64,000 nt of DNA from contig CAJQJY010000012.1 of the NCBI GenBank assembly GCA_905478765.1, positions 66,540 through 130,539 on the forward strand, given 5' to 3'. Source of the DNA: an uncultured Flavobacteriales bacterium (GTDB taxonomy: Bacteria; Bacteroidota; Bacteroidia; Flavobacteriales; BACL11). Below, in pieces: positions 1 through 64,000 of the stretch. Below the pieces are notes generated by a model, which did no database searches, was not told where the DNA came from, and saw only the letters and a program-made list of their open reading frames with translations. Each line of letters begins with the position of its first letter. Within the stretch, counting starts at the first letter, position 1. The position numbers were made by a program, and so were the translations under genes.

Positions 1-528
1 TTCTTTAATTGACATTCCGTTATATTTAATAATTGATGGAGTTGCTAACTCAAAATCATCAAAACCACCATCATCTCTTTTGGCAGGGAAAATTGATGCA
101 TCATTCTCAATTCCTAATTCATTCAATACCTCAAAAGCCCAAACATTTTCCTTTTTAATTGAGAATGCTGGAGCCCTATAAGATATTACCTTTTCCCCAG
201 TTATATTCTCTATACTACGCATGCAATCTGATAAATCCAACTTGAATTCTTTTCTACTTTGATTAAATGCCGCTTTATGCATATCAGAATGAGCAGCAAC
301 TTCAAAGCCCAAATCATGTATTCTTTTAATAATTTCAGGATGTTTTCTAGCAATATACCCAACAACAAAAAATGTAGCCTTTATATCATTATCCAACAAC
401 ACCTGTAATATTTTATCCATTCCTTTATGAATACGAACTTCATAATTATCCCATTTATCTAATATATCTGCAGGATATTTATGAATAATATGAAACCAAT
501 CTTCTATGTCAAAAGTTAGTATTCTCAT
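1..528 (-). CDS. Polysaccharide deacetylase (CE4/NodB-like, DUF3473-associated type), C-terminal part runs off the window edge
   Basis: Not in the ORF track. Hand translation from ATG at 528: MRILTFDIEDWFHII...KATFFVVGYIARKHPE...EVAAHSDMH...YRAPAFSI, with the TFDxED, HxxxH and YRAP motifs. Start overlaps the upstream stop (TAATG). Confidence 0.9.
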   Translation of the reverse strand, partial: MRILTFDIEDWFHIIHKYPADILDKWDNYEVRIHKGMDKILQVLLDNDIKATFFVVGYIARKHPEIIKRIHDLGFEVAAHSDMHKAAFNQSRKEFKLDLSDCMRSIENITGEKVISYRAPAFSIKKENVWAFEVLNELGIENDASIFPAKRDDGGFDDFELATPSIIKYNGMSIKE

Positions 529-1292
529 TAGAAAAATTTCTTCTTTCGTTTCTTAAATATAGCCACATCTTCTTTTTTAGGGAAACTAAAATAAGTATGA
601 TCCTCATTATTATTTTCTAATGTTTCTACATTGCCAATATCAATTATTTCAACAGCCTCAACAATTAATTTCATGCCAATCATCTTTGTATGTTTAATTA
701 GTTCTTCTTGAGTTCTATTTCCAAGCTCAACTTTCTTCTGTACTATAATAGGGCCTGTATCAATTCCTTCATTCACATAAAACACTGATACTCCAGTATA
801 TTTTTCGTCATTTTTCATCACCCAGAAAGTCGGCATTAAACCTCTGTACTTTGGCAATAATGCTGTATGAAGATTAATACATCCTTTTGGGGCTAGATTA
901 ATTATCTCATTCTTAAAAATTTGATTGCCTAATATTGAAATTAACAAGTCTGGTTTATATGATTTTATTATTTCAATTGACTCTTTATTATTTATTGATT
1001 TATCTAATAATATCTTTTCTATATTATTTATTCTTAAAAATGAATCAAGTGAGTTAGAACTATTAATAATGGCTAAAATAAACTTTAATGAGTAATATAG
1101 GAAGAATCCAATACCAAAAATATTTAACGTCTGTAATGCTTTTTTTAAAAAACTTTCTTGTTTTCCAAAAGGAGAAACAGAACTTACTACACATCCAACA
1201 ATTTGGTGTTTTTCTGGCAATAAATTAATAAATTGTTGTAAGCTTCTTGCTAAATAAAAAGGTTCATCTTGTGTTATAATGACTATTCTCAT
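528..1292 (-). CDS. Formyltransferase (N10-formyl-THF dependent), probably a sugar/glycan N-formyltransferase
   Basis: INLHTALLPKYRG and DTGPII motifs. 254 aa, lacks the C-terminal tRNA-binding domain of true Fmt. Lies in a glycan cluster. Confidence 0.85.
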   Translation of the reverse strand: MRIVIITQDEPFYLARSLQQFINLLPEKHQIVGCVVSSVSPFGKQESFLKKALQTLNIFGIGFFLYYSLKFILAIINSSNSLDSFLRINNIEKILLDKSINNKESIEIIKSYKPDLLISILGNQIFKNEIINLAPKGCINLHTALLPKYRGLMPTFWVMKNDEKYTGVSVFYVNEGIDTGPIIVQKKVELGNRTQEELIKHTKMIGMKLIVEAVEIIDIGNVETLENNNEDHTYFSFPKKEDVAIFKKRKKKFF

Positions 1293-2380
1293 CTAGATAT
1301 TTTTTCTATTAAATCAATATATTGATTTGTAATATTTTGATGAGAATAGTCATTATCAATTTTAATACTATTATTTGATATTTTCTCTTTTTTAGATTTC
1401 TCTATATCTTTTAAACAATTAAGAAGCTGTTGTACCTCATTAGAATTATTAAAGTAGAATGCATTGTCCTCAAGAACATCTCTATTAAATACATTGTTAT
1501 GTGCAAAAATAAATGCTTGTGCTGCCATTGCCTCTAATAAGGCTGGATTAGTTCCACCAACTGAATGTCCATGAAAATATACTTTTGCGAATTTTCTTAA
1601 ACTATCTAAATGTTCTTTATTAAAAACACTACCTAAAAACACAATATTTCCTTGAATATATTTATCCTGCAAATATTTTCCATAAGATGTTTCTGTATTT
1701 CCAACAACTAAAAAGCTAATAGGAGATTCACTAATTAAAAACCCATCAAGAATCATTTCAATATTATTTTCAGGCTCTAACCTTGCTATTAATAAGAAGT
1801 ATTCCTCAATTTTAACGTTATATTTAGTTAAGAGCTCTTTTGTTGGATTAACCTTATCGGCACCATAAGGAATCATTACAGATTCTTTATTATATTTTTG
1901 TTTGATATAATCTTGGATTCCTTTATTATCTGAGATTAGGAAAGTTGATTTTTTTGAAGCAATTTTCTCAAACCATTTTGTAAGTTTTTTTACATAAGGA
2001 GACCATTTAGCTCTTTTCCATTCAAGACCATCCATATTGGTTACTATAACAGATTTTTTTATTGGTAATAATACAAATGAAATAGCAACACTTTGGTATC
2101 CAAACTCAAATATAACATCAAATTCTTTTTTCAACGCATCTTTTAAACAAATGAAATCATAAATAAAATGTGCTGCTGATCCAATATTATTTTCAGGGCA
2201 GTATTTCTTTATTATATTAACACCTTTAAATATTTTAGATTGATAAGGATGAGAGTCAGTAGAATAAACTGTAACATCATACCCGTTTTCAACAAGGCTT
2301 ACAGAGAGATTTTCCGCACATTGCTCAAATCCACCATAATTATTTGGGATACCTCTAGTACCTAAAATCGCAATTTTCAT
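1289..2380 (-). CDS. Glycosyltransferase family 4 (DUF1972 N-terminal type)
   Basis: MKIAILGTRGIPNNYGGFE N-terminus; ARLEPENN; HGHSVGGTNPALLEAM (GT-B E-x7-E-like region). Confidence 0.92.
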   Translation of the reverse strand: MKIAILGTRGIPNNYGGFEQCAENLSVSLVENGYDVTVYSTDSHPYQSKIFKGVNIIKKYCPENNIGSAAHFIYDFICLKDALKKEFDVIFEFGYQSVAISFVLLPIKKSVIVTNMDGLEWKRAKWSPYVKKLTKWFEKIASKKSTFLISDNKGIQDYIKQKYNKESVMIPYGADKVNPTKELLTKYNVKIEEYFLLIARLEPENNIEMILDGFLISESPISFLVVGNTETSYGKYLQDKYIQGNIVFLGSVFNKEHLDSLRKFAKVYFHGHSVGGTNPALLEAMAAQAFIFAHNNVFNRDVLEDNAFYFNNSNEVQQLLNCLKDIEKSKKEKISNNSIKIDNDYSHQNITNQYIDLIEKISR

Positions 2381-2399
2381 ACTTTTCGTTTATGAATAG

Positions 2400-2407
2400 C
2401 AAATATA
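2400..2407 (-). promoter_or_regulatory. Bacteroidota sigma-A -7 element (TATATTTG) for the GT4-formyltransferase-deacetylase operon
   Basis: Exact TAnnTTTG match about 20 nt upstream of the ATG. Confidence 0.6.
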
Positions 2408-2614
2408 CCAAATACAAGCTTTAGTATAAACTAACAATTAATTTAATTGTATTTTATCCTAAAATTAAAAATCAAATTAATTAGTAGTAGATAAATTATT
2501 AACTAAAATTTAGATATTTATACTCATCATCTCTAGTAATAATCAGTATAAAATTAACAATTTTTTGTTAACATCTTGTAAAACTGACACTTATAAGTAT
2601 ATAGAAACTGTGCA

Positions 2615-2622
2615 TATATTTG
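2615..2622 (+). promoter_or_regulatory. Orphan -7 element (TATATTTG) with no downstream ORF
   Basis: Exact TAnnTTTG match. The next + strand feature is a terminator about 55 nt downstream. No canonical -33 TTTG seen. Confidence 0.4.
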
Positions 2623-2627
2623 AAGTG

Positions 2628-2708
2628 TCGTAATACTTGTTTTGGGTTGTATTAATCTAACCACTTTATACAACATAAAAAAGCCTTCATAATTATGAGG
2701 GCTTTTTT
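2628..2708 (+). ncRNA. Candidate ~80-nt small RNA
   Basis: Promoter motif at 2615-2622, internal hairpin GTTGTAT(2646-2652)/ATACAAC(2668-2674), terminator with U-tract ending at 2708, no ORF. Confidence 0.3.
2677..2708. terminator. Bidirectional intrinsic terminator downstream of porP
   Basis: AAAAAAGCCTTCAT-aatt-ATGAGGGCTTTTTT, 14-bp stem with one G-U pair, A/T tracts on both sides. Confidence 0.85.
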
Positions 2709-2727
2709 CTTGTAAACATTATTCTAA

Positions 2728-3642
2728 CTAATGAGGGAATTTTATTCCTAACATAAACTCATGTGAACCTGATTGATAGGCACTAGTCTCTATTGAAGGT
2801 AGGCCATAAGAATATCCAAAATTAAATCTATCATTGATATTATAACCTAGCAATGCAGACATCATAGAAAGGTCATTATTCATTTTATAATTCATTCCTA
2901 GCCAAAACATTTCTTTATATCCTGTTTTAACTCCAAAATCAATTTGTGTTTTAGCCCCAGCCACTGACTTTAAAAAGAAAGTTGGTTCAATAGTAATTCC
3001 AGAATTTAAGGAATGCTCATAAGAACCTAGAATATATATATGACTCGCTAACTTACCACTCTGACTTGTTGTATCATATATTCTTGCAAAATCATCATCC
3101 ATTAATTGTAATTCTGAACTCAATAATTGCGGAACTGCCATACCTAAATACCATTTATTACCACTGAAATTAACACCAAATGTTGCATCTGGTAAAGATC
3201 TTACAACATCTCCTCCTTTCATTAATGGGTCATTTTGATCTTCTATTGAAATACCCTCTTTAATTATTTTAAATTGAGTAAACCCTCCAGAAAGTGCTAA
3301 TGCTAAATTAATTGACTGAGTAATAGGCATCGAATATGTATAAGACATTGATCCTCCTGCTCTACTTGTTGGTCCAGTAACATCATTGAAAACTGTACCT
3401 CCTAAACCTACATTTCTACTATGCTTACCATAAATACTCATGATAGTAGTCCTTGGCCCATCATTCATCCCTTGCCATTGGTTTCTGATAGTAGTATTCA
3501 CTTGATAATAATCATACATGCCAGCAACAGCAGGATTAATTGCATAATTATTTAACATATATTGAGTAATTTGAGGAAGCTGTTGTGCTTTTAAAACCCC
3601 TCCAAAGGAAATTACAAATAGTAAAATTGATATTTTTTTCAT
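2728..3642 (-). CDS. Type IX secretion system membrane protein, PorP/SprF family
   Basis: Signal peptide ending LKA-QQLPQITQYMLNNYAINPAVAG; RNQWQG; C-terminal GSHEFMLG beta-strand. Start moved to MKKISILL at 3642 (3657 is an alternative). Confidence 0.93.
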   Translation of the reverse strand: MKKISILLFVISFGGVLKAQQLPQITQYMLNNYAINPAVAGMYDYYQVNTTIRNQWQGMNDGPRTTIMSIYGKHSRNVGLGGTVFNDVTGPTSRAGGSMSYTYSMPITQSINLALALSGGFTQFKIIKEGISIEDQNDPLMKGGDVVRSLPDATFGVNFSGNKWYLGMAVPQLLSSELQLMDDDFARIYDTTSQSGKLASHIYILGSYEHSLNSGITIEPTFFLKSVAGAKTQIDFGVKTGYKEMFWLGMNYKMNNDLSMMSALLGYNINDRFNFGYSYGLPSIETSAYQSGSHEFMLGIKFPH

Positions 3643-3658
3643 TTTTATAATTTTCATA

Positions 3659-6600
3659 TTATCTGATAATTGTAATAGGTCCTGATTGTGGCTCATCACC
3701 AGTATTTAGATCTATAATATAATAGTAAGTTCCAACTGGGAGCTCGGCGCCTTCATTATTTCCGTCCCAAGGCTGGTAGCTTGCACCACCTGTAGATTCA
3801 AATACTAAACCACCCCATCTATTAAATACTTGTACTAATGCGTTTTCATATGATTCAATATCTAATGGTGTCCAAGTATCATTAAATCCATCATTATTTG
3901 GTGTAATTGCTTCATAAGGTTTTACGCCAACTACAACATAAATAGAATCATAACCTAAACAGCCATTAAAGTCTTCAACTCGTAAATAGTACCATCCAGA
4001 ATTAGCTGGTGAATCAGTAATCTCACCAGAGACACTTATAACTGTATCTTTATACCAAAACCAAGAATATTCTTCAATATCATCATTATTTGAAAATAAA
4101 TCTATTGGATCTCCTGCCAAAACTACAGGGAAATTTCCGTATTCAACACCTGGATCTGAAGCTGGCTCAGGATCAACAGCAGCAGAATAGGTTACTACTA
4201 CCTCTACATCCTGTGAGCAATTAGTATTATCTTGAATTGTTAATGTATAAGTAGTTGTCATTGTTTGTCCAAATGCTAAAATAGTATCCTTATAAATATT
4301 TCTATCTCCGGTTGTAACTCCATCACTCCAAGTATAATTCAATCCATCTCTTTCGTCTATATTTATAACAATGTCTTGTCCTAAACAAATTGTATCCAGT
4401 TCTACAACATCTAAGAAGCCTGGCATGAAAACATTTTGATATCCAGTTACAAAGATCTCTTGTGAGATTTCACAATCATTATCATCAATTAATGTTACCG
4501 TATATGCAGTATTTGCACCAGCAACTAAATTTTGAGTTGAATTATTTACAGGGCCGCTTCCCGTTCCCCAATCATATAAATATGGTGGAGTCCCCCCGAC
4601 GGGGTATACAGTTGCAAATGCACTAATATTACATGCTTCATCATAGTAATCAATTGACATCTCTAAACCATCAGATGGCTCAGTAATTGAAACTGATTCT
4701 GATATTACAGAACATCCATTTAAATCTACGACCTTTAGTGTATAGAATCCTGGTGCAAGTCCATTTATCTCTGCATTCATATCATTATCAACCATTACAG
4801 TAGAAATTATTGCTCCACTTTCATTCAGCCACGTATATTCATATTGTGGAGGGATACCTAAGAAAGGTGTGCCTCCATTTGCAAGTGCCTCAATAGAACC
4901 TGTACCTCCTGCAAAACAATCAATATCAATATCTGTTATTGTTACTTGTAACGAATCTGGCTGGTATAAATATATTTCAGCAGTATCTTTACAGCCATTA
5001 GCATCTTCAACCTCAACAATATAAGACCCAACGTCTAGTCCGGAAATCTGCGAAGTAATATTATTTGTATTTAAATCTGTAAATCCACTAGACCATGTAT
5101 AATTATATACTGGGGTTCCACCTAAAATTGTTGCTTTTATCTTACCATCAGCTTCTCCAAAACAAGAAATTGCATCAATTATTTCTGATTGAACAATTAA
5201 TTCATTATTTTGAGTTATGCTTACAGTATCTATCAACTCACATCCTTGAGCATCAGTAATAACACAAATATATTCTGCCGTATTACTAGTACTATCTGCA
5301 CAAAGCCCAACTGCAGGGTTTGTAGCTTGATTTAAGTAATCATTCCATTGATAATTATAAAGAGTTGATCCTGTAAATTGAATTCCACCACTAACATTAA
5401 GCATAATTTCTCCATCACATTCTCCATAACAACCAACATTAGTTACACTTGCATTAGAAACACTCAATGCATTATTAGCATTAATTGTAACTGTCTCATC
5501 ATTAATACATCCATGAACATCTGTAACTTCAATATTATAATTACCTGCTGATAATCCATCTATAGAATATGTAGTCGCTCCAATATCCCACAAATATGTA
5601 TAAGATGTTGAAGTGCCTACGCCTCCAGAAACAAGTGCAGTTACAGCACCATCACTCCAGGCTATACAACTAACATGTGTAGGTAAAAATGAAATATCAA
5701 TATTAGCTGGCTCATTATACATAATAGTTTCTGTGTGAGCACAGCCATTAGCATCCTCTACAATAAAAGTATGATTTCCAGCATCTAATCCGGTAATCTG
5801 TGAAGCAGATCCAAAAATAGTATCTGTATTATAAATTGTATAATAAGGCAATGTTCCTCCAGATGCAGCTACATCTAAATATCCTGAATTCCCACCATTA
5901 CATAATACTTGATAATTATTCCAATCAGATGGCGTTAATACGGCATTTAAAAGTGTTGGTTCAGTTATATATATTTGATCAGATGTAGCGCAAGTAATAC
6001 CATTTACTCCATTATTGATATCAAAAATTTCTACTGTATGCCACCCAGGTTCTAAAGCATTAAATAGTGGGTAAGACTGGAAGATTACTCCATTAATTGA
6101 ATATTCAAAAGGAGCTGTTCCTCCTGTAAATATAATATCTTGTATTGCACCATCATCTTCTCCAAAACAGCTAATATTTGTAAATACTGTACTGTCAATC
6201 ACTAGCTGATCAGGATAAGTTAATGGAATAATAGAATCTGCATAACAACCATTAGCATCAATTGCCCAAATATTATATGAACCTGGAGATAAAGTGCTAA
6301 AAACAGGGTTAATTTGAATGTTTAAGCCTCCAGTATTAGAGTATGAGTATGGTGATTGACCTCCACTTGATAAAATTTCGATTTGAGCATCATTAATTCC
6401 AAAGCAAGAGTTTTCAATAATAATTATTGAATCTATCCGAATTGGATTAGCTGGTGTGTTAACATCTAAAACTCCTGTTACTTGACAAGTTGTGGCATCT
6501 TCAACAACTACAGAATAAGTACCCACAGGAATGCTATCAATAGTTGCTAAAGTGGCCCCTATGATTGAATCTCCATTTACATCAAACCATTGGTAAGTAT

Positions 6601-8989
6601 AAGGAGATGTTCCTGTTGCAAAAACTGTTGCTGAACCACTATTTGGCCCCAAACAAGGTTCAATAGTTGTAAATGATACTGTAAAGCCTAAATCAGTACC
6701 TACATTAATATCTACAGTCTCGTGACATCCATTAGCATCATTAAATACACATTGATATACACCTGCAATAAGGTTAGTAGCTGAAGCTGTTGTTTGTCCA
6801 TCATTCCATAGATAAGAATATCCTCCTGTACCCCCAGAAATAACATTAATTGAAGCTGAGCCATTAGATTGCAGACAGTATTCATCTGTTGATGTAAGTG
6901 GCGTATAAACAAAATCAGCTGGTTCAGATAAGCTTACAGTTTCTTGAGCAATACAACCATTATCATCTGTTGCGTCAATTACGTAAGGAGTTGGATTTGT
7001 TATAGTTCCACACAAGCCAGAGTATGAAGGAGTAGTTTGTTGCACCCCGGCATCTAAAGTATAAACTACTTGTCCTACTGCATTAGTAGGATTAATTGCA
7101 ACAGCTCCATTGCAATCTTCAAAACAATTAATAGGGTTTGTTACAGTAGCCGGAATAGTAAAAATTCCCGGCTCAACTAACACAACTGTAATAGATTCAA
7201 TACAAAAGTTTGAATCTCTAATTATTAAATCATATGAACCTGCAACTAATGAAGTAAAAAATGATGTTGAGGAATAATTCGAACCATTATCAATTGAATA
7301 CTCTAAAGGTGCAGTCCCACCAAATGGTATACCAAAATCGATAGACCCATCAGCCGCTCCATTACAAGTGATTTCATATCCATTATTATTGCTCAGAACA
7401 AGTGAATAAATAATTTGTGCTGGTTCTGCTAAATAAATAGATGATGTGTATTGACATCCATTATTGTCTTCTATCATTACGTTATAAGTAATATTACCAG
7501 AAAGATTACTAAATACATTTGATGACTGATAATTGCTTCCATTATCAATTGAATATTGATATGAAGGTATACCAGGTTGAGTTACATCAACATCAAAAGT
7601 AATTTCTCCAGTACTTGCTCCAAAACAATCTACAACTTGAGTAATATTAGCAATTCCTGATAAATTGGGAGGCTCATTCAATATCAGTTGCTCTGTTGCA
7701 ATACATCCATTTGCATCTTTATATGTAATAGTATAAGTTCCTGCAGATAAACCGGGGAAAAGAGCATTAGACTGAAAATTAATTCCATCAATTGAGTATG
7801 TAAAAATTCCTGTACCCCCACTAGCACTTGCTGTAATTGATCCATCATTTGCACCATTACAAGAAACATGATATCCATTCAAATTAAACACTGAAACAGA
7901 ACCTGCCGGTAGAATTGGAGAAATTGAGGAAATATTAAAAGTTGTTGTTGACGGTGTTGTTGAGCAGCCATTTGCATCAGTAACGACAATATCATATTGC
8001 CCTGCACAAAGCCCTGTAAAAGAATATGTAGAATCACCAGCAGGCAAATTTATTGAAGTTGCTCCATTTAAAGAAAAACTAAAAGGGCCTGTACCTCCGC
8101 TAATTGTTAAATCTTCAGACGCTACACATTCACCTGTACATTGATTACTAGCAACAATACTTGTAGTTGCTACAAGTTGAGCCGGTTCAGAAAAATTAAT
8201 TGAGCAAAACTCATCATATACACCTACCGTACTTGTCCCACTAGCACTACCTCCAGATGCATTAGCATTTGCAGAATAGTACGCAGCAGAATCTACTATT
8301 CGAATACAATAATCAATATTCGGATTAAACCCTTGTAAATTTAAACTTGTCGTTGTAGTCTGATTTGTAGAAAGGTAGGAAAGAAAATAACCACTACTAA
8401 ATAATTGTCCTACAACACATGAATATACAGTTGCTGTAGCTGTCTGATTCACATCAATTTGCATTTCATCTGTAGTAAAGCCACCATTACATAAAATTGG
8501 TTGTGAAATAAATGCAGTAGCTATTGTGGGGATTATGCAAGACCCGTCATCACATCCTGCTGATAGGTCATAATTTACAGCACTAGTATTTGTACAGCCT
8601 GGCATGGTACAAGAGCCATCATCTGTAGTAGCCGTTGCGTCATAATTACATGCTAAAGCATCTGTACAGCCCGTAACTGCTGTGGAAAAACTCTGTATAG
8701 AAGACCAATTGTTTGTGCCTGAACATTTTACTCTCCACTCGTAAGTAGTATTAAGATTTAAAGCAGTCAATGAAGTAGGAGATATAGCCGGATTAACAGC
8801 TGTGCCGGGCCAGGTCGTCCCAAGTACTTTATAATGTAAAGTTACATTGCCACCACAAGCAGATGCATCCCAATTTAAATCTGCACTAGTAGCTAAAATA
8901 TTTGTAGTTGATAGATTTATAGGTTGAGCAAACAACTGAGTAGTTAAACTCAAAAAAATGACACAAGTAAAAAGTAATATCTTCTTCAT
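3659..8989 (-). CDS. Large SprB-repeat surface adhesin with gliding-motility-associated (T9SS type B) C-terminal domain
   Basis: Signal peptide ...LFA-Q; FN3-like N-domain; two GCT(D/N)..A.NY...DDGSC repeats; about 16 C-x-G..DG.I...GGT.PY SprB-like repeats; CTD ITPNNDGFNDTW...VFNRWG...WDG...GTYYY...ITIIR. Confidence 0.9.
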   Translation of the reverse strand: MKKILLFTCVIFLSLTTQLFAQPINLSTTNILATSADLNWDASACGGNVTLHYKVLGTTWPGTAVNPAISPTSLTALNLNTTYEWRVKCSGTNNWSSIQSFSTAVTGCTDALACNYDATATTDDGSCTMPGCTNTSAVNYDLSAGCDDGSCIIPTIATAFISQPILCNGGFTTDEMQIDVNQTATATVYSCVVGQLFSSGYFLSYLSTNQTTTTSLNLQGFNPNIDYCIRIVDSAAYYSANANASGGSASGTSTVGVYDEFCSINFSEPAQLVATTSIVASNQCTGECVASEDLTISGGTGPFSFSLNGATSINLPAGDSTYSFTGLCAGQYDIVVTDANGCSTTPSTTTFNISSISPILPAGSVSVFNLNGYHVSCNGANDGSITASASGGTGIFTYSIDGINFQSNALFPGLSAGTYTITYKDANGCIATEQLILNEPPNLSGIANITQVVDCFGASTGEITFDVDVTQPGIPSYQYSIDNGSNYQSSNVFSNLSGNITYNVMIEDNNGCQYTSSIYLAEPAQIIYSLVLSNNNGYEITCNGAADGSIDFGIPFGGTAPLEYSIDNGSNYSSTSFFTSLVAGSYDLIIRDSNFCIESITVVLVEPGIFTIPATVTNPINCFEDCNGAVAINPTNAVGQVVYTLDAGVQQTTPSYSGLCGTITNPTPYVIDATDDNGCIAQETVSLSEPADFVYTPLTSTDEYCLQSNGSASINVISGGTGGYSYLWNDGQTTASATNLIAGVYQCVFNDANGCHETVDINVGTDLGFTVSFTTIEPCLGPNSGSATVFATGTSPYTYQWFDVNGDSIIGATLATIDSIPVGTYSVVVEDATTCQVTGVLDVNTPANPIRIDSIIIIENSCFGINDAQIEILSSGGQSPYSYSNTGGLNIQINPVFSTLSPGSYNIWAIDANGCYADSIIPLTYPDQLVIDSTVFTNISCFGEDDGAIQDIIFTGGTAPFEYSINGVIFQSYPLFNALEPGWHTVEIFDINNGVNGITCATSDQIYITEPTLLNAVLTPSDWNNYQVLCNGGNSGYLDVAASGGTLPYYTIYNTDTIFGSASQITGLDAGNHTFIVEDANGCAHTETIMYNEPANIDISFLPTHVSCIAWSDGAVTALVSGGVGTSTSYTYLWDIGATTYSIDGLSAGNYNIEVTDVHGCINDETVTINANNALSVSNASVTNVGCYGECDGEIMLNVSGGIQFTGSTLYNYQWNDYLNQATNPAVGLCADSTSNTAEYICVITDAQGCELIDTVSITQNNELIVQSEIIDAISCFGEADGKIKATILGGTPVYNYTWSSGFTDLNTNNITSQISGLDVGSYIVEVEDANGCKDTAEIYLYQPDSLQVTITDIDIDCFAGGTGSIEALANGGTPFLGIPPQYEYTWLNESGAIISTVMVDNDMNAEINGLAPGFYTLKVVDLNGCSVISESVSITEPSDGLEMSIDYYDEACNISAFATVYPVGGTPPYLYDWGTGSGPVNNSTQNLVAGANTAYTVTLIDDNDCEISQEIFVTGYQNVFMPGFLDVVELDTICLGQDIVINIDERDGLNYTWSDGVTTGDRNIYKDTILAFGQTMTTTYTLTIQDNTNCSQDVEVVVTYSAAVDPEPASDPGVEYGNFPVVLAGDPIDLFSNNDDIEEYSWFWYKDTVISVSGEITDSPANSGWYYLRVEDFNGCLGYDSIYVVVGVKPYEAITPNNDGFNDTWTPLDIESYENALVQVFNRWGGLVFESTGGASYQPWDGNNEGAELPVGTYYYIIDLNTGDEPQSGPITIIR

Positions 8990-9082
8990 ATTATTAAAAA
9001 TATTTATAATCTTTTATTAAGCTCGCAAGATACAAATTTTTTAAACACTTCACTATAAATATTTTCTTCAAAAAATTGAAGT

Positions 9083-9108
9083 AAAAAAAAGAGGTGAATA
9101 TCACCTCT
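9083..9108 (-). terminator. Intrinsic terminator of the bacilliredoxin gene
   Basis: On the minus strand AGAGGTGA-tat-TCACCTCT followed by a T run. Confidence 0.8.
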
Positions 9109-9135
9109 AAATTAAGCAAAAATTAAGCAAAAATT
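9109..9135. repeat. Short tandem repeat AAATTAAGCAA x2 plus partial third copy
   Basis: Units at 9109-9119 and 9120-9130, then AAATT. Confidence 0.8.
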
Positions 9136-9136
9136 C

Positions 9137-9553
9137 TTAGCAGATTTGATCAAAACAATCTTTAATATTTTCAGCAATCATTTCAGCTGAACGACCTTCA
9201 ATATGATGACGTTCAATAAAATGGACTAGTTTCCCGTCTTTAAAAACTGCAATTGCTGGTGATGATGGGGGAAATGGAGCCATATATTCTCTTGCTTTAG
9301 CAACAGCACCAATATCTTGCCCTGCAAATACAGTAGCAAAAGTATCTACTTTCTTCTCAAATTTAGTTGTCATTTTTACGGCTGGCCTAGCGTTTCCTGC
9401 TGCACAACCACATACTGAATTTACCATAACTAATACAGTTCCTACTTTTTTATCAAGTAAATCCGATACTGCTTCAGGAGTTTTTAATTCTACAAAACCT
9501 GCTGATGTTAAATCGGCACGCATAGGCGCACACATTTCTTCTGGGTAATTCAT
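9137..9553 (-). CDS. Bacilliredoxin, BrxA/BrxB (YphP) family
   Basis: MYPEE..APMR-type N-terminus; NSVCGCAAGNARP with the CGC motif; VFAGQD; PPSSPAIAVFKDG; ERHHIEGR. Own -7 element TATTTTTG at 9575-9582. Confidence 0.93.
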   Translation of the reverse strand: MNYPEEMCAPMRADLTSAGFVELKTPEAVSDLLDKKVGTVLVMVNSVCGCAAGNARPAVKMTTKFEKKVDTFATVFAGQDIGAVAKAREYMAPFPPSSPAIAVFKDGKLVHFIERHHIEGRSAEMIAENIKDCFDQIC

Positions 9554-9589
9554 AATTTTATATTTTTATTAGCGCAAAAATACGCTTAT

Positions 9590-10036
9590 TTATCTTTTTG
9601 ATTGAAAAAAATCAGTTAATAATTTACTGCATTCTTCTTTCATTAAACCGCTTTCGATTTCAGTTTTTGGATGTAAAATATTTTCTGAAAGTATGGAGAA
9701 TCCTCTTTTTTCATCAGCAGCTCCAAAAACTATTTTTTTTAATTGCGTCCAGTAGGATGCTCCACCACACATTACGCAAGGTTCTAATGTTACGTATAAT
9801 GTACATTCATTTAAGTATTTTCCTCCTAAATAATCAGCAGCAGTAGTAAAAGCTTGCATCTCGGCATGTGCAGTTACATCATTTAAGGTTTCTGTATAAT
9901 TATGAGCTCTTGCAATAATTTGATTTTCACAAACTATAACCGCACCAACTGGAACCTCATCTTTTACAAATGCTTTTTGTGCCTCTTTAAAGGCTTCTTT
10001 CATAAAATAAGTATCATCAAAAGGATTTATTTCCAT
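9590..10036 (-). CDS. tadA: tRNA-specific adenosine deaminase / nucleoside deaminase
   Basis: [23 protein letters not shown]. The track's 5' extension to 10225 overlaps aspS and is rejected. Confidence 0.88.
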
Positions 10037-10088
10037 AGTGCGAAAATACAAAACTAATGTGTTAAATTTGCAGCAAATATTTTTAAAC

Positions 10089-11831
10089 ATGTTAAGAACA
10101 TACAATTGCGGAACGTTAAACATAAATAATGTTTCAGAAAAAGTAATCCTAAGTGGATGGGTACAAAAAACAAGAGATTTAGGAGGTATGACTTTTGTTG
10201 ATTTGAGAGATAGATACGGTATCACTCAATTGGCGTTTAGTATGGATGTAAATACTGATTTATGTACTGATGCCAGGAAAATAGGTAGAGAATTTGTTAT
10301 CCAAGCTGAAGGGGTAGTGATTGAGAGAACATCAAAAAATAAAAATATACCTACAGGTGAAATTGAAATTGAAGTGAGTGGACTTACTATTCTAAACGCA
10401 TCAAAAACGCCTCCTTTTACAATTGAAGATGAAACAGATGGTGGTGATGAAATAAGAATGAAATACCGCTATCTAGATATCAGAAGAAATCCTATTAAAG
10501 AAAACTTAATGCTAAGAGCAAAAGTTTCAACTGAAACGAGAAACTTCTTAAACGCTGAAGGATTTATTGAAGTAGAAACTCCTTACTTAATAAAATCAAC
10601 ACCTGAAGGAGCAAGAGATTTTGTTGTCCCAAGTAGAATGAACGAAAAGCAATTTTATGCTTTACCACAATCTCCACAAACCTTTAAGCAATTGCTTATG
10701 GTAGCAGGAATTGATAAATATTATCAAATCGTAAAATGCTTTAGGGATGAAGATTTGCGTGCCGACAGACAACCAGAGTTTACTCAAATTGACTGTGAAA
10801 TGTCATTCATTGAGCAAGAAGATGTCCTTAATATGTTTGAAGGATTAACAAGGCATTTACTTAAAGAAGTAAAAGGTATTAAGTTAACAGAATTCCCAAG
10901 AATAACGTATGATGATGCTATGGCTTTGTATGGTTCGGACAAGCCAGATATCAGATTTGATATGGCTATTGTAGAAATAAATGCAGAGTGCAAAGGGAAG
11001 GATTTTGGTATGTTTGATAATTCAGAAGCAGTACTTGGCATTAACGCAAAAGGATGTGCAAACTATACACGTAAACAATTAGACAAATTAATCAACTTTG
11101 TAAAAACACCACAAGTTGGGGCAACAGGACTTATCTATTGTAAATATAAAGAGGACGGAACATCAAAATCATCAGTAGATAATTTTTTTGATGAAGATGC
11201 TAGAAAAGCATGGGCAGCAAAAGCAGGTTGTGAAGATGGTGACTTATTGCTAATAATGTCAGGTGGATTAGATAAAACAAGAAAGGCATTAGGAACATTA
11301 AGATTACACTTAGCAGAAGAATTAGGATTAAGAAATCCTGAGGTATTTGCACCTTTATGGGTATTAGATTTCCCATTATTGGAATGGGATGTGGATACTG
11401 AAAGATACCATGCAATGCACCACCCGTTTACTTCACCAAAACCTGATGATATTGCAAAACTAGATACCAATCCAGCAGCAGTTCGTGCCAATGCTTATGA
11501 CCTTGTGATGAACGGAAATGAGATAGGTGGAGGAAGTATTAGAATACATGATAAAGCCTTACAACAATTAATGTTTAAGCATCTTGGATTTACAGATAAA
11601 GAAGCAAAAGAGCAATTCGGATTTTTGATGGAAGCATTTGAATATGGAGCACCTCCACATGGTGGAGTTGCTTTTGGTTTTGACCGTTTATGCGCAATTA
11701 TGGGAGGGCAAGAAAGTATACGTGATTTTATAGCATTCCCTAAAAACAACTCTGGTAGAGATGTAATGATTGATTCACCATCAGATGTTGATGAAGAACA
11801 ATTAAATGAACTCAATATAAAACTGATATAA
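10089..11831 (+). CDS. aspS: Aspartate--tRNA ligase
   Basis: MLRTYNCG start; DLRDRYG; [10 protein letters not shown]; [18 protein letters not shown]; GAPPHGG. Promoter TAAATTTG at 10063-10070. Confidence 0.99.
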
Positions 11832-11832
11832 A

Positions 11833-12363
11833 ATGAAAAAGAAAGATTCCGTTTTTGTGCCAATTATTATCATATTGTCAATTATTATACCAATAGCGGT
11901 TGCAGCGCTTATGATATTTTCAAATTATTTGCATATTAATAGCGAGAGTGATTATAGCTTCCTTCCCCTTTTTCATGCAATATTAAATGGAACAACCGCT
12001 ATCTTGCTATTCTGTGGTTTTGTTCTAATAAAAAATAAGAAGAGTAAATTGCATAAAATATCAATGATAACTGCCTTTGTGTTGTCATCAGTATTTTTAC
12101 TTTCTTACGTTTTTTCAAAATTAGTTTTGGACCATGCTACAACTAAATATTTGGGAGAATATATAATCACTTATCGTTTTATTCTGATTTCTCATATTCT
12201 ATTATCAATTGCTGTCTTACCATTAGCATTATTTTCCATGTACAGAGGGCTTACAGGAGAGTTTGAGAAACATAAAAACATAGTAAAATGGACTTTCCCT
12301 ATTTGGATGTATGTAGCTATAACAGGTGTGATGGTGTATTTATTTATGAGTCCATATTACTAA
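11833..12363 (+). CDS. DUF420 family membrane protein (oxidase-associated)
   Basis: FHAILNG, HK..M..AF..S..FL..Y, ISHILLS, H+.I..WTFPIWMYVAITGV.VY. Confidence 0.9.
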   Translation: MKKKDSVFVPIIIILSIIIPIAVAALMIFSNYLHINSESDYSFLPLFHAILNGTTAILLFCGFVLIKNKKSKLHKISMITAFVLSSVFLLSYVFSKLVLDHATTKYLGEYIITYRFILISHILLSIAVLPLALFSMYRGLTGEFEKHKNIVKWTFPIWMYVAITGVMVYLFMSPYY

Positions 12364-13374
12364 ATGAATAAAAATAAATCTATAGTAATCTGGTTATTAT
12401 CAGGATGTGCTTTAATCTTTATTATGGTAGTTGTAGGTGGAATTACGCGCTTAACAGATTCTGGACTTTCAATGGTCAAGTGGAATTTATTTATGGGAGC
12501 AATACCCCCTTTAAATGAAACAGAATGGAAAGAAACTTTCAGCCTTTATAAGTCATATCCTGAATACCAAAAAGTTAATTTTAATTTTACACTATCTGAA
12601 TTTAAATATATATTTTTTTGGGAATATCTACACAGAATGATTGGAAGGTTATTAGGCTTAGTATTTATCATACCCTTCATTTATTTTCTGATAAAGAAAA
12701 GATTAAATAAAAAACTAATTATTCAAACCTCTATTTTACTCCTGATGGGAACTATGCAAGGAGCTATTGGTTGGTGGATGGTAAGAAGTGGTTTAGTAAA
12801 TAATCCTGATGTAAGCCATTACAGATTAGCAGTGCATTTAATCACAGCATTTTTAACTTTTGCATTTACCTTTTGGGTAGTTTTACCACTTATTCTTACA
12901 AAAGAAAGAAGTGGAAATACTATACTTCTTGGTCTTACAAAAATACTGATGCTATTAATAATTGTTCAAATTATTTATGGAGCATTTGTAGCTGGATTAA
13001 ATGCTGGAATTGGATTTAATACTTGGCCAAAAATGGGTGACTATTGGATTGCTGATGCTGTATTTCAACTTGAGCCATTATGGAAAAATTTTGTTGAAGG
13101 AAGGTATGGAGTTCAATTTATTCATAGAATTCTTGCATTAACTTTAGTTGCTTTTGTAATTTATATTTGGAAGAAAGGAGAAAAATTAGAATTAGTAAAC
13201 AATCAGAAAAGGTCTCTTAATTTACTTTTAGGGATTGTACTACTCCAAACACTCTTAGGGATTTTTACTTTGATTTTAGTAGTTCCGCTTTGGCTTGCAG
13301 CTCTACACCAAATTGGTGCTTTTTTCTTAATAATGGCAACTACCTATTCTCTCTTTATTTTTTCAAAATCTTAG
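12364..13374 (+). CDS. ctaA: Heme A synthase (COX15/CtaA type 2)
   Basis: VGGITRLTDSGLSM, WEYLHRMIGR, GWWMVRSGL, VSHYRLAVHL, QFIHR, LHQ. Confidence 0.95.
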   Translation: MNKNKSIVIWLLSGCALIFIMVVVGGITRLTDSGLSMVKWNLFMGAIPPLNETEWKETFSLYKSYPEYQKVNFNFTLSEFKYIFFWEYLHRMIGRLLGLVFIIPFIYFLIKKRLNKKLIIQTSILLLMGTMQGAIGWWMVRSGLVNNPDVSHYRLAVHLITAFLTFAFTFWVVLPLILTKERSGNTILLGLTKILMLLIIVQIIYGAFVAGLNAGIGFNTWPKMGDYWIADAVFQLEPLWKNFVEGRYGVQFIHRILALTLVAFVIYIWKKGEKLELVNNQKRSLNLLLGIVLLQTLLGIFTLILVVPLWLAALHQIGAFFLIMATTYSLFIFSKS

Positions 13375-14261
13375 AGAAAAAAATTATCCAAAACATAAAT
13401 AATTTGCATTAATGGAAGGTATGCAAAAGAAGCTAACATTAACTTTTTTGCGCTTTCATCAGTAGTTTCTTTGTACAAATCAAATGACTTGTAAGTAAAC
13501 CAAACCCCTAAAATTAAAATCAGAATAAAAGCATAGATTGAAAGAGTTAAATCTTTATAACTCCAAAAGAAAGGAACAACCGAAATAAGTGTCATGCACA
13601 CTGAAGTGATAATTGAGATTGCTGCTGGATATGTATTCTTCTCGCCCCCAAAAAGCATCTTAAATCCTGCTTTTTTATAATCATCATTTAGTACCCAAGC
13701 AATAGCAATAAAGTGAGGGAATTGCCAAAAAAACTGAATTGCAAATAAAGTGCCTGCTGCCAATCCGAAATCATCAGTAGCAGCTACCCAGCCCAATAAA
13801 AATGGAATAGCTCCTGGAATAGCGCCCACAAAGATAGATATAGTTGAAACTCTCTTTAAAGGAGTGTACGAAAGAACATATAGCAGGATAGAAACTAAAC
13901 CAAATAAAGAAGATTTGGACATAAATCCATAAAAACTTCCTTGAGGATTTATAAAGTTTAAAAGATATAAACCTAATGTTGCCATTATGGAACAAAAAAT
14001 TACTGCCTGAAACACTGAAAGGTTACCTTTAGGCAAAGGTCTATTAGCGGTTCTTTCCATTAATTTATCCTTGTCTTTTTCAAGAATTTGATTGAAACCA
14101 TTTGCGGATCCTGTAACAAAAAAACCTCCCAGTATCAAAAATATAAACTCATTAAATACAAAGTTTTCAATTCCTAAAAGGTAACCAACCACTGCAGAAA
14201 AAACTACAGTAATAGATAGTCTGAATTTTAAAAGTTGCACATAGTATTTGAATACATTCAT
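13371..14261 (-). CDS. ctaB: Heme O synthase (protoheme IX farnesyltransferase)
   Basis: NQILEKDKDKLMERTANRPLP; SYTPLKR; GAIPGAIP; WQFPHF.AIAW..DY..AG. Confidence 0.96.
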   Translation of the reverse strand: MNVFKYYVQLLKFRLSITVVFSAVVGYLLGIENFVFNEFIFLILGGFFVTGSANGFNQILEKDKDKLMERTANRPLPKGNLSVFQAVIFCSIMATLGLYLLNFINPQGSFYGFMSKSSLFGLVSILLYVLSYTPLKRVSTISIFVGAIPGAIPFLLGWVAATDDFGLAAGTLFAIQFFWQFPHFIAIAWVLNDDYKKAGFKMLFGGEKNTYPAAISIITSVCMTLISVVPFFWSYKDLTLSIYAFILILILGVWFTYKSFDLYKETTDESAKKLMLASFAYLPLMQIIYVLDNFFL

Positions 14262-14271
14262 TGTAATAGAA

Positions 14272-14505
14272 TCAAGCTACTTTAGTTTTCTTTTTTTGCA
14301 GGTAGTAAAACACTCCAAATAAAAATACCGCTATATATGGCATGGACATTAAAAACAAAATTCCATCATTTAAACCTGCCCCTTTAGTATCTCCTGCATC
14401 CAAATTACCCTCAACAACTGCTTTACACATTGCACACTGAGCAATGCTGAGGAAATTGAAAAAAGTCATTAAGATAACTAAAACAAATAATTTAATCCTT
14501 AGCAT
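14272..14505 (-). CDS. Small exported/membrane-anchored CxxC protein of Bacteroidota cox operons
   Basis: Signal peptide, then AQCAMCKA; GLNDGILFLMSMPY transmembrane segment; basic tail. Confidence 0.8.
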   Translation of the reverse strand: MLRIKLFVLVILMTFFNFLSIAQCAMCKAVVEGNLDAGDTKGAGLNDGILFLMSMPYIAVFLFGVFYYLQKKKTKVA

Positions 14506-15172
14506 CCTTTAGCGGTCTTTTGTATTCTGCCATTAGAACATTAATGTCATTAATAAGATCCTTCATCTGCACTTCATTAGTGCCATCATATGCACCAACA
14601 ACATTTCCATTTATATCAATACCCGATCTAACTCTACCCTGTTTGTCAATTAAAATAAAATACTCTGAATGTAAAAATCCTCCAGGGGCTAATGAATCAA
14701 CGCTTGCATTAACAAAATAGTTTGCTGCTGATTCATATAATTTATCTTTATCTCCCGTCAAAAAATCCCAATTAGATAAGTCAATGCTAATATTTTTTTG
14801 ATGCATTAAATTAACATATTCACTTAATTTTTCTGGTGTATCATTATCAGGGTCAACGGTATGAGATAAAAACCTAATGTTAGGATAAACACTAAGTTTA
14901 TCTTGTAAATACGACATATTTCTCGTCATTGTTGGACAAATAGTAGGGCAAGATGTAAAGAAAAAGTTTGCAACATAAATTGAACCTAAGAGACTATCAT
15001 TTGTAATAGTATCATTATCTTGATTGACAAAACTAAAATCATTAATACTATAATCCGCTTCTCCTATAATCTCTAATTTAATGAAATTATTATACCCCCT
15101 AGTTAAAAAAAAGTACATTACAGCCGGCAAAACCAACAATAAAAAAAGAAGTGTTAATTTTTCTAACTTCAT
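14492..15172 (-). CDS. SCO1/SenC copper chaperone
   Basis: FFFTSCPTICP (CxxxC), SHTVDPDNDTPE, HSE. Confidence 0.95.
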   Translation of the reverse strand: MKLEKLTLLFLLLVLPAVMYFFLTRGYNNFIKLEIIGEADYSINDFSFVNQDNDTITNDSLLGSIYVANFFFTSCPTICPTMTRNMSYLQDKLSVYPNIRFLSHTVDPDNDTPEKLSEYVNLMHQKNISIDLSNWDFLTGDKDKLYESAANYFVNASVDSLAPGGFLHSEYFILIDKQGRVRSGIDINGNVVGAYDGTNEVQMKDLINDINVLMAEYKRPLKDAKD

Positions 15173-15184
15173 AATATCTAAAAT

Positions 15185-15505
15185 CTAAATTTTTAAATAG
15201 GTGTATAGTCCTTCATTTAATAGAATGAATAACAAATATGGCACCAGTATTAGTGCAGGCAATAATATTGTCCATTTTAAAGTGACTTTTTCATGCCCTA
15301 AGTGCATAAATTGATTAATTATATAAGCTGCTTTTATAATAGTTAAAATAATAAATACATGATTTATTAATTTTGTACCTAATAAGATTGTATCTACTAA
15401 AAATGATGGCTTAATTATGCCAAGAGCAACTTCAAAAGCTGTAATAAATAATAATATCCAAAAAACCTTCCAAATCCACCAATTTCCCTTTGTTTCACTT
15501 GCCAT
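15185..15505 (-). CDS. Cytochrome c oxidase subunit IV family protein
   Basis: IWKVFWIL..IT..EV; TIIKAAYI...FMHL.HE; three hydrophobic helices. Confidence 0.88.
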   Translation of the reverse strand: MASETKGNWWIWKVFWILLFITAFEVALGIIKPSFLVDTILLGTKLINHVFIILTIIKAAYIINQFMHLGHEKVTLKWTILLPALILVPYLLFILLNEGLYTYLKI

Positions 15506-15522
15506 AATAATTTATTTTTTAA

Positions 15523-16440
15523 TTATACTAAGTAGAAGAATGTAAATACAAACACCCACACTAAATCAACAAAATGCCAGTAAAGTCCTACTTTCTCTAC
15601 CATTTCGTAATGACCCCTTCTTTCATAAGTGCCTTTAATTACATTAATTAAAATAATGATTAATAGGATTACACCTGAGAATACATGAAAACCATGAAAT
15701 CCTGTAATGAAAAAGAAATAATCCGCAAATAAAGGATGACCGTATTCATTATTTTTCAAATTTGCTCCTAATAATACTTCCGAAGCATTTTCTCTTAAAT
15801 AGGTAATTGCATCCTCATTTGTGAGATACATTCTATTTGCTTTTCTAATATTATATTGAGGATTTGCTTCTAAGCTTGTAATCACCTGATCAACTGTGTA
15901 GTGATGATGATTACCATCATGTCCATCAGCACCCATTAATGCGTAAACAGAAGATAATTTCTCTCCTTCAGCAATATGTACTACATGCTCTGTTTGAGTA
16001 TTAATCCCTCCTTTATCACCATGAATAAAATGTCCCCACTCCCACGCTTGTGAGCCTAAGAATATAGCACCGCCAACAATAGTTAAGGACAGCCATAATA
16101 TCACTTTCTTCTTTTGCATTTTATGTCCGTAATTTACAGCAAGTACCATTGTTACCGAACTCATAATAAGAATAAAAGTCATTAAGGCAACAAACAAAAG
16201 TGGATGCTCTCCATGTAAGAATGGGAAGTGACTAAATACATCTTCAGGATTTGGCCAGATATCAGGATATTTAAATCTACTAAATCCATAAGCGGCTAAA
16301 AAGGCAGAAAATGTCAAGGTGTCTGTAATTAAGAAAAACCACATCATTAATTTCCCATAACTTGCTTCATAAGGCTGATCACCTCCTTTCCACGCTGGCT
16401 TATGATCTTTTACTAATGCTTCATCTAATACTTCATCCAT
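15523..16440 (-). CDS. ctaE: Cytochrome c oxidase subunit III (long paralog, His-rich insertion)
   Basis: GKLMMWFFLITD..TF; FFFITGFHGFHV; GLYWHFVDLVWVFVF. Confidence 0.93.
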   Translation of the reverse strand: MDEVLDEALVKDHKPAWKGGDQPYEASYGKLMMWFFLITDTLTFSAFLAAYGFSRFKYPDIWPNPEDVFSHFPFLHGEHPLLFVALMTFILIMSSVTMVLAVNYGHKMQKKKVILWLSLTIVGGAIFLGSQAWEWGHFIHGDKGGINTQTEHVVHIAEGEKLSSVYALMGADGHDGNHHHYTVDQVITSLEANPQYNIRKANRMYLTNEDAITYLRENASEVLLGANLKNNEYGHPLFADYFFFITGFHGFHVFSGVILLIIILINVIKGTYERRGHYEMVEKVGLYWHFVDLVWVFVFTFFYLV

Positions 16441-16452
16441 AGTTTAATTGAT

Positions 16453-17007
16453 TTAATAGAATTTTAAAAAGGCAAATAATATAACCCATAGTACAGTTAA
16501 AAAATGCCAATAGATAGCTGTTAACTCTAAGCCTAAATAATTATTAACTGAGTATAAATTCTGTTTTGATTTAATTGTGCTTATACATAATCCAACCAGC
16601 CCTCCAACAAGATGTAAAAGATGAGTTAAAGTTAATATATATAAAAAAGATCCTGATATATTACTACCAACTCCTGTTAAAAAAATGCCTTGGTTAGTTA
16701 ATTGCTGCCATCCCTTAATTTGAAAATATGAAAATATAATTCCTAAAATTAAAACAGAAAACACCAAACTAAATATTGACTTTTCTTTTTTAAGTTGTGG
16801 TTTAATAAAAAATAACAATAAACTACTGAGAATAATAACCCCAGTACTGAATACAAAATAATTTGGCAAAATAAATTCTTTCCAATTTCCAACGTCAGCT
16901 TTTTCAACTATAAATGCAGATAACATGCTTGCAAAAAACATTGAAATAGCAGCTAATGATATCCACAAAAGCTGTTTTTTAACCATATTTCTTAAAGCTA
17001 TATCCAT
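16453..17007 (-). CDS. Cytochrome c oxidase subunit III (short paralog)
   Basis: LLWI...ISMFFA; LTLTHLLHLVGG; YWHFLTVLWV. Confidence 0.9.
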   Translation of the reverse strand: MDIALRNMVKKQLLWISLAAISMFFASMLSAFIVEKADVGNWKEFILPNYFVFSTGVIILSSLLLFFIKPQLKKEKSIFSLVFSVLILGIIFSYFQIKGWQQLTNQGIFLTGVGSNISGSFLYILTLTHLLHLVGGLVGLCISTIKSKQNLYSVNNYLGLELTAIYWHFLTVLWVILFAFLKFY

Positions 17008-17008
17008 A

Positions 17009-18760
17009 TTAATGCTCTATCTCTCCATCTTTTAATGGCTCAGTTTGTATAATAAAATCTTCTTCAGCACCTGGCTTTGAATAATCGTATGCCCAACGCT
17101 TTACAACTGGCAATTCTCCAGGCCAATTCCCATGTATCCTTTCAATAGGGGTAGTCCACTCTAAGGTGTTTGATTTCCATGGATTTTGACTTGCTTTTGT
17201 ACCTTTAAATATACTATAAAAGAAATTAAAAAGAAAAATTGCTTGAACTATAGCTCCTGCTAATGCAAAAAAAGTAATAAGAGCATTAATGTCTGATAAA
17301 CCATCAAACATTGGAAAAGCAGAATTAGAGTAATATCTTCTTGGTAAACCAGCTAATCCTAAAAAATGCATTGGGAAAAATACGCCATATGCACAAATAA
17401 AAGTACCCCAAAAATGTATATATCCTAAATGCTTATTCATCATTCTCCCATACATTTTAGGGAACCAATGATACACCCCTGCGAACATACCATATATAGC
17501 AGAAAGGCCCATTACAATATGAAAGTGACCTACAACAAAATAAGTGTCATGCACATTAATGTCTAAAGCACTATCTCCTAATATAATTCCAGTCAGTCCG
17601 CCCGTAATAAATGCTGAAACAGTTCCAATAGCAAATAACATTGCTGGTGTAAAACGAATATTTCCTCTCCATAAAGTGGCTAAATAATTAAATACCTTTA
17701 CAGCTGAAGGTATAGCGATAAGTAAAGTAGTAAATGTAAATACAGATCCTAAAAATGGATTCATGCCTGTCATAAACATATGATGACCCCAAACAATAAA
17801 TGATAAAAATGCAATTAATAATAACGCACCAACCATTGCTTTATATCCAAAAATAGGTTTTCTTGAATTTACAGCAATCACTTCAGAAACAATACCTAAT
17901 GCTGGTAATAAAATAATATAAACTTCAGGGTGACCCAAAAACCAAAATAAATGCTCGAATAAAATAGGACTCCCTCCTTCATTATGTAAAACTTCACCAT
18001 TAATAATGATATCTGAAAGATAAAAACTAGTACCAAATGATCTGTCAAAAACTAATAAGAGACCACAAGATAAAAGAACTGGAAATGAAAGAACCCCAAG
18101 TATTGCTGTGATTAATAAAGCCCAAACGGTAAGTGGAAGACGTTTCATAGTCATACCAATCGTTCTTAAATTTAATATTGTAACAATATAATTTAGTCCT
18201 CCAAGTAATGAGCCAACAACAAATAATGTTATACTAATTAACCACAATGTCATACCAGTACCTGAACCAGGTATTGCTTGTGGAAGTGCAGAAAGTGGGG
18301 GGTAGATTGTCCAACCACCAGAAGCAGGGCCTGACTCAACAAATAATGAACTCATCAACACAACAGTCGCGATAAAAAAGAACCAGTACGAAAGCATGTT
18401 TAAAAATCCAGAAGCCATATCTCTAGCACCAATTTGTAATGGTATTAAGAAATTAGCAAATGTACCTGAAAGACCAGCTGTTAGCACCCAAAAAACTAAT
18501 ATTGTACCATGCATAGTAACTAAGGCTAAGTACTTATCAGGATTTAAACCTCCTGCATCATTCAGCCAAGTGCTTGGCAGTAAGTTATATAATATAGATG
18601 ACTCACCAGGATTAGCCAATTGGACTCTGAATATAGCAGACATTAACATCCCAACAACTGCCATAAACATTCCAGTTAAAAGAAATTGCTTAGCAATCAT
18701 CTTATGGTCCATACTAAAAACATATTTAGTAATGAAGTTTTCTTTATGATGTTCCGACAT
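17009..18760 (-). CDS. ctaD: Cytochrome c oxidase subunit I, A1-type heme-copper oxidase
   Basis: SMDHKMI, TMHG, GWTIYPPLS, FWFLGHPEVY, WGHHM, HDTYFVVGHFH, PRRY. Confidence 0.98.
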   Translation of the reverse strand: MSEHHKENFITKYVFSMDHKMIAKQFLLTGMFMAVVGMLMSAIFRVQLANPGESSILYNLLPSTWLNDAGGLNPDKYLALVTMHGTILVFWVLTAGLSGTFANFLIPLQIGARDMASGFLNMLSYWFFFIATVVLMSSLFVESGPASGGWTIYPPLSALPQAIPGSGTGMTLWLISITLFVVGSLLGGLNYIVTILNLRTIGMTMKRLPLTVWALLITAILGVLSFPVLLSCGLLLVFDRSFGTSFYLSDIIINGEVLHNEGGSPILFEHLFWFLGHPEVYIILLPALGIVSEVIAVNSRKPIFGYKAMVGALLLIAFLSFIVWGHHMFMTGMNPFLGSVFTFTTLLIAIPSAVKVFNYLATLWRGNIRFTPAMLFAIGTVSAFITGGLTGIILGDSALDINVHDTYFVVGHFHIVMGLSAIYGMFAGVYHWFPKMYGRMMNKHLGYIHFWGTFICAYGVFFPMHFLGLAGLPRRYYSNSAFPMFDGLSDINALITFFALAGAIVQAIFLFNFFYSIFKGTKASQNPWKSNTLEWTTPIERIHGNWPGELPVVKRWAYDYSKPGAEEDFIIQTEPLKDGEIEH

Positions 18761-18768
18761 CTTTTATA

Positions 18769-19749
18769 TTATTTTTGAGTTAATAATTTTTTTTCTAAGT
18801 TATCCTGAGAAGCAATCCAAATATCATATTCTTCTTGGGTTTCAACAATAAATTTCATTTGCATGTTAAAATGTGAAGCCCCACATATCTTATTACACAA
18901 TAAAACATATTCAAAATCCTCTCCCTCACTTTCTTTCATTTGAGCAGTTGTTTTGTTAGGAGTAAATCCAAATTGAGTGGAAATTCCTGGAACACAATTC
19001 ATTTGTACTCTAAAATGTGGCAAAAAAGCAGAATGTATTACATCCTGAGAACGAAACTTTAATAATACAGGCTCATTAACCACTAAATGAACTTCTCTAG
19101 CCATTTTATCGTCAGCAGAATTGACATCTAACATGTCAACTCCAAGAGTATTTTTTCCTTTAACTAATTTATAATTTGCTTTACCTAATTTATTGTCAAT
19201 GCCAGAGTATCTAGCAGTCCAATTATATTGCTTTGCATAAACTTCAATTAATTTAGTTGATTCAGTGACCTCAACATTCATGGCATTATCCCAAGTTTTT
19301 AAGCCAAAAATAATAAGCACTGTAAGAATTATAGTAGGAATAACAGTCCATACAACTTCTAGCTTATTATTATGTGATAAAAAATATGCATTATTAGATT
19401 TTTTACCTCTATACTTAAATGCAAAATAAAATAGCATAGGAGATGTAATAAAAAATACTACAATAATTAATCCCATAGACACTTTCATTAATAAATCAAT
19501 TTGTGTCCCATGTACAGAGCTCGCAGGAGGCAATAAAAGATGATTCCAAGTTATCATTTGCCAGACCACAAAAATTAAAAATCCAAAACCTACTATTAAA
19601 AATAATAACCCTTGAGTGTTATTATCTTTATCCGATACTTCATTAACATCCTTATTTTTTATTTCTGATAATAGCTCGCCAACTCTAACAATTTGAACTA
19701 ATGTTGCAATAACTAAGATTACAATAATAAAAATTAAAATATTTGTCAT
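18769..19749 (-). CDS. ctaC: Cytochrome c oxidase subunit II (CuA)
   Basis: QYNWTARY, DVIHS, CNKICGASHFNM. No fused cytochrome c domain. Confidence 0.96.
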   Translation of the reverse strand: MTNILIFIIVILVIATLVQIVRVGELLSEIKNKDVNEVSDKDNNTQGLLFLIVGFGFLIFVVWQMITWNHLLLPPASSVHGTQIDLLMKVSMGLIIVVFFITSPMLFYFAFKYRGKKSNNAYFLSHNNKLEVVWTVIPTIILTVLIIFGLKTWDNAMNVEVTESTKLIEVYAKQYNWTARYSGIDNKLGKANYKLVKGKNTLGVDMLDVNSADDKMAREVHLVVNEPVLLKFRSQDVIHSAFLPHFRVQMNCVPGISTQFGFTPNKTTAQMKESEGEDFEYVLLCNKICGASHFNMQMKFIVETQEEYDIWIASQDNLEKKLLTQK

Positions 19750-19769
19750 TTGATAAATTTTTTCGGTCG

Positions 19770-19777
19770 CAAAAATA
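19770..19777 (-). promoter_or_regulatory. -7 element (TATTTTTG) of the cox operon
   Basis: TAnnTTTG match 20 nt upstream of the ctaC ATG. Confidence 0.6.
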
Positions 19778-19829
19778 GAAAAACCAATCTTTGGAAACTA
19801 TAATTTAGCGCATAATTTTAAATTCATCT

Positions 19830-19852
19830 TTATTTATATAAATTCTATATAA
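19830..19852. promoter_or_regulatory. Putative Fur/PerR-like 11-1-11 operator upstream of cox
   Basis: TTATTTATATA-A-ATTCTATATAA; 18/22 hand-counted matches to the symmetric TTATTTAGAAT-N-ATTCTAAATAA. Confidence 0.4.
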
Positions 19853-20294
19853 TATGAGAGGACATGTCATCCTCATTCCACTCAGCAAAACTAGTTGCAG
19901 TTTCTGATAAAACTACTTTTACTAAACTCACACCTTGAGGTAATTGTGCTTTAATATAGTTAGCAAAATTAAGAACTAAATTCTCTGATGTTGGTTGATA
20001 ATCCAAATGATAAACTTTATCAAAAGCTTCTAAATTAATATCAGCATGCGGGGAGTTGGCATTAAGCACCAAAGCATGATCAAACTTATCCACTATATTA
20101 GGTTTTACAACCTTTTTTAATTCACCAAAATCCATTACCATGCCATTTTTAGGATGTCCGAGCTCCTCCTTTACCCTTCCTTTTACGGTTACCCAAAGCC
20201 TATAAGAATGCCCGTGTATGTTTGCGCAAAGCCCATCATATCCATGCAATGCATGTGCCATTTCAAACTTAAATTCTTTAGTTATTCTTATCAT
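19845..20294 (-). CDS. queD: 6-carboxytetrahydropterin synthase (QueD/PTPS)
   Basis: FEMAHAL, CANIHGHSY, MVMDFG, DHAL, PTSEN, ETATS. Confidence 0.92.
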   Translation of the reverse strand: MIRITKEFKFEMAHALHGYDGLCANIHGHSYRLWVTVKGRVKEELGHPKNGMVMDFGELKKVVKPNIVDKFDHALVLNANSPHADINLEAFDKVYHLDYQPTSENLVLNFANYIKAQLPQGVSLVKVVLSETATSFAEWNEDDMSSHII

Positions 20295-21339
20295 CTTTAT
20301 TTAAATTTAGGTTAACTCTTTTATGACTGTAATACATCTTCTTTTGATCCGTTTGTTTTCTCAATGCCTTTTGTTCCATTATTGGTAAATTAATAATTTC
20401 AATACACTCTATTGAGCAGCAATTCTCATACTTATTTTTACAATTATCACATTGCAAAAACAATAAATTACAATTTACATTCTTGCAATTTACATGAATA
20501 TCATATGGCTCTCCACATTGATGGCAATTACTAATTACATGAGCCGATATACGCTCGCCTCTCCTTTCATCAAATACAAAATTCTTACCTTCATAGTTAT
20601 TTGCCAAACTATCATCTTGTTCTAATTGCCGAGCATAATCAATTATACCTCCATGCAACTGAAAAACATTTTTAAACCCATGATGTTTTAAATATGCTGA
20701 TGTTTTCTCACATCTTATCCCCCCCGTACAATAAAGTAAAATTTCATCTTCTTCCTGTCCTTTTAGCATTTTTTTTACTTCAGGTAATTCTTCTTTAAAA
20801 GTTTCAACATCAGGGCAGATAGCTCCTTTAAACTTTCCTATCTCACTTTCATAATGATTACGCATGTCAACTACTGTAGCTCCACTTTCTAATGCGTTAT
20901 TCCATTTTTCAGCATCTAAATGAACCCCTACATCAGTTACGTCATATTCATCAATTGGCAAGCCATCAGCAACAATCTGATGCCGCACTTTAATTGTCAG
21001 TTTATAAAATGATTTTCCATCATCCTCAACTGCAATTTTAAAGGGCATGGCTGTAAAATATTTATGAGCATGTACTAACTTAACAAATGCCTCCCAATTG
21101 TGCTCAGGAACACTTAATTGAGCATTTACTCCTTCATGCGCTAAGTAAATGCGTCCTAAAACTCCCAATTCATTCCACGCTAAATATAGTTCATCACGTA
21201 AGTCAAAAGGAGCGTCGATTATCACATACCTATAAAAAGAAACAGTTTTCCTATTGAAACCCTCCTTTGCTAATAAAGCTAAACCTTGATCCTTATTTAG
21301 TTTATTAAACATTCCTTTTTTGCCAGTGTTCGGATCCAT
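20278..21339 (-). CDS. trhO: Rhodanese-domain tRNA U34 hydroxylase (TrhO/YceA family)
   Basis: GRIYLAHEGVNAQ, DMRNHYESEIGKF, YCTGGIRCEK, LHGGII, FVFDER, C-terminal Cys cluster. Alternative start at 21312. Promoter TATCTTTG at 21364-21371. Confidence 0.92.
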   Translation of the reverse strand: MDPNTGKKGMFNKLNKDQGLALLAKEGFNRKTVSFYRYVIIDAPFDLRDELYLAWNELGVLGRIYLAHEGVNAQLSVPEHNWEAFVKLVHAHKYFTAMPFKIAVEDDGKSFYKLTIKVRHQIVADGLPIDEYDVTDVGVHLDAEKWNNALESGATVVDMRNHYESEIGKFKGAICPDVETFKEELPEVKKMLKGQEEDEILLYCTGGIRCEKTSAYLKHHGFKNVFQLHGGIIDYARQLEQDDSLANNYEGKNFVFDERRGERISAHVISNCHQCGEPYDIHVNCKNVNCNLLFLQCDNCKNKYENCCSIECIEIINLPIMEQKALRKQTDQKKMYYSHKRVNLNLNKDDKNN

Positions 21340-21452
21340 AATATTCTGATTCGTAATTTAGGGCAAAGATATAAAATCTTAAAATTTTATTGCAAATTAA
21401 TTTTCCTATTAAAGTATTAGATAATATTATATTTGTCAAAATATTTAAACGC

Positions 21453-22412
21453 ATGCAAGAAGTAATTTTAATTATAGGTTCATCAGGTCAAATTGGCACA
21501 GAGTTAGTAATTGAGCTGAGAAAAATTTACGGTAACGAAAATGTTATTGCATCAGATATCCGCCAATCATGTGATGAGGTAATGAATTCCGGACCTTTTG
21601 AGAATTTGGATATTATGGATGAAAAACTACTTCGTAACATTGTTGCAAAATATAAAGTTACCCAAGTTTATTTATTAGCCGCACTACTATCTGCAACTGC
21701 TGAGCAAAACATTGAATTGGGTTGGGAATTGAATATGCGTTCTCATTCTCATGTATTAGATTTAGCAAAAGACGGACTGGTTAAAAAGATTTTTTGGCCT
21801 TCATCTATTGCAGTATTTGGTTCTACAACTCCAATGGAGAATACTCCACAATACACGGTAATGGAACCTAGTACTGTTTACGGCATTACAAAGCAAGCTG
21901 GAGAAAGATGGAATGAATATTATTTTAATAAGTTTGGAGTAGATGTAAGATCTATCCGTTATCCAGGGTTGATTGGCTGGAAAGCAGCGCCAGGAGGAGG
22001 AACAACTGATTATGCTGTGGATATTTTTCATAAAGCAATAACTGACGGTAAATATGAATGTTTTTTAGCTGAAAATATTGGCTTACCAATGATGTATATG
22101 CCAGATGCAATTCGAGCTACAATTGAATTAATGGAAGCTCCTGCTGAACAAGTAAAAATCCGTTCCTCATATAATTTGGCAGGTGTAAGTTTTACACCAA
22201 AAACATTATCAGAGGAAATTTCAAAACACATACCAAATTTTAAAATGAGGTACCAGCCTGATTTCAGACAAGAAATTGCTAGCTCATGGCCATCATCAAT
22301 AGATGATACGCATGCGCAAAATGATTGGGGTTGGAAACTGAAATATACACTAGAAAAAATGACTTTAGATATGTTGAGAAATCTGAAAGAGAAATATAAA
22401 AAAATTGCATAA
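21453..22412 (+). CDS. NAD-dependent L-threonine 3-dehydrogenase (extended SDR/epimerase fold)
   Basis: [46 protein letters not shown]. Promoter TATATTTG at 21428-21435 favours the 21453 start. Confidence 0.88.
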
Positions 22413-23878
22413 TGAGCAGAAAAATACAGATATACAATACGCTTACAAGAAAGAAAGAAATTTTTAATCCTATATTGGAAAATCATGTAGGAATGTATGT
22501 TTGTGGACCTACTGTTTATGGGGATCCTCACTTAGGTCATGCACGCCCTGCAATTACTTTTGATGTAGTTTTTAGGTACTTAAAACACTCTGGTTATAAA
22601 GTGAGATATGTTAGGAATATAACAGATGCAGGACACCTTGAAAATGATGCAGATGAAGGAGAAGATAAAATTGCTAAAAAAGCAAGATTAGAACAATTGG
22701 AACCTATGGAAATTGTTCAATTCTACACGATTAGTTATCATAAAGCAATGGATGCTTTAAATTGTTTGCCTCCTTCAATTGAACCGAGAGCAACTGGACA
22801 TATTATTGAGCAGATTGAAATGGTGCAAAAAATCCTAAAAAATGGATTTGCTTATGAGGTAAATAGTTCTGTTTATTTGGATGTAAAGAAATACAATGCA
22901 TCTTACCCTTACGGAACTCTGTCAGGAAGAAATATAGAGGATACTTTAGAGGGAACTCGTGCTTTGGACGGGCAATCAGAAAAGAAAAGTTCGGTTGATT
23001 TTGCAATTTGGAAAAAAGCAAATCCTGAGCATATTATGAGGTGGGATTCTCCTTGGGGTGAAGGGTTCCCTGGTTGGCATATGGAGTGCTCTGCAATGAG
23101 TGAAAAATATTTAGGGAAAAATTTTGATATTCATGGAGGTGGAATGGACTTGGTTTTCCCTCATCATGAAGCAGAAATCGCACAATCTAACGCTTGTAAT
23201 AATTGTAATCCTGTAAACTACTGGATGCACAATAATATGATTACAATTGATGGGAAAAAGATGGGTAAGTCTCTTGGAAACTTCATCAACTTAGAGGAGT
23301 TTTTTATTGGAAATCATGCAAAATTAGATAGAGCTTATAGCCCAATGACAATTCGTTTTTTCATACTTCAAGCGCAATACAGAAGCACTATTGATTTTGG
23401 CAATGAAGCCTTGCAAGCTGCCGAAAAAGGGTTTACAAAACTGATGAATGCAATGGGTACTTTAGAAAATCTAAAGCATTCTGACCACTCAACTTATGAT
23501 ATAAACGAGCTAGAAAAGAATTGTTACGATGCAATGGATGATGATTTTAATACTCCTATTTTAATTGCACATTTATTTGATGGAGTAAGAATTATTAACT
23601 CAGTAAAAGATGGTAAAGAAAGTTTAACTGCTTCCGATTTGTCAAAAATGCAAAAACTGTTTTCTGATTTTGTTACTGATATTTTAGGACTTATTTCTGC
23701 AAAAGAAAGTGGAGAGAATGACCTTACTGATGAAGTGATGGAATTAGTTTTAAAACTTAGAGGAAATGCAAAAAAAAACAAAGATTTTAGCACTGCCGAT
23801 TTGATTCGTGATGAATTGGAAAAAGCTGGAATTCAGATAAAAGATAGCAGAGAAGGAAGTAGTTGGGAGATAAAATAA
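22412..23878 (+). CDS. cysS: Cysteine--tRNA ligase
   Basis: CGPTVY, HLGH (HIGH), [22 protein letters not shown] (KMSKS). Confidence 0.99.
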
Positions 23879-24910
23879 ATGATAGATATTAGACATATGA
23901 TATTAGAAAATACCTCATTACTAAAAAGAGGGGTTGGGGGTGTGTTGCTTTTAGCAATGCTTATTCTTTCTTCTTGCTCAACTGAGCCTCAACAAAAAAC
24001 AAAAACTACTCCAAAAAAACCAAAAGTAAAAATTGAAGTCCCAACTTTTAATGCAGATTCTGCTTATTATTTTATAGAAAAACAAGTAAGTTTTGGTCCG
24101 AGAGTAATTTCTAGTAAAGGCTGGAAAAACTGTGCTATTTGGTTAGAAAAAAAATTCAAAACTTATACTCCAAATGTAATTGTACAAGAAGCCCCAATCA
24201 GAACTTATGATGGTAAAAATCATGTGCTAAAAAATATTATTGCAAGTTTCTCCTTAGAGAAAAATAATAGAGTTGCTCTATTTGCCCATTGGGACAGTAG
24301 ACACATTGCCGACCATGATACTGAAAACCAAAGCAGCCCAATACTTGGAGCAAATGATGGAGGAAGTGGTGTTGGAGTTTTAATAGAACTAGCAAGACAA
24401 TTCAGTAAAAAAAATCCTAAAATAGGAGTTGATATTATACTTTTTGATGCTGAAGATTATGGTCAGCCTGAAAATTCCAACTACCCATTAATGCAAGATT
24501 CTTGGTGCTTAGGTTCACAGTATTGGAGCAAGAACCCTCATAAAGCGAATTACTTTGCTAGATATGGTATTTTGCTAGATATGGTAGGGGCAAAGGATGC
24601 CACTTTTAGGCATGAGCAAATCTCCTTTTATTATGCTTCAAGTATCTTACAAAAGGTATGGCGTAAAGCCAATCGATTGGGTTTTGGAAAGTATTTTGTA
24701 TTTGAAAATGCTCAACAAATAGTTGATGACCATTTGTATGTAAACCAAATTACTGGAATTCCTACTATTGATATTATTGAGTATGATCCAGCCACTGAAA
24801 GTAATTTCAACAAGCATTGGCACACTCACAGAGATGATATGAAGAATATCGATAAAGAAACTCTTAATGCTGTTGGGCAAACTATTTTGGATGTTATTTA
24901 TCATGAGTAA
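23879..24910 (+). CDS. M28-family lipoprotein, probable glutaminyl cyclase
   Basis: Lipobox LILSSC; AHWDSR, GANDGGSGVG, DAEDYG, LLDMVG, DDH, WHT. Start codon uncertain. Confidence 0.8.
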   Translation: MIDIRHMILENTSLLKRGVGGVLLLAMLILSSCSTEPQQKTKTTPKKPKVKIEVPTFNADSAYYFIEKQVSFGPRVISSKGWKNCAIWLEKKFKTYTPNVIVQEAPIRTYDGKNHVLKNIIASFSLEKNNRVALFAHWDSRHIADHDTENQSSPILGANDGGSGVGVLIELARQFSKKNPKIGVDIILFDAEDYGQPENSNYPLMQDSWCLGSQYWSKNPHKANYFARYGILLDMVGAKDATFRHEQISFYYASSILQKVWRKANRLGFGKYFVFENAQQIVDDHLYVNQITGIPTIDIIEYDPATESNFNKHWHTHRDDMKNIDKETLNAVGQTILDVIYHE

Positions 24911-25406
24911 ACTAAAAAATACCCTCATTCTTTTAACTTTAATTTTCTTATTCTCTTGTGGTAAAAATAAAATCAAGCGCTATGAGCAAAATTTAGAAAC
25001 TCTTAAACTACTAGTTGATAATATCAATAATTATTATGAAAGTAGCGATAGTTCAGCTTTAGATATTAGCCAATATTTTACATCAGATTTTACTTTCTTT
25101 TCTTTTACTGCTGGTTCTCCAAAAGGAGTTCCTGCATCTTTTACAGAATATCAAGATGGAATACTTTCACAATTAAAAAAAAATGGTTTTTCCATAAAAA
25201 TTGGACATTCTATTTATTTGCCAGGTATTGATGAGAATACTTATGAAATTGATGGTAGTGTAAGGGTTTATTCTAAAGCAACTATAAGTAGAGAAAATAC
25301 AGTTGAACTCTCGGCTTATCGTACAGTTAATTTCAAAAATGGAAAAATTTCAGGGATTTGGGAGTGGGCAGATTATGGAGGGGCAATCAAGCAGATTTAT
25401 GAGTAG
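24903..25406 (+). CDS. Hypothetical lipoprotein, possible NTF2/SnoaL-like fold
   Basis: Lipobox FLFSC; LPGIDE..DGSVRVY; terminal GKI..IWEWAD strand pattern. Fold call is pattern-based only. Confidence 0.55.
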   Translation: MSKLKNTLILLTLIFLFSCGKNKIKRYEQNLETLKLLVDNINNYYESSDSSALDISQYFTSDFTFFSFTAGSPKGVPASFTEYQDGILSQLKKNGFSIKIGHSIYLPGIDENTYEIDGSVRVYSKATISRENTVELSAYRTVNFKNGKISGIWEWADYGGAIKQIYE

Positions 25407-25435
25407 TATTAAATAATAATCTATAATTTTTCAAC

Positions 25436-25834
25436 ATGAAAAAACTACTACTCGTTTTTATTACACTAACAACACTTACTAATGTGAGCTATTCTTCTTT
25501 TCCAATTACGGAAAATAATACTGTATTAACTGATCAAAATCTTTTTATTTTAGTGCCGAATGATGAGGAACAAGAAGAGCCTTCATGGATGGTATTCATC
25601 TACATACTTAATGCTATTATTTTGATTATTGGTTTTTACTTTCTACTCAGAACCATATGGCGTGCATGGGGAAAAAGAAAATGGTGGGTAAGGAAACTAT
25701 TACCTTTGTTATTATTGATTTCATTACCAACATTTCTGTCTGCACTTGGAATCTTAATTTCAATACCATTATTACTATTATTAGGACTGATAATGCTTAT
25801 AAGGAAATTGATGGGGAAAACTATTCTCTGGTAG
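25436..25834 (+). CDS. Hypothetical exported membrane protein
   Basis: Signal peptide (SYSSFP), acidic linker, then 2-3 Leu/Ile-rich transmembrane helices around a basic Trp-rich loop. Confidence 0.7.
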   Translation: MKKLLLVFITLTTLTNVSYSSFPITENNTVLTDQNLFILVPNDEEQEEPSWMVFIYILNAIILIIGFYFLLRTIWRAWGKRKWWVRKLLPLLLLISLPTFLSALGILISIPLLLLLGLIMLIRKLMGKTILW

Positions 25835-26047
25835 TATTTAAATAAAGTCGTTCTACTTTTTTTTTGCCCACTCAGTTCTTCTTAAAAACTTTAGGCTTGA
25901 TTTGATAGATGGATTAGAGTTGAAGCAATTAATTCTTATCTCCTTTCCTAGTTCTTCCCATCCATATTCTGCTACCAGAAATTCAAGGATATCAACTAAT
26001 CTTTTTGCATGCAAAGGGTTGTTTGGTAGTTGTTCTCTACTCCCCAC
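25821..26047 (-). CDS. VF530/DUF2132 family small protein, interrupted by a -1 frameshift in an A9 tract
   Basis: [45 protein letters not shown]. Frame 0 stops at 25853-25855; the -1 frame continues [12 protein letters not shown] to a stop at 25821. GTG start at 26047 assumed. Confidence 0.8.
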
Positions 26048-26468
26048 AGCCTTGTATGTATAGTATCTCAAAGTCCGAAACTATTAAGACAGTTTGTTTT
26101 TCTATTAATTCTTTTTTTAGATGGCCGATCATTTTGCACTCCATTGGAAAATATTCCATTTCACACACTGCAAAGTAAAGCTCAACTAATTCTTCCATAT
26201 TCTCATTTGGGAATTCCATATCATACTCTTCAAGAGTTTTTTCATCTTTAAAAATATGTTGCCCCTCACCATACACCCACCAACCTATGTGTTCTTTTTG
26301 CTCTGTGTTTTCAACTACAATTTTCATGCCACTTTTCTGCTTTTTATCAGAAGAAACATCCACCTTCATTTGTATAGTGCAAGATGGAAGTATGAAAATA
26401 AACATCAGTAACGCACCCCCTATTTTTAGAAAAGCGTATCTTTTTTTATTAAAATTATTATTTTTCAT
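26037..26468 (-). CDS. Hypothetical lipoprotein
   Basis: Basic N-terminus, hydrophobic core, lipobox ILPSC; [15 protein letters not shown] motif; no recognised family. Confidence 0.7.
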
Positions 26469-26503
26469 GTTTTACACTAATAACTATAAACTAGCAACTA
26501 TCT

Positions 26504-27073
26504 TTATTTATAAAAATTCATTTCATCTGTATATTTCCAAGCTTTCTCCGGCATTAAATACGATACATCCTTTCTGTCTTTTATAGAATTTCTAATAAAA
26601 GAAGCTGAAATTTCCATTTGAGGAACACCATTTACAATATTTATGTTTTTATGAGAACCATTAATTTCAAAACCTGGCCTTGGATACACATAAATTGAGT
26701 AATCCTCCAAAATTTGCTCATAATTTTTCCACTTATGAAAGTTTTGTAAGTTATCAGCCCCTATAATTATAGCATACTCATTTTCAGGATGATTTTCCTT
26801 TAATCTAACTAAAGTATCAATAGTGTATGAAGGTGTTGGCATCTTAAATTCAATATCGGTAACATCAAGTTTATTGTTATCATCCACCTCATTCCTAATA
26901 ATCTGTAGTCTGTGATTTTGGTCCAGTAAACTCTTTTTTTCTTTAAAGGGATTTTGAGGAGAAACCACAAACATTACCTTTTCTAAATCTGAAAATTCTG
27001 CCAAATAAGAAGCGATAACTTTATGCCCCACATGCATGGGATTGAAGCTTCCAAAAAACAGACCAATCTTCAT
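26504..27073 (-). CDS. nadD: Nicotinate-nucleotide adenylyltransferase
   Basis: GSFNPMHVGH, SPQNPFK, SYTIDTL, IGADN, ISAS.IR. Confidence 0.97.
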   Translation of the reverse strand: MKIGLFFGSFNPMHVGHKVIASYLAEFSDLEKVMFVVSPQNPFKEKKSLLDQNHRLQIIRNEVDDNNKLDVTDIEFKMPTPSYTIDTLVRLKENHPENEYAIIIGADNLQNFHKWKNYEQILEDYSIYVYPRPGFEINGSHKNINIVNGVPQMEISASFIRNSIKDRKDVSYLMPEKAWKYTDEMNFYK

Positions 27074-27074
27074 T

Positions 27075-27638
27075 TTATGAGTTTATAAAATTAGTAATTA
27101 CTTTAATAGTATCTTCACAAGCTATCCCAAAATCATCATTCAAAATTACCATATCAAACTCCTGGTTTTTTGAAATTTCCTGCTCTGCCTTTGCTAAACG
27201 CATCTCTACTTTTGTTTCTGATTCTGATCCTCTGCCACTCAATCTTTTCCTTAACACATCAACCGTTGGAGGCATAATGAAAAGTGATAAACATTCTTTA
27301 GGATATTGCTTTTTTATATTCAATCCCCCCATCACATCAACATCAAAAATTACAGTTTTTCCTTCACTCAAAATTCTTTCAATCTCTGATTTTAAAGTTC
27401 CATAATACTGATTTTCGTAAACCTCTTCCCATTCTAAGAACGCACCTTCTTTTATCTTATTTTTAAAATCCTCAACACCTAAAAAATAATAATCTTTTCC
27501 ATGTGTTTCATAATCTCTTTTTTCACGGCTACAAGCAGAAACTGAGAAAGAAAGTCCAGATATATTTTTAAGTAAATGATGAACAATACTAGTTTTTCCT
27601 GCTCCTGATGGAGCTGATATAACAATAAGTTTTCCCAC
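27075..27638 (-). CDS. gmk: Guanylate kinase
   Basis: SAPSGAGKTS, SACSRE.R..E.HGKDYYF, EWEEVY...YGT. Confidence 0.98.
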   Translation of the reverse strand: MGKLIVISAPSGAGKTSIVHHLLKNISGLSFSVSACSREKRDYETHGKDYYFLGVEDFKNKIKEGAFLEWEEVYENQYYGTLKSEIERILSEGKTVIFDVDVMGGLNIKKQYPKECLSLFIMPPTVDVLRKRLSGRGSESETKVEMRLAKAEQEISKNQEFDMVILNDDFGIACEDTIKVITNFINS

Positions 27639-28544
27639 TTACAATATATTTAATAATTGCTCCTTAATTTTCTCTAACTCATCTTTCATTTGAACCACAA
27701 TCTTTTGCATTTCTGCATCTGATGATTTTGATCCTATAGTATTTATCTCCCTACCTATTTCTTGCCCTATAAAACCAAGTTTCTTTCCATTAGGAGAGTC
27801 TGCTTTCATAGTTTCTAAAAAGTAACTCAAATGTGCATCTAACCTTACCTGCTCTTCCGTTATATCTTGTTTTTCTAAGTAATAGATAAGTTCTTGTTCA
27901 AACCTGTTTTCATCAATATTCTTTGTATCTATTTCTGCTAATTTATCTGCTAAGATTTTCTTTACCTTCTCAATTCTACCCTTTCCAAAAGGAAGAATTT
28001 CAGTTAATAATCTTGATAAAGTATTAATTCTAGTAGTAATATCTTCCTCTAATTTTTTACCTTCTTCAATTCGGAATTGCAAAATGTTTTCAATCGCAAT
28101 ATCAATCCCTTTTGCAATTTCATCCCACTCATTATCATTTGCTTTTTCCTCTCCTTTTATCAATGCCTCTGGCATTTTTAAAAGTGTTGGAAGTATATCA
28201 GATGATTTAGCTGAAAAAGAAGTCATTGTCCACATATTCCATTTCAATCCTAAATCCTTTTTTAATTGCAGAACCTGATTGTGGTAATCTTTAATTACTT
28301 CAGTATTTACTTTATAGTTTGTATTCGATTCTGATTTTTCTCTCCAAATAGAAAGTTCAATTTTCCCTCTTTGTAATTTTTCAGAAAGTAGTTTTCTTAG
28401 TCCAGTTTCTTTATCTCTGTAAACAGATGACATTTTTACATTGGCATCAATTTGTTTAGAATTAAGCGACCTTACTTCAATAGTAAAGTTAGCATTTGTT
28501 AAGTTTAATTCGGCTTTACCATAGCCCGTCATTGATTGAATCAT
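27639..28544 (-). CDS. yicC: YicC/YloC family endoribonuclease
   Basis: MIQSMTGYG, RGK, DITEE.VRL..HL, GKKLGFI.QEIGREINTIGSK. Confidence 0.95.
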   Translation of the reverse strand: MIQSMTGYGKAELNLTNANFTIEVRSLNSKQIDANVKMSSVYRDKETGLRKLLSEKLQRGKIELSIWREKSESNTNYKVNTEVIKDYHNQVLQLKKDLGLKWNMWTMTSFSAKSSDILPTLLKMPEALIKGEEKANDNEWDEIAKGIDIAIENILQFRIEEGKKLEEDITTRINTLSRLLTEILPFGKGRIEKVKKILADKLAEIDTKNIDENRFEQELIYYLEKQDITEEQVRLDAHLSYFLETMKADSPNGKKLGFIGQEIGREINTIGSKSSDAEMQKIVVQMKDELEKIKEQLLNIL

Positions 28545-28579
28545 CAGAAAATATTTTTTGCAAATTTATGAATTTTATC

Positions 28580-29470
28580 CTATCTTGTCTTTACAGAACG
28601 AACACTTACCAAATACACCCCAACAAAAATAATAACTGCTGCTATAATTTTCATTTCATCTAAGCTGTCAGAACCCCTAAATATAGCAAATAGTGTAGCC
28701 AATACCGGTTGCAAATAAATATAAATACTTACTGTGGAAGGGTTAAGTAATTTTAATGCTGATGAGTTTAATAAGTAAGCAATAACAGTAGTACACACCA
28801 CTACAAATAGCACCTCCCAAATAATTATTGTTGGAAAACTCACCCAATCAACATCCAGCAGTTCAGTATAACCAAAGGGCAATACATACAATAGTCCAAA
28901 ACCAAACACATAAAACATAACCGTTATCGGGTGGTATTTCTGCATCAATGGCTTTACCAATACCAAGTACAAACCATAACTTGCTGCATTAATAAAAACA
29001 AACATATTACCCAACATAAAATTAGTGTTACCACTTACACTCCCTCCATTTAGGATTAAAGTACTCGCGCCCACCAAGCCCAATGCTATTCCAATCCCTT
29101 TCCTGATATTGATTTTTTCAAACAGAATAAGTGCTGACATAATGATTACCAAAACAGGATTAATCGTCATAATAATAGCGGCATTAATTGGGGTAGTTAA
29201 ATTCAGTCCTTCAAAAAATAATAACTGATTAATGGCCACTCCAAAAACTCCACATATTGCCAAACGGATGACATCTTTCTTTTCTACTTTTTCATTCACA
29301 AATAAAAAATAGAAGAGCGAAAACAAAGTAACTGCCCCAGTAACCCTTAATAAAATAAAACCTGAAGGCTGGATAAAATCAGGCATTACATCTTTTGCAA
29401 AAGTGTAATTGATAGCATAAATTAAATTTGCTACAAACAAAGAAATATGGGCTAATACTATTTTATTCAA
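28580..29470 (-). CDS. EamA/DMT family transporter
   Basis: About 10 hydrophobic helices; two EamA repeats (GLNLTTPINAAII; NPSTVSIYIYLQPV). TTG start at 29470 chosen because TACTTTTG at 29486-29493 overlaps the track start. Confidence 0.9.
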   Translation of the reverse strand: MNKIVLAHISLFVANLIYAINYTFAKDVMPDFIQPSGFILLRVTGAVTLFSLFYFLFVNEKVEKKDVIRLAICGVFGVAINQLLFFEGLNLTTPINAAIIMTINPVLVIIMSALILFEKINIRKGIGIALGLVGASTLILNGGSVSGNTNFMLGNMFVFINAASYGLYLVLVKPLMQKYHPITVMFYVFGFGLLYVLPFGYTELLDVDWVSFPTIIIWEVLFVVVCTTVIAYLLNSSALKLLNPSTVSIYIYLQPVLATLFAIFRGSDSLDEMKIIAAVIIFVGVYLVSVRSVKTR

Positions 29471-29555
29471 TGGATTAATTTTTAGCAAAAGTAAAATTAA
29501 TTACTCCAACATTTAATACTTTTGCTGAAAGTAAATAATATCAAAAATTAGAATA

Positions 29556-30701
29556 ATGAAATTCGGAACTAAAACTATACATGCAGGACAGGAACCTGAC
29601 CCAACTACTGGGGCAATAATGACACCAATCTACCAAACTTCAACTTATATACAAGCTTCTCCTGGCGACCATAAAGGATATGAATATTCCCGTACTGGTA
29701 ATCCAACAAGAAGTGCTCTGGAAAAAAACTTGGCTGCATTAGAAAACGGTACGCATGGTTTATGTTTCGGAAGTGGACTTGCAGCAATTGATGCAATCAT
29801 TAAATTACTATCCCCTGGTGATGAGGTAATTTCAACTAACGACTTGTACGGAGGTACTTACCGTATCTTTACTAAAATATTTGAATTTTATGGTATTAAG
29901 TTCCATTTCATAGGGATGGATAATGCGGATACAGTTGAGTCTTATATTAATGAGAACACTAAAATGATTTGGGCAGAAACACCAACTAACCCAATGCTAA
30001 ACATTATTGATATTGAAAGCTTAGGCATTATCTCAAAAAAGCACGCCCTTATTTTTGTGGTAGACAACACCTTTGCTACTCCTTACTTACAAAGACCTTT
30101 GGATTTAGGGGCTGATATCGTTATGCACTCACTAACTAAATATATGGGTGGTCATTCTGATGTGGTAATGGGAGCGGCAATCTGTAAGGATGAGACTTTA
30201 GCGGAAAGATTATACTTTATTCAAAACTCTTGTGGTGCTGTACCAGGCCCTATGGATTCTTTCCTAGTACTAAGAGGAATAAAAACGTTACACTTGCGTA
30301 TGCAAAGACATTGCGAAAACGGAAAAGTGATTGCAAACTTCTTAAAGGATCATCCTAAAGTTGGGGAGGTATACTGGCCAGGATTTGAATCGCACCCAAA
30401 TCATGAAATTGCTAAAAAACAAATGGATGAATTTGGAGGAATGGTATCATTTAATATAATAGGTAATAAATTAGCAGATGCAATTAAGGTTGTTTCCTCA
30501 ACTCATTATTTTACTTTAGCTGAAAGTTTAGGAGGGGTAGAATCCTTATGCGGACATCCTGCAAGTATGACACATGCTGCAATTCCGAAAGAAGAAAGAG
30601 AAAAAACAGGTGTGGTGGATTCTTTAATCCGTTTATCAGTAGGTATTGAAGATATTGAGGACTTAGTTGCTGACTTGGAACAAGCCCTAGCAAAAATATA
30701 A
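29556..30701 (+). CDS. PLP-dependent cystathionine gamma-lyase/gamma-synthase
   Basis: YSRTGNPTR, GSGLAA, ETPTNP, DNTF, HSLTKYMGGHSD (PLP Lys), AESLGGVESL. Promoter TACTTTTG at 29517-29524. Confidence 0.95.
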   Translation: MKFGTKTIHAGQEPDPTTGAIMTPIYQTSTYIQASPGDHKGYEYSRTGNPTRSALEKNLAALENGTHGLCFGSGLAAIDAIIKLLSPGDEVISTNDLYGGTYRIFTKIFEFYGIKFHFIGMDNADTVESYINENTKMIWAETPTNPMLNIIDIESLGIISKKHALIFVVDNTFATPYLQRPLDLGADIVMHSLTKYMGGHSDVVMGAAICKDETLAERLYFIQNSCGAVPGPMDSFLVLRGIKTLHLRMQRHCENGKVIANFLKDHPKVGEVYWPGFESHPNHEIAKKQMDEFGGMVSFNIIGNKLADAIKVVSSTHYFTLAESLGGVESLCGHPASMTHAAIPKEEREKTGVVDSLIRLSVGIEDIEDLVADLEQALAKI

Positions 30702-31412
30702 GTGCAAAAAGTTGCAATCATAACAGGTACAGGTGGTGGTATAGGTAAGGCTACAGCTGAATTACTATTAAAGGAGGATTATCTTGTATATGGATATTCC
30801 CGTACCAATAAAATTCAGCATCCTAACTTTACCTTTACCAAAATTGACCTGAGTAATTTGGATGCTGTTAAGCAATTACAATTTCCAAAGGAGAGCAGCC
30901 AGCAAGATATTTTACTTATAAATAATGCGGCAACTATCGGTAGCATTATCCCTTTTGATAGAAAAGAAACAAACGATATCATTCATGAGTATTACCTTAA
31001 CTTAGTTGCACCTACAATACTATGTAAGAAATTCATTACTACTTATTCTGAGGATAAGAAGCTATTGATAAATATTGGTTCAGGGGCAGGTAATAGCCCG
31101 ATTCATTCTTGGAGTACATATTGCACCACTAAGGCTGCAATAGATATGCTTACAGGGGTAATTGCTGAAGAAAATCATAAAAATCTAACCGTTTTCTCTG
31201 TGCATCCAGGAGTAGTAGATACCAATATGCAGTCAGAAATAAGGAATTCTAATCCCAAAAACTTCCCTCTTTTAAGCAAATTTACAGACTATTACGTCCA
31301 AGATAAGCTAGAAAGCACCAAAATAGTAGCCCAAAAGTTATTCCATATTATCCAAAATAGCAAAAAATTCAAGCATAATATACTATTAATTAGAGATGTT
31401 AGTTTAAATTAG
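30702..31412 (+). CDS. Short-chain dehydrogenase, sepiapterin/benzil reductase-like
   Basis: TGTGGGIG, NNAA, YCTTK (YxxxK), HPGVVDTNMQ.EIR. Confidence 0.88.
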   Translation: MQKVAIITGTGGGIGKATAELLLKEDYLVYGYSRTNKIQHPNFTFTKIDLSNLDAVKQLQFPKESSQQDILLINNAATIGSIIPFDRKETNDIIHEYYLNLVAPTILCKKFITTYSEDKKLLINIGSGAGNSPIHSWSTYCTTKAAIDMLTGVIAEENHKNLTVFSVHPGVVDTNMQSEIRNSNPKNFPLLSKFTDYYVQDKLESTKIVAQKLFHIIQNSKKFKHNILLIRDVSLN

Positions 31413-31667
31413 TCATTTTAGCATCAATATTAGTCAAATTTCATCAATTATCACTGAATATCAACTACTTACAGGATTAATCAATTCTTAACATTTTTGT
31501 GTTTATAAATGTGTTATTTGTACATTGTTGATTATCAGTTTATTAAACATAACTTGCTGATAAATAAGGTTTTAAATACATAATATTTAAACAAAATAAA
31601 TATATTTAGAGAAATCATTAAAATAAAGATTTAATTGCAAATTTTGATTTTGAAGCAATTTTAATTC

Positions 31668-31675
31668 TAAGTTTG
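31668..31675 (+). promoter_or_regulatory. -7 element (TAAGTTTG) with upstream TTTG copies, driving microprotein A
   Basis: Exact TAnnTTTG; TTTG tracts at about 31643-31652; 30 nt to the ATG. Confidence 0.65.
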
Positions 31676-31705
31676 GCATCAGTATTAACCAAATTATTTT
31701 ATATT

Positions 31706-31933
31706 ATGGATGCAGTATTTAAGTACATGAACGGGTTCTTTAAAGGACTAATGGGATTAATTATGACCGTATTAGGTCTTGCAATTACAGTAACTTTCCT
31801 TTTTGGAGCAGATGGCTTCATGGGATTGGATGTTATTGGCAACATTGTAGGTGTTATTAATGGATTAGCTGCTGAAGGATTTGTAGGATTGATCGGTATC
31901 TTGATCGTTTGGAGCTTAATCTCAGGTAAATAA
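31706..31933 (+). CDS. Small two-helix membrane protein A (75 aa), unknown function
   Basis: ATG at 31706 after an A/T-rich leader; amphipathic helix-TM-GxDxxGNI-helix-TM; promoter and terminator flank it. Confidence 0.85.
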   Translation: MDAVFKYMNGFFKGLMGLIMTVLGLAITVTFLFGADGFMGLDVIGNIVGVINGLAAEGFVGLIGILIVWSLISGK

Positions 31934-31950
31934 TATACCTTTGATAAACT

Positions 31951-31987
31951 AATAAAAATAGCCCTACATTAGTGGGGCTATTTTATT
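31951..31987 (+). terminator. Intrinsic terminator between microproteins A and B
   Basis: AATAAAAATAGCCCTAC-atta-GTGGGGCTATTTTATT hairpin with T tract. Confidence 0.8.
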
Positions 31988-32003
31988 AAACTCAAAAATC
32001 ATT

Positions 32004-32213
32004 ATGACTGAATTTTTTAAATCACTACAAGAAAAAATAATTGGAGCTATATCTTTAGCATTGTCCATTCTGTGTATTGGTGTGATAGTTCAATTATTAT
32101 TAGGCGAGAGCTTAGTAGGATGGGATCCTGTTGGCAACATTCAAGAAGCAGGTCCGTCTTTTATTGGGGTGATTGCAATAGTGGCTTTATACTTACTTTT
32201 TAAAAAGAAGTAG
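32004..32213 (+). CDS. Small two-helix membrane protein B (69 aa), paralog of A
   Basis: Aligns with A: LLG..xxGWDPVGNI...FIGVI vs LFG...GLDVIGNI...FVGLI; basic C-terminus. Confidence 0.8.
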   Translation: MTEFFKSLQEKIIGAISLALSILCIGVIVQLLLGESLVGWDPVGNIQEAGPSFIGVIAIVALYLLFKKK

Positions 32214-32215
32214 AT

Positions 32216-34978
32216 TTAGTGAGCTTCTAACCAATTTAATCCTTCTCCAATATCAACAATTAAAGGAACTTGCAAACTAACTGCTTGTACCATCTTCTCT
32301 TTTACAAGGGTTTTTAATTCTGAAGATTCAGAATTATGCATGTCAAACACCAGTTCATCATGTACTTGCAACAACATTTTTGATTTCATCTCTCTTTCCT
32401 CCATTGCTTGCTGAATATTAATCATTGCAATTTTTATAATATCAGCAGCTGAACCTTGAATAGGCGCATTTATAGCATTTCTTTCAGCCATAGCTCTTAT
32501 CATTCCATTCCTAGCATTTATATCTTTCAGGTACCTTCTTCTTCCCATAATAGTCTCTACATATTCTTTCTCGCGAGCCTGCTCTATTGACCAATCCATA
32601 TATTCTTTTACTTTTGGAAATTGCTCAAAATAATTATCAATTATCTCCTTTGCTTCAGTACGGCTAACACCAATATTCTGCGAAAGACCAAAAGCGGAGA
32701 TACCATAAATAATTCCAAAATTTACAGATTTAGCTTGCGAACGCATGTTTCTATCCACATCCTTAACATCAACTTTAAAAACTTTTGCAGCAGTAGCAGA
32801 ATGAATATCAACACCATTATTAAATGCAGTAAGCATACCTTCATCTTTACTTAATGATGCCATAATCCTCAATTCAATTTGAGAATAATCAGCAGCCATT
32901 AAAGTGTAATTTTTATCTTTAGGGATAAATGCCTCACGGACTTTCATCCCTCTTTTTGTTCTAATAGGAATGTTTTGTATGTTTGGATTTACTGATGATA
33001 ATCTTCCAGTTGAAGCTACAGACTGATTAAAAGTAGTATAAATTCTTTTGGTTTCAGTATTAACCAATTCTGGCAATGCATCAACATAAGTTGAAAGGAG
33101 TTTTTTAACGCCTCTAAAAGTCAGAATTTCGTCAATAATTGGGTGAGTATCTTTTAATTTTAGCAAAGTTTCTTCTGAAGTAGAGTATTGTCCTGATTTT
33201 GTTTTTTTAGGTTTTTTACTGAGAACCATTTTTGCAAAAAGAATTTCTCCCATTTGTTTTGGAGAAGAGATATTAAACTCTTCATCAGCTAACTGATGAA
33301 TTTTATTCTCAAGCAATTGAAGTTCAGATGTTAATTGTGTGCTATAATTATGTAGCATTTCAACATCTAAAGCTATTCCTTCTAATTCCATTTTAGCAAG
33401 AACTTTAGTTAAAGGAATTTCAATTTTTTCAAACAAATCAAAAACCTCAACTTCCTTCATTTCTTTTTCAAAAATAGGAGCAAGCTTAAATATTACTGAT
33501 GATTTTTCACTTGCAAAATCACATATATTATCGCTATTAATTTCAGAAAGTAAGCTTTTTGTTTTCCCTTTTCCTGTAATAGATTGTTCTTCAACCATTA
33601 TTAAATTTAAATAATTATCTGCAATAATATCTAAGGAATGTCGCATATCAGGATGCAATAAATAATGAGCAATTTGCACATCAAAAAACGCCCCCTTTAA
33701 ATTTATATTATGATTATTTAAAACCTTAATTGCAAATTTTAAATCATACCCGATTTTAATGATTTCCTCATTTTCAAAAATTGATTTTATGTGCTTAATA
33801 TTTTGGTCTAAAAACGGAATATAGTACCCATTATTATCATTATAACTGCATGAAACTCCTACTAACTTTGAAGTTAAAGAATCATTTGTATCTGTAATAA
33901 TACTGAAAGAAAACTTTTTATTATTTTCAATTTCAGCAACAATATTCTTGAAAGTATCCTTAGTAGCTAATTTAAAGTTACTTTTTGGAGTTACTTTTTT
34001 CTGCCGCTCAACTGGTTCTGCAAATAAATCAAATTGAGATGTTGGAGTTAATTCTTTCTTTTCAATAATAATTTCTTTCTTAGGTACTGAAGTAGAGGGA
34101 TTTGAGGCAAGCACCCTTTGTAAAAGTGTTTTAAATTCTAACTCATCAAAAAGTTCTCTTATCTTTTCTTCATTTCTAGAAGAAATAATCAAGGATTTTT
34201 CATCTAATTCAATTGGGACATCTGTAATTATGGTAGCTAACTTTTTACAAAGCAATCCAATTTCTTTTGCTGATTCAACTTTCTCTTTCATCTTCCCTTT
34301 CAAGTCAGCAGTATTCTCAAAAAGACCTTCCATTGAACCGTACTCTTTAATAAACTTTTGTGCTGTCTTTTTCCCAACCCCAGGTATTCCAGGGATATTA
34401 TCAGATGCGTCTCCCATCATCCCTAAGTAGTCAATTACCTGATCAACTCTTTGAATGTCAAATTTTTCAAGCACCTCAGGGATACCCCAAATTGCAGTAG
34501 GTTGCCATTTATTTCCTGGCCTATACATAAATATATTTTCTGACACTAGTTGAGCAAAGTCCTTATCGGAAGTCATCATATAAGTTTGAAATCCTTCCTT
34601 TTCAGCTTTTTTTGCCAAAGTTCCAATCACATCATCAGCCTCAAACCCATCTTTATACAGTTTAGGAATATTAAATGCCTCCAACAACTTGTCAATGTAG
34701 GGCAAAGCATCACGCAATCCTTCAGGCATTGTTTCTCTATGAGCTTTATATTCTGGATACTCTATGTGCCTAAGTGTAGGTGTTGGCCTATCAAAAACAA
34801 CTGCAATATGAGTTGGTTTTTCCTTTCTTATCACTTCATTTAAAGTATTCACAAAACCAAAAACTGCTGAGGTATCTAATCCCTTAGAGTTAATTCTAGG
34901 GTTTTTTGCAAAAGCAAAATATGCTCTGTAAATAAGCGCAAAAGCATCTAATAAAAATAATTTCTTTTCTTCTTTCAT
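32216..34978 (-). CDS. polA: DNA polymerase I (3'-5' exonuclease motifs degenerate)
   Basis: LLDAFALIYRAYFA, EADDVIGT, GMMGDASDNIPG, ADYSQIELR, RSQAKSVNFGIIYG, QVHDEL. Confidence 0.99.
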   Translation of the reverse strand: MKEEKKLFLLDAFALIYRAYFAFAKNPRINSKGLDTSAVFGFVNTLNEVIRKEKPTHIAVVFDRPTPTLRHIEYPEYKAHRETMPEGLRDALPYIDKLLEAFNIPKLYKDGFEADDVIGTLAKKAEKEGFQTYMMTSDKDFAQLVSENIFMYRPGNKWQPTAIWGIPEVLEKFDIQRVDQVIDYLGMMGDASDNIPGIPGVGKKTAQKFIKEYGSMEGLFENTADLKGKMKEKVESAKEIGLLCKKLATIITDVPIELDEKSLIISSRNEEKIRELFDELEFKTLLQRVLASNPSTSVPKKEIIIEKKELTPTSQFDLFAEPVERQKKVTPKSNFKLATKDTFKNIVAEIENNKKFSFSIITDTNDSLTSKLVGVSCSYNDNNGYYIPFLDQNIKHIKSIFENEEIIKIGYDLKFAIKVLNNHNINLKGAFFDVQIAHYLLHPDMRHSLDIIADNYLNLIMVEEQSITGKGKTKSLLSEINSDNICDFASEKSSVIFKLAPIFEKEMKEVEVFDLFEKIEIPLTKVLAKMELEGIALDVEMLHNYSTQLTSELQLLENKIHQLADEEFNISSPKQMGEILFAKMVLSKKPKKTKSGQYSTSEETLLKLKDTHPIIDEILTFRGVKKLLSTYVDALPELVNTETKRIYTTFNQSVASTGRLSSVNPNIQNIPIRTKRGMKVREAFIPKDKNYTLMAADYSQIELRIMASLSKDEGMLTAFNNGVDIHSATAAKVFKVDVKDVDRNMRSQAKSVNFGIIYGISAFGLSQNIGVSRTEAKEIIDNYFEQFPKVKEYMDWSIEQAREKEYVETIMGRRRYLKDINARNGMIRAMAERNAINAPIQGSAADIIKIAMINIQQAMEEREMKSKMLLQVHDELVFDMHNSESSELKTLVKEKMVQAVSLQVPLIVDIGEGLNWLEAH

Positions 34979-35039
34979 CTGTTGTAAAAATACAATTTAT
35001 AAGCATTAATTGTTTACTTTTACTCTTCAAAATTTTCAG

Positions 35040-35702
35040 ATGAATAAATCAGATAAAAAAGAAATTTATAGTAGTTTATTTGTGCCATTTTTATTTTTAC
35101 TTACAATGTGGTTGGTTAAAATCATTGAGGTAAATTTTAACTTTTCATTTGTAAAATTCGGAGTTTCTCCTCAAACTTTTAGCGGCCTTAAGGGAATCCT
35201 TTTTTCACCATTTATTCACAAAGATTTTACTCACTTGTTAAACAATAGTTATCCTGTACTTATATTAGGAGGAATGCTTTTTTCATTCTATAGAAAGATT
35301 GCAACAAGAATATTTTTATGGCTATTTTTTATTTCAGGGTTTTGGCTTTGGATAATTGGAAGGCCATCATTCCACATTGGTGCAAGTGGCATAATTTATG
35401 CGCTTGCATCCTTTATTTTAGTAAGCGGGATAATTCGTAAAAATCCAAGATTATCTGCAGTATCATTAGTAGTTATCTTTTTATATGGCTCAATGATTTG
35501 GGGGATACTCCCAACAGATGAAGCTGTATCATGGGAAGGACATTTAGCAGGTTTTGTTGCTGGAATTATTGTTGCACTATTCTACAAAAATGAAGGGCCA
35601 AAACGCAAGAAATACCAATGGGAAATTGATGAAGAAATGGAAGAAAAATTTCGTGAAGAAAATGAAATTAAAATCAACTACATCTTAAAGAAAGATGATT
35701 AG
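35040..35702 (+). CDS. Rhomboid family intramembrane serine protease
   Basis: SPFIHKDFTHLLNN, HIGASG (catalytic Ser), SWEGHLAG (catalytic His). Confidence 0.93.
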   Translation: MNKSDKKEIYSSLFVPFLFLLTMWLVKIIEVNFNFSFVKFGVSPQTFSGLKGILFSPFIHKDFTHLLNNSYPVLILGGMLFSFYRKIATRIFLWLFFISGFWLWIIGRPSFHIGASGIIYALASFILVSGIIRKNPRLSAVSLVVIFLYGSMIWGILPTDEAVSWEGHLAGFVAGIIVALFYKNEGPKRKKYQWEIDEEMEEKFREENEIKINYILKKDD

Positions 35703-35707
35703 ACGAT

Positions 35708-35959
35708 TTAATCTTTTGGTGGTTTAATAACTCCTAAATTAGATGCAAACCAAGCTCTTTCATGGAAATAATAAAATAATAATTTTAATACTCTATCCAA
35801 AATGACTAGCCATCCCACTGAACTTTTATCTAATGGTTTTAAACCAAAAAATTGAGGTAAGTATGACAACACAACAAATGTAGTGGTCATAGCTAGCAAA
35901 TTCCAAGTAATTGCTTTAAAAAAATGCCTTCTTCTACTAATCGCAACTTTTTTACTCAT
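35708..35959 (-). CDS. DUF2061 family small membrane protein
   Basis: SRRRHFFKAITW.L.A..TT and LKLLFYYFHERAW. Promoter TATATTTG at 35980-35987 (-). Confidence 0.85.
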   Translation of the reverse strand: MSKKVAISRRRHFFKAITWNLLAMTTTFVVLSYLPQFFGLKPLDKSSVGWLVILDRVLKLLFYYFHERAWFASNLGVIKPPKD

Positions 35960-36049
35960 TTTTTTTATTTTTTGGATGACAAATATACTAAAATATCTAG
36001 TCTAAAATACAAGTGTCTATTCAAGTGAAAAAATGTATTTTCGCAACTC

Positions 36050-37840
36050 ATGAAAAAAATCAGAAACTTTTGCATTATTGCACATATTGACCATGGTAAA
36101 TCAACTTTGGCTGATAGATTATTAGAATTCACAGGGGCGGTTACTGAGAGAGAAGCTGAGTCTCAACTTTTAGATAATATGGACCTTGAAAAAGAAAGAG
36201 GAATCACCATTAAAAGTCATGCAATACAGATGGAATATACGCATAAAGGTGAAGAGTATATCCTTAATTTAATTGACACTCCTGGGCATGTTGATTTTTC
36301 TTATGAAGTATCAAGATCAATTGCAGCTTGTGAAGGTGCGCTTTTAATTGTTGATGCTGCACAAGGGATTCAGGCACAAACAATTTCAAATTTATATTTG
36401 GCTTTAGAACATGATTTAGAAATTATTCCTGTACTCAATAAAATTGATTTACCTTCTGCAGAGCCTGAGGTGGTAAAAGATCAAATTATTGATTTAATTG
36501 ACTGTGCAAATGAAGATATTATTCCTGCAAGTGCAAAAACAGGTATTGGAATTGAAAATATTTTAACTGCAATTGTAGAGCGGGTCCCTCATCCAGAAGG
36601 TAATATTGACGCCCCTTTGCAAGCTATGATATTTGATTCAGTTTACAATACATTTAGAGGTATAGAAGCCTATTTTAAAATTATAAATGGGGAAATAAAA
36701 AAGGGGCAAGAGGTAAAGTTCATGGCTACAGATATGAAGTACCATGCTGATGAAATTGGTGCTTTACGCTTAAAACAATTTCCAAAAAAATCATTAAAAG
36801 CTGGTGAGGTTGGTTACATCATATCAGGAATAAAAGACGCAAGAGAAGTAAAAGTAGGTGATACTATTACTACAGCTGAAAATCCAGCAACTGACGCAGT
36901 AAAAGGATTTGAGGAAGTAAAACCAATGGTTTTTGCAGGAATTTATCCCGTTGATACGGAAGATTTTGAAGAGCTTAGAAACTCCATGGAAAAACTGCAA
37001 TTAAATGATGCCTCTTTAACATATGCTCCAGAATCATCTGCAGCACTTGGTTTTGGGTTTAGATGTGGGTTTTTAGGAATGTTGCACATGGAAATCGTGC
37101 AGGAAAGATTAGAACGAGAGTTTAATATGACTGTAATTACAACAGTTCCAAACGTATCTTATTTTGCTTACACAAGAGCAGGCAAAAAATTAGAGATTCA
37201 TAATCCTACGGATTACCCCGACCCAAGTATTTTGGAAAGTGTAGAAGAACCATATATCCGTGCACAAATTATTACAAAAGCTGATTTTATTGGTTCTGTG
37301 ATGACACTGTGTATTGCTAAAAGAGGAGAGTTAACCAATCAAGTTTATTTAACTACTGATAGAGTTGAACTTACTTTTGAAATGCCACTTGGTGAAATTG
37401 TATTTGATTTCTATGATAAACTAAAATCTGTCTCTAAAGGTTATGCGTCTTTTGATTATTATCCTATTGGGTACAGAACATCAGTTTTAGCTAAACTTGA
37501 TATTTTGTTAAATGGAGATCCTGTTGATGCATTGTCAGCATTAGTACACAAAACAAATTCTTATGCTTTAGGGAAAAAATTATGCGCTAAATTAAAAGAA
37601 TTAATTCCAAGGCAGCAGTTTGATATTGCTATACAATCAGCAATTGGAGCTAAGATTATTTCTAGAGAAACTGTAAAAGCATTGAGGAAAGATGTAACTG
37701 CAAAATGTTATGGAGGGGATATTTCAAGAAAAAGAAAGCTATTAGAAAAACAGAAAAAAGGGAAGAAAAGAATGAGACAGGTTGGTAATGTTGAAATTCC
37801 ACAAAATGCATTTATGGCTGTATTAAAACTAGATGATTAA
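36050..37840 (+). CDS. lepA: Elongation factor 4
   Basis: [56 protein letters not shown]. Confidence 0.99.
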
Positions 37841-37850
37841 AAACTAAAAT

Positions 37851-38597
37851 ATGGGAAGAGCATTTGAATTCAGAAAGGCCAGAAAGATGAAAAGGTGGTC
37901 GAAAATGGCTAAAACTTTCACAAGAATTGGAAAAGATATTGTAATGTCTGTAAAAGAAGGAGGTCCTGATCCTGATACAAATTCTAGATTAAGGCAAGTA
38001 ATGCAAAATGCAAAGGCAGCAAACATGCCCAAGGATAATGTAATGCGTGCTATCAAAAAAGCTAGTGATAAGGATACTGCAAACTATGAAGAAATGAGTT
38101 TAGAAGGTTATGCAATTCATGGGATTGCAGTTTTTGTAGATTGTGCATCTAACAATAACAATCGTACTGTTGCTGATGTTCGTTCGTATTTCAGCAAATG
38201 TGATGGCGCAATGGGGACAAATGGCTCCTTAGAGTTTATCTTTGACAGGAAAGGGGTTTTTACAATTGATCCTGAGAATATCACTATAGATGTTGAAGAG
38301 TTAGAAATGGAACTAATTGATGGTGGATTAGAAGAATTGGAGGTAGATGAAGAGGCCGTTACAGTATATTGTGATTTCACTGACTTTAATAATATGCAAG
38401 TCAAATTAGAAGAACTTGGGATTGAAATTAAGAATTCTGAATTGCAAAGAATCCCAAATAATTTTAAAACAATTACTATTGAACAGGCAGAAAAAGTATT
38501 AAAGCTTTTAGATTTACTAGAAGAAAATGATGATGTCCAACAAGTATTTCATAATATGGAATTGACTGAGGAAATCTTAAACACAATGGATAGTTAA
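37851..38597 (+). CDS. yebC: YebC/PmpR family protein
   Basis: MGRAFE.RK, GPDP..NSRLR, NMPKDNV.RAI, DDVQQVFHN. Confidence 0.96.
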   Translation: MGRAFEFRKARKMKRWSKMAKTFTRIGKDIVMSVKEGGPDPDTNSRLRQVMQNAKAANMPKDNVMRAIKKASDKDTANYEEMSLEGYAIHGIAVFVDCASNNNNRTVADVRSYFSKCDGAMGTNGSLEFIFDRKGVFTIDPENITIDVEELEMELIDGGLEELEVDEEAVTVYCDFTDFNNMQVKLEELGIEIKNSELQRIPNNFKTITIEQAEKVLKLLDLLEENDDVQQVFHNMELTEEILNTMDS

Positions 38598-38601
38598 AAA
38601 T

Positions 38602-39873
38602 ATGAATGTACTGATCTTAGGAAGTGGTGGAAGAGAACATGCTTTTGCATGGAAAATTGCAAAAAGCAGTAGTTGCAATAATTTATTTATTGCACCAGGA
38701 AATGCAGGTACAGCAGAGGTAGGCAATAATGTTGAAATTGATGTAAATGATTTTGAAAGCATTAAAAAATTTACACTTTCAAAGGGAATAGAAATGGTAG
38801 TCGTAGGACCAGAAGATCCATTAGTAAATGGTATTTATGACTTTTTCCAAGAGGATGAGGAATTACAAAACATATCATTAATTGGCCCATCAAAAGATGG
38901 GGCAAGACTTGAAGGCAGCAAAGAATTTGCAAAAGAATTTATGATTCGCCATGCAATTCCAACTGCAAAATATCAAGCCTTTACAAAAAAAAATTTAGAA
39001 GAGGGTTACGAATTTTTAAAAAGCTTAGATGCTCCTTATGTTTTAAAAGCAGATGGATTAGCAGCGGGGAAAGGAGTTTTAATCTTAGATAATTTACAAG
39101 AAGCAAAAACCGAACTAAAAGCTATGGTTGCTGATGCAAAATTTGGAAATGCATCTTCAACAGTAGTAATTGAGGAGTTTCTAAGTGGAATAGAACTTTC
39201 AGTATTTGTTTTAACTGATGGTGACTCTTACAAAATTCTTCCTTCAGCAAAAGATTATAAAAGAATTGGAGAGGGAGATACAGGACTAAATACTGGAGGA
39301 ATGGGAGCAATATCACCAGTTCCATTTGCTGATAGATTTTACATTGAAAAAGTGGAAAGGGAAATAGTAAAACCAACTGTTGAAGGATTAAAAAAAGATG
39401 GAATTACTTATAAAGGATTTATTTTTATTGGACTTATAAATGTGAAAGGTCAGCCGAAAGTCATTGAATATAATGTAAGAATGGGAGACCCTGAAACTGA
39501 AGTTGTGATACCCAGAATTAAATCAGATCTTTTAAATCTTTTAAAAGGAATTGATGATGGAACTTTCAGTGAAAAAGATTTAAATATTAACGACCAAGCC
39601 GCCACAACAGTAATGTTAGTTTCAAAAGGTTATCCTCAATCTTATGAAAAAGGAGAAGCAATAAGTGGGATAGAAGATGTTACAGAAAGTATCGTATTTC
39701 ATGCAGGAACAAAAAATGAAAACGAACAATTAAGAACTAGCGGAGGAAGAGTAATTGCTTTAACGTCTTTTGGAGAAAATATAGAAAAAGCACTTGCAAA
39801 ATCATTTGCAAGTGCTGAAAAAATTTCCTTTAGAGGGAAATATTATCGTAAAGATATAGGTTTCGATTTATAA
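38602..39873 (+). CDS. purD: Phosphoribosylamine--glycine ligase
   Basis: LGSGGREHA, APGNAG, LEGSKEFAK, KADGLAAGKGV, DTGLNTGGMG, EYNVRMGDPE. Confidence 0.99.
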   Translation: MNVLILGSGGREHAFAWKIAKSSSCNNLFIAPGNAGTAEVGNNVEIDVNDFESIKKFTLSKGIEMVVVGPEDPLVNGIYDFFQEDEELQNISLIGPSKDGARLEGSKEFAKEFMIRHAIPTAKYQAFTKKNLEEGYEFLKSLDAPYVLKADGLAAGKGVLILDNLQEAKTELKAMVADAKFGNASSTVVIEEFLSGIELSVFVLTDGDSYKILPSAKDYKRIGEGDTGLNTGGMGAISPVPFADRFYIEKVEREIVKPTVEGLKKDGITYKGFIFIGLINVKGQPKVIEYNVRMGDPETEVVIPRIKSDLLNLLKGIDDGTFSEKDLNINDQAATTVMLVSKGYPQSYEKGEAISGIEDVTESIVFHAGTKNENEQLRTSGGRVIALTSFGENIEKALAKSFASAEKISFRGKYYRKDIGFDL

Positions 39874-40044
39874 AGGCGCGTGCTCTTCATTATCCTTTCT
39901 GTGTTTTAGCATTTTGCCCACCCATACTACAAGAAAAGCAAATATAACTCCAATATAGATATAGTTTATTGTATTACCAATGCCATCAGCCATAGCAAAT
40001 AAGTAATCAAAAGAATCTCCAATTGCGTACCAAATCTTATTCAT
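39868..40044 (-). CDS. 58-aa membrane microprotein, DUF6341-like (below ORF-track cutoff)
   Basis: Hand translation MNKIWYAIGDSFDYLFAMADGIGNTINYIYIGVIFAFLVVWVGKMLKHRKDNEEHAPL. Own -7 element TAAATTTG at 40069-40076. Position between purD and DUF6427 matches the flavobacterial arrangement as I recall it. Confidence 0.75.
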   Translation of the reverse strand: MNKIWYAIGDSFDYLFAMADGIGNTINYIYIGVIFAFLVVWVGKMLKHRKDNEEHAPL

Positions 40045-40096
40045 AATTTTTGTTTTAATTTACAGCAGCAAATTTAAATAATTTTTATCAAGTATA

Positions 40097-41035
40097 ATGT
40101 TTTTAAAACATCTTATAAATCCGAAACCTACAATAATTCTATTTTTTGTGTTTTTTTGCGTTTTTTTCATCAGCATTCCACTGATAAATTATGATTTTAA
40201 TACCATTTTTATAAATAGTAATACTTCTTCTTATATAGTGTTTTTTTTTGGCTTAGCTCTTCCATTTTTTCAAGCGTTAGGATTAAACAATTTGATTTAC
40301 GAAAAGAACATTATCAAAAAAGATAATTTTGTAATTGGGTTTGTTTTTATTCTAATTGGTAGTAGCTTTGTAAATAGTTTAAATGAATGGGCCTCCTCTT
40401 TTATTTTACTTTTTTTCCTAAACTTTATCTTAGAAAGTTACCAAAAAGATTATCCTTTTTCAGAATTTTTTAACGCTGCATTATTACTTTCCATCGTTTC
40501 AGTTATATTTCCAAATACTATTTATTTTTCACTTTTATTTTTAGTAAGCGGTATTAATTACGCTAACAATAATTGGCGGACATTTTTCGTGATATTGCTA
40601 GGATTGACAGTGCCTTATATTTTCTATTTTGTATATACATTTTTAATCAACTCATCCTTTGTTATTCCTGAATTTACTCAATTTGAACTAATTAAAAATC
40701 CAGAATTAACTTGGAATGCTAGTCCGTTAAATATTTGGCTAGGTGTGTTATCTTTAATTAGTTTTGTTTCAATTATTGAGCTTTTCAAATGGCTTTATAA
40801 AAAAAGTATTAAGTCACGAAAATCATTCTTATCAATTTTTTGGTATTTTGTAATTAGCATTATTATTGCACTGTATTCTGGTAATAATTATTTTTACTTT
40901 ACTCTAACTCCTTTAGCTGTAATTATTGGGAATTACTTTGTGTATGCTAAGAGTAGAAAAATTGCTAACATTTTATTTGTAATATTAGTGTTTTCTTCTT
41001 TCTATTATAAGTACTTGATTGCTTATAATGTGTAA
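40097..41035 (+). CDS. Polytopic membrane protein, DUF6427-like
   Basis: About 9-10 hydrophobic helices, KNIIKKDN loop, KKSIKSRKSF. Family assigned by recall and synteny. Confidence 0.65.
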   Translation: MFLKHLINPKPTIILFFVFFCVFFISIPLINYDFNTIFINSNTSSYIVFFFGLALPFFQALGLNNLIYEKNIIKKDNFVIGFVFILIGSSFVNSLNEWASSFILLFFLNFILESYQKDYPFSEFFNAALLLSIVSVIFPNTIYFSLLFLVSGINYANNNWRTFFVILLGLTVPYIFYFVYTFLINSSFVIPEFTQFELIKNPELTWNASPLNIWLGVLSLISFVSIIELFKWLYKKSIKSRKSFLSIFWYFVISIIIALYSGNNYFYFTLTPLAVIIGNYFVYAKSRKIANILFVILVFSSFYYKYLIAYNV

Positions 41036-41059
41036 ATTTGCAACATTAAAAATAAGAAT

Positions 41060-41749
41060 ATGAAATTTGGTGTAGTTGTTTTTCCTGGCTCTAATTGTGA
41101 CAAAGACATGCTTTACGTTATTGAAAAAATAATGAGGCAAGAAGCTGTTGAACTTTGGCATAAAGATACTGATTTGCAAGGAGTTGATTTTATCATTTTA
41201 CCTGGAGGATTTTCTTATGGTGATTATTTAAGGTCAGGAGCAATTGCAAAATTTTCACCAATTATGAAGGAGGTGATTGGCTTTGCTAATTCTGGAGGTT
41301 ATGTAATGGGAATTTGCAATGGATTTCAAATTCTGACCGAAAGTGGATTATTACCTGGTGCTCTATTACACAATACTTCTCACAAATTTATCTGTAAAAA
41401 CACTTATTTAAAGGCTTCAACTAATAATACTCTAGTTACCAAAAAGTATGCTGAAAAAGCAGTTAAAATTCCTATTGCACATGGTGAGGGAAGGTATTTC
41501 GCTGATGAAGAAACTTTAAAATTACTAGAGTTAAACGATCAAATTTTATTCAAATATTCTGATATAGATGGGAATATTACTGAGGAAGCAAACCCTAATG
41601 GATCATTAATGAATATTGCAGGGATTTGCAATAAAGATAGAAATGTTTTTGGAATGATGCCACACCCTGAAAGAGCTGCTGATAGAGAATTAAATAACCA
41701 AGATGGGAGGCTATTATTTGAAAGTATTCTAAATGAGGTGTTTGTGTAA
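41060..41749 (+). CDS. purQ: FGAM synthase glutaminase subunit
   Basis: FPGSNCD, PGGFSYGDYLR, GICNGFQIL, AHGEG, GMMPHPERA. Promoter TAAATTTG at 41033-41040. Confidence 0.98.
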   Translation: MKFGVVVFPGSNCDKDMLYVIEKIMRQEAVELWHKDTDLQGVDFIILPGGFSYGDYLRSGAIAKFSPIMKEVIGFANSGGYVMGICNGFQILTESGLLPGALLHNTSHKFICKNTYLKASTNNTLVTKKYAEKAVKIPIAHGEGRYFADEETLKLLELNDQILFKYSDIDGNITEEANPNGSLMNIAGICNKDRNVFGMMPHPERAADRELNNQDGRLLFESILNEVFV

Positions 41750-41863
41750 AAGGCAGAAGTTTATTTTTTTATTCTTCAAAAAAATAGGATAAATATAAAG
41801 AACTATTATTAATAGAATTTTGATATTAAATTCATTTAATTAGTTATCAATCACTTAAGTTAC

Positions 41864-41896
41864 TTATTAACTTTTTGTTGAAAAATCTGTTGAGAA
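41864..41896. promoter_or_regulatory. Cluster of DnaA-box-like 9-mers upstream of nrdJ
   Basis: TGTTGAAAA (41876-41884) and TGTTGAGAA (41888-41896) in tandem, preceded by an inverted TTATTAACT. The first is one mismatch from TTWTNCACA on the reverse strand. Confidence 0.3.
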
Positions 41897-41991
41897 CCGC
41901 AAGTTCAATGTTGTTGTACAGTTCACTTTATTTCTAAACTTGTAATCACAAAAAAAATAAGGATAATTAACTGCTCAAAAGAGGAAGCCAA

Positions 41992-44580
41992 ATGACAACA
42001 ATATCAAAAAAACAAAAAGAAGTTTTGACAAAAGCTAAAAAACAAAAAACATATACTTATGAAGAAGTCTTAGAATCTGCAGTTGCCTATTTTAATGGTG
42101 ATGAATTAGCGGGAACTACTTGGATGAATAAGTATGCCATGAAAGATTATGATGGAGAATTTGTAGAGAAAAATCCTGATGATATGCACAAAAGAATGGC
42201 AAAGGAATTTGGGAGAATTGAAGCAGATTATAAATTAAAATACAATCTAAACGGAAGTGCAAAATTCTTATCAAAATACGGGCAAGAAAGAGAAGATTTA
42301 ACAGAAGCAAAAGTTTACAGCTTATTTAAAGAGTTTGGCTACATTATTCCGCAAGGTAGTGTAATGAGCTCACTTGGTAATCATTATAAATTAGCTTCTT
42401 TATCTAATTGTATTGTTGTTCCCGAATTACATGATTCTTATGGTGGTGTATTTTACACTGACCAACAATTAGCACAATTATTTAAAAGGAGATGTGGAGT
42501 TGGAGTTGATATTTCAAATTTAAGACCAGCAGGTTCAAGTGTTTCTAATGCCGCAGGAAGTACTTCAGGAGCTGTTTCATTTATGAATAGATTCTCGCAT
42601 ACTACTAGAGAAGTCGCTCAAAACGGAAGAAGGGGAGCTCTTATGCTTTCTATGGATATTGCACATCCTGATGTTGAGGATTTTATTACTATAAAACAAG
42701 ATTTGCAAAAAGTTACAGGTGCAAATATTTCTATCAGACTTTCTGATGAATTTATGCATGCCGTCGAGGCAAATGCTGAATACACTCATAAGTGGCCAAT
42801 TGAATCTGACAATCCTAAATTTACAAAAACTGTAAATGCAAAAGAACTTTGGAGTACTATTATTGAATGTGCACATAATACTGCCGAGCCAGGCTTAATT
42901 TTCTGGGATCGTCAACATTGGTATTCAACTTCTTCTGTTTATCCTGGATATAAAAATACATCAACTAACCCTTGTTCTGAAATTGCAATGCAAGGAGGAG
43001 ATAGTTGTAGACTAATTGCTTTAAACCTTTACAATTTTGTTGATAACCCATTTACAAAAGATGCATCATTCAGAATGGAAGATTTCTACAAAGCTACATA
43101 TGAGGGACAAAGATTAATGGATGATTTAGTTGACTTAGAGACTGAAGCAATTGGTAGAATCTTGGATAAAGTTGATGCTGATGACGAGCCCGAGAATATA
43201 AAAATGGTAGAGAAAGAAACTTGGGAGCTGTTATTAAAAACTGGCAAAGAAGGTAGAAGAACAGGGCTTGGGTTTACTGCCTTAGCTGATATGGTTGCAG
43301 CACTTGGGATGGCAATTGATTCTGATGAGGCTATAGCAATGGTTGAATCAATGATGAAAGAAAAATGTAGAGCTGAATTTGATAGTTCAATAGATATGTC
43401 TCTTTCAAGAGGAAGTTTTGTTGGATTTGATTCTAAAATTGAAAAAACATCAGAATTTGTTCAAATGCTAGAAAAAGAGCTTCCTGATGTTTATGAGAGA
43501 ATGATGAAGTTTGGAAGAAGAAATATATCAATTAGTACTGTTGCTCCAACAGGGACATTAAGTATGCTAGCTCAAACTTCTTCAGGAATTGAGCCAGTAT
43601 TTATGACGCACTACAAAAGAAGAAGAAAATTAAATGAGCAAGATAGAGAAGCAAAAGTTGACTTTATTGATGACTCAGGAGATAAGTGGCAAGAATTTAA
43701 TGTTTACCACCATAACTTAAAAACATGGATGGAAGTATCAGGTGAAACTGACATTTCAAAAAGCCCTTATGCTGGAAGTACAGCTCCAGAAATTAACTGG
43801 AATAAAAGAGTTGAAATGCAAGCAGCAGTTCAGAAATACGTTACACATTCAATCAGCTCAACAATCAATTTACCTAATGATGTTTCTCTCGAAGAGGTAA
43901 GTAATATTTACTTAGAATCTTGGAAGCAAGGAACAAAAGGAATTACAGTTTATAGAGATGGCTCAAGGTCTGGTGTATTGGTTTCTGCTGATGAAAAGAA
44001 AGATACTATTTTGGAAAACTCTGAGTTTAGAGAGACAAAAGCGCCATCAAGACCAAAAAGATTAGATGCAAAAGTAGTGCGCTTCCAAAATAATAAAGAA
44101 AAATGGATTGCAGTTGTAGGATTATTAAACGGAAGACCTTACGAAATATTTACAGGCAAAACAGAGGATGTATTTAATATGCCTGCAGCTGTGGAATACG
44201 GTTGGATTATTAAAAATAAAAGAGAAGATGGATCATCTCAATATGACTTCCAATATGAAGATAAGGAAGGGTACAAAGTAACTATGGGAGGTTTATCTCG
44301 TTCTTTTGATAAAGAATTCTGGAACTATGCAAAATTGATTTCTGGAGTTTTAAGACATGGAATGCCATTGCACTATGTTGTTGATTTAATTGGTAAAATG
44401 AACCTTTATGATGAGAACATAAATACTTGGAAAAGTGGAGTAGTAAGAGCATTAAAAACATTTATTGCTAACGGAACAGCTGTAAACGATCATACTTGTG
44501 GAGAATGTGGAGATGAAGGGTTAGTTTATGAAGAAGGTTGTTTGAAATGCGTTAGCTGTGGTTACAGCAAATGCGGATAA
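41992..44580 (+). CDS. nrdJ: Class II (adenosylcobalamin-dependent) ribonucleotide reductase
   Basis: SLSNC, QNGRRGA, TNPCSEI, GRRTGLG, TVAPTGT, SSTINLP, KGITVYRDGSR; C-terminal Cys4 zinc ribbon; no ATP cone. Confidence 0.95.
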   Translation: MTTISKKQKEVLTKAKKQKTYTYEEVLESAVAYFNGDELAGTTWMNKYAMKDYDGEFVEKNPDDMHKRMAKEFGRIEADYKLKYNLNGSAKFLSKYGQEREDLTEAKVYSLFKEFGYIIPQGSVMSSLGNHYKLASLSNCIVVPELHDSYGGVFYTDQQLAQLFKRRCGVGVDISNLRPAGSSVSNAAGSTSGAVSFMNRFSHTTREVAQNGRRGALMLSMDIAHPDVEDFITIKQDLQKVTGANISIRLSDEFMHAVEANAEYTHKWPIESDNPKFTKTVNAKELWSTIIECAHNTAEPGLIFWDRQHWYSTSSVYPGYKNTSTNPCSEIAMQGGDSCRLIALNLYNFVDNPFTKDASFRMEDFYKATYEGQRLMDDLVDLETEAIGRILDKVDADDEPENIKMVEKETWELLLKTGKEGRRTGLGFTALADMVAALGMAIDSDEAIAMVESMMKEKCRAEFDSSIDMSLSRGSFVGFDSKIEKTSEFVQMLEKELPDVYERMMKFGRRNISISTVAPTGTLSMLAQTSSGIEPVFMTHYKRRRKLNEQDREAKVDFIDDSGDKWQEFNVYHHNLKTWMEVSGETDISKSPYAGSTAPEINWNKRVEMQAAVQKYVTHSISSTINLPNDVSLEEVSNIYLESWKQGTKGITVYRDGSRSGVLVSADEKKDTILENSEFRETKAPSRPKRLDAKVVRFQNNKEKWIAVVGLLNGRPYEIFTGKTEDVFNMPAAVEYGWIIKNKREDGSSQYDFQYEDKEGYKVTMGGLSRSFDKEFWNYAKLISGVLRHGMPLHYVVDLIGKMNLYDENINTWKSGVVRALKTFIANGTAVNDHTCGECGDEGLVYEEGCLKCVSCGYSKCG

Positions 44581-44595
44581 AATGTTCTAAATATT

Positions 44596-44635
44596 TAAAT
44601 AAAAAAACCTGCTAATTGGCAGGTTTTTTTATTTA
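44596..44635. terminator. Intrinsic terminator after nrdJ
   Basis: Perfect 17-bp inverted repeat TAAATAAAAAAACCTGC-taattg-GCAGGTTTTTTTATTTA. Confidence 0.92.
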
Positions 44636-44661
44636 CTAAAGAGTAAAGGTATTGGAAGGTA

Positions 44662-45148
44662 TTTGTAAAAGATTTTATAGCCTTATTTTATATATCTTGC
44701 TTGCATCAAACGCCAAAAACTGATTGCTTTATTAATAGTAAAATAATGTAATTGAAAGTTTTTGGATAGAATAAAACTAGAAAATGCGGCTGGAATTTTT
44801 GATTTTAATAAATCTAGGAATACGCAGAAATTAATACGCCAATGGAAATATGTAGAAGAAAAAATGTGTACATTTCCCTTGGCAAACAATTGGCTTACGC
44901 AATAACTGAATGAAAAGTCATGTATAAGAATAGAAAATGCCGATTATCAAATAAGAAAAAAAGACCTATAAGATAGGTGAGCATGATGAACTCTCATGAA
45001 TTTAAAGAGTAGTAAAAAAACTAAAGGAGATGCGTATTCTAATCGTTGATGATGTAATAACAACTGACATATCATTGGTAGCTTGCGCACAAAAACTACA
45101 AGAAGGTAAAGTAATAAATTAACTATCGAAACTATTGATGTAGCATAA
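44662..45148 (+). pseudogene. comF: Degraded ComF-family phosphoribosyltransferase pseudogene
   Basis: Fragments in shifting frames: FVKDFIALFY-ISCLHQTPKT; FW/RIKLENAAGIFDFNKSRNTQKLIRQWKY (44768-44851); MRILIVDDVITTD (45030-45068, PRPP-loop VDDVxTTG with G>D); terminal TIETIDVA-stop. Confidence 0.8.
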
Positions 45149-45213
45149 AATAAAGTTATGAGTTACAAGTGACTAGTGAAAAGTTATGGAAATTTATTTG
45201 TTTATTTGCCTTA

Positions 45214-46308
45214 ATGAAAAAATTGCTTCAAATATGTATTGTATTGCATCTTGTTTCCTGTGCTAATATAGTAGCCCCTACTGGTGGCGTAAAAGATATT
45301 AATGCTCCTAAATTACAAAAAATAAACAGTACAAAAAATTTGCGGCATCTTAATAAAAAAATTGTTTCATTTGAATTTGACGAATTTATTGTACTAAATA
45401 ATTGGGAAGAAAATTTTTACATTTCACCACCAATTAATAAACGAATTCAAAAGATAATAAAAGGAACAGAGCTATCCTTAACTATTGAAGATACACTTTC
45501 AGAAAACGTAACCTACAATCTATCGTTAAACACTTGTATTAAAGATTTAAATGAAGGAAACATACTTGATACGCTTAACTATATTTTCTCAACTTCTGAT
45601 GTTTTGGACACGCTAACTTTAAGTGGTAGACTACAAGATGCTTATACTTTAGAGGAAATAGAAAATGCTTGGATTATGCTTTTTGAAGAAAATAAAAATG
45701 ACACTATTATCTTTAAAGAAAATCCCAATTACATTGCAAAAACTGATAAAGAAGGTAACTTTCACTTCCCTAATTTAAACGCTAAAAACTACAAAGTTGT
45801 TGCTCTTACTGAATTTGATTTCATCTACAATGAAGATGAAAGTATTGCATATTTAGATAGTTGCGTAAATGCAGAAACTGATAGCTTTTTTTTCCTATTT
45901 TCATTCAATCCTGTAATAGAAATTGATAGTGCAAATTCAGACACAAATGGAATAAAAACTGACAGCCTTTCTTCTGATAGTTTATCAATGAAAACTCTTA
46001 CAAAAAAAGAAATTTCATATGGAAAACTTGAAATTATAAGTAGCACTAATACACCTTGTATTTTCCAACTTTTGCAAAATAAAAAAGTAGTTAAAGAATT
46101 CTCATTTACTAATCCACCATATATTTTAGATGAACTTATTGCAGGGAAATATCAACTGAAATATATTAGTGATTTAAATGAAGATAGAAAGTGGACAACT
46201 GGAAGTTGGATAAACAAAGTACAGGTAGAGAAAGTGCAAATTTACCCATCAGAAATAACTATTCGTTCCAATTGGGATTTGGAATTAGAGTGGCTTATTG
46301 TAGAGTAA
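45214..46308 (+). CDS. Ig-like (Big_5-type) domain lipoprotein
   Basis: Lipobox LVSC-ANIVAPTGG.KD..AP; FDEFIVL; NTCIKDLNEGN; IRSNWDLE. Confidence 0.85.
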   Translation: MKKLLQICIVLHLVSCANIVAPTGGVKDINAPKLQKINSTKNLRHLNKKIVSFEFDEFIVLNNWEENFYISPPINKRIQKIIKGTELSLTIEDTLSENVTYNLSLNTCIKDLNEGNILDTLNYIFSTSDVLDTLTLSGRLQDAYTLEEIENAWIMLFEENKNDTIIFKENPNYIAKTDKEGNFHFPNLNAKNYKVVALTEFDFIYNEDESIAYLDSCVNAETDSFFFLFSFNPVIEIDSANSDTNGIKTDSLSSDSLSMKTLTKKEISYGKLEIISSTNTPCIFQLLQNKKVVKEFSFTNPPYILDELIAGKYQLKYISDLNEDRKWTTGSWINKVQVEKVQIYPSEITIRSNWDLELEWLIVE

Positions 46309-47071
46309 AATTATCTCTATCTTTCAGGAAATTCATTTGCCTTCTTTTCAATTTTAAATCATCCAAACTAATTTCAATTTGCAGAACTTCTTCCATATTT
46401 TCTTTAGCTGAAAGCAGTTCCTTCCCAAAAGCATCAAAAACTTTTGTATATCCATTAAATGGTATTCCATTTCCATCTTCACCTACTCTGTTCACTCCAA
46501 TAGTAAAACACTGATTTTCTATGGAACGCGCTTTTAAAAGCGTATCCCAAGCATCAATTCTTTTTATTGGCCAATTTGCCAAATAGATTAACAAATCATA
46601 ATCTCCATTATTTCTGCTAAAAACTGGAAAACGCAAATCATAACAAATAAGAGGGCAAATTTTCCAACCTTCTAGCTCTACAATTAAACGCTTAACTCCT
46701 TTTGCAATATGTCTTTCCTCCTCTATTAATGAAAATAAATGTCTTTTATCATAAGTAGAAATCTGCCCATCCTTACTAATCCAAACTAGGCGATTATAAA
46801 CTTTACCCTCCTCATTTATCATTAATGAGCCAGCAATAACGCATTTTTTTTTCTTTGATATTTCCTTCATCCAACTAACAGATTTCCCATTCATTGATTC
46901 AGACAAATGATTAGATTTTGGGCAGAAAGAAGTGTTGAACATCTCAGGAAGTAAAATTAAATCAATTTCGTTAATAACAGAAATCAGTTTATCAAAATGA
47001 TTTAAATTTGCATCCACATCTTCCCAATGAAGATTAGCTTGTATTAAGGATATCGAAAGTGATTCTTTCAT
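46295..47071 (-). CDS. Nitrilase-family amidohydrolase (omega-amidase YafV-like)
   Basis: Catalytic triad motifs LPEMF, YDKRHLF, ICYDLRFP; ARSIENQ. Confidence 0.93.
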   Translation of the reverse strand: MKESLSISLIQANLHWEDVDANLNHFDKLISVINEIDLILLPEMFNTSFCPKSNHLSESMNGKSVSWMKEISKKKKCVIAGSLMINEEGKVYNRLVWISKDGQISTYDKRHLFSLIEEERHIAKGVKRLIVELEGWKICPLICYDLRFPVFSRNNGDYDLLIYLANWPIKRIDAWDTLLKARSIENQCFTIGVNRVGEDGNGIPFNGYTKVFDAFGKELLSAKENMEEVLQIEISLDDLKLKRRQMNFLKDRDNFTLQ

Positions 47072-47157
47072 ACAGCAAACATAATAATTTGCAATAAACT
47101 GCAGTTGAATAGGCTATCATTTGTAATATACTTACACTTGCAAAACAATATTACTAT

Positions 47158-48402
47158 ATGACATTTGAAGATTTAAAACTACATAACTCATTGCAAAAAG
47201 CAGTGAAAGATCAAAATTACGAAACTCCGACATCAATTCAGGCTAAGGCCATTCCGCTTATCTTAAATAGAAATGATGTGCTAGGCACTGCTCAAACAGG
47301 AACAGGTAAAACTGCTGCTTTTTCATTACCCATTTTACATCATTTAGAAAACGAATCTCAAAACCAAGGAAAAAGAAAAGTAAAGGCACTTATTGTTACC
47401 CCTACTAGAGAACTTGCTATTCAAATTGCTGAGAATTTTACTGATTACTCAAAATATAACTCTATTAAAAATACGGTTATTTATGGAGGGGTAAAGCAAA
47501 TGAAACAAGTAAAAAGACTTGATGCGGGAGTAGATGTTTTAATTGCAACTCCAGGTAGATTGCTTGATCTTATCGGGCAAGGATACATCACGCTAAAAGA
47601 TGTGAAATATTTTGTATTAGATGAAGCTGATAGAATGTTGGATATGGGTTTTATTCATGATATCAAAAAGATTATAAAAATGCTTCCTCAGAAAAGACAA
47701 TCTCTTTTCTTTTCAGCTACTATGCCAAAAAATATTTTAGAGTTATCAAAAACAATCTTGAAAAACCCTAAAAATGTATCAGTTGCTCCAGTTTCATCAA
47801 CAGCAGAAACAATACAACAATATGTTTATTTCACAAATCAAACAAGTAAGAAAGAATTATTATTTCATATTTTAAAGGATAAAGAAATAAAACAAATTCT
47901 GGTTTTTTCAAGAACCAAACATGGAGCGAATAAGATTGTGAAAAATCTTAAAAAGAAGAATATTGAAGCTGCTGCAATACATGGAGATAAATCTCAAAAC
48001 CAAAGGCAGAACGCTTTGAAATCATTTAAAGATGGAGGGATGAGAGTATTAGTGGCAACTGATATTGCTGCAAGAGGAATTGATATAAATGAGTTAAGAC
48101 ATGTACTGAATTACAACATACCTAATGAATCCGAAACTTATGTGCATAGAATAGGAAGATGTGGAAGGGCAGGAAAAGAAGGAATTTCAATTTCAATTTC
48201 TGGACCTGAAGAAAATGCTTATATTAAAGATATTGAAACGCTAATTGGTAAAAAAATTGATGCAATTAAAGACCATCCTTTCCCTCAAACTGACAAGCCA
48301 ATGAATGCTCAAGAAAAGAAAGAATTTGAGAAAGAAAAGAATAGAAAAAAACAAGAATTCTTTGCAAATAGAAAAAAGAAGAAAGCAAACTATAGAAAGT
48401 AA
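47158..48402 (+). CDS. DEAD-box RNA helicase (RhlE-like)
   Basis: AQTGTGKT, PTRELA, DEAD, SAT, ATDIAARGID, HRIGRCGRAG. Confidence 0.97.
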   Translation: MTFEDLKLHNSLQKAVKDQNYETPTSIQAKAIPLILNRNDVLGTAQTGTGKTAAFSLPILHHLENESQNQGKRKVKALIVTPTRELAIQIAENFTDYSKYNSIKNTVIYGGVKQMKQVKRLDAGVDVLIATPGRLLDLIGQGYITLKDVKYFVLDEADRMLDMGFIHDIKKIIKMLPQKRQSLFFSATMPKNILELSKTILKNPKNVSVAPVSSTAETIQQYVYFTNQTSKKELLFHILKDKEIKQILVFSRTKHGANKIVKNLKKKNIEAAAIHGDKSQNQRQNALKSFKDGGMRVLVATDIAARGIDINELRHVLNYNIPNESETYVHRIGRCGRAGKEGISISISGPEENAYIKDIETLIGKKIDAIKDHPFPQTDKPMNAQEKKEFEKEKNRKKQEFFANRKKKKANYRK

Positions 48403-48408
48403 AAGCAT

Positions 48409-48440
48409 AAAAAAGCAAGTTCAAATGAAATTGCTTTTTT
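48409..48440. terminator. Bidirectional terminator between the helicase and sdhB
   Basis: AAAAAAGCAAGTTCA-aa-TGAAATTGCTTTTTT, one mismatch. Confidence 0.82.
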
Positions 48441-48459
48441 ATATAATATTAGGTTTCTT

Positions 48460-49212
48460 TTAACTCTCTGACGAACAAGAAGCAGATAAAAACTCTCTGT
48501 TCATTTTTGCAATGTATTTAATAGAAATACTTTTCGGACATTCTACCTCACAAGCACCTGTATTAGTACAATTCCCAAATCCTTCTTTATCCATTTGCTC
48601 TACCATATTCAATACTCTTTGTTTTGCTTCTACTTGTCCTTGTGGCAAATAAGCAAATTGTGAAACTTTAGCAGCAACAAATAGCATAGCTGAAGAATTT
48701 TTACAGGTTGCGACGCAAGCGCCACATCCAATACAAGCAGCAGCATCAAAAGCCAAATCAGCATTCATTTTAGGTATTGGCAATGCATTTGCGTCTTGTG
48801 TATTTCCAGATGTATTTACTGAAACAAACCCTCCGGATTGCTGAATTCTATCAAAAGACGATCTGTCTACAATTAAATCCTTAATAACTGGCATAGCAGC
48901 CGATCTCCAAGGTTCAATATAAATAGTTTCACCATCTTTAAACATACGCATATGAAGTTGGCAAGTAGTTACTTTTCTATCAGGCCCATGGGCCTCTCCA
49001 TTAATATAAAGAGAACAAGTACCACAAATTCCCTCACGGCAATCATAATCAAAAGCCACAGGTTCTGTGCCCTCCTTTATTAATTGTTCATTCATAATGT
49101 CAAGCATTTCTAAAAAAGAAGCATGCTCTGAAATTCCAGTGACCTTATAGGTTTCTAAACCTCCTTTTTCTTCTCTATTTTTCTGTCTCCAGACTTTAAG
49201 TGTTAAATCCAT
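48460..49212 (-). CDS. sdhB: Succinate dehydrogenase/fumarate reductase Fe-S subunit
   Basis: [31 protein letters not shown]. Confidence 0.97.
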
Positions 49213-49216
49213 ATTC

Positions 49217-51232
49217 TTATTTGTAAGATCTTTGTTTCAATTCAATATCATTAAATTCTAACTCTTCTTTGTGCATTACTGCATCAGCAGGTTCTCCTTT
49301 ATATTCCCAAGCTGCAACATAAGCATAATCGGTATCATTTCTTTTTGCTTCTCCTTTTTGCAAACCGTCTAGCTCTACTGATTCTTCTCTAAAATGCCCA
49401 CCACAACTTTCGTTTCTATGCAGAGCGTCTTTTGCAAAAAGCTCTCCTAATTCTAAAAAGTCAGCAACTCTACCCGCTTTTTCTAGCTCACGGTTTAAAG
49501 AGTTTCTGTCTCCAGGAATTTTTACATCACTCCAAAAATCAGTACGTATTTTTTTTATTTCGGCCATTGCTTTTTTAAGCCCTTTCTCATTACGAGTCAT
49601 ACCAACATATTCCCACATTGCTTTACCTAATAACTTATGGAAATGGTCAACAGATTTTGTGCCTTTTATATTCATTAATTTTTCAATTCTATCTGAAACT
49701 TCTTTTTCAGCGGCAACAAACTCTGCGGCTTCAGTAGAAATTTTTCCAGTTCTAATTTCATTAGAAAGATAATTTCCAATAGTATAAGGCAGTACAAAAT
49801 AACCATCTGCTAATCCTTGCATTAAGGCAGATGCACCTAATCTATTTGCCCCATGATCAGAAAAATTTGCCTCTCCAATACAATAACAGCCTTCAACAGA
49901 AGTCATCAAATTATAATCTACCCAAACCCCTCCCATAGTATAGTGTACTGCCGGGTAAATCATCATTGGTTTTTTATATGGATCTTCTGCTACAATTTTC
50001 TCATACATCTGAAAAAGATTCCCATATTTTGATTCAATAACCCCTTCTCCTAATTTTAAAATATCCGATTCAGAAGGGTTTTGTAATCTTGCAATTGCAG
50101 CTTCTTGCTTACCATATCTTTGGATAGCAGATGAAAAATCTAAGTATACTGCTTCCCCTGTACTATTAACCCCATAGCCAGCATCACATATTTCTTTAGC
50201 AGCTCTTGAAGCTATATCTCTTGGTACTAAATTACCAAATGCAGGATATCTTCTTTCCAAGTAATAATCTCTTTGATCTTCTGATAAATCAGTTGGACTT
50301 AGTGTTCCTTCACGAATTGCCAGTACATCATCAATGTTTTTTGGGACCCAAATTCTACCATCATTTCTTAATGACTCTGACATTAGAGTCAGTTTAGATT
50401 GATGCTCACCACTTCTTGGAATACAAGTTGGGTGGATTTGTGTGTAACAAGGATTTGCAAAATGCGCTCCTTTTTTATGAATTTTCCAAGCTGCAGTTGC
50501 ATTTGATCCCATTGCGTTAGTAGATAAGAAAAATACATTTCCGTACCCTCCACTAGCAATAACAACAGCATGTGCCGAATGTCTTTCTAATTCTCCTGTT
50601 TCTAAATTTCTAGCAATAATTCCTCTTGCTTTTCCATTCACTTTTACCAATTCAACCATCTCATGACGATTGTACATAGTAACTTTTCCTTTTGCAATTT
50701 GTCTGTTCAATGCCGAATAAGCCCCTAGCAATAATTGTTGTCCTGTTTGTCCTTTAGCGTAAAATGTTCTGGAAACTAATACTCCTCCAAACGAACGATT
50801 ATCTAAAAGCCCACCATAATCTCTGCCGAAAGGAACTCCTTGCGCTACACATTGGTCAATTATATTTCCTGAAACCTCTGCCAAGCGGTGCACATTTGCT
50901 TCTCTCGATCTGTAATCTCCTCCTTTTACCGTGTCATAAAATAACCGATAAACAGAATCCCCGTCATTTTGATAATTTTTTGCTGCATTAATTCCTCCTT
51001 GTGCCGCTATTGAGTGCGCTCTTCTTGGAGAATCTTGATAGCAAAATGATTTTACATTATATCCCATTTCGGCAAGTGATGCGGCCGCAGAACCACCAGC
51101 CAAACCAGTGCCAACAACTATAATATCAATATTTCTTTTGTTAGCCGGGTTAACAAGATCAATCTTGTTTTTATGATTAGTCCATTTATCTTTTAATGGC
51201 CCATCTGGAATCTTAGAATCTAAAACTGACAT
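49217..51232 (-). CDS. sdhA: Succinate dehydrogenase/fumarate reductase flavoprotein
   Basis: [19 protein letters not shown] (FAD His), [30 protein letters not shown]. Confidence 0.98.
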
Positions 51233-51242
51233 AGCTTAATTT

Positions 51243-51923
51243 TTAATTTTGTGTGAAATAATGGAACAATGCAATAAATATAAATCCAAAAGGAATTATA
51301 ATAGCATAAAGTGTTGCTAGTTTCTTAATTATTGGAGTGTACTTATTATGATTAAATCCTGCTGACTGAAACGCTGATTGAAAACCATGAGATAAATGAA
51401 GTCCTAAGAAAATAAAAGCAACACAATAAATTGAAACTCTAATTATATCTTGAAATTTATGATGTAATTCTTCCCAATACCTAAATTCGCCATTATTCAA
51501 TCCACTCCAATCGCCTTCAATAAATTTTGTTTTGATTTCTGGAAGCCAAAAATCATAGAAGTGTAACCCTAAAAATAGCATTACCATGATACCTGTAATA
51601 AGCATATTCCTACTCATCCAATTAGAGTTTTCTGATGGCTTGTCCATTGCGTATTTAATAGGTCGAGCGGCACTATTTTTCCTTTCTAAATACATTCCCA
51701 TTGCTAAATGAAACAAAAATCCAAATATCAATATAGGTTGCAGTACAAACTGAATTAATCCATTTGTTCCCATAAAATGAGAAATCTCATTAAATAAATC
51801 AGCACTGATTACCGAAAATAAATTGATTACAAAATGTTGCATTAAAAAAAACAACAGGAAAAAACCTGACAAGGCCATTAACACTTTTCTTCCAACTGAA
51901 GAATTTGACAATCCATTACTCAT
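51243..51923 (-). CDS. sdhC: Succinate dehydrogenase cytochrome b membrane anchor (Bacteroidota/Bacillus type)
   Basis: GRKVLMALSG, four heme-ligand His (QH, FH, LH, LHLSHG). Promoter TACCTTTG at 51949-51956 (-). Confidence 0.95.
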   Translation of the reverse strand: MSNGLSNSSVGRKVLMALSGFFLLFFLMQHFVINLFSVISADLFNEISHFMGTNGLIQFVLQPILIFGFLFHLAMGMYLERKNSAARPIKYAMDKPSENSNWMSRNMLITGIMVMLFLGLHFYDFWLPEIKTKFIEGDWSGLNNGEFRYWEELHHKFQDIIRVSIYCVAFIFLGLHLSHGFQSAFQSAGFNHNKYTPIIKKLATLYAIIIPFGFIFIALFHYFTQN

Positions 51924-51989
51924 TTTATTATTTTATAATATTAATCGGCAAAGGTAAGGTAGATAGTGCAAATAAACAACCTATTTTTC

Positions 51990-52012
51990 TAATTCATAAT
52001 AATTATAGATAA
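51990..52012. promoter_or_regulatory. Putative Fur/PerR-like operator between sdhC and pepP
   Basis: TAATTCATAAT-A-ATTATAGATAA; core TCATAAT-A-ATTATAG is 12/14 to TTATAAT-N-ATTATAA. Confidence 0.45.
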
Positions 52013-52053
52013 GCCTTATTTTACTACCTTTGAAATTCTTTTAAAAAAAACAG

Positions 52054-53343
52054 ATGAAATACTTAACAATTGACAGTCAACTATTTATAAAAAATAGAAC
52101 ATTATTTAAAGCTAAAATAAAAGGAGATAATCTAGCCATTTTTAATGCAAATGATATAATGCCAACTAATGCAGATGGGACTATGCCATTCAGACAAAAC
52201 AATGATTTATTTTGGTTAAGTGGGGTTGATCAAGAAGAGAGTGTTTTAGTTTTATTTCCAAATCATCCTGATGAGAATATGCGTGAAGTTTTATTTTTAA
52301 AAGAAACAAATGAGCATATTGCCATTTGGGAAGGTGCAAAACTCACTAAAGATGATGCTTTTAAAGCTTCAGGAATTAAAACTGTTTTTTGGTTAGATGA
52401 GTTAGAAACTAAATTGGATGAAATGGTTTCAAAATGCGATAGCATCTATCTGAATAAAAATATTCATAGCAGAACAGCATCTGATGTTCAAACAAGAGAT
52501 GACAGATTCAGAAATATGATGACTGATAAATACTCTAATAAAGCAATAAAGGAAGTTGCTCCTATAATGCATGAGTTAAGAGTTATTAAGTCTGATATTG
52601 AAATTGCACTAATGCAAAATGCATGTAACATCACAGAAAAAGGTTTGAGAAGAATTCTTCCATTTATTAAGCCAGGAGTAATGGAGTATGAAATTGAAGC
52701 AGAGTTAATGCATGAGTTCTTAAGGAATCGCTCTAATGGGTTTGCTTATCAACCAATTATTGGATCTGGAGTTGATTCATGCGTTTTACATTATATTGAA
52801 AACAACAAGGCTTGTAAAGATGGAGATATCTTACTCATGGACTTTGGGGCAGAATACGCAAATTATGCCTCTGATTTAACAAGAACTATACCTGTAAATG
52901 GAAAGTTCTCTGAACGACAAAAAGCAGTCTACAATTCAGTTTTACATGTGATGAAGGAAGCTACTAAAATGCTAGCTCCAGGAACAAAGTTTAAAGAGTA
53001 TAATGCCGAAATTGGAAGAATAATGGAATTAGAACTTATCGAGCTAGGACTTTTGGATAAACATGATGTGCAAAAACAAGACCCTTTAAAACCATTATAC
53101 AAAAAATATTTTATGCACGGAACTTCACATTATTTAGGGCTTGATGTACACGATGTTGGTAATTTTGATTGGTCAATGAAAGAAGGGATGGTGTTTACTT
53201 GCGAGCCCGGGATCTATATTTTGGAGGAAGAATTAGGTATCAGATTAGAAAATGACATCTTAGTTACAGCAAACGGACCAGATGATTTAATGAAAAATAT
53301 TCCTATTGAAATAGAGGAAATTGAAGGTTTAATGAATAATTAA
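52054..53343 (+). CDS. pepP: Xaa-Pro aminopeptidase (M24B)
   Basis: FRQNND, LHY, LMDFGAEYANYASDLTRT, HGTSHYLGLDVHD, CEPG, IRLEND. Promoter TACCTTTG at 52025-52032. Confidence 0.93.
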   Translation: MKYLTIDSQLFIKNRTLFKAKIKGDNLAIFNANDIMPTNADGTMPFRQNNDLFWLSGVDQEESVLVLFPNHPDENMREVLFLKETNEHIAIWEGAKLTKDDAFKASGIKTVFWLDELETKLDEMVSKCDSIYLNKNIHSRTASDVQTRDDRFRNMMTDKYSNKAIKEVAPIMHELRVIKSDIEIALMQNACNITEKGLRRILPFIKPGVMEYEIEAELMHEFLRNRSNGFAYQPIIGSGVDSCVLHYIENNKACKDGDILLMDFGAEYANYASDLTRTIPVNGKFSERQKAVYNSVLHVMKEATKMLAPGTKFKEYNAEIGRIMELELIELGLLDKHDVQKQDPLKPLYKKYFMHGTSHYLGLDVHDVGNFDWSMKEGMVFTCEPGIYILEEELGIRLENDILVTANGPDDLMKNIPIEIEEIEGLMNN

Positions 53344-53354
53344 AATATACTTTA

Positions 53355-54410
53355 TTAATTGTTCTTCATGGCATCCCATCCCTGTGCGGTTAGAGGATGT
53401 GAGCTTCCATCATTAGCTATAAAATTATTTCCTTCTGATTTATCAGTTACAAAACCAACAATAGTAAAATCAGGATCTTTCTTTAATTTTTCATAATGTT
53501 CTTGACCAATAGTAAAAAGCAATTCGTAATCCTCTCCTCCACTTAGTGCGCAAAAAATAGGATTCATATTAAACTCATTTGCTAAATTCATAGCAGTATA
53601 ATCTACAGGGATTTTGTCTTCATGTAAAGTAATCCCAACTTCTGATGATTTTGAAAGATGTAACGCTTCAGAAGAAAGTCCATCTGAAATATCTATCATT
53701 GAAGTGGGGACTATATCTAAGTCTTTTAATATTCGAGTGTATTTTATAGCCGCTTCTGGTTTTAATTGCCTTTTTAATACATAATCATTGCCTGTTAAAT
53801 CAGGTTGTATTGTAGGGTTTTCCTTAAACATTTCCTTCTCTCTATTTAGGATCTGAAGTCCTAAATAAGCAGCACCTAAATCTCCAGTACAAACTACTAA
53901 ATCATTTATTTTTGCTCCACTTCTATAAGTAATTTTATTCTTGTCAACCTCACCTAAAACCGTAACGCTTATCATCAAGCCAGATGTTGAAGAAGTAGTG
54001 TCTCCTCCTACTAAATCTACCACATAATGTTCGCAAGCTAATTTTATTCCATCATATAATTCTTCAAGAGCCTCAACTGTATATCTATTACTTAAAGCAA
54101 GCCCAAGAGTTATTTGTTTTGCATCTCCATTCATAGCGCAAATATCAGATACATTTATAGCCACTGCTTTGTATCCTAAATGCTTTAATGGCATATAAGC
54201 TAAATCAAAATGAACTCCCTCAACTAACAAATCAGTACTAACTAATTGATACTTATCTCCCATATCAATAACAGCAGCATCATCACCAATACCTTTAACA
54301 GTTGAACTATTTTTAGTAGTAATTCCATTTGTTAAATGATCTATCAAACCAAACTCCCCCAAACTCTCAATTGAGGTTGTATTCACACCTTTATCTTCAA
54401 ATATACTCAT
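53355..54410 (-). CDS. thiL: Thiamine-monophosphate kinase
   Basis: GEFGLI, GIGDDAA, DLLVEGVHF, NVSDICAM, GGDTT, DISDGL, GGEDYELLF. Confidence 0.97.
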   Translation of the reverse strand: MSIFEDKGVNTTSIESLGEFGLIDHLTNGITTKNSSTVKGIGDDAAVIDMGDKYQLVSTDLLVEGVHFDLAYMPLKHLGYKAVAINVSDICAMNGDAKQITLGLALSNRYTVEALEELYDGIKLACEHYVVDLVGGDTTSSTSGLMISVTVLGEVDKNKITYRSGAKINDLVVCTGDLGAAYLGLQILNREKEMFKENPTIQPDLTGNDYVLKRQLKPEAAIKYTRILKDLDIVPTSMIDISDGLSSEALHLSKSSEVGITLHEDKIPVDYTAMNLANEFNMNPIFCALSGGEDYELLFTIGQEHYEKLKKDPDFTIVGFVTDKSEGNNFIANDGSSHPLTAQGWDAMKNN

Positions 54411-54414
54411 GTTG

Positions 54415-54453
54415 CAAAGATAGAGAAAATATGCGCTTTATTTTGTATATTTG
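54415..54453. promoter_or_regulatory. Back-to-back -7 elements for thiL (54415-54422, -) and suf (54446-54453, +)
   Basis: TATCTTTG on the minus strand and TATATTTG on the plus strand. Confidence 0.65.
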
Positions 54454-54458
54454 CCGCC

Positions 54459-54481
54459 CTAACGAGAGCTATTCTAAATAA
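54459..54481. promoter_or_regulatory. Putative Fur/PerR-like operator abutting the suf start codon
   Basis: Right half ATTCTAAATAA (54471-54481); left half degenerate (5/11). Confidence 0.35.
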
Positions 54482-54805
54482 ATGATTAAAATAAGTAATT
54501 CTGCAAAAGAAAGATTACTTTATCTACTAGATAAAGACACTGAAAAAAAACAATTTGTAAGAGTTGGTGTTGAAAGTGGAGGGTGTTCGGGTTTAAACTA
54601 TAAATTAGACTTTGATAACTCAAAAAATGATGAAGATGAACTAATTGAAAACAATGACATCAAACTGTTAATCAATAAAAAAAGTTTTTTATACTTAGTT
54701 GGCACTACTTTAGAATTTTCTGACGGACTAAACGGAAAAGGGTTTGTATTCAACAACCCAAACGCAAGCAGAACCTGTGGTTGTGGGGAAAGTTTTTCTT
54801 TATAA
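54482..54805 (+). CDS. sufA: A-type Fe-S carrier (HesB/IscA/SufA)
   Basis: GGCSG and NPNASRTCGCGESF. Confidence 0.95.
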   Translation: MIKISNSAKERLLYLLDKDTEKKQFVRVGVESGGCSGLNYKLDFDNSKNDEDELIENNDIKLLINKKSFLYLVGTTLEFSDGLNGKGFVFNNPNASRTCGCGESFSL

Positions 54806-54817
54806 TAATTTACAAAA

Positions 54818-56275
54818 ATGAGTGAGCAAAAAAAACAGTCGGAAGACGAGTTATTAGAAAAGGTAACATCAACCGAATATAAATACGGATTTACAACAGA
54901 CATTGAATCAGACACCATCCCTAAGGGACTTTCAGAAGATGTGGTGCGCATTATTTCTGCAAAGAAAAATGAACCGGAATGGATGTTGGAATACCGATTA
55001 AAAGCATACAAATCTTGGTTGGAAATGGAAGAACCTGATTGGGCAAACATTAACTATACCAAACCTAATTATCAGGATGTAATCTATTATTCAGCACCTA
55101 AACAAAAACCTGTTTTGGACAGTTTAGATGATTTAGATCCTGAAATGAAAAAGACTTTTGATAAGTTAGGAATTTCAATTGATGAACAAAAGAAATTAGC
55201 AAATGTAGCTGTAGATATCGTAATGGATTCTGTTTCTGTAGCAAATACATTTAAAGATACACTTGCTGAAAAAGGAATTATTTTCTGCCCAATATCAGAT
55301 GCAATTCAAGAGCACCCAGAGTTAGTAAAGAAATATTTAGGAACAGTTGTCCCTGCTAGAGATAATTTCTTTTCTGCACTAAATGCAGCCGTATTTTCTG
55401 ATGGTTCCTTTTGCTACATTCCAAAAGGAATAAAATGCCCAATGGAACTTTCTACTTATTTCAGAATTAATGAGGCAGGAACTGGGCAATTTGAAAGAAC
55501 ATTATTAATTGCCGATGAAGGTTCTCAAGTAAGTTATTTGGAAGGATGTACAGCTCCAATGCGAGATGAAAATCAATTGCATGCTGCAGTAGTAGAATTA
55601 ATCGCTATGGATGAAGCAGATATAAAATATTCTACTGTACAAAACTGGTACCCAGGAAATGCAGAGGGTGTTGGTGGAGTTTTCAACTTTGTAACTAAAA
55701 GGGGAATTTGTCATAAAAACGCAAAAATCTCTTGGACACAAGTAGAAACAGGTTCAGCAGTAACTTGGAAGTATCCTTCTTGTATTTTAAAAGGAGATAA
55801 CTCAATTGGAGAATTTTTCTCAGTTGCAGTAACTAACAATAGACAACAAGCAGATACTGGAACAAAAATGATTCACTTAGGGAAAAACACTAAGAGTACT
55901 ATTATTGCAAAAGGAATATCAGCAGGAAAAAGTGATGGAAATTATAGAGGATTAGTTAAGATTTCAAAGGGCGCTACTAACTCTAGAAATTTTTCTCAAT
56001 GTGATTCTTTACTTATGGGAGATAAATGTGGGTCGCACACTTTCCCTTACATTGAAGTAAAAAATAATTCTTCCAAAGTAGAGCATGAAGCAACTACCTC
56101 AAAAATTGGAGAAGATCAAATATTCTATTGCAACCAAAGAGGAATAGGAACAGAAGCAGCAATTGCCTTAATTGTAAATGGGTATTGCAAGGATGTACTT
56201 AACCAATTACCAATGGAATTTGCAGTAGAAGCACAAAAATTATTAGAAATCAGCCTTGAAGGTTCAGTAGGTTAA
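54818..56275 (+). CDS. sufB: Fe-S assembly scaffold SufB
   Basis: [42 protein letters not shown]. Confidence 0.98.
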
Positions 56276-56285
56276 AAACAAGAAA

Positions 56286-57047
56286 ATGTTACAGATAAAA
56301 GACTTAAAAGCAGGAATTGAAGACAATCAAATCCTAAAAGGAATAAACTTAGAAGTGAAGGCAGGGGAAATCCATGCTATCATGGGACCTAACGGTTCTG
56401 GGAAAAGTACGCTATCGGCAGTAATTGCTGGTAATGAAGACTATGAAGTTGAAGGCGGAAACATTACTTTTAATGGAAAGGATTTATTGGAATTAGATCC
56501 AGAGGAAAGAGCACATAATGGTGTATTTCTTTCTTTCCAATATCCTGTTGAAATTCCTGGAATTTCAGTTTCTAACTTTATCAAAACTTCAATTACAGAA
56601 AAAAGGAAAGCACAAGGTTTAGAGCCTATTCTAACTAAGGATTTGTTAAAAATGATGCGAGAAAAGATGGAGCTTTTAAGCATCAAGCAAGGTTACTTAT
56701 CGCGTAACATGAATGAAGGATTCTCTGGTGGAGAAAAGAAAAGAAATGAGATTTTTCAGATGGCAATGTTAGAACCTAAATTAGCTATTTTGGACGAGAC
56801 TGATTCTGGGTTGGATATTGATGCGCTTAGAATTGTTGCTAATGGAGTAAACAAACTAAGAAGTGAGGATAATGCAACTGTTATTATTACGCATTACCAA
56901 AGATTATTGGACTATATTGTTCCTGACTTTGTACATGTATTATACAATGGGAGAATCGTTAAGTCGGGAGGAGCAGAATTAGCACATGAGTTAGAAGAAA
57001 AAGGGTATGATTGGGTAACTAAAGAAGAAGATAAAAAGTGGGCTTAA
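56286..57047 (+). CDS. sufC: Fe-S assembly ATPase SufC
   Basis: GPNGSGKST, FQYPVEIPG, FSGGEKKRNE, LDETDSGLDID. Confidence 0.98.
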   Translation: MLQIKDLKAGIEDNQILKGINLEVKAGEIHAIMGPNGSGKSTLSAVIAGNEDYEVEGGNITFNGKDLLELDPEERAHNGVFLSFQYPVEIPGISVSNFIKTSITEKRKAQGLEPILTKDLLKMMREKMELLSIKQGYLSRNMNEGFSGGEKKRNEIFQMAMLEPKLAILDETDSGLDIDALRIVANGVNKLRSEDNATVIITHYQRLLDYIVPDFVHVLYNGRIVKSGGAELAHELEEKGYDWVTKEEDKKWA

Positions 57048-58258
57048 TTGAAAATTTAAAATCGTATTCAGAGGGGGTGCAGATTTCTACTGAAAAGAAA
57101 GAGCTTTTTACTTCTTTCATGTCAAAAGGATTTCCAACAACCAAAGATGAGGAGTGGAAATACACTTCACTTAAAAAGATAGTCACTAAAGATTATAATA
57201 TTGAAAATACAGGAGAAATTATTGATTCCTCTACAGTTGAAAAATATTCCTTAGGATTTGATAATAGAATTATTTTTTCTGATGGAAAACTAATCGGAAG
57301 TCCAAATATCAAAGGAGTAAGTGTTAATGGTTTTTCTAATTTTGGAAGCAATACAACTGATAGTATTTTACAACTGAATAAAGCCCTTGCTCAAAATGGA
57401 TTTACTATTTCAGTGGATAAAAACACTGTGCTAGAAAGTCCTATTGAAATTTTGTTTTTTTCAACTACAGAAAATAATTTTTCTCAATACAGAAACTTAA
57501 TTTCTGTTGGAGATAATACTGAGGTAAAGTTTGTAGAAAGAATTCAAGCCCTGAATGATTCTACTTCAATGGTAAATAATTTTACTCAGATAAATTGCGC
57601 TAAAAACACAAAAGTAGAATACAACAAAATACAAAACAACACGCCGGAATCTAGATTGATTGATACAGTAAATGTATATCAAGAACAAGATTCTACTTGT
57701 GAAATTAACACACTTATTTTTGGAGGCTCATTCACCAGAAACAACTTAAATTTTGAACAAAACGGCTCTAATTGCGAAAGCAATATGAATGGTATTTCAA
57801 TATTGGATGACAATCAGCTTGCTGACAATCATACTTTTGTGGATCATAAAAGCGCACACTGTAGAAGTAATGAGATGTACAAAGGAGTTTATTTAGGGCA
57901 TTCCAAAGGAGTGTTTAACGGTAAAATTATGGTGCGTCCTGATGCACAAAAAATTGATGCATTCCAATCTAACAACAACTTATTATTAAGTGATAATTCT
58001 ACTATTGACAGCAAACCACAATTAGAGATTTATGCTGATGATGTAAAGTGTAGTCATGGTTGTACTATTGGTCAATTGGATGAAAACGCACTTTTCTACA
58101 TGAGAAGTAGAGGGATTGGTATTGAAGAAGCAAAGGCAGTTTTAACCTACGCATTTGCATCTGAAGCAATTGAAAATATCTCTGTAGAAGAAGTGAAATT
58201 ATTAGCTCAAAAATTATTGGCCCATAAACTAAATGTTGATTTAGATTTCAGTTTATAG
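57038..58258 (+). CDS. sufD: Fe-S assembly protein SufD
   Basis: GFPT.KDEEWKYT, FNGKI.V, KPQLEIYADDVKCSHG. GTG start overlaps the sufC end. Confidence 0.96.
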   Translation: MGLIENLKSYSEGVQISTEKKELFTSFMSKGFPTTKDEEWKYTSLKKIVTKDYNIENTGEIIDSSTVEKYSLGFDNRIIFSDGKLIGSPNIKGVSVNGFSNFGSNTTDSILQLNKALAQNGFTISVDKNTVLESPIEILFFSTTENNFSQYRNLISVGDNTEVKFVERIQALNDSTSMVNNFTQINCAKNTKVEYNKIQNNTPESRLIDTVNVYQEQDSTCEINTLIFGGSFTRNNLNFEQNGSNCESNMNGISILDDNQLADNHTFVDHKSAHCRSNEMYKGVYLGHSKGVFNGKIMVRPDAQKIDAFQSNNNLLLSDNSTIDSKPQLEIYADDVKCSHGCTIGQLDENALFYMRSRGIGIEEAKAVLTYAFASEAIENISVEEVKLLAQKLLAHKLNVDLDFSL

Positions 58259-59473
58259 ATGTTAGACATTAACAAAATACGAGCGCAATTCCCTATCCTA
58301 AACCGTAAGGTAAATGGAAAGGATTTGGTATATTTTGACAATGGAGCTACAACACAAAAACCACAATCTGTAATTGATGCAGAAGCTACTTACTATGCAA
58401 ATGAAAACTCCAATGTACACAGAGGAGTTCATTTTTTAAGCGGATTAGCAACTGATAAATTTGAAGAAACAAGAAATACTGTTCAAGCATTTATTGGCGC
58501 AAAACACAATCACGAAATCATTTTTACCAAAGGAACAACTGACTCTATTAACTTAGTTGCAAATGGTTTCAGAACCTTACTAAACAAAGGGGATGAAATT
58601 ATTATTTCGGAAATGGAGCACCATTCCAACATAGTGCCTTGGCAAATGTGTTGCGAAATTTCAGGCGCAACTTTAAAGGTAATTCCACTTTTAGATAATG
58701 GAAGTTTGGATATGCATGAATTTGACAACCTTCTTTCTAAAAACACAAAATTAGTATCAGTTAGTCATATTTCCAATGCTCTGGGGACAGTAAATGATAT
58801 TGAAACTATCATTGCAAAAGCACACAATTTTAATGCAAAAGTAATGATTGATGGAGCTCAAGCAGCCTCTCATGTTGCTTTGGATATGCAAAAACTGGAT
58901 GCTGATTTCTATTGCTTTTCAGCACATAAATTGTTCGGACCAACAGGAGTTGGAGTTTTGTATGGGAAAGAAGAAATTTTAAATGTACTTCCTCCTTACC
59001 AAGGTGGTGGAGAAATGATCAAAGAAGTTAGTTTTGCAAAAACTACTTACGCTTGTTTGCCTCATAAATTTGAAGCAGGAACGCCTAATATTTCTGGAGT
59101 AATTGCTTTTAAACAAGCCATTGATTTTATTACCGATCTAGAAATTGCAGAAATTACAAAATATGAGGAAGAACTATTAAAATATGCAACTGCTGAAGTA
59201 TTAAAAATTGAGGGACTAAAAATTTATGGGACAGCTGCACATAAATCAGGTATTATTTCATTTAATATTGAAGGATTACATCCTTACGATATAGGTGTAA
59301 TTGTAGATAAAATGGGAGTTGCTATCCGAACAGGACACCATTGTACGCAACCAATTATGGACAGGTTTAACATTCCTGGAACGGCAAGAATTTCATTGTC
59401 CGTTTATAATACTAAACAAGAAATTGATGTTTGTGTAAAAGCAATTAAAAAGGCAAAATTGATGTTATCATAA
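58259..59473 (+). CDS. sufS: Cysteine desulfurase SufS
   Basis: YFDNGATTQKP, EHHSN, DGAQ, SAHK, EAGTP, RTGHHC. Confidence 0.97.
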   Translation: MLDINKIRAQFPILNRKVNGKDLVYFDNGATTQKPQSVIDAEATYYANENSNVHRGVHFLSGLATDKFEETRNTVQAFIGAKHNHEIIFTKGTTDSINLVANGFRTLLNKGDEIIISEMEHHSNIVPWQMCCEISGATLKVIPLLDNGSLDMHEFDNLLSKNTKLVSVSHISNALGTVNDIETIIAKAHNFNAKVMIDGAQAASHVALDMQKLDADFYCFSAHKLFGPTGVGVLYGKEEILNVLPPYQGGGEMIKEVSFAKTTYACLPHKFEAGTPNISGVIAFKQAIDFITDLEIAEITKYEEELLKYATAEVLKIEGLKIYGTAAHKSGIISFNIEGLHPYDIGVIVDKMGVAIRTGHHCTQPIMDRFNIPGTARISLSVYNTKQEIDVCVKAIKKAKLMLS

Positions 59474-59889
59474 TGAGTACTATAAAAGAAATACAAACTG
59501 AAATTACTGAAGATTTTGCAATATTTGACGATTGGATGCAGAAGTACGAATACCTTATTGATTTAGGAAAAGAACTCTCCCCAATTGATGAACAATACAA
59601 AACAGAAGACAACTTAATAAAAGGTTGCCAAAGTAGAGTTTGGCTACATGCAGAATACACTAAAGGAAAGATTATTTATACAGCAGATAGTGATGCTATT
59701 ATGACTAGGGGTATTATAGCTGTTTTAATAAATGTTCTTTCGGGACAATCTCCATCAGAAATTGCAAATGCAAAACTTGACTTTATAAACAAAATAGGAT
59801 TGAAAGAACAACTCTCTCCTACTAGAGCAAACGGACTAGTATCAATGATAAAACAAATGAAAATTTACGCATTAGCTTTCAATAACTAA
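59473..59889 (+). CDS. sufE: Sulfur acceptor SufE
   Basis: IKGCQSRVW, ADSDA, LSPTRANG. Confidence 0.96.
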   Translation: MSTIKEIQTEITEDFAIFDDWMQKYEYLIDLGKELSPIDEQYKTEDNLIKGCQSRVWLHAEYTKGKIIYTADSDAIMTRGIIAVLINVLSGQSPSEIANAKLDFINKIGLKEQLSPTRANGLVSMIKQMKIYALAFNN

Positions 59890-59891
59890 TT

Positions 59892-60215
59892 ATGAAAACA
59901 GAAGAAGAATTACAAAAAATTGGAGAAGAAGTTATAGAGGTGATCTGTGAAATTTATGACCCTGAGATACCTGTAAACATTTATGCACTTGGGCTTATTT
60001 ATGATGTAGAAGTTAGTGAAGATTGTGATGTTAAAATTACCATGACACTTACTACTCCTAATTGCCCAGTTGCCGAAACACTTCCTGTTGAAGTAGAGGA
60101 AAGAGTAAAAACTTTACCTTCAGTTAAAGATGCAAAAGTAGAAATAACTTTTGAGCCAACTTGGACAAAAGAAATGATGAGTGAAGAAGCAAAACTAGAA
60201 CTCGGAATGTTATAA
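59892..60215 (+). CDS. sufT: SufT / DUF59 Fe-S maturation factor
   Basis: DPEIPVNIY.LGLIY, MTLTTPNCP, FEPTW..EMMSEEAKL.LG. Confidence 0.93.
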   Translation: MKTEEELQKIGEEVIEVICEIYDPEIPVNIYALGLIYDVEVSEDCDVKITMTLTTPNCPVAETLPVEVEERVKTLPSVKDAKVEITFEPTWTKEMMSEEAKLELGML

Positions 60216-60218
60216 AAC

Positions 60219-60725
60219 ATGAGTGATGAAATTGTAAATAGAGTAGCAAATAGTGCCTTAATCGCTATTGATTTAGCAGACTATGCTCCTAGTCAATCTA
60301 TTGCTGTTTTAGATGTAAAGGATTTTCTTTTTCAAGAGATTATCCTAAAGGAAAAAGAATTCAGAGCCAATTTAAAAGAATTTGATTTTTCCATCTACCA
60401 AGACAAAATTATAGCAATAAATTGTAGCTCAGATGCCATTGTGCCTATGTGGGCTTTTATGCTAGTTACTTCTTACTTGAAGGGTATTGCTAGCAAAATC
60501 CATTTTGGAAAAAAAGAGGATGTATTTCAGCAAATATTCACTGCTAATATTGATGCTATTGATAGCACAGAATTTGAAAGTAAAAAAGTGATTGTAAAAG
60601 GTTGTGGACAAGTTCCTTTAAGCGCTTCACTTTATATGGCAATTACCAAAAAATTGCAAGATACCGTAAGTAGTCTAATGTTTGGGGAGGCTTGTTCGGC
60701 TGTTCCCGTTCTTAAAAATAAATAA
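60219..60725 (+). CDS. DUF2480 family protein
   Basis: EIVNRVANS.L..IDL, CSSDAIVPMWA, KGC, SLMFGEACS.VP. Confidence 0.85.
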   Translation: MSDEIVNRVANSALIAIDLADYAPSQSIAVLDVKDFLFQEIILKEKEFRANLKEFDFSIYQDKIIAINCSSDAIVPMWAFMLVTSYLKGIASKIHFGKKEDVFQQIFTANIDAIDSTEFESKKVIVKGCGQVPLSASLYMAITKKLQDTVSSLMFGEACSAVPVLKNK

Positions 60726-61465
60726 TGAATAAAAATATTCAACACATAAACACTCAGATTGCTGAGCACAAAAGAGATGTAGTAAATCATCCGTTATACA
60801 GCCAACTTAACACCATTGAGGATGTTCAAAAACTAATGGAAGTTCATGTATATGCTGTTTGGGACTTTATGTCCTTGTTAAAAGGATTACAAATTGAATT
60901 GACTAGCACTACTCTTCCTTGGAAACCTATTGGGGACAATAAAATAAGAAGGCTGATTAACTCTATTGTGCTGGAAGAGGAAAGTGATGTTGATGCAGAT
61001 GGGAACCCTGCCTCACACTATGAAATGTACTTGGATGCAATGAAAGAATGTGGTGCCAATACTACAGAAATTGAAAACTTTGTAGATAGCATTACTGATA
61101 TTAACTTGCCTAAAGTTAATACCGCTATTGATTCCTTTTTAGCTACCACTTTTGATGTATTAAAAACTGGAGAAGCCCATAAAATTGCATCTGCTTTTAC
61201 TTTTGGTCGTGAGGATTTAATACCAGATATGTTTACCGCAATTGTAAACGATTTAAGTAAAGAACATACTATAGATAAGTTTGTGTATTACCTTGAAAGG
61301 CACATAGAGTTAGATGGTGGAGAGCACGGCCCATTAGCCCTGCAACTTATTGCTGATTTATGTGGGGATGACAGACAAAAATGGAAAGAAGTAGAACAAA
61401 CTGCTAAGGATTGTTTAGTGGCCCGTAAAGCATTATGGGATGTAGTTTTAAGTAACTTAAATTAA
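60725..61465 (+). CDS. DUF3050 family protein, probable heme-oxygenase-like diiron enzyme
   Basis: HPLY, HVYAVWDFMSLLK, RRLIN.IVLEEESD, SHYEMY, FGREDLIP, YLERHIELDGGEHGP. Confidence 0.85.
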   Translation: MNKNIQHINTQIAEHKRDVVNHPLYSQLNTIEDVQKLMEVHVYAVWDFMSLLKGLQIELTSTTLPWKPIGDNKIRRLINSIVLEEESDVDADGNPASHYEMYLDAMKECGANTTEIENFVDSITDINLPKVNTAIDSFLATTFDVLKTGEAHKIASAFTFGREDLIPDMFTAIVNDLSKEHTIDKFVYYLERHIELDGGEHGPLALQLIADLCGDDRQKWKEVEQTAKDCLVARKALWDVVLSNLN

Positions 61466-61469
61466 ACTT

Positions 61470-62213
61470 TTACTTCCCCTCCTCATAAGTTTTAATAGAA
61501 TGCTCTACTGACTGATTGATTTGATTCAATTCTGTAGCTGTAAAATTACGGTATTCCCCAACAGGAATGTCTAGTTTAATATTCATAATTCTTACCCTTT
61601 TCAGCTTCCTAACATCATATTCTAAGTACTCACACATTCTTCTAATTTGGCGATTCAAACCTTGGGTAAGTATAATCTTGAATTTCTTTTTATCTGTTTG
61701 TTTTACAAAACATTTACGAGTAAAGGTATCCAAAATTGGCACTCCATTTCCCATAGCTTCAATAAATTCTTTTGTGATTGGCTTGCTAACGGTTACTTCA
61801 TATTCCTTCTCATGATTGTTTCTGGCGCGCAAAATCTTATTTACAATATCCCCATCATTCGTTAGAAAAATTAATCCTTCTGAAGGTTTGTCTAATCTTC
61901 CAATAGGGAAAATACGAGTAGGATAATTAATATAATCGATAATATTATTCTTTTCTCGCATCTGGTCAGTAGTACAAACAATACCCACTGGCTTATTGAA
62001 AGCAATATAAACCATCTTCTTCTTTTTAGCTCTGTGCACCACTTTTCCGTTTACACTTACCTGATCTTCATTAGAAACTTTTGTTCCCATTAAAGGAATT
62101 TCCCCATTTATTTTTACTCTTCCTTGGTCAATTAATTTATCAGCAGCACGCCTTGAGCAATACCCTATTTCTGATAAGAATTTATTGATTCTTGTAAGTT
62201 TATTTTCTTCCAT
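61470..62213 (-). CDS. rluF: 23S rRNA pseudouridine synthase (RluF/RsuA family)
   Basis: S4 domain RINKFLS..GYCSRR.AD; GRLD; GLNRQIRRMC. Confidence 0.9.
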   Translation of the reverse strand: MEENKLTRINKFLSEIGYCSRRAADKLIDQGRVKINGEIPLMGTKVSNEDQVSVNGKVVHRAKKKKMVYIAFNKPVGIVCTTDQMREKNNIIDYINYPTRIFPIGRLDKPSEGLIFLTNDGDIVNKILRARNNHEKEYEVTVSKPITKEFIEAMGNGVPILDTFTRKCFVKQTDKKKFKIILTQGLNRQIRRMCEYLEYDVRKLKRVRIMNIKLDIPVGEYRNFTATELNQINQSVEHSIKTYEEGK

Positions 62214-62329
62214 AATAAAATACAAAAATACATTAAATTATTGTTAACATCTCTTTTTAAAAATAACTAAATTCAAATGAGATATCCCTTATTGATTTTT
62301 TAGATTTGCCTAAACAAAAAAATAAACTA

Positions 62330-64000
62330 ATGACTAAGAAATTTTTATCAATCGTAATGGCAGGATTCTTCTCATTTACAGCAATAGCTGATGAGGGAAT
62401 GTGGTTGCCACAACTTTTACAAGCAATGAATGAGAGCGATATGCAAGCTCACGGATTGCAATTAACTGCTGAGGATTTATACTCAGTAAACAACTCCTCC
62501 CTTAAGGATGCTATTGTTTCCTTGAACGGAGGAAGCTGTACCGGCGAGATGATCTCTTCAGAGGGATTAATGTTAACCAATCATCATTGTGCATTTGGTT
62601 CTATTCAAGAACATTCAAGTGTTAGTAACGACTATTTAAAAGATGGTTTTTGGGCAATGAGTCGTGATGAGGAATTACAAAATGAAGGCTTAACAGCTTC
62701 ATTCTTGGTAAGTATTGAAAATGTAACTGCTAGAGTAGTTGCTGAGCTTAATGCTGATATGACTGAGCAAGAAAGAAGAGCTAAAATTAGAGAAATCTCG
62801 AAAACTATTGTTGATGAATCTACTGAGGGTACGCATTACAATGCAAGGGTAAAATCATTCTTTGGTGGAAATGATTTCTACATTATGAAATATGAAACTT
62901 TTAAAGATGTAAGATTAGTAGGGGCGCCTCCATCAGCAATTGGAAAATTTGGTGGAGACACTGATAACTGGATGTGGCCAAGACACACTGGAGATTTTGC
63001 ACTTTACAGAATTTACTGTGCTCCTGATGGAACTCCAGCTGAGTACTCAGTTGAAAATATTGCTTATCAACCAAAACACCACTTACCAATCCAACTAAAT
63101 GGAGTTGAAAATGGTGACTATACTATGATTTTTGGTTTCCCTGGAAGCACTGACAGATACTTAACTTCTTATGGAGTAAAAGAAGCTTTAGATATTACGA
63201 ATCAAACTACTGTTGATATCCGTGATGAGAAGTTGGCAATTATGAAAGTTGGGATGGATGCTAGTAAAAGAACTAAGATCCAGTATGCTGCAAAATATGC
63301 GCAAACTTCTAACTATTGGAAATACTATATTGGTCAATCTAAAGGGTTAAAATCAATGAAGGTTTATGATAAAAAAGTTGCTATTGAAGATGAATTCAGA
63401 GCTTGGGTAGCTGAAGATGATGCAAGAATTGAAAAGTATGGTGAAGCTTTAGATTTAATAGAAAGCGCTTACAAAACAAATCAGAAAATTGCTTTAAACA
63501 GAACTTACTTGAATGAAGCTGTATTTATGGGGTCAGAAATTATGTACTGGTCGTTTAAAATGAACAGAGCAATTGCATCTTTACCTAAGGAAGGAAAAGA
63601 GAGAAATGTTGCTATTAGAGCAATTAAAAAAGAGGCAAAAGAATTCTATAAAGATTATAACATATCAGTTGATCAGGAATTATTTGCATCAATGCTTGAG
63701 ATGTACTACTACAATGTGCCTAAGACACAACATGCTCCTGTATTTAAGATAATTGAAAATCAATTATTTGGTTTCAAAAAGTTAGACTTTGATTGGTATG
63801 CTAAAAATACTTTTAAAAGATCAGTATTTTCTAGTAGAGATAAATTCTTTGCATTCTTAGAAAACCCATCTTCAAATAGAATTGAACGGGACCCTGCTTA
63901 CAAAACTATAATGTCAATTTACAACCAGTACATTGAGCAAATCTCTCCTAAAAGAGCAATTGTAAGAGAAGAATTAACTCAAGGAAACAGATTATTTATT
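62330..64000 (+). CDS. S46 family dipeptidyl peptidase (DPP7/DPP11-like), truncated by the window edge
   Basis: Not in the ORF track. Signal peptide then DEGMWLP; GSCTG..IS..GL.LTNHHC; GKFGGDTDNWMWPRHTGDF; GFPGST.RY. Promoter TAGATTTG at 62301-62308. Confidence 0.95.
   Translation, partial: MTKKFLSIVMAGFFSFTAIADEGMWLPQLLQAMNESDMQAHGLQLTAEDLYSVNNSSLKDAIVSLNGGSCTGEMISSEGLMLTNHHCAFGSIQEHSSVSNDYLKDGFWAMSRDEELQNEGLTASFLVSIENVTARVVAELNADMTEQERRAKIREISKTIVDESTEGTHYNARVKSFFGGNDFYIMKYETFKDVRLVGAPPSAIGKFGGDTDNWMWPRHTGDFALYRIYCAPDGTPAEYSVENIAYQPKHHLPIQLNGVENGDYTMIFGFPGSTDRYLTSYGVKEALDITNQTTVDIRDEKLAIMKVGMDASKRTKIQYAAKYAQTSNYWKYYIGQSKGLKSMKVYDKKVAIEDEFRAWVAEDDARIEKYGEALDLIESAYKTNQKIALNRTYLNEAVFMGSEIMYWSFKMNRAIASLPKEGKERNVAIRAIKKEAKEFYKDYNISVDQELFASMLEMYYYNVPKTQHAPVFKIIENQLFGFKKLDFDWYAKNTFKRSVFSSRDKFFAFLENPSSNRIERDPAYKTIMSIYNQYIEQISPKRAIVREELTQGNRLFI

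What the first reader, a model, noticed from the sequence alone, without database searches (positions are those of the whole stretch)
31668..32213. Top candidate: tandem paralogous helical-hairpin microproteins arranged like major and minor subunits of an unknown membrane or filament assembly
Seen: two small genes (75 and 69 aa) share amphipathic helix, TM1 ending L-[FL]-G, a G-x-D-x-[IV]-G-N-I turn, TM2 with F-[VI]-G-[LV]-I, and a basic tail. A has a consensus promoter and is followed by a strong terminator; B lies beyond it (a second TACCTTTG sits at 31936-31943, just before the hairpin). By hand count A uses C-ending codons in 10 of 20 Phe/Ile/Asn/Tyr positions and no ATA, whereas B has no TTC or ATC and four ATA. 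Inference: A is made in bulk and B sub-stoichiometrically, the layout of major/minor pilins, coat proteins or oligomeric rings. No signal peptide, prepilin site, phage, secretion or ATPase gene is adjacent. I recall similar unannotated small proteins from marine bacterioplankton but cannot verify this.
Basis: partly seen in the sequence, partly recalled or inferred. Interest (0 to 1): 0.8.

Follow-up and report, generated by a model that had tools for sequence, protein, structure and literature searches.

The report
Abundant paired membrane microproteins, phage-borrowed
Two neighbouring genes encode related 75- and 69-residue inner-membrane hairpin proteins of an unannotated family; the first is among the most transcribed genes of streamlined marine Flavobacteriales, and hundreds of uncultured marine phages carry copies of it, yet its function is unknown.

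Summary

- **Paralogy.** A (31706-31933) and B (32004-32213) are true paralogs (hhalign probability 95.9%). Both are predicted N-in/C-in two-helix hairpins.
- **Conservation.** The layout A, GC hairpin with T-run, then B is kept in 72 of 74 loci from five families of small-genome marine Flavobacteriales.
- **Expression.** A has ribosomal-protein-like codon usage and B is average. In metatranscriptomes the locus is 20-60 times deeper than its flanks. Where contigs resolve the two genes, A exceeds B 4-12-fold or A alone is assembled, ending at the hairpin.
- **No known family.** Pfam, NCBIfam, PHROGs, PDB sequences and Foldseek give nothing.
- **Wider family.** A profile finds at least 1,191 clusters, also in marine Alpha- and Gammaproteobacteria.
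- **Phages.** At least 574 uncultured phage contigs carry an A-like copy. In one seed's phage group (73 of 80 loci) a homolog of a very highly expressed host outer-membrane barrel sits just upstream.
- **Pilus reading disfavoured.** The genome has no VirB4 or PilB-type ATPase.

Best reading: a major and a minor subunit of an abundant inner-membrane oligomer with an envelope role. Its activity is unknown.

The parts
31643..31646 (+). -33 element (TTTG) of the Bacteroidetes-type promoter of gene A
   Evidence: Read directly. It lies 21 nt upstream of the -7 box. The full TTTG-N17-23-TAnnTTTG pattern was found by the scan.
31668..31675 (+). -7 box TAAGTTTG (consensus TAnnTTTG) of gene A's promoter
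   Evidence: A box at -34 to -39 from the ATG is conserved in 56 of 58 distinct loci. RNA contigs begin at 31677-31698.
31706..31933 (+). Gene A: 75-aa two-helix inner-membrane microprotein, the major and ancestral-type subunit
   Evidence: ORF. 78 homolog clusters. AF2 helices 2-33 and 43-73, pLDDT 74. Codon bias 10/20, above the genome's 99th percentile. High RNA depth.
31936..31943 (+). Second TAnnTTTG-like box (TACCTTTG), lying before the hairpin in this genus
   Evidence: It keeps this position only in the window's genus and one relative (4 loci). In 44 of 58 loci the box lies after the hairpin, in front of B. Function untested.
31950..31988 (+). GC-rich hairpin flanked by an A-run and a T-run: intrinsic terminator (partial) or RNA-stabilising element after A
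   Evidence: -23.4 kcal/mol, z = -5.85. A hairpin with a T-run is present after A in all relatives, with a different stem sequence in other families. A-only RNA contigs end at 31939-31976.
32004..32213 (+). Gene B: 69-aa diverged paralog, the minor subunit
   Evidence: ORF. 147 homolog clusters. AF2 helices 2-33, 42-49 and 51-67, pLDDT 80.6. Average codon usage, 2/16. All flavobacterial B copies form one clade.
32214..32450 (+). Transcribed 3' tail running antisense into the end of the convergent polA gene
   Evidence: The abundant RNA contigs extend to 32393-32595 in many runs. B's stop lies 2 nt from polA's stop. No terminator was detected after B.

Best explanation
A and B are paralogous two-helix proteins of the cytoplasmic membrane. 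Each has an N-terminal amphipathic helix on the cytoplasmic face, TM1, an acidic periplasmic loop carrying the conserved G-x-D-x-x-G-N-I turn, TM2 starting with a near-invariant GxxG, and a basic cytoplasmic tail. They belong to a widespread family that no database describes, found in pelagic marine bacteria and their phages.

A is the ancestral-type subunit and is made in bulk. It has its own conserved promoter, a terminator hairpin and ribosomal-protein-like codon usage, and it is one of the most abundant mRNAs of the cell. B arose once by duplication before five Flavobacteriales families diverged. It kept the loop and TM2 but not the N-terminus, and it is made at a several-fold lower level.

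Most likely, A packs through its glycine-rich helix faces into an abundant homo-oligomeric, membrane-embedded assembly (a ring or array, not an extracellular filament) into which B enters as a minor, tuning subunit. The assembly would serve envelope or permeability homeostasis. Flavobacterial myoviruses carry only the A-type subunit as cargo, in one phage group together with a copy of an abundant host outer-membrane barrel. They presumably use it to keep up or remodel the host envelope during infection.

Shown: paralogy, topology prediction, conservation of the layout, expression asymmetry, very high expression, phage carriage.
Inferred: oligomerisation, A-B contact, the envelope role.
For: - Paralogy.
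- Hairpin fold and N-in/C-in charge pattern (K/R in the termini 3.0-4.9 vs 0.4-0.8 in the loop; loop D/E 2.3-2.9; N-terminal hydrophobic moment 0.57).
- Tandem layout with hairpin in 72 of 74 loci of five families. The same gene1-hairpin-gene2 layout occurs in a gammaproteobacterial lineage and one other (unassigned) lineage.
- A promoter conserved in 56 of 58 loci.
- Codon bias: A 0.50 vs genome 0.167. The genes with the highest bias are ribosomal proteins, SecG and OMPs. Orthologs give 0.31 vs 0.167.
- RNA: one ~685-nt contig at depth 29-306 against flanks of 0-8 in at least 12 runs from at least 6 studies. A-only contigs, or A 4-12 times deeper than B, in X21, X22, X24, X25 and X28.
- Complementary conservation: A is conserved in the N-terminus and TM1, B in the loop and TM2. 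A orthologs average 67.6% identity and B orthologs 56.9%.
- B is one clade on a long stem inside A-like sequences.
- Many lineages have a single copy, so a homo-oligomer should suffice.
- Phages: at least 148 plus at least 426 IMG/VR contigs, always one A-like copy, with an adjacent OMP in 73 of 80 loci. The host OMP homolog is 47% identical and equally highly transcribed. The same slot is empty in the cultured phage immuto.
Against: - No experiment or multimer model shows that A oligomerises or touches B.
- In 44 of 58 relatives B has its own promoter box, so the two genes may act independently.
- Logan contig depths are flat means over mixed strains. In many runs one contig spans both genes, and pieces in X9 suggest B within about 2-fold of A.
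- No gene neighbour is shared across phyla that could point to a process.
- The AF2 models are of moderate confidence (pLDDT 74 and 81), and Foldseek finds nothing.
- The tree rests on 75 columns.
- mRNA abundance and codon bias are proxies; no protein data were available.
Confidence: 0.5

Rival explanations
1. Functional analogue of MscL. The hairpin forms a small gated pore (a turgor or ion release valve) that replaces the large-conductance mechanosensitive channel in these lineages.
For: - Same overall architecture as the MscL core: an N-terminal amphipathic helix rich in Phe and Lys, a Gly-rich TM1 ending in FG, a periplasmic loop, TM2, then a basic cluster.
- A polar ring near the outer end of the protein: Q/E/T in TM1, D and N in the loop.
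- MscL (PF01741) is present in 113 of 301 Flavobacteriales genomes but in only 1 of the 78 that carry this family. The own genome lacks MscL and has MscS.
Against: - hhalign against a flavobacterial MscL profile gives probability 0.3-0.4%, and only a 12-14-column AxG[IV]xxxxFG patch aligns. There is no PF01741 hit.
- The complementary pattern involves only 5 vs 8 families, with at least 5 families having neither. It may reflect one lineage event or open-ocean ecology.
- Ribosomal-protein-level expression is not expected for an emergency valve.
- Phage carriage is not explained.
Confidence: 0.15
2. Two independent proteins. After the duplication A and B took separate jobs and do not assemble together. 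The hairpin is simply A's terminator and B is a separate, ordinary gene.
For: - B has its own -7 box after the hairpin in 44 of 58 loci.
- The two differ in their conserved regions.
- Many lineages and all phages have a single copy.
- B's expression signature is that of an average gene.
Against: - Strict adjacency and order are kept across five families and re-appear in Gammaproteobacteria.
- The shared loop motif and TM packing motifs are retained in both.
- In the window's genus no promoter box lies between the hairpin and B, and RNA contigs run through the hairpin.
Confidence: 0.2
3. Domesticated phage genes: a holin/antiholin-like or superinfection-exclusion pair of phage origin now resident in the chromosome.
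For: - The family is very common in uncultured myoviruses.
- Size, two TM helices and a basic C-tail resemble class II holins or pinholins.
- Tandem paralogs recall holin/antiholin pairs.
Against: - The pair sits in a core syntenic position (metC-SDR-A-B-polA) across families.
- The codon bias is host-adapted and the mRNA is constitutively very abundant, which a lethal holin could not tolerate.
- No endolysin or spanin lies beside it in hosts or phages.
- No PHROG match.
- In phages it is cargo in a slot that is empty in a cultured relative, which fits host-to-phage transfer.
Confidence: 0.07
4. Major and minor pilin-like subunits of an extracellular or periplasmic filament.
For: A hydrophobic two-helix hairpin as in VirB2/TraA pilins; a major/minor expression layout; a weak sub-threshold NCBIfam hit of A to a Mycoplasma ICE pilin-like family (E 0.29).
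Against: - No VirB4 and no PilB/T2SSE ATPase in a 98.6%-complete genome.
- No signal peptide or prepilin motif, and both termini predicted cytoplasmic.
- No pilin HMM hit among 77 members.
- No assembly genes nearby in any lineage.
Confidence: 0.03

Closest known systems
High-light-inducible proteins (HLIPs, hli) of marine cyanobacteria and cyanophages
   Same: Small membrane proteins, multi-copy and tandem in hosts, very highly expressed, and repeatedly carried by T4-like marine phages as host-derived cargo.
   Different: HLIPs have one TM helix and a chlorophyll-binding motif. There is no sequence relation, the hosts here are heterotrophs, and no pigment link is known. This is an analogy of lifestyle only (my own knowledge of HLIPs).
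MscL, large-conductance mechanosensitive channel
   Same: N-terminal amphipathic helix, two TM helices, an FG-ending Gly-rich TM1, a basic cluster after TM2, and a nearly mutually exclusive distribution in Flavobacteriales.
   Different: Half the size, no C-terminal helical bundle, a short loop. Profile-profile probability is below 1%. It is far more highly expressed.
ATP synthase c subunit and other proteolipid rings
   Same: A ~75-aa helical hairpin, glycine-rich packing faces, very abundant, and expected to oligomerise.
   Different: No conserved carboxylate in TM2, no PF00137 hit, not in an atp operon, and the opposite loop orientation is predicted (termini cytoplasmic).
VirB2/TrbC/TraA conjugative pilins
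   Same: Two hydrophobic helices joined by a short loop; the major-subunit expression logic.
   Different: No cleaved signal peptide, no T4SS in the genome, no HMM match.
TatA/TatB
   Same: Tandem paralogous small membrane proteins with an amphipathic helix, of which the first is made in large excess and forms homo-oligomers that the minor paralog tunes (my own knowledge).
   Different: Tat proteins have one TM helix followed by the amphipathic helix. There is no homology and no tatC partner here.
Phage-borne outer-membrane protein homologs (porin Lc of phage PA-2, lambda Lom)
   Same: Phages carrying a copy of an abundant host outer-membrane barrel. This is relevant to the OMP+X cassette.
   Different: Those are lysogenic-conversion genes of temperate coliphages. 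Here the carrier is a T4-like lytic-type myovirus, and the barrel is paired with an inner-membrane microprotein (my own knowledge for Lc and Lom).

Membership tests
VirB2/TrbC-type conjugative pilin | Match to the family profile (Pfam TrbC/VIRB2 or NCBIfam pilin models) | tested here: not met
   No Pfam hit at E<=10 for A or B. Only E 0.29 to NF045849. None among 77 family members at E<=0.01.
VirB2/TrbC-type conjugative pilin | Type IV secretion machinery (VirB4 ATPase) in the genome | tested here: not met
   PF03135 is absent from the 98.6%-complete genome.
VirB2/TrbC-type conjugative pilin | Cleaved N-terminal signal or leader peptide | tested here: not met
   The N-terminus is a conserved amphipathic helix with Lys6 and Lys13 that runs straight into TM1. 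No signal-peptide predictor was available.
Type IV pilin / Flp pilin | Prepilin cleavage motif and a PilB/TadA-type assembly ATPase | tested here: not met
   No G|F/M-xxxE motif in the sequences. PF00437 is absent from the genome.
F/V/A-ATPase c subunit (proteolipid) | Conserved ion-binding carboxylate in the C-terminal TM helix; atp operon context; PF00137 match | tested here: not met
   No conserved Asp or Glu in TM2 in the A, B or wider alignments. Neighbours are metC, SDR and polA. No Pfam hit.
MscL | Sequence or profile homology (PF01741) | tested here: not met
   No hit. hhalign probability 0.3-0.4%.
MscL | Amphipathic N-helix + TM1 + loop + TM2 + basic cluster | tested here: met
   AF2 secondary structure and charge and hydrophobic-moment counts.
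MscL | C-terminal cytoplasmic helical bundle | tested here: not met
   The proteins end 3 residues after TM2.
MscL | Functional replacement: mutually exclusive phyletic pattern | tested here: inconclusive
   1 of 78 genomes with the family has MscL, against 112 of 223 without it. The pattern is confounded by lineage.
Class II holin / pinholin | Two TM helices with a charged C-terminus | tested here: met
Class II holin / pinholin | Placement in a lysis cassette (endolysin or spanin adjacent); holin profile match | tested here: not met
   No lysis genes lie beside it in hosts or phages. No PHROG family at E<=0.1.
Host-derived phage cargo (auxiliary/moron gene), as applied to the phage copies | A cellular homolog exists, and the gene sits between conserved phage core genes in a slot that is empty in a related phage | tested here: met
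   L134 holds OMP+X and L090 holds X (other strand) between the same two genes (48% and 41% identity). Flavobacterium phage immuto has a 33-nt gap there. Host homologs.
HLIP (hli) | Single TM helix with a chlorophyll-binding motif | tested here: not met
   Two TM helices and no Pfam Chloroa_b-bind hit. The motif was judged by reading the alignment only.

The most novel reading that the evidence does not exclude
A and B are the major and minor subunits of a so far unrecognised, cross-phylum envelope module of pelagic bacteria: a very abundant inner-membrane hairpin ring or array. In Flavobacteriales it would work together with an equally abundant small outer-membrane barrel. Marine myoviruses have captured it more than once as an auxiliary cassette, making it the heterotroph counterpart of cyanophage hli/psbA.
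Probability: 0.3. Interest if true: 0.85.

Novelty: categorically new. Interest (0 to 1): 0.74.

Why it matters
One of the most strongly transcribed loci of abundant, uncultured, small-genome marine Flavobacteriales encodes a protein family that no database names. Relatives occur in marine Alpha- and Gammaproteobacteria, and at least 574 uncultured phage contigs carry a copy.

If the family forms an abundant inner-membrane assembly, it is a missing piece of the envelope biology of oligotrophic bacterioplankton. It would also be a new class of host-derived phage cargo. The cassette of a small outer-membrane barrel plus this microprotein would be a practical marker for linking uncultured myoviruses to flavobacterial hosts.

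The A-hairpin-B layout, repeated in different phyla, gives a clean natural case of stoichiometry control between paralogous microproteins that can be tested directly.

Tried and rejected
- Pfam, NCBIfam and PHROGs on A, B and 77 family members gave nothing above noise.
- PDB sequence searches with three profiles gave nothing.
- Foldseek of the A model against PDB gave one hit at E 6.2.
- Rfam over the locus gave only sub-threshold noise, so the abundant RNA is not a known RNA family.
- The sigma-70 and terminator consensus scan is not informative for Bacteroidetes and missed the hairpin.
- Homology to MscL is rejected.
- Pilin, c-subunit and holin membership are rejected (see the membership table).
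- Cultured phage GenBank records carry no homolog of the phage copies.
- Conserved neighbours give no functional clue. polA/metC/SDR synteny is general gene-order conservation, and other phyla have other neighbours (TonB/FecCD cluster, pnp-ychF, metabolic genes).
- The small OMP is adjacent to the microprotein only in phages, never in the cellular loci examined.
- A clean A:B RNA ratio could not be obtained. Only assembled Logan contigs were served, with no raw reads, and their depths are flat means over mixed strains.
- Three literature searches found no description of the family.
- The search for related loci with the diverse alignment failed for lack of a conserved stretch.

Full report
**What is there.** The region holds two small plus-strand genes. 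A is 31706-31933 (75 aa) and B is 32004-32213 (69 aa). They lie between a metC-like/SDR gene pair upstream and a convergent polA downstream, whose stop is 2 nt from B's stop. The genome is a 1.6-Mb, 98.6%-complete assembly of an uncultured marine Flavobacteriales bacterium.
- the shared motifs;
- a Bacteroidetes-type promoter, TTTG-N21-TAAGTTTG, at 31643-31675;
- a second TACCTTTG at 31936-31943;
- a hairpin at 31950-31988 (-23.4 kcal/mol, z = -5.85);
- exactly the codon counts reported.

**Real genes and real paralogs.** A has 78 and B 147 homolog clusters at 90% identity. All are 'hypothetical' and come from marine Flavobacteriales MAGs, SAGs or metagenomes. The A and B profiles align end to end (hhalign 95.9%, E 5.5e-9), and cross-HMM hits reach 1e-10 in relatives. 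A profile made only of non-flavobacterial members picks out just these two ORFs in the whole genome. AlphaFold2 gives two long helices for A (2-33, 43-73; pLDDT 74). For B it gives the same with a short extra loop helix (2-33, 42-49, 51-67; pLDDT 81). Lys and Arg sit in the N- and C-terminal segments and acidic residues in the loop, in A, in B and in distant members. Both termini are therefore predicted cytoplasmic, and the G-x-D-x-x-G-N-I turn periplasmic. Residues 2-15 are amphipathic.

**A conserved layout.** Among 301 Flavobacteriales genomes the family occurs in 78. All have small genomes (1-2.3 Mb) and belong to five GTDB families, and it is nearly universal in the window's own family. 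In 72 of 74 loci A is followed by B 57-190 nt downstream; one family has a single copy. After A there is always a GC-rich hairpin between an A-run and a T-run. The stem sequence differs between families, so it is the structure that is kept. The -7 box TAnnTTTG lies 34-39 nt before A's ATG in 56 of 58 distinct loci. In 44 of 58 loci a second box lies after the hairpin in front of B. In the window's genus the box lies before the hairpin instead. The metC-(SDR)-A-B-polA synteny holds in four of the five families. The same gene1-hairpin-gene2 layout appears in a gammaproteobacterial lineage (73 and 77 aa) and in a taxonomically unassigned TonB-context lineage (80 and 78 aa).

**Major and minor.**
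- *Codon usage.* A uses C-ending Phe/Ile/Asn/Tyr codons in 10 of 20 positions. The genome mean is 0.167 and the 99th percentile 0.33. The genes with the highest values are ribosomal proteins, SecG and outer-membrane proteins. B scores 2 of 16 and has four ATA codons. The asymmetry persists in orthologs (0.31 vs 0.167; ATA 33 vs 181; A exceeds B in 45 of 58), although these are not independent samples.
- *High expression.* In at least 12 marine metatranscriptome runs from at least 6 studies, one ~685-nt contig (31722-32405) spans A, the hairpin and B. Its k-mer depth is 29-306, while the flanking genes are at 0-8.
- *A against B.* Where the assembly separates the genes, A always wins. A alone is assembled, ending at 31939-31976, in X21, X24 and X25. 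The depths are 30.8 vs 8.5 in X22 and 88.8 vs 7.6 in X28.
- *Caveat.* These depths are flat contig means over mixed strains, and pieces in X9 suggest a smaller difference. The direction is therefore supported, but the size of the ratio is not.
- *Read-through.* Transcripts read through the hairpin and run 200-380 nt antisense into polA.

**Evolution.** A tree on 75 columns (weakly resolved) puts all flavobacterial B copies in one clade on a long stem (SH-aLRT 91-94) nested among A-like sequences. That indicates one old duplication. A is the more constrained paralog (67.6% vs 56.9% mean identity for matched genomes). The conserved parts are complementary: N-terminus and TM1 in A, loop and TM2 in B.

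**A large, unnamed family.**
- Pfam, NCBIfam, PHROGs, PDB sequences and Foldseek give nothing.
- A merged profile finds 169 representatives at 50% clustering among 1.84 billion proteins.
- A profile of the distant members finds at least 1,191 clusters at 90% identity. They are about 73-80 aa long and are labelled as marine Alphaproteobacteria (Rhodospirillaceae, Sneathiellales), Gammaproteobacteria and a Myxococcota MAG. Some lie on 3.8-5.6-Mb contigs.
- Their neighbours differ from lineage to lineage.

**Phages.** Many 'distant members' are viral.
- One seed retrieves at least 148 IMG/VR contigs, some of 130-145 kb. A second seed retrieves at least 426.
- The major capsid protein and a neighbouring core protein are closest to Flavobacterium phage immuto (57.8% and 41.8% identity).
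- In 73 of 80 loci of the first group, the microprotein is directly preceded on the same strand by a 133-146-aa barrel protein. It has a signal peptide and ends in SY[KR]F.
- The window's genome has an unlinked homolog of that barrel (141 aa, 47% identity, E 6e-36). It has high codon bias and RNA depths as high as or higher than A's in the same runs.
- Strong orthologs of the barrel occur only in lineages that also have the microprotein.
- The cassette sits at different places in phage genomes.
- In L134 the cassette fills the slot between two conserved genes. In L090 the same slot holds a microprotein of the other family half on the opposite strand. In cultured phage immuto the slot is a 33-nt gap.
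- Phages carry one copy, always A-like.

**What it is not.** A pilus is unlikely. There is no VirB4 and no PilB/T2SSE ATPase in the genome, no leader peptide, and the termini are cytoplasmic. It is not a c subunit, because TM2 has no conserved carboxylate and there is no atp context. It is not a holin, because it is a core, codon-adapted, constitutively abundant host gene with no lysis genes nearby. MscL is an intriguing functional analogue: the architecture is similar, and MscL is found in only 1 of the 78 genomes with the family against 112 of 223 without. Homology, however, is rejected, and the pattern is confounded by lineage.

**Most likely mechanism.** A is a bulk inner-membrane subunit that self-assembles through its glycine-rich helix faces. 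These include a near-invariant GxxG at the start of TM2 and LFG at the end of TM1. B is a lineage-specific minor paralog that joins or tunes the assembly. The role lies in envelope or permeability homeostasis, and phages supply extra major subunit, in one phage group together with a host-like outer-membrane barrel. Expression, paralogy and phage carriage are shown. Assembly and role are inferred. I put 0.5 on this general picture, 0.15 on the MscL-like valve as the specific activity, 0.2 on independent paralogs, 0.07 on a phage-derived holin or exclusion pair, and 0.03 on a filament.

**Novelty.** No characterised family or system accommodates these proteins. I have filed them as categorically new at the level of the protein family, with the caveat that no new mechanism has been demonstrated.

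Noticed in passing
L176 5321-5746 and 5918-6958 (own genome, contig C1:26321-26746 and 26918-27958, minus strand): Two adjacent outer-membrane barrel genes (141 and 346 aa) have ribosomal-protein-like codon bias. Their metatranscriptome k-mer depths are in the hundreds to thousands, while their flanks are at zero. The 141-aa one is the host homolog of the phage-borne barrel, and neither it nor its phage homolog has a Pfam match above threshold.
   Followed up: partly
L134 4658-6647; L090 4486-6023; L274 1631-2713 (Flavobacterium phage immuto): This is a cargo slot between two conserved myovirus genes. It is empty in cultured phage immuto, holds OMP+microprotein in L134, and holds a microprotein of another subclade on the opposite strand in L090.
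   Followed up: yes
window 32214-32600: Abundant transcripts from the A/B unit run on, with no detected terminator, antisense into the 3' end of the convergent polA gene. Possible transcriptional interference with polA was not examined.
   Followed up: no
order-level genome sample: MscL is absent from all five small-genome marine families that carry the microprotein, except one 2.1-Mb genome of the same genus. It is present in eight other Flavobacteriales families. The own genome keeps an MscS-type channel (C19:21283-21477).
   Followed up: partly
L047 and L075 (genome contigs records titled Thalassomonas sp. and Candidatus Neomarinimicrobiota): These contigs carry the flavobacterial metC-SDR-A-B-polA synteny, with up to 95% protein identity to the window in L047. 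They look like mis-binned Flavobacteriales contigs in MAGs of other phyla.
   Followed up: no
L016 and L046 (family f2): One family has a single gene at the same syntenic site. It scores between A and B (A profile 5e-29, B profile 4e-9). This is either the pre-duplication state or a secondary loss of B.
   Followed up: partly
L081 and L078 (unassigned lineage, TonB context): In one lineage the microprotein sits directly downstream of a TonB-dependent receptor, a FecCD-type ABC transporter and a TonB_C gene cluster. It occurs once as a single copy and once as a tandem pair.
   Followed up: no

Follow-up and report, generated by a model that had tools for sequence, protein, structure and literature searches.

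In the SUF pathway of Fe-S cluster biogenesis, the sources of iron and of electrons and the late hand-over steps are still poorly defined, and almost all that is known of it comes from Proteobacteria, Firmicutes and plastids. The suf operon described here ends in two genes for proteins with domain-of-unknown-function names, DUF2480 and DUF3050. What is new is DUF2480 as a candidate Fe-S factor, whereas DUF3050 is an already known family of the heme-oxygenase-like (HDO) fold. A literature search found no paper on DUF2480, PF10652 or IPR018914. For DUF3050, a diiron-HDO prediction dates from 2015 (PMC4520260). The closest described proteins are HamA (Burkholderia cenocepacia fragin pathway), PvfA and MgoB, with which the DUF3050 protein studied here has Pfam family PF11251 in common; Pfam assigns MgoB to DUF3050 (PMC3298696), and its counterpart PvfA, from the pvf cluster, was of undescribed function as of 2023 (PMC10194917). 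All three belong to NRPS-type clusters, and the substrate of HamA is carrier-protein-tethered valine (PMC12522199, PMC3298696). The HamA crystal (PDB 9VWB), the sole structure of the DUF3050 family, was reported with a single iron, and dependence on 2-oxoglutarate was proposed; residues H40, R167 and R240 were assigned to binding of this co-substrate, and the R240A variant was inactive (PMC12522199). A 2026 review of HDOs makes no mention of HamA, PvfA or DUF3050.

The window (the whole stretch of 64,000 nucleotides that was analysed) is part of a streamlined marine Flavobacteriales genome of 1.6 Mb that is 98.6% complete. On the + strand, positions 54482-61465 were occupied by nine co-directional genes in the order A-type carrier-sufB-sufC-sufD-sufS-sufE-sufT-DUF2480-DUF3050, and the unit ended at rluF, 4 nt past the DUF3050 stop codon. 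The family assignments are firm; the features, with the profile or pattern by which each was assigned, are:

54482-54805, + strand: A-type Fe-S carrier (SufA/IscA/ErpA type), first gene of the operon (PF01521, 1.5e-19; TIGR00049, 118 bits, cut-off 58.8)
54818-56275, + strand: sufB (NF008773, 894.8 bits, cut-off 717)
56286-57047, + strand: sufC (TIGR01978, 368 bits, cut-off 212.8)
57038-58258, + strand: sufD (TIGR01981, 273.6 bits, cut-off 222)
58259-59473, + strand: sufS, cysteine desulfurase (TIGR01979, 578 bits, cut-off 475)
59473-59889, + strand: sufE, sulfur acceptor, with a 1-nt TAATG overlap with sufS (PF02657, 5.7e-48)
59892-60215, + strand: sufT, DUF59/FeS_assembly_P (PF01883, 1.5e-17; TIGR02945, 142.1 bits, cut-off 143.4)
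60219-60725, + strand: DUF2480 protein of 168 aa, candidate Fe-S biogenesis accessory (PF10652, 7.9e-65)
60725-61465, + strand: DUF3050 protein of 246 aa, heme-oxygenase-like (HDO) fold (PF11251, 7.3e-93; PF14518, 1e-7)
61422-61439, + strand: weak terminator-like hairpin within the last DUF3050 codons (pattern scan, consensus match only)
61470-62225, - strand: rluF, 23S rRNA pseudouridine synthase, convergent (NF007784, 329.7 bits, cut-off 318)

DUF2480 and DUF3050 were both contiguous and co-directional with the suf genes (gaps of 3 nt and -1 nt). A sequence-only reading of this DNA had described a 2-nt gap between sufE and sufT, a 3-nt gap between sufT and DUF2480, and a TAATG overlap of DUF2480 and DUF3050 at 60723-60727; open reading frames and coordinates agreed with this description, and all of the motifs it had quoted (LEEESD, SHY, GRED, RHIELDGGEH, CSSDA, KGC and EACS) were found in the sequence. 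The extension of the suf operon by these two genes is genuine and is seen again in other genomes. Close homologues were labelled uncultured marine Flavobacteriales or Cryomorphaceae.

Spacing statistics were taken from crude ORF calls across the window, which was 94% coding, with a median same-strand gap of 6 nt and gaps of 5 nt or less in 21 of 42 same-strand pairs. Since tight junctions are common throughout the genome, the packing argues for co-transcription and not for a functional tie. A scan of the + strand with consensus patterns found no promoter-like or terminator-like site from sufE to the start of DUF3050, and the hairpin at 61422-61439 was the sole terminator-like site on this strand 3' of sufS. 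Judged by their spacing and the lack of internal signals, all nine genes, A-type carrier through DUF3050, would be transcribed as one unit. Because tight spacing is normal for a genome that is 94% coding, the functional case was built on conserved gene order (synteny).

The DUF2480 protein matched PF10652 with 218.2 bits (cut-off 25), residues 3-166 corresponding to profile positions 1-164 of 165. In 34 full-length DUF2480 sequences, D32, L37, E45, F48, W78, C129, G156, E157, C159, S160 and P163 were invariant. Three cysteines had been singled out beforehand as conserved-looking; for C129 (KGC) and C159 (EACS) this was borne out, whereas C69 (CSSDA) was present in 31 of the 34 sequences and absent from the short forms, which consist of an N-terminal part and the C-terminal half, with both invariant cysteines in the latter. 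The AF2 model was confident (pLDDT 90.4) and had an alternating beta-alpha fold in which C129 and C159 lie just past the strands 123-127 and 152-155. Against solved structures, no match was obtained by sequence search, by profile search (best E 0.21) or by fold search (best E 0.01, TM <0.3). From 1.84 billion representative proteins, 1316 clusters were retrieved, and no fusion that would name a partner was found among the best 150 of these, all of which were single-domain proteins of about 120-250 aa. Known SUF accessories, namely SufT (DUF59), SufE/SufU and the A-type carriers, have no sequence or fold similarity to DUF2480, yet the positions it takes in operons, following sufT, an A-type carrier or a cysteine desulfurase, are typical of such small Cys-bearing helpers. 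A pair of cysteines is not in itself enough to define a cluster site.

The gene was present in 34 of 41 relatives, in 30 of these 34 at 2.4 kb or less from sufE. In a sample of the phylum Bacteroidota it was found in 107 of 201 genomes (class Bacteroidia, 45 of 50), and it was retained in genomes of 1.0-1.6 Mb; in the samples examined, the family was confined to Bacteroidota. In 16 inspected Flavobacteriales loci DUF2480 stood directly after sufT in 12 and was separated from it by a single inserted gene in one more, while 3 were unlinked; the insertion, an HMG-CoA synthase gene between sufT and DUF2480, was that of an Owenweeksia-like genome (G039). By family, DUF2480 was sufT-linked in 11 of the 14 Flavobacteriales families possessing it and unlinked in 3. 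In classes other than Bacteroidia, 10 of 11 loci had DUF2480 near an IscS/NifS-type desulfurase, an A-type carrier or a sufBCDS-nfu-A-type set: in Rhodothermus marinus, and in four to five loci similar to it, the gene came after an IscS/NifS-type cysteine desulfurase, it followed the A-type carrier that closes sufBCDS-nfu-carrier in Balneola and Cyclonatronum (Balneolales), and in Chloroherpetonaceae a short 98-aa form lay no more than 3 genes from IscS and an A-type carrier. In other orders of Bacteroidia (e.g. Chitinophagales, Cyclobacteriaceae), DUF2480 was linked to an Fe-S gene in 0 of 9 sampled loci, and its neighbours were SurA-like, TsaB-like or transglycosylase genes. These 9 unlinked loci, together with the tight packing that is the rule in the host genome, speak for a reading in which DUF2480 and DUF3050 are both passengers and the position of DUF2480 is an inherited gene order without functional meaning. 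We regard that as distinctly improbable, given that DUF2480 is flanked in separate classes by sufT, by an A-type carrier with nfu, and by an IscS/NifS-type desulfurase, and that C129 and C159 are invariant. A single inherited arrangement hardly accounts for Fe-S partners of three kinds across separate classes. DUF2480 is thus linked to Fe-S assembly genes across distant lineages, and its sequence and neighbourhoods make it a probable thiol-based accessory of Fe-S biogenesis that has not been described before; that it represents an Fe-S biogenesis factor which is found phylum-wide, has so far gone unrecognised and has its own fold is rated as fairly probable.

The DUF3050 protein matched PF11251 over its full length (311 bits, cut-off 22.2), and aligned with the HamA structure 9VWB at E 8.3e-51, with 34-38% identity over the full length. 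The AF2 model (pLDDT 91.3, pTM 0.89) was a heme-oxygenase-like helical bundle, for which Foldseek gave HamA as the best match (TM 0.85), followed by CADD (0.74/0.83), UndA (about 0.70-0.73), HrmI (0.73-0.75), FlcD, PolF, TenA and PqqC. With CADD, UndA, HrmI, FlcD and PolF it has the seven-helix fold (TM 0.68-0.75) and the E / H / E / H-x3-D-x3-H pattern in common, but the sequence identity is only 11-18%. The protein has the three-His/three-carboxylate ligand set that HDOs carry on their core helices, and the ligands E85, H98, E163, H193, D197 and H201 were invariant in 32 Bacteroidota DUF3050 sequences and HamA. A heme-oxygenase-like protein with a ligand set of this kind had been proposed from the letters, and model, Foldseek and alignment agree on it, the E/H/E/H-x3-D-x3-H set being complete and invariant; by analogy with the crystal description of HamA, the ligands would cluster in space. 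All six ligands are conserved in both proteins despite the one iron reported for HamA. UndA too was first described with one iron and later as di-iron. Likewise invariant in the 32 sequences and HamA were H22, H41, R162, R192, R234 and W238; by our own count on the 9VWB alignment, H41, R162 and R234 correspond to HamA H40, R167 and R240, so that the proposed co-substrate residues as well as the metal ligands are conserved in both. DUF3050 is most likely an O2-dependent oxygenase of the HamA/PvfA/MgoB family with a predicted dinuclear Fe (or Mn/Fe) site.

Full-length identity to HamA at this level and the conserved pocket residues could also mean that DUF3050 is a HamA/PvfA-type tailoring oxygenase that acts on a carrier-protein-bound amino acid in secondary metabolism. 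We consider this very improbable for the host. Unlike HamA, PvfA and MgoB, the protein is encoded by the last gene of a suf operon and has no NRPS-type partners in the genome; its neighbours are suf and rluF, and neither an AurF-type N-oxygenase (PF11583) nor a condensation-domain NRPS (PF00668) was matched in the whole 1.6-Mb genome, so a HamA/PvfA-type NRPS context was rejected for this genome. CADD, the second-best structural match, suggested another role, that of a self-sacrificing p-aminobenzoate (pABA) synthase replacing PabB/PabC, and CADD-like synthesis of pABA had been offered in the sequence-only reading. Identity between DUF3050 and CADD is only 15-16%. The host genome encodes one chorismate-binding enzyme, for which PabB was the best family (TIGR00553, 322 bits against a cut-off of 328), and every relative carries a PabB-type enzyme of that size, whether DUF3050 is present or absent. 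The pABA idea fails on this presence of PabB regardless of DUF3050, a stand-in for missing PabB/PabC was discarded, and we give the CADD-like role next to no credence.

The linkage of DUF3050 to suf was of narrower distribution than that of DUF2480. Among 23 relatives carrying DUF3050, the gene stood after DUF2480 in 19, comprising 16 genomes of the family to which the window belongs and the genomes G032, G036 and G039 (Owenweeksia-like); it lay away from DUF2480 in G022 (of the same family as the window), G025, G027 and G035. In G022 it was found beside a gene that reads by eye like a Rieske-type oxygenase (CxH/CxxH motifs). Three genomes of the same genus (G004, G013 and G014) keep sufE-sufT-DUF2480 and have no DUF3050, and in G014 (96% complete) DUF2480 is followed by a convergent topology-modulation gene and rluF. 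In the phylum sample, DUF3050 was present in 20 of 201 genomes and, apart from the host, stood beside DUF2480 in none (0 of 19); in 80 named DUF3050 loci, suf linkage was found in 2, both of the window's family, and was absent in 77. In 26 loci, mostly from Flavobacterium, the gene followed an acyl-CoA dehydrogenase gene; other upstream neighbours were map, a class II tRNA synthetase gene, msrB (Hymenobacter, Pontibacter) and hemH (Maribacter), and in Polaribacter and UBA6772 DUF3050 was located between trpB and trpA. In Flavobacterium, a convergent set of ferredoxin, NifU-like and Mrp-like genes lay nearby (ferredoxin and NifU assigned by Pfam, Mrp-like by reading). Several non-suf neighbourhoods thus have an iron or redox flavour (hemH, msrB, ferredoxin/NifU-like/Mrp-like). 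No conserved partner of DUF3050 outside suf emerged from neighbour clustering of 78 loci, which returned genus-level synteny only. In a tree of 86 sequences the deep branches were not resolved; a minimum of three linkage changes was needed and more than one origin was not required, so independent recruitment of DUF3050 to suf is not claimed, as the tree fits one origin too. Of the neighbourhood statistics with suf that had been proposed as a check, those for DUF2480 showed linkage across classes, whereas for DUF3050 no linkage to Fe-S assembly genes across distant lineages was found.

The sequence-only reading had joined the two proteins into one undescribed SUF accessory arm. The idea agrees well with what was seen for DUF2480, Fe-S-linked in three arrangements across Bacteroidota, but has no support for DUF3050 as a general SUF arm, its suf linkage being confined to a few Flavobacteriales lineages. 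In its full form, the model of a joint arm holds that the labile dimetal site of DUF3050 donates or buffers iron, consumes O2 or repairs oxidised clusters, the product being passed through DUF2480/SufT, in a role that would be analogous to that of di-iron RIC/YtfE. The order DUF2480-DUF3050 was kept in four Flavobacteriales families and survived the upstream HMG-CoA synthase insertion in G039, a hint that selection keeps the two genes together; the TAATG overlap, a ligand set typical of HDOs, the metal of which is known to be labile, and the occurrence of DUF3050 elsewhere with hemH and msrB or near fdx/nifU-like/mrp-like genes also count in favour of a joint arm. Set against these are the absence of the linkage from all 19 other DUF3050-positive genomes of the phylum sample and from nearly all named loci counted above, the dispensability of DUF3050 within the genus, and a tree from which repeated origin of the DUF3050-suf linkage does not follow. 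Moreover, the invariant (co-)substrate pocket (H22, H41, R162, R192, R234 and W238) is common to the enzyme HamA, which argues for catalysis rather than metal storage. On this evidence a joint arm is unlikely. Also unlikely, in our estimate, is a working pair, in the lineages where DUF3050 follows DUF2480, of DUF2480 as the Fe-S factor and DUF3050 as a labile dimetal HDO that delivers iron to the SUF hand-over step, or repairs or protects it under oxygen. If true, the pair would bring to light a non-catalytic or repair role, which has never been shown for the heme-oxygenase-like superfamily.

The reading we prefer, and hold to be somewhat better than evenly supported as a whole, is that of a nine-gene unit in which DUF2480 is an Fe-S biogenesis protein and DUF3050 is the co-expressed passenger enzyme. 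Specific to Bacteroidota, DUF2480 is an alpha/beta protein of a single domain whose gene is associated with Fe-S genes, and for its mechanism we infer that Cys129 and Cys159, with Glu157 adjacent, would carry either a persulfide or a labile Fe-S cluster. The protein may act at the hand-over end of the pathway, together with SufT and the A-type carriers; alternatively, it may work directly with an IscS-type desulfurase where that gene adjoins. DUF3050 would have been appended behind DUF2480 in the host lineage and would consequently always be produced along with suf. Most likely it is a passenger that needs iron and oxygen and not a component of the SUF machine, its attachment to suf being lineage-specific and most simply read as co-expression of an Fe/O2-dependent enzyme.

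For the biology of the Bacteroidota, the finding singles out a small Cys-bearing protein that is near-universal in the sampled class Bacteroidia, 1-Mb genomes included. As DUF2480 adjoins three kinds of Fe-S assembly gene, it is a concrete candidate for a lineage-specific SUF/ISC helper. The result for DUF3050 is one of caution: operon tails in streamlined genomes gather passengers, and a striking metal-ligand motif beside suf is insufficient for assigning a role. It also shows the HamA/PvfA family to be widespread in Bacteroidota as a stand-alone gene with no NRPS partner.

Outside suf operons, DUF3050 genes were found in the following settings, each within a locus extracted from another contig or genome:

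L049, 7768-10553: PALP-family gene (trpB-like), DUF3050 and trpA, in that order (Polaribacter MAG)
L088: the same layout as in L049 (Flavobacteriales UBA6772)
L002, 7593-10032: small 2Fe-2S ferredoxin, NifU-like protein and Mrp/ApbC-like ATPase, encoded by a convergent gene set near DUF3050
L005, 5486-6331: second, divergent DUF3050 paralogue with ~20% identity (contig 5 of the relative G035)

trpB and trpA are usually side by side and coupled. The ferredoxin/NifU-like/Mrp-like set was located 1-4 genes downstream of DUF3050 in Flavobacterium as well as in a few further genera (L002 and neighbour clusters c3, c6 and c8), and may reflect mere genus-level synteny; the ATPase was named from reading of the sequence only. 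In the G035 paralogue neither the LEEESD/SHY segment nor the RHIELD..H motif has been preserved, which leaves it without metal ligands; it adjoins a ZIP-like transporter, with a superoxide dismutase gene nearby (both neighbours likewise assigned by reading). By their titles, L047 and L064 come from MAGs of Thalassovita (Roseobacteraceae) and Lentimonas (Verrucomicrobiota), yet their DUF3050 sequences were nested within Flavobacteriales sequences, and the L064 locus also has neighbours of Flavobacterium type; both contigs are probably mis-binned.

For the family member HamA, Glu184 was given as an iron ligand and the usual His was said to be replaced by Glu206 (PMC12522199). By our own count in the deposited sequence, aligned with the DUF3050 protein of the window, the canonical GRE glutamate is E168, and H207 follows immediately after E206. 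The ligand numbering or the mono-iron interpretation might merit re-checking.

For DUF2480 and the suf operon, the following features were recorded:

L039, 7143-7439, and L040, 6799-7107: short DUF2480 forms of 98-102 aa (Chloroherpetonaceae and an unclassified Bacteroidota MAG)
L124, 510-1967: HMG-CoA synthase gene that separates sufT from DUF2480 as an insertion within the suf operon (G039, Owenweeksia-like genome)
Window, 54411-54481: AT-rich intergenic region of 71 nt upstream of the A-type carrier gene

The middle beta-alpha-beta-alpha segment is missing from the short forms, both invariant cysteines are retained, and IscS and A-type carrier genes lie close by. In three Rhodothermus-like loci (L030, L036 and L037), the gene after DUF2480 lies on the same strand and encodes a membrane protein of 360-395 aa whose C-terminal domain is DUF2914.

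Chorismate-binding enzymes were represented in the genome of the window by one gene:

L121 (contig 1), 1494-2801: sole chorismate-binding enzyme, PabB type

A TrpE- or MenF-sized copy was not found in this genome or in its family. Larger Flavobacteriales genomes carry two or three such enzymes. This pattern suggests that the tryptophan and isochorismate branches have been lost.
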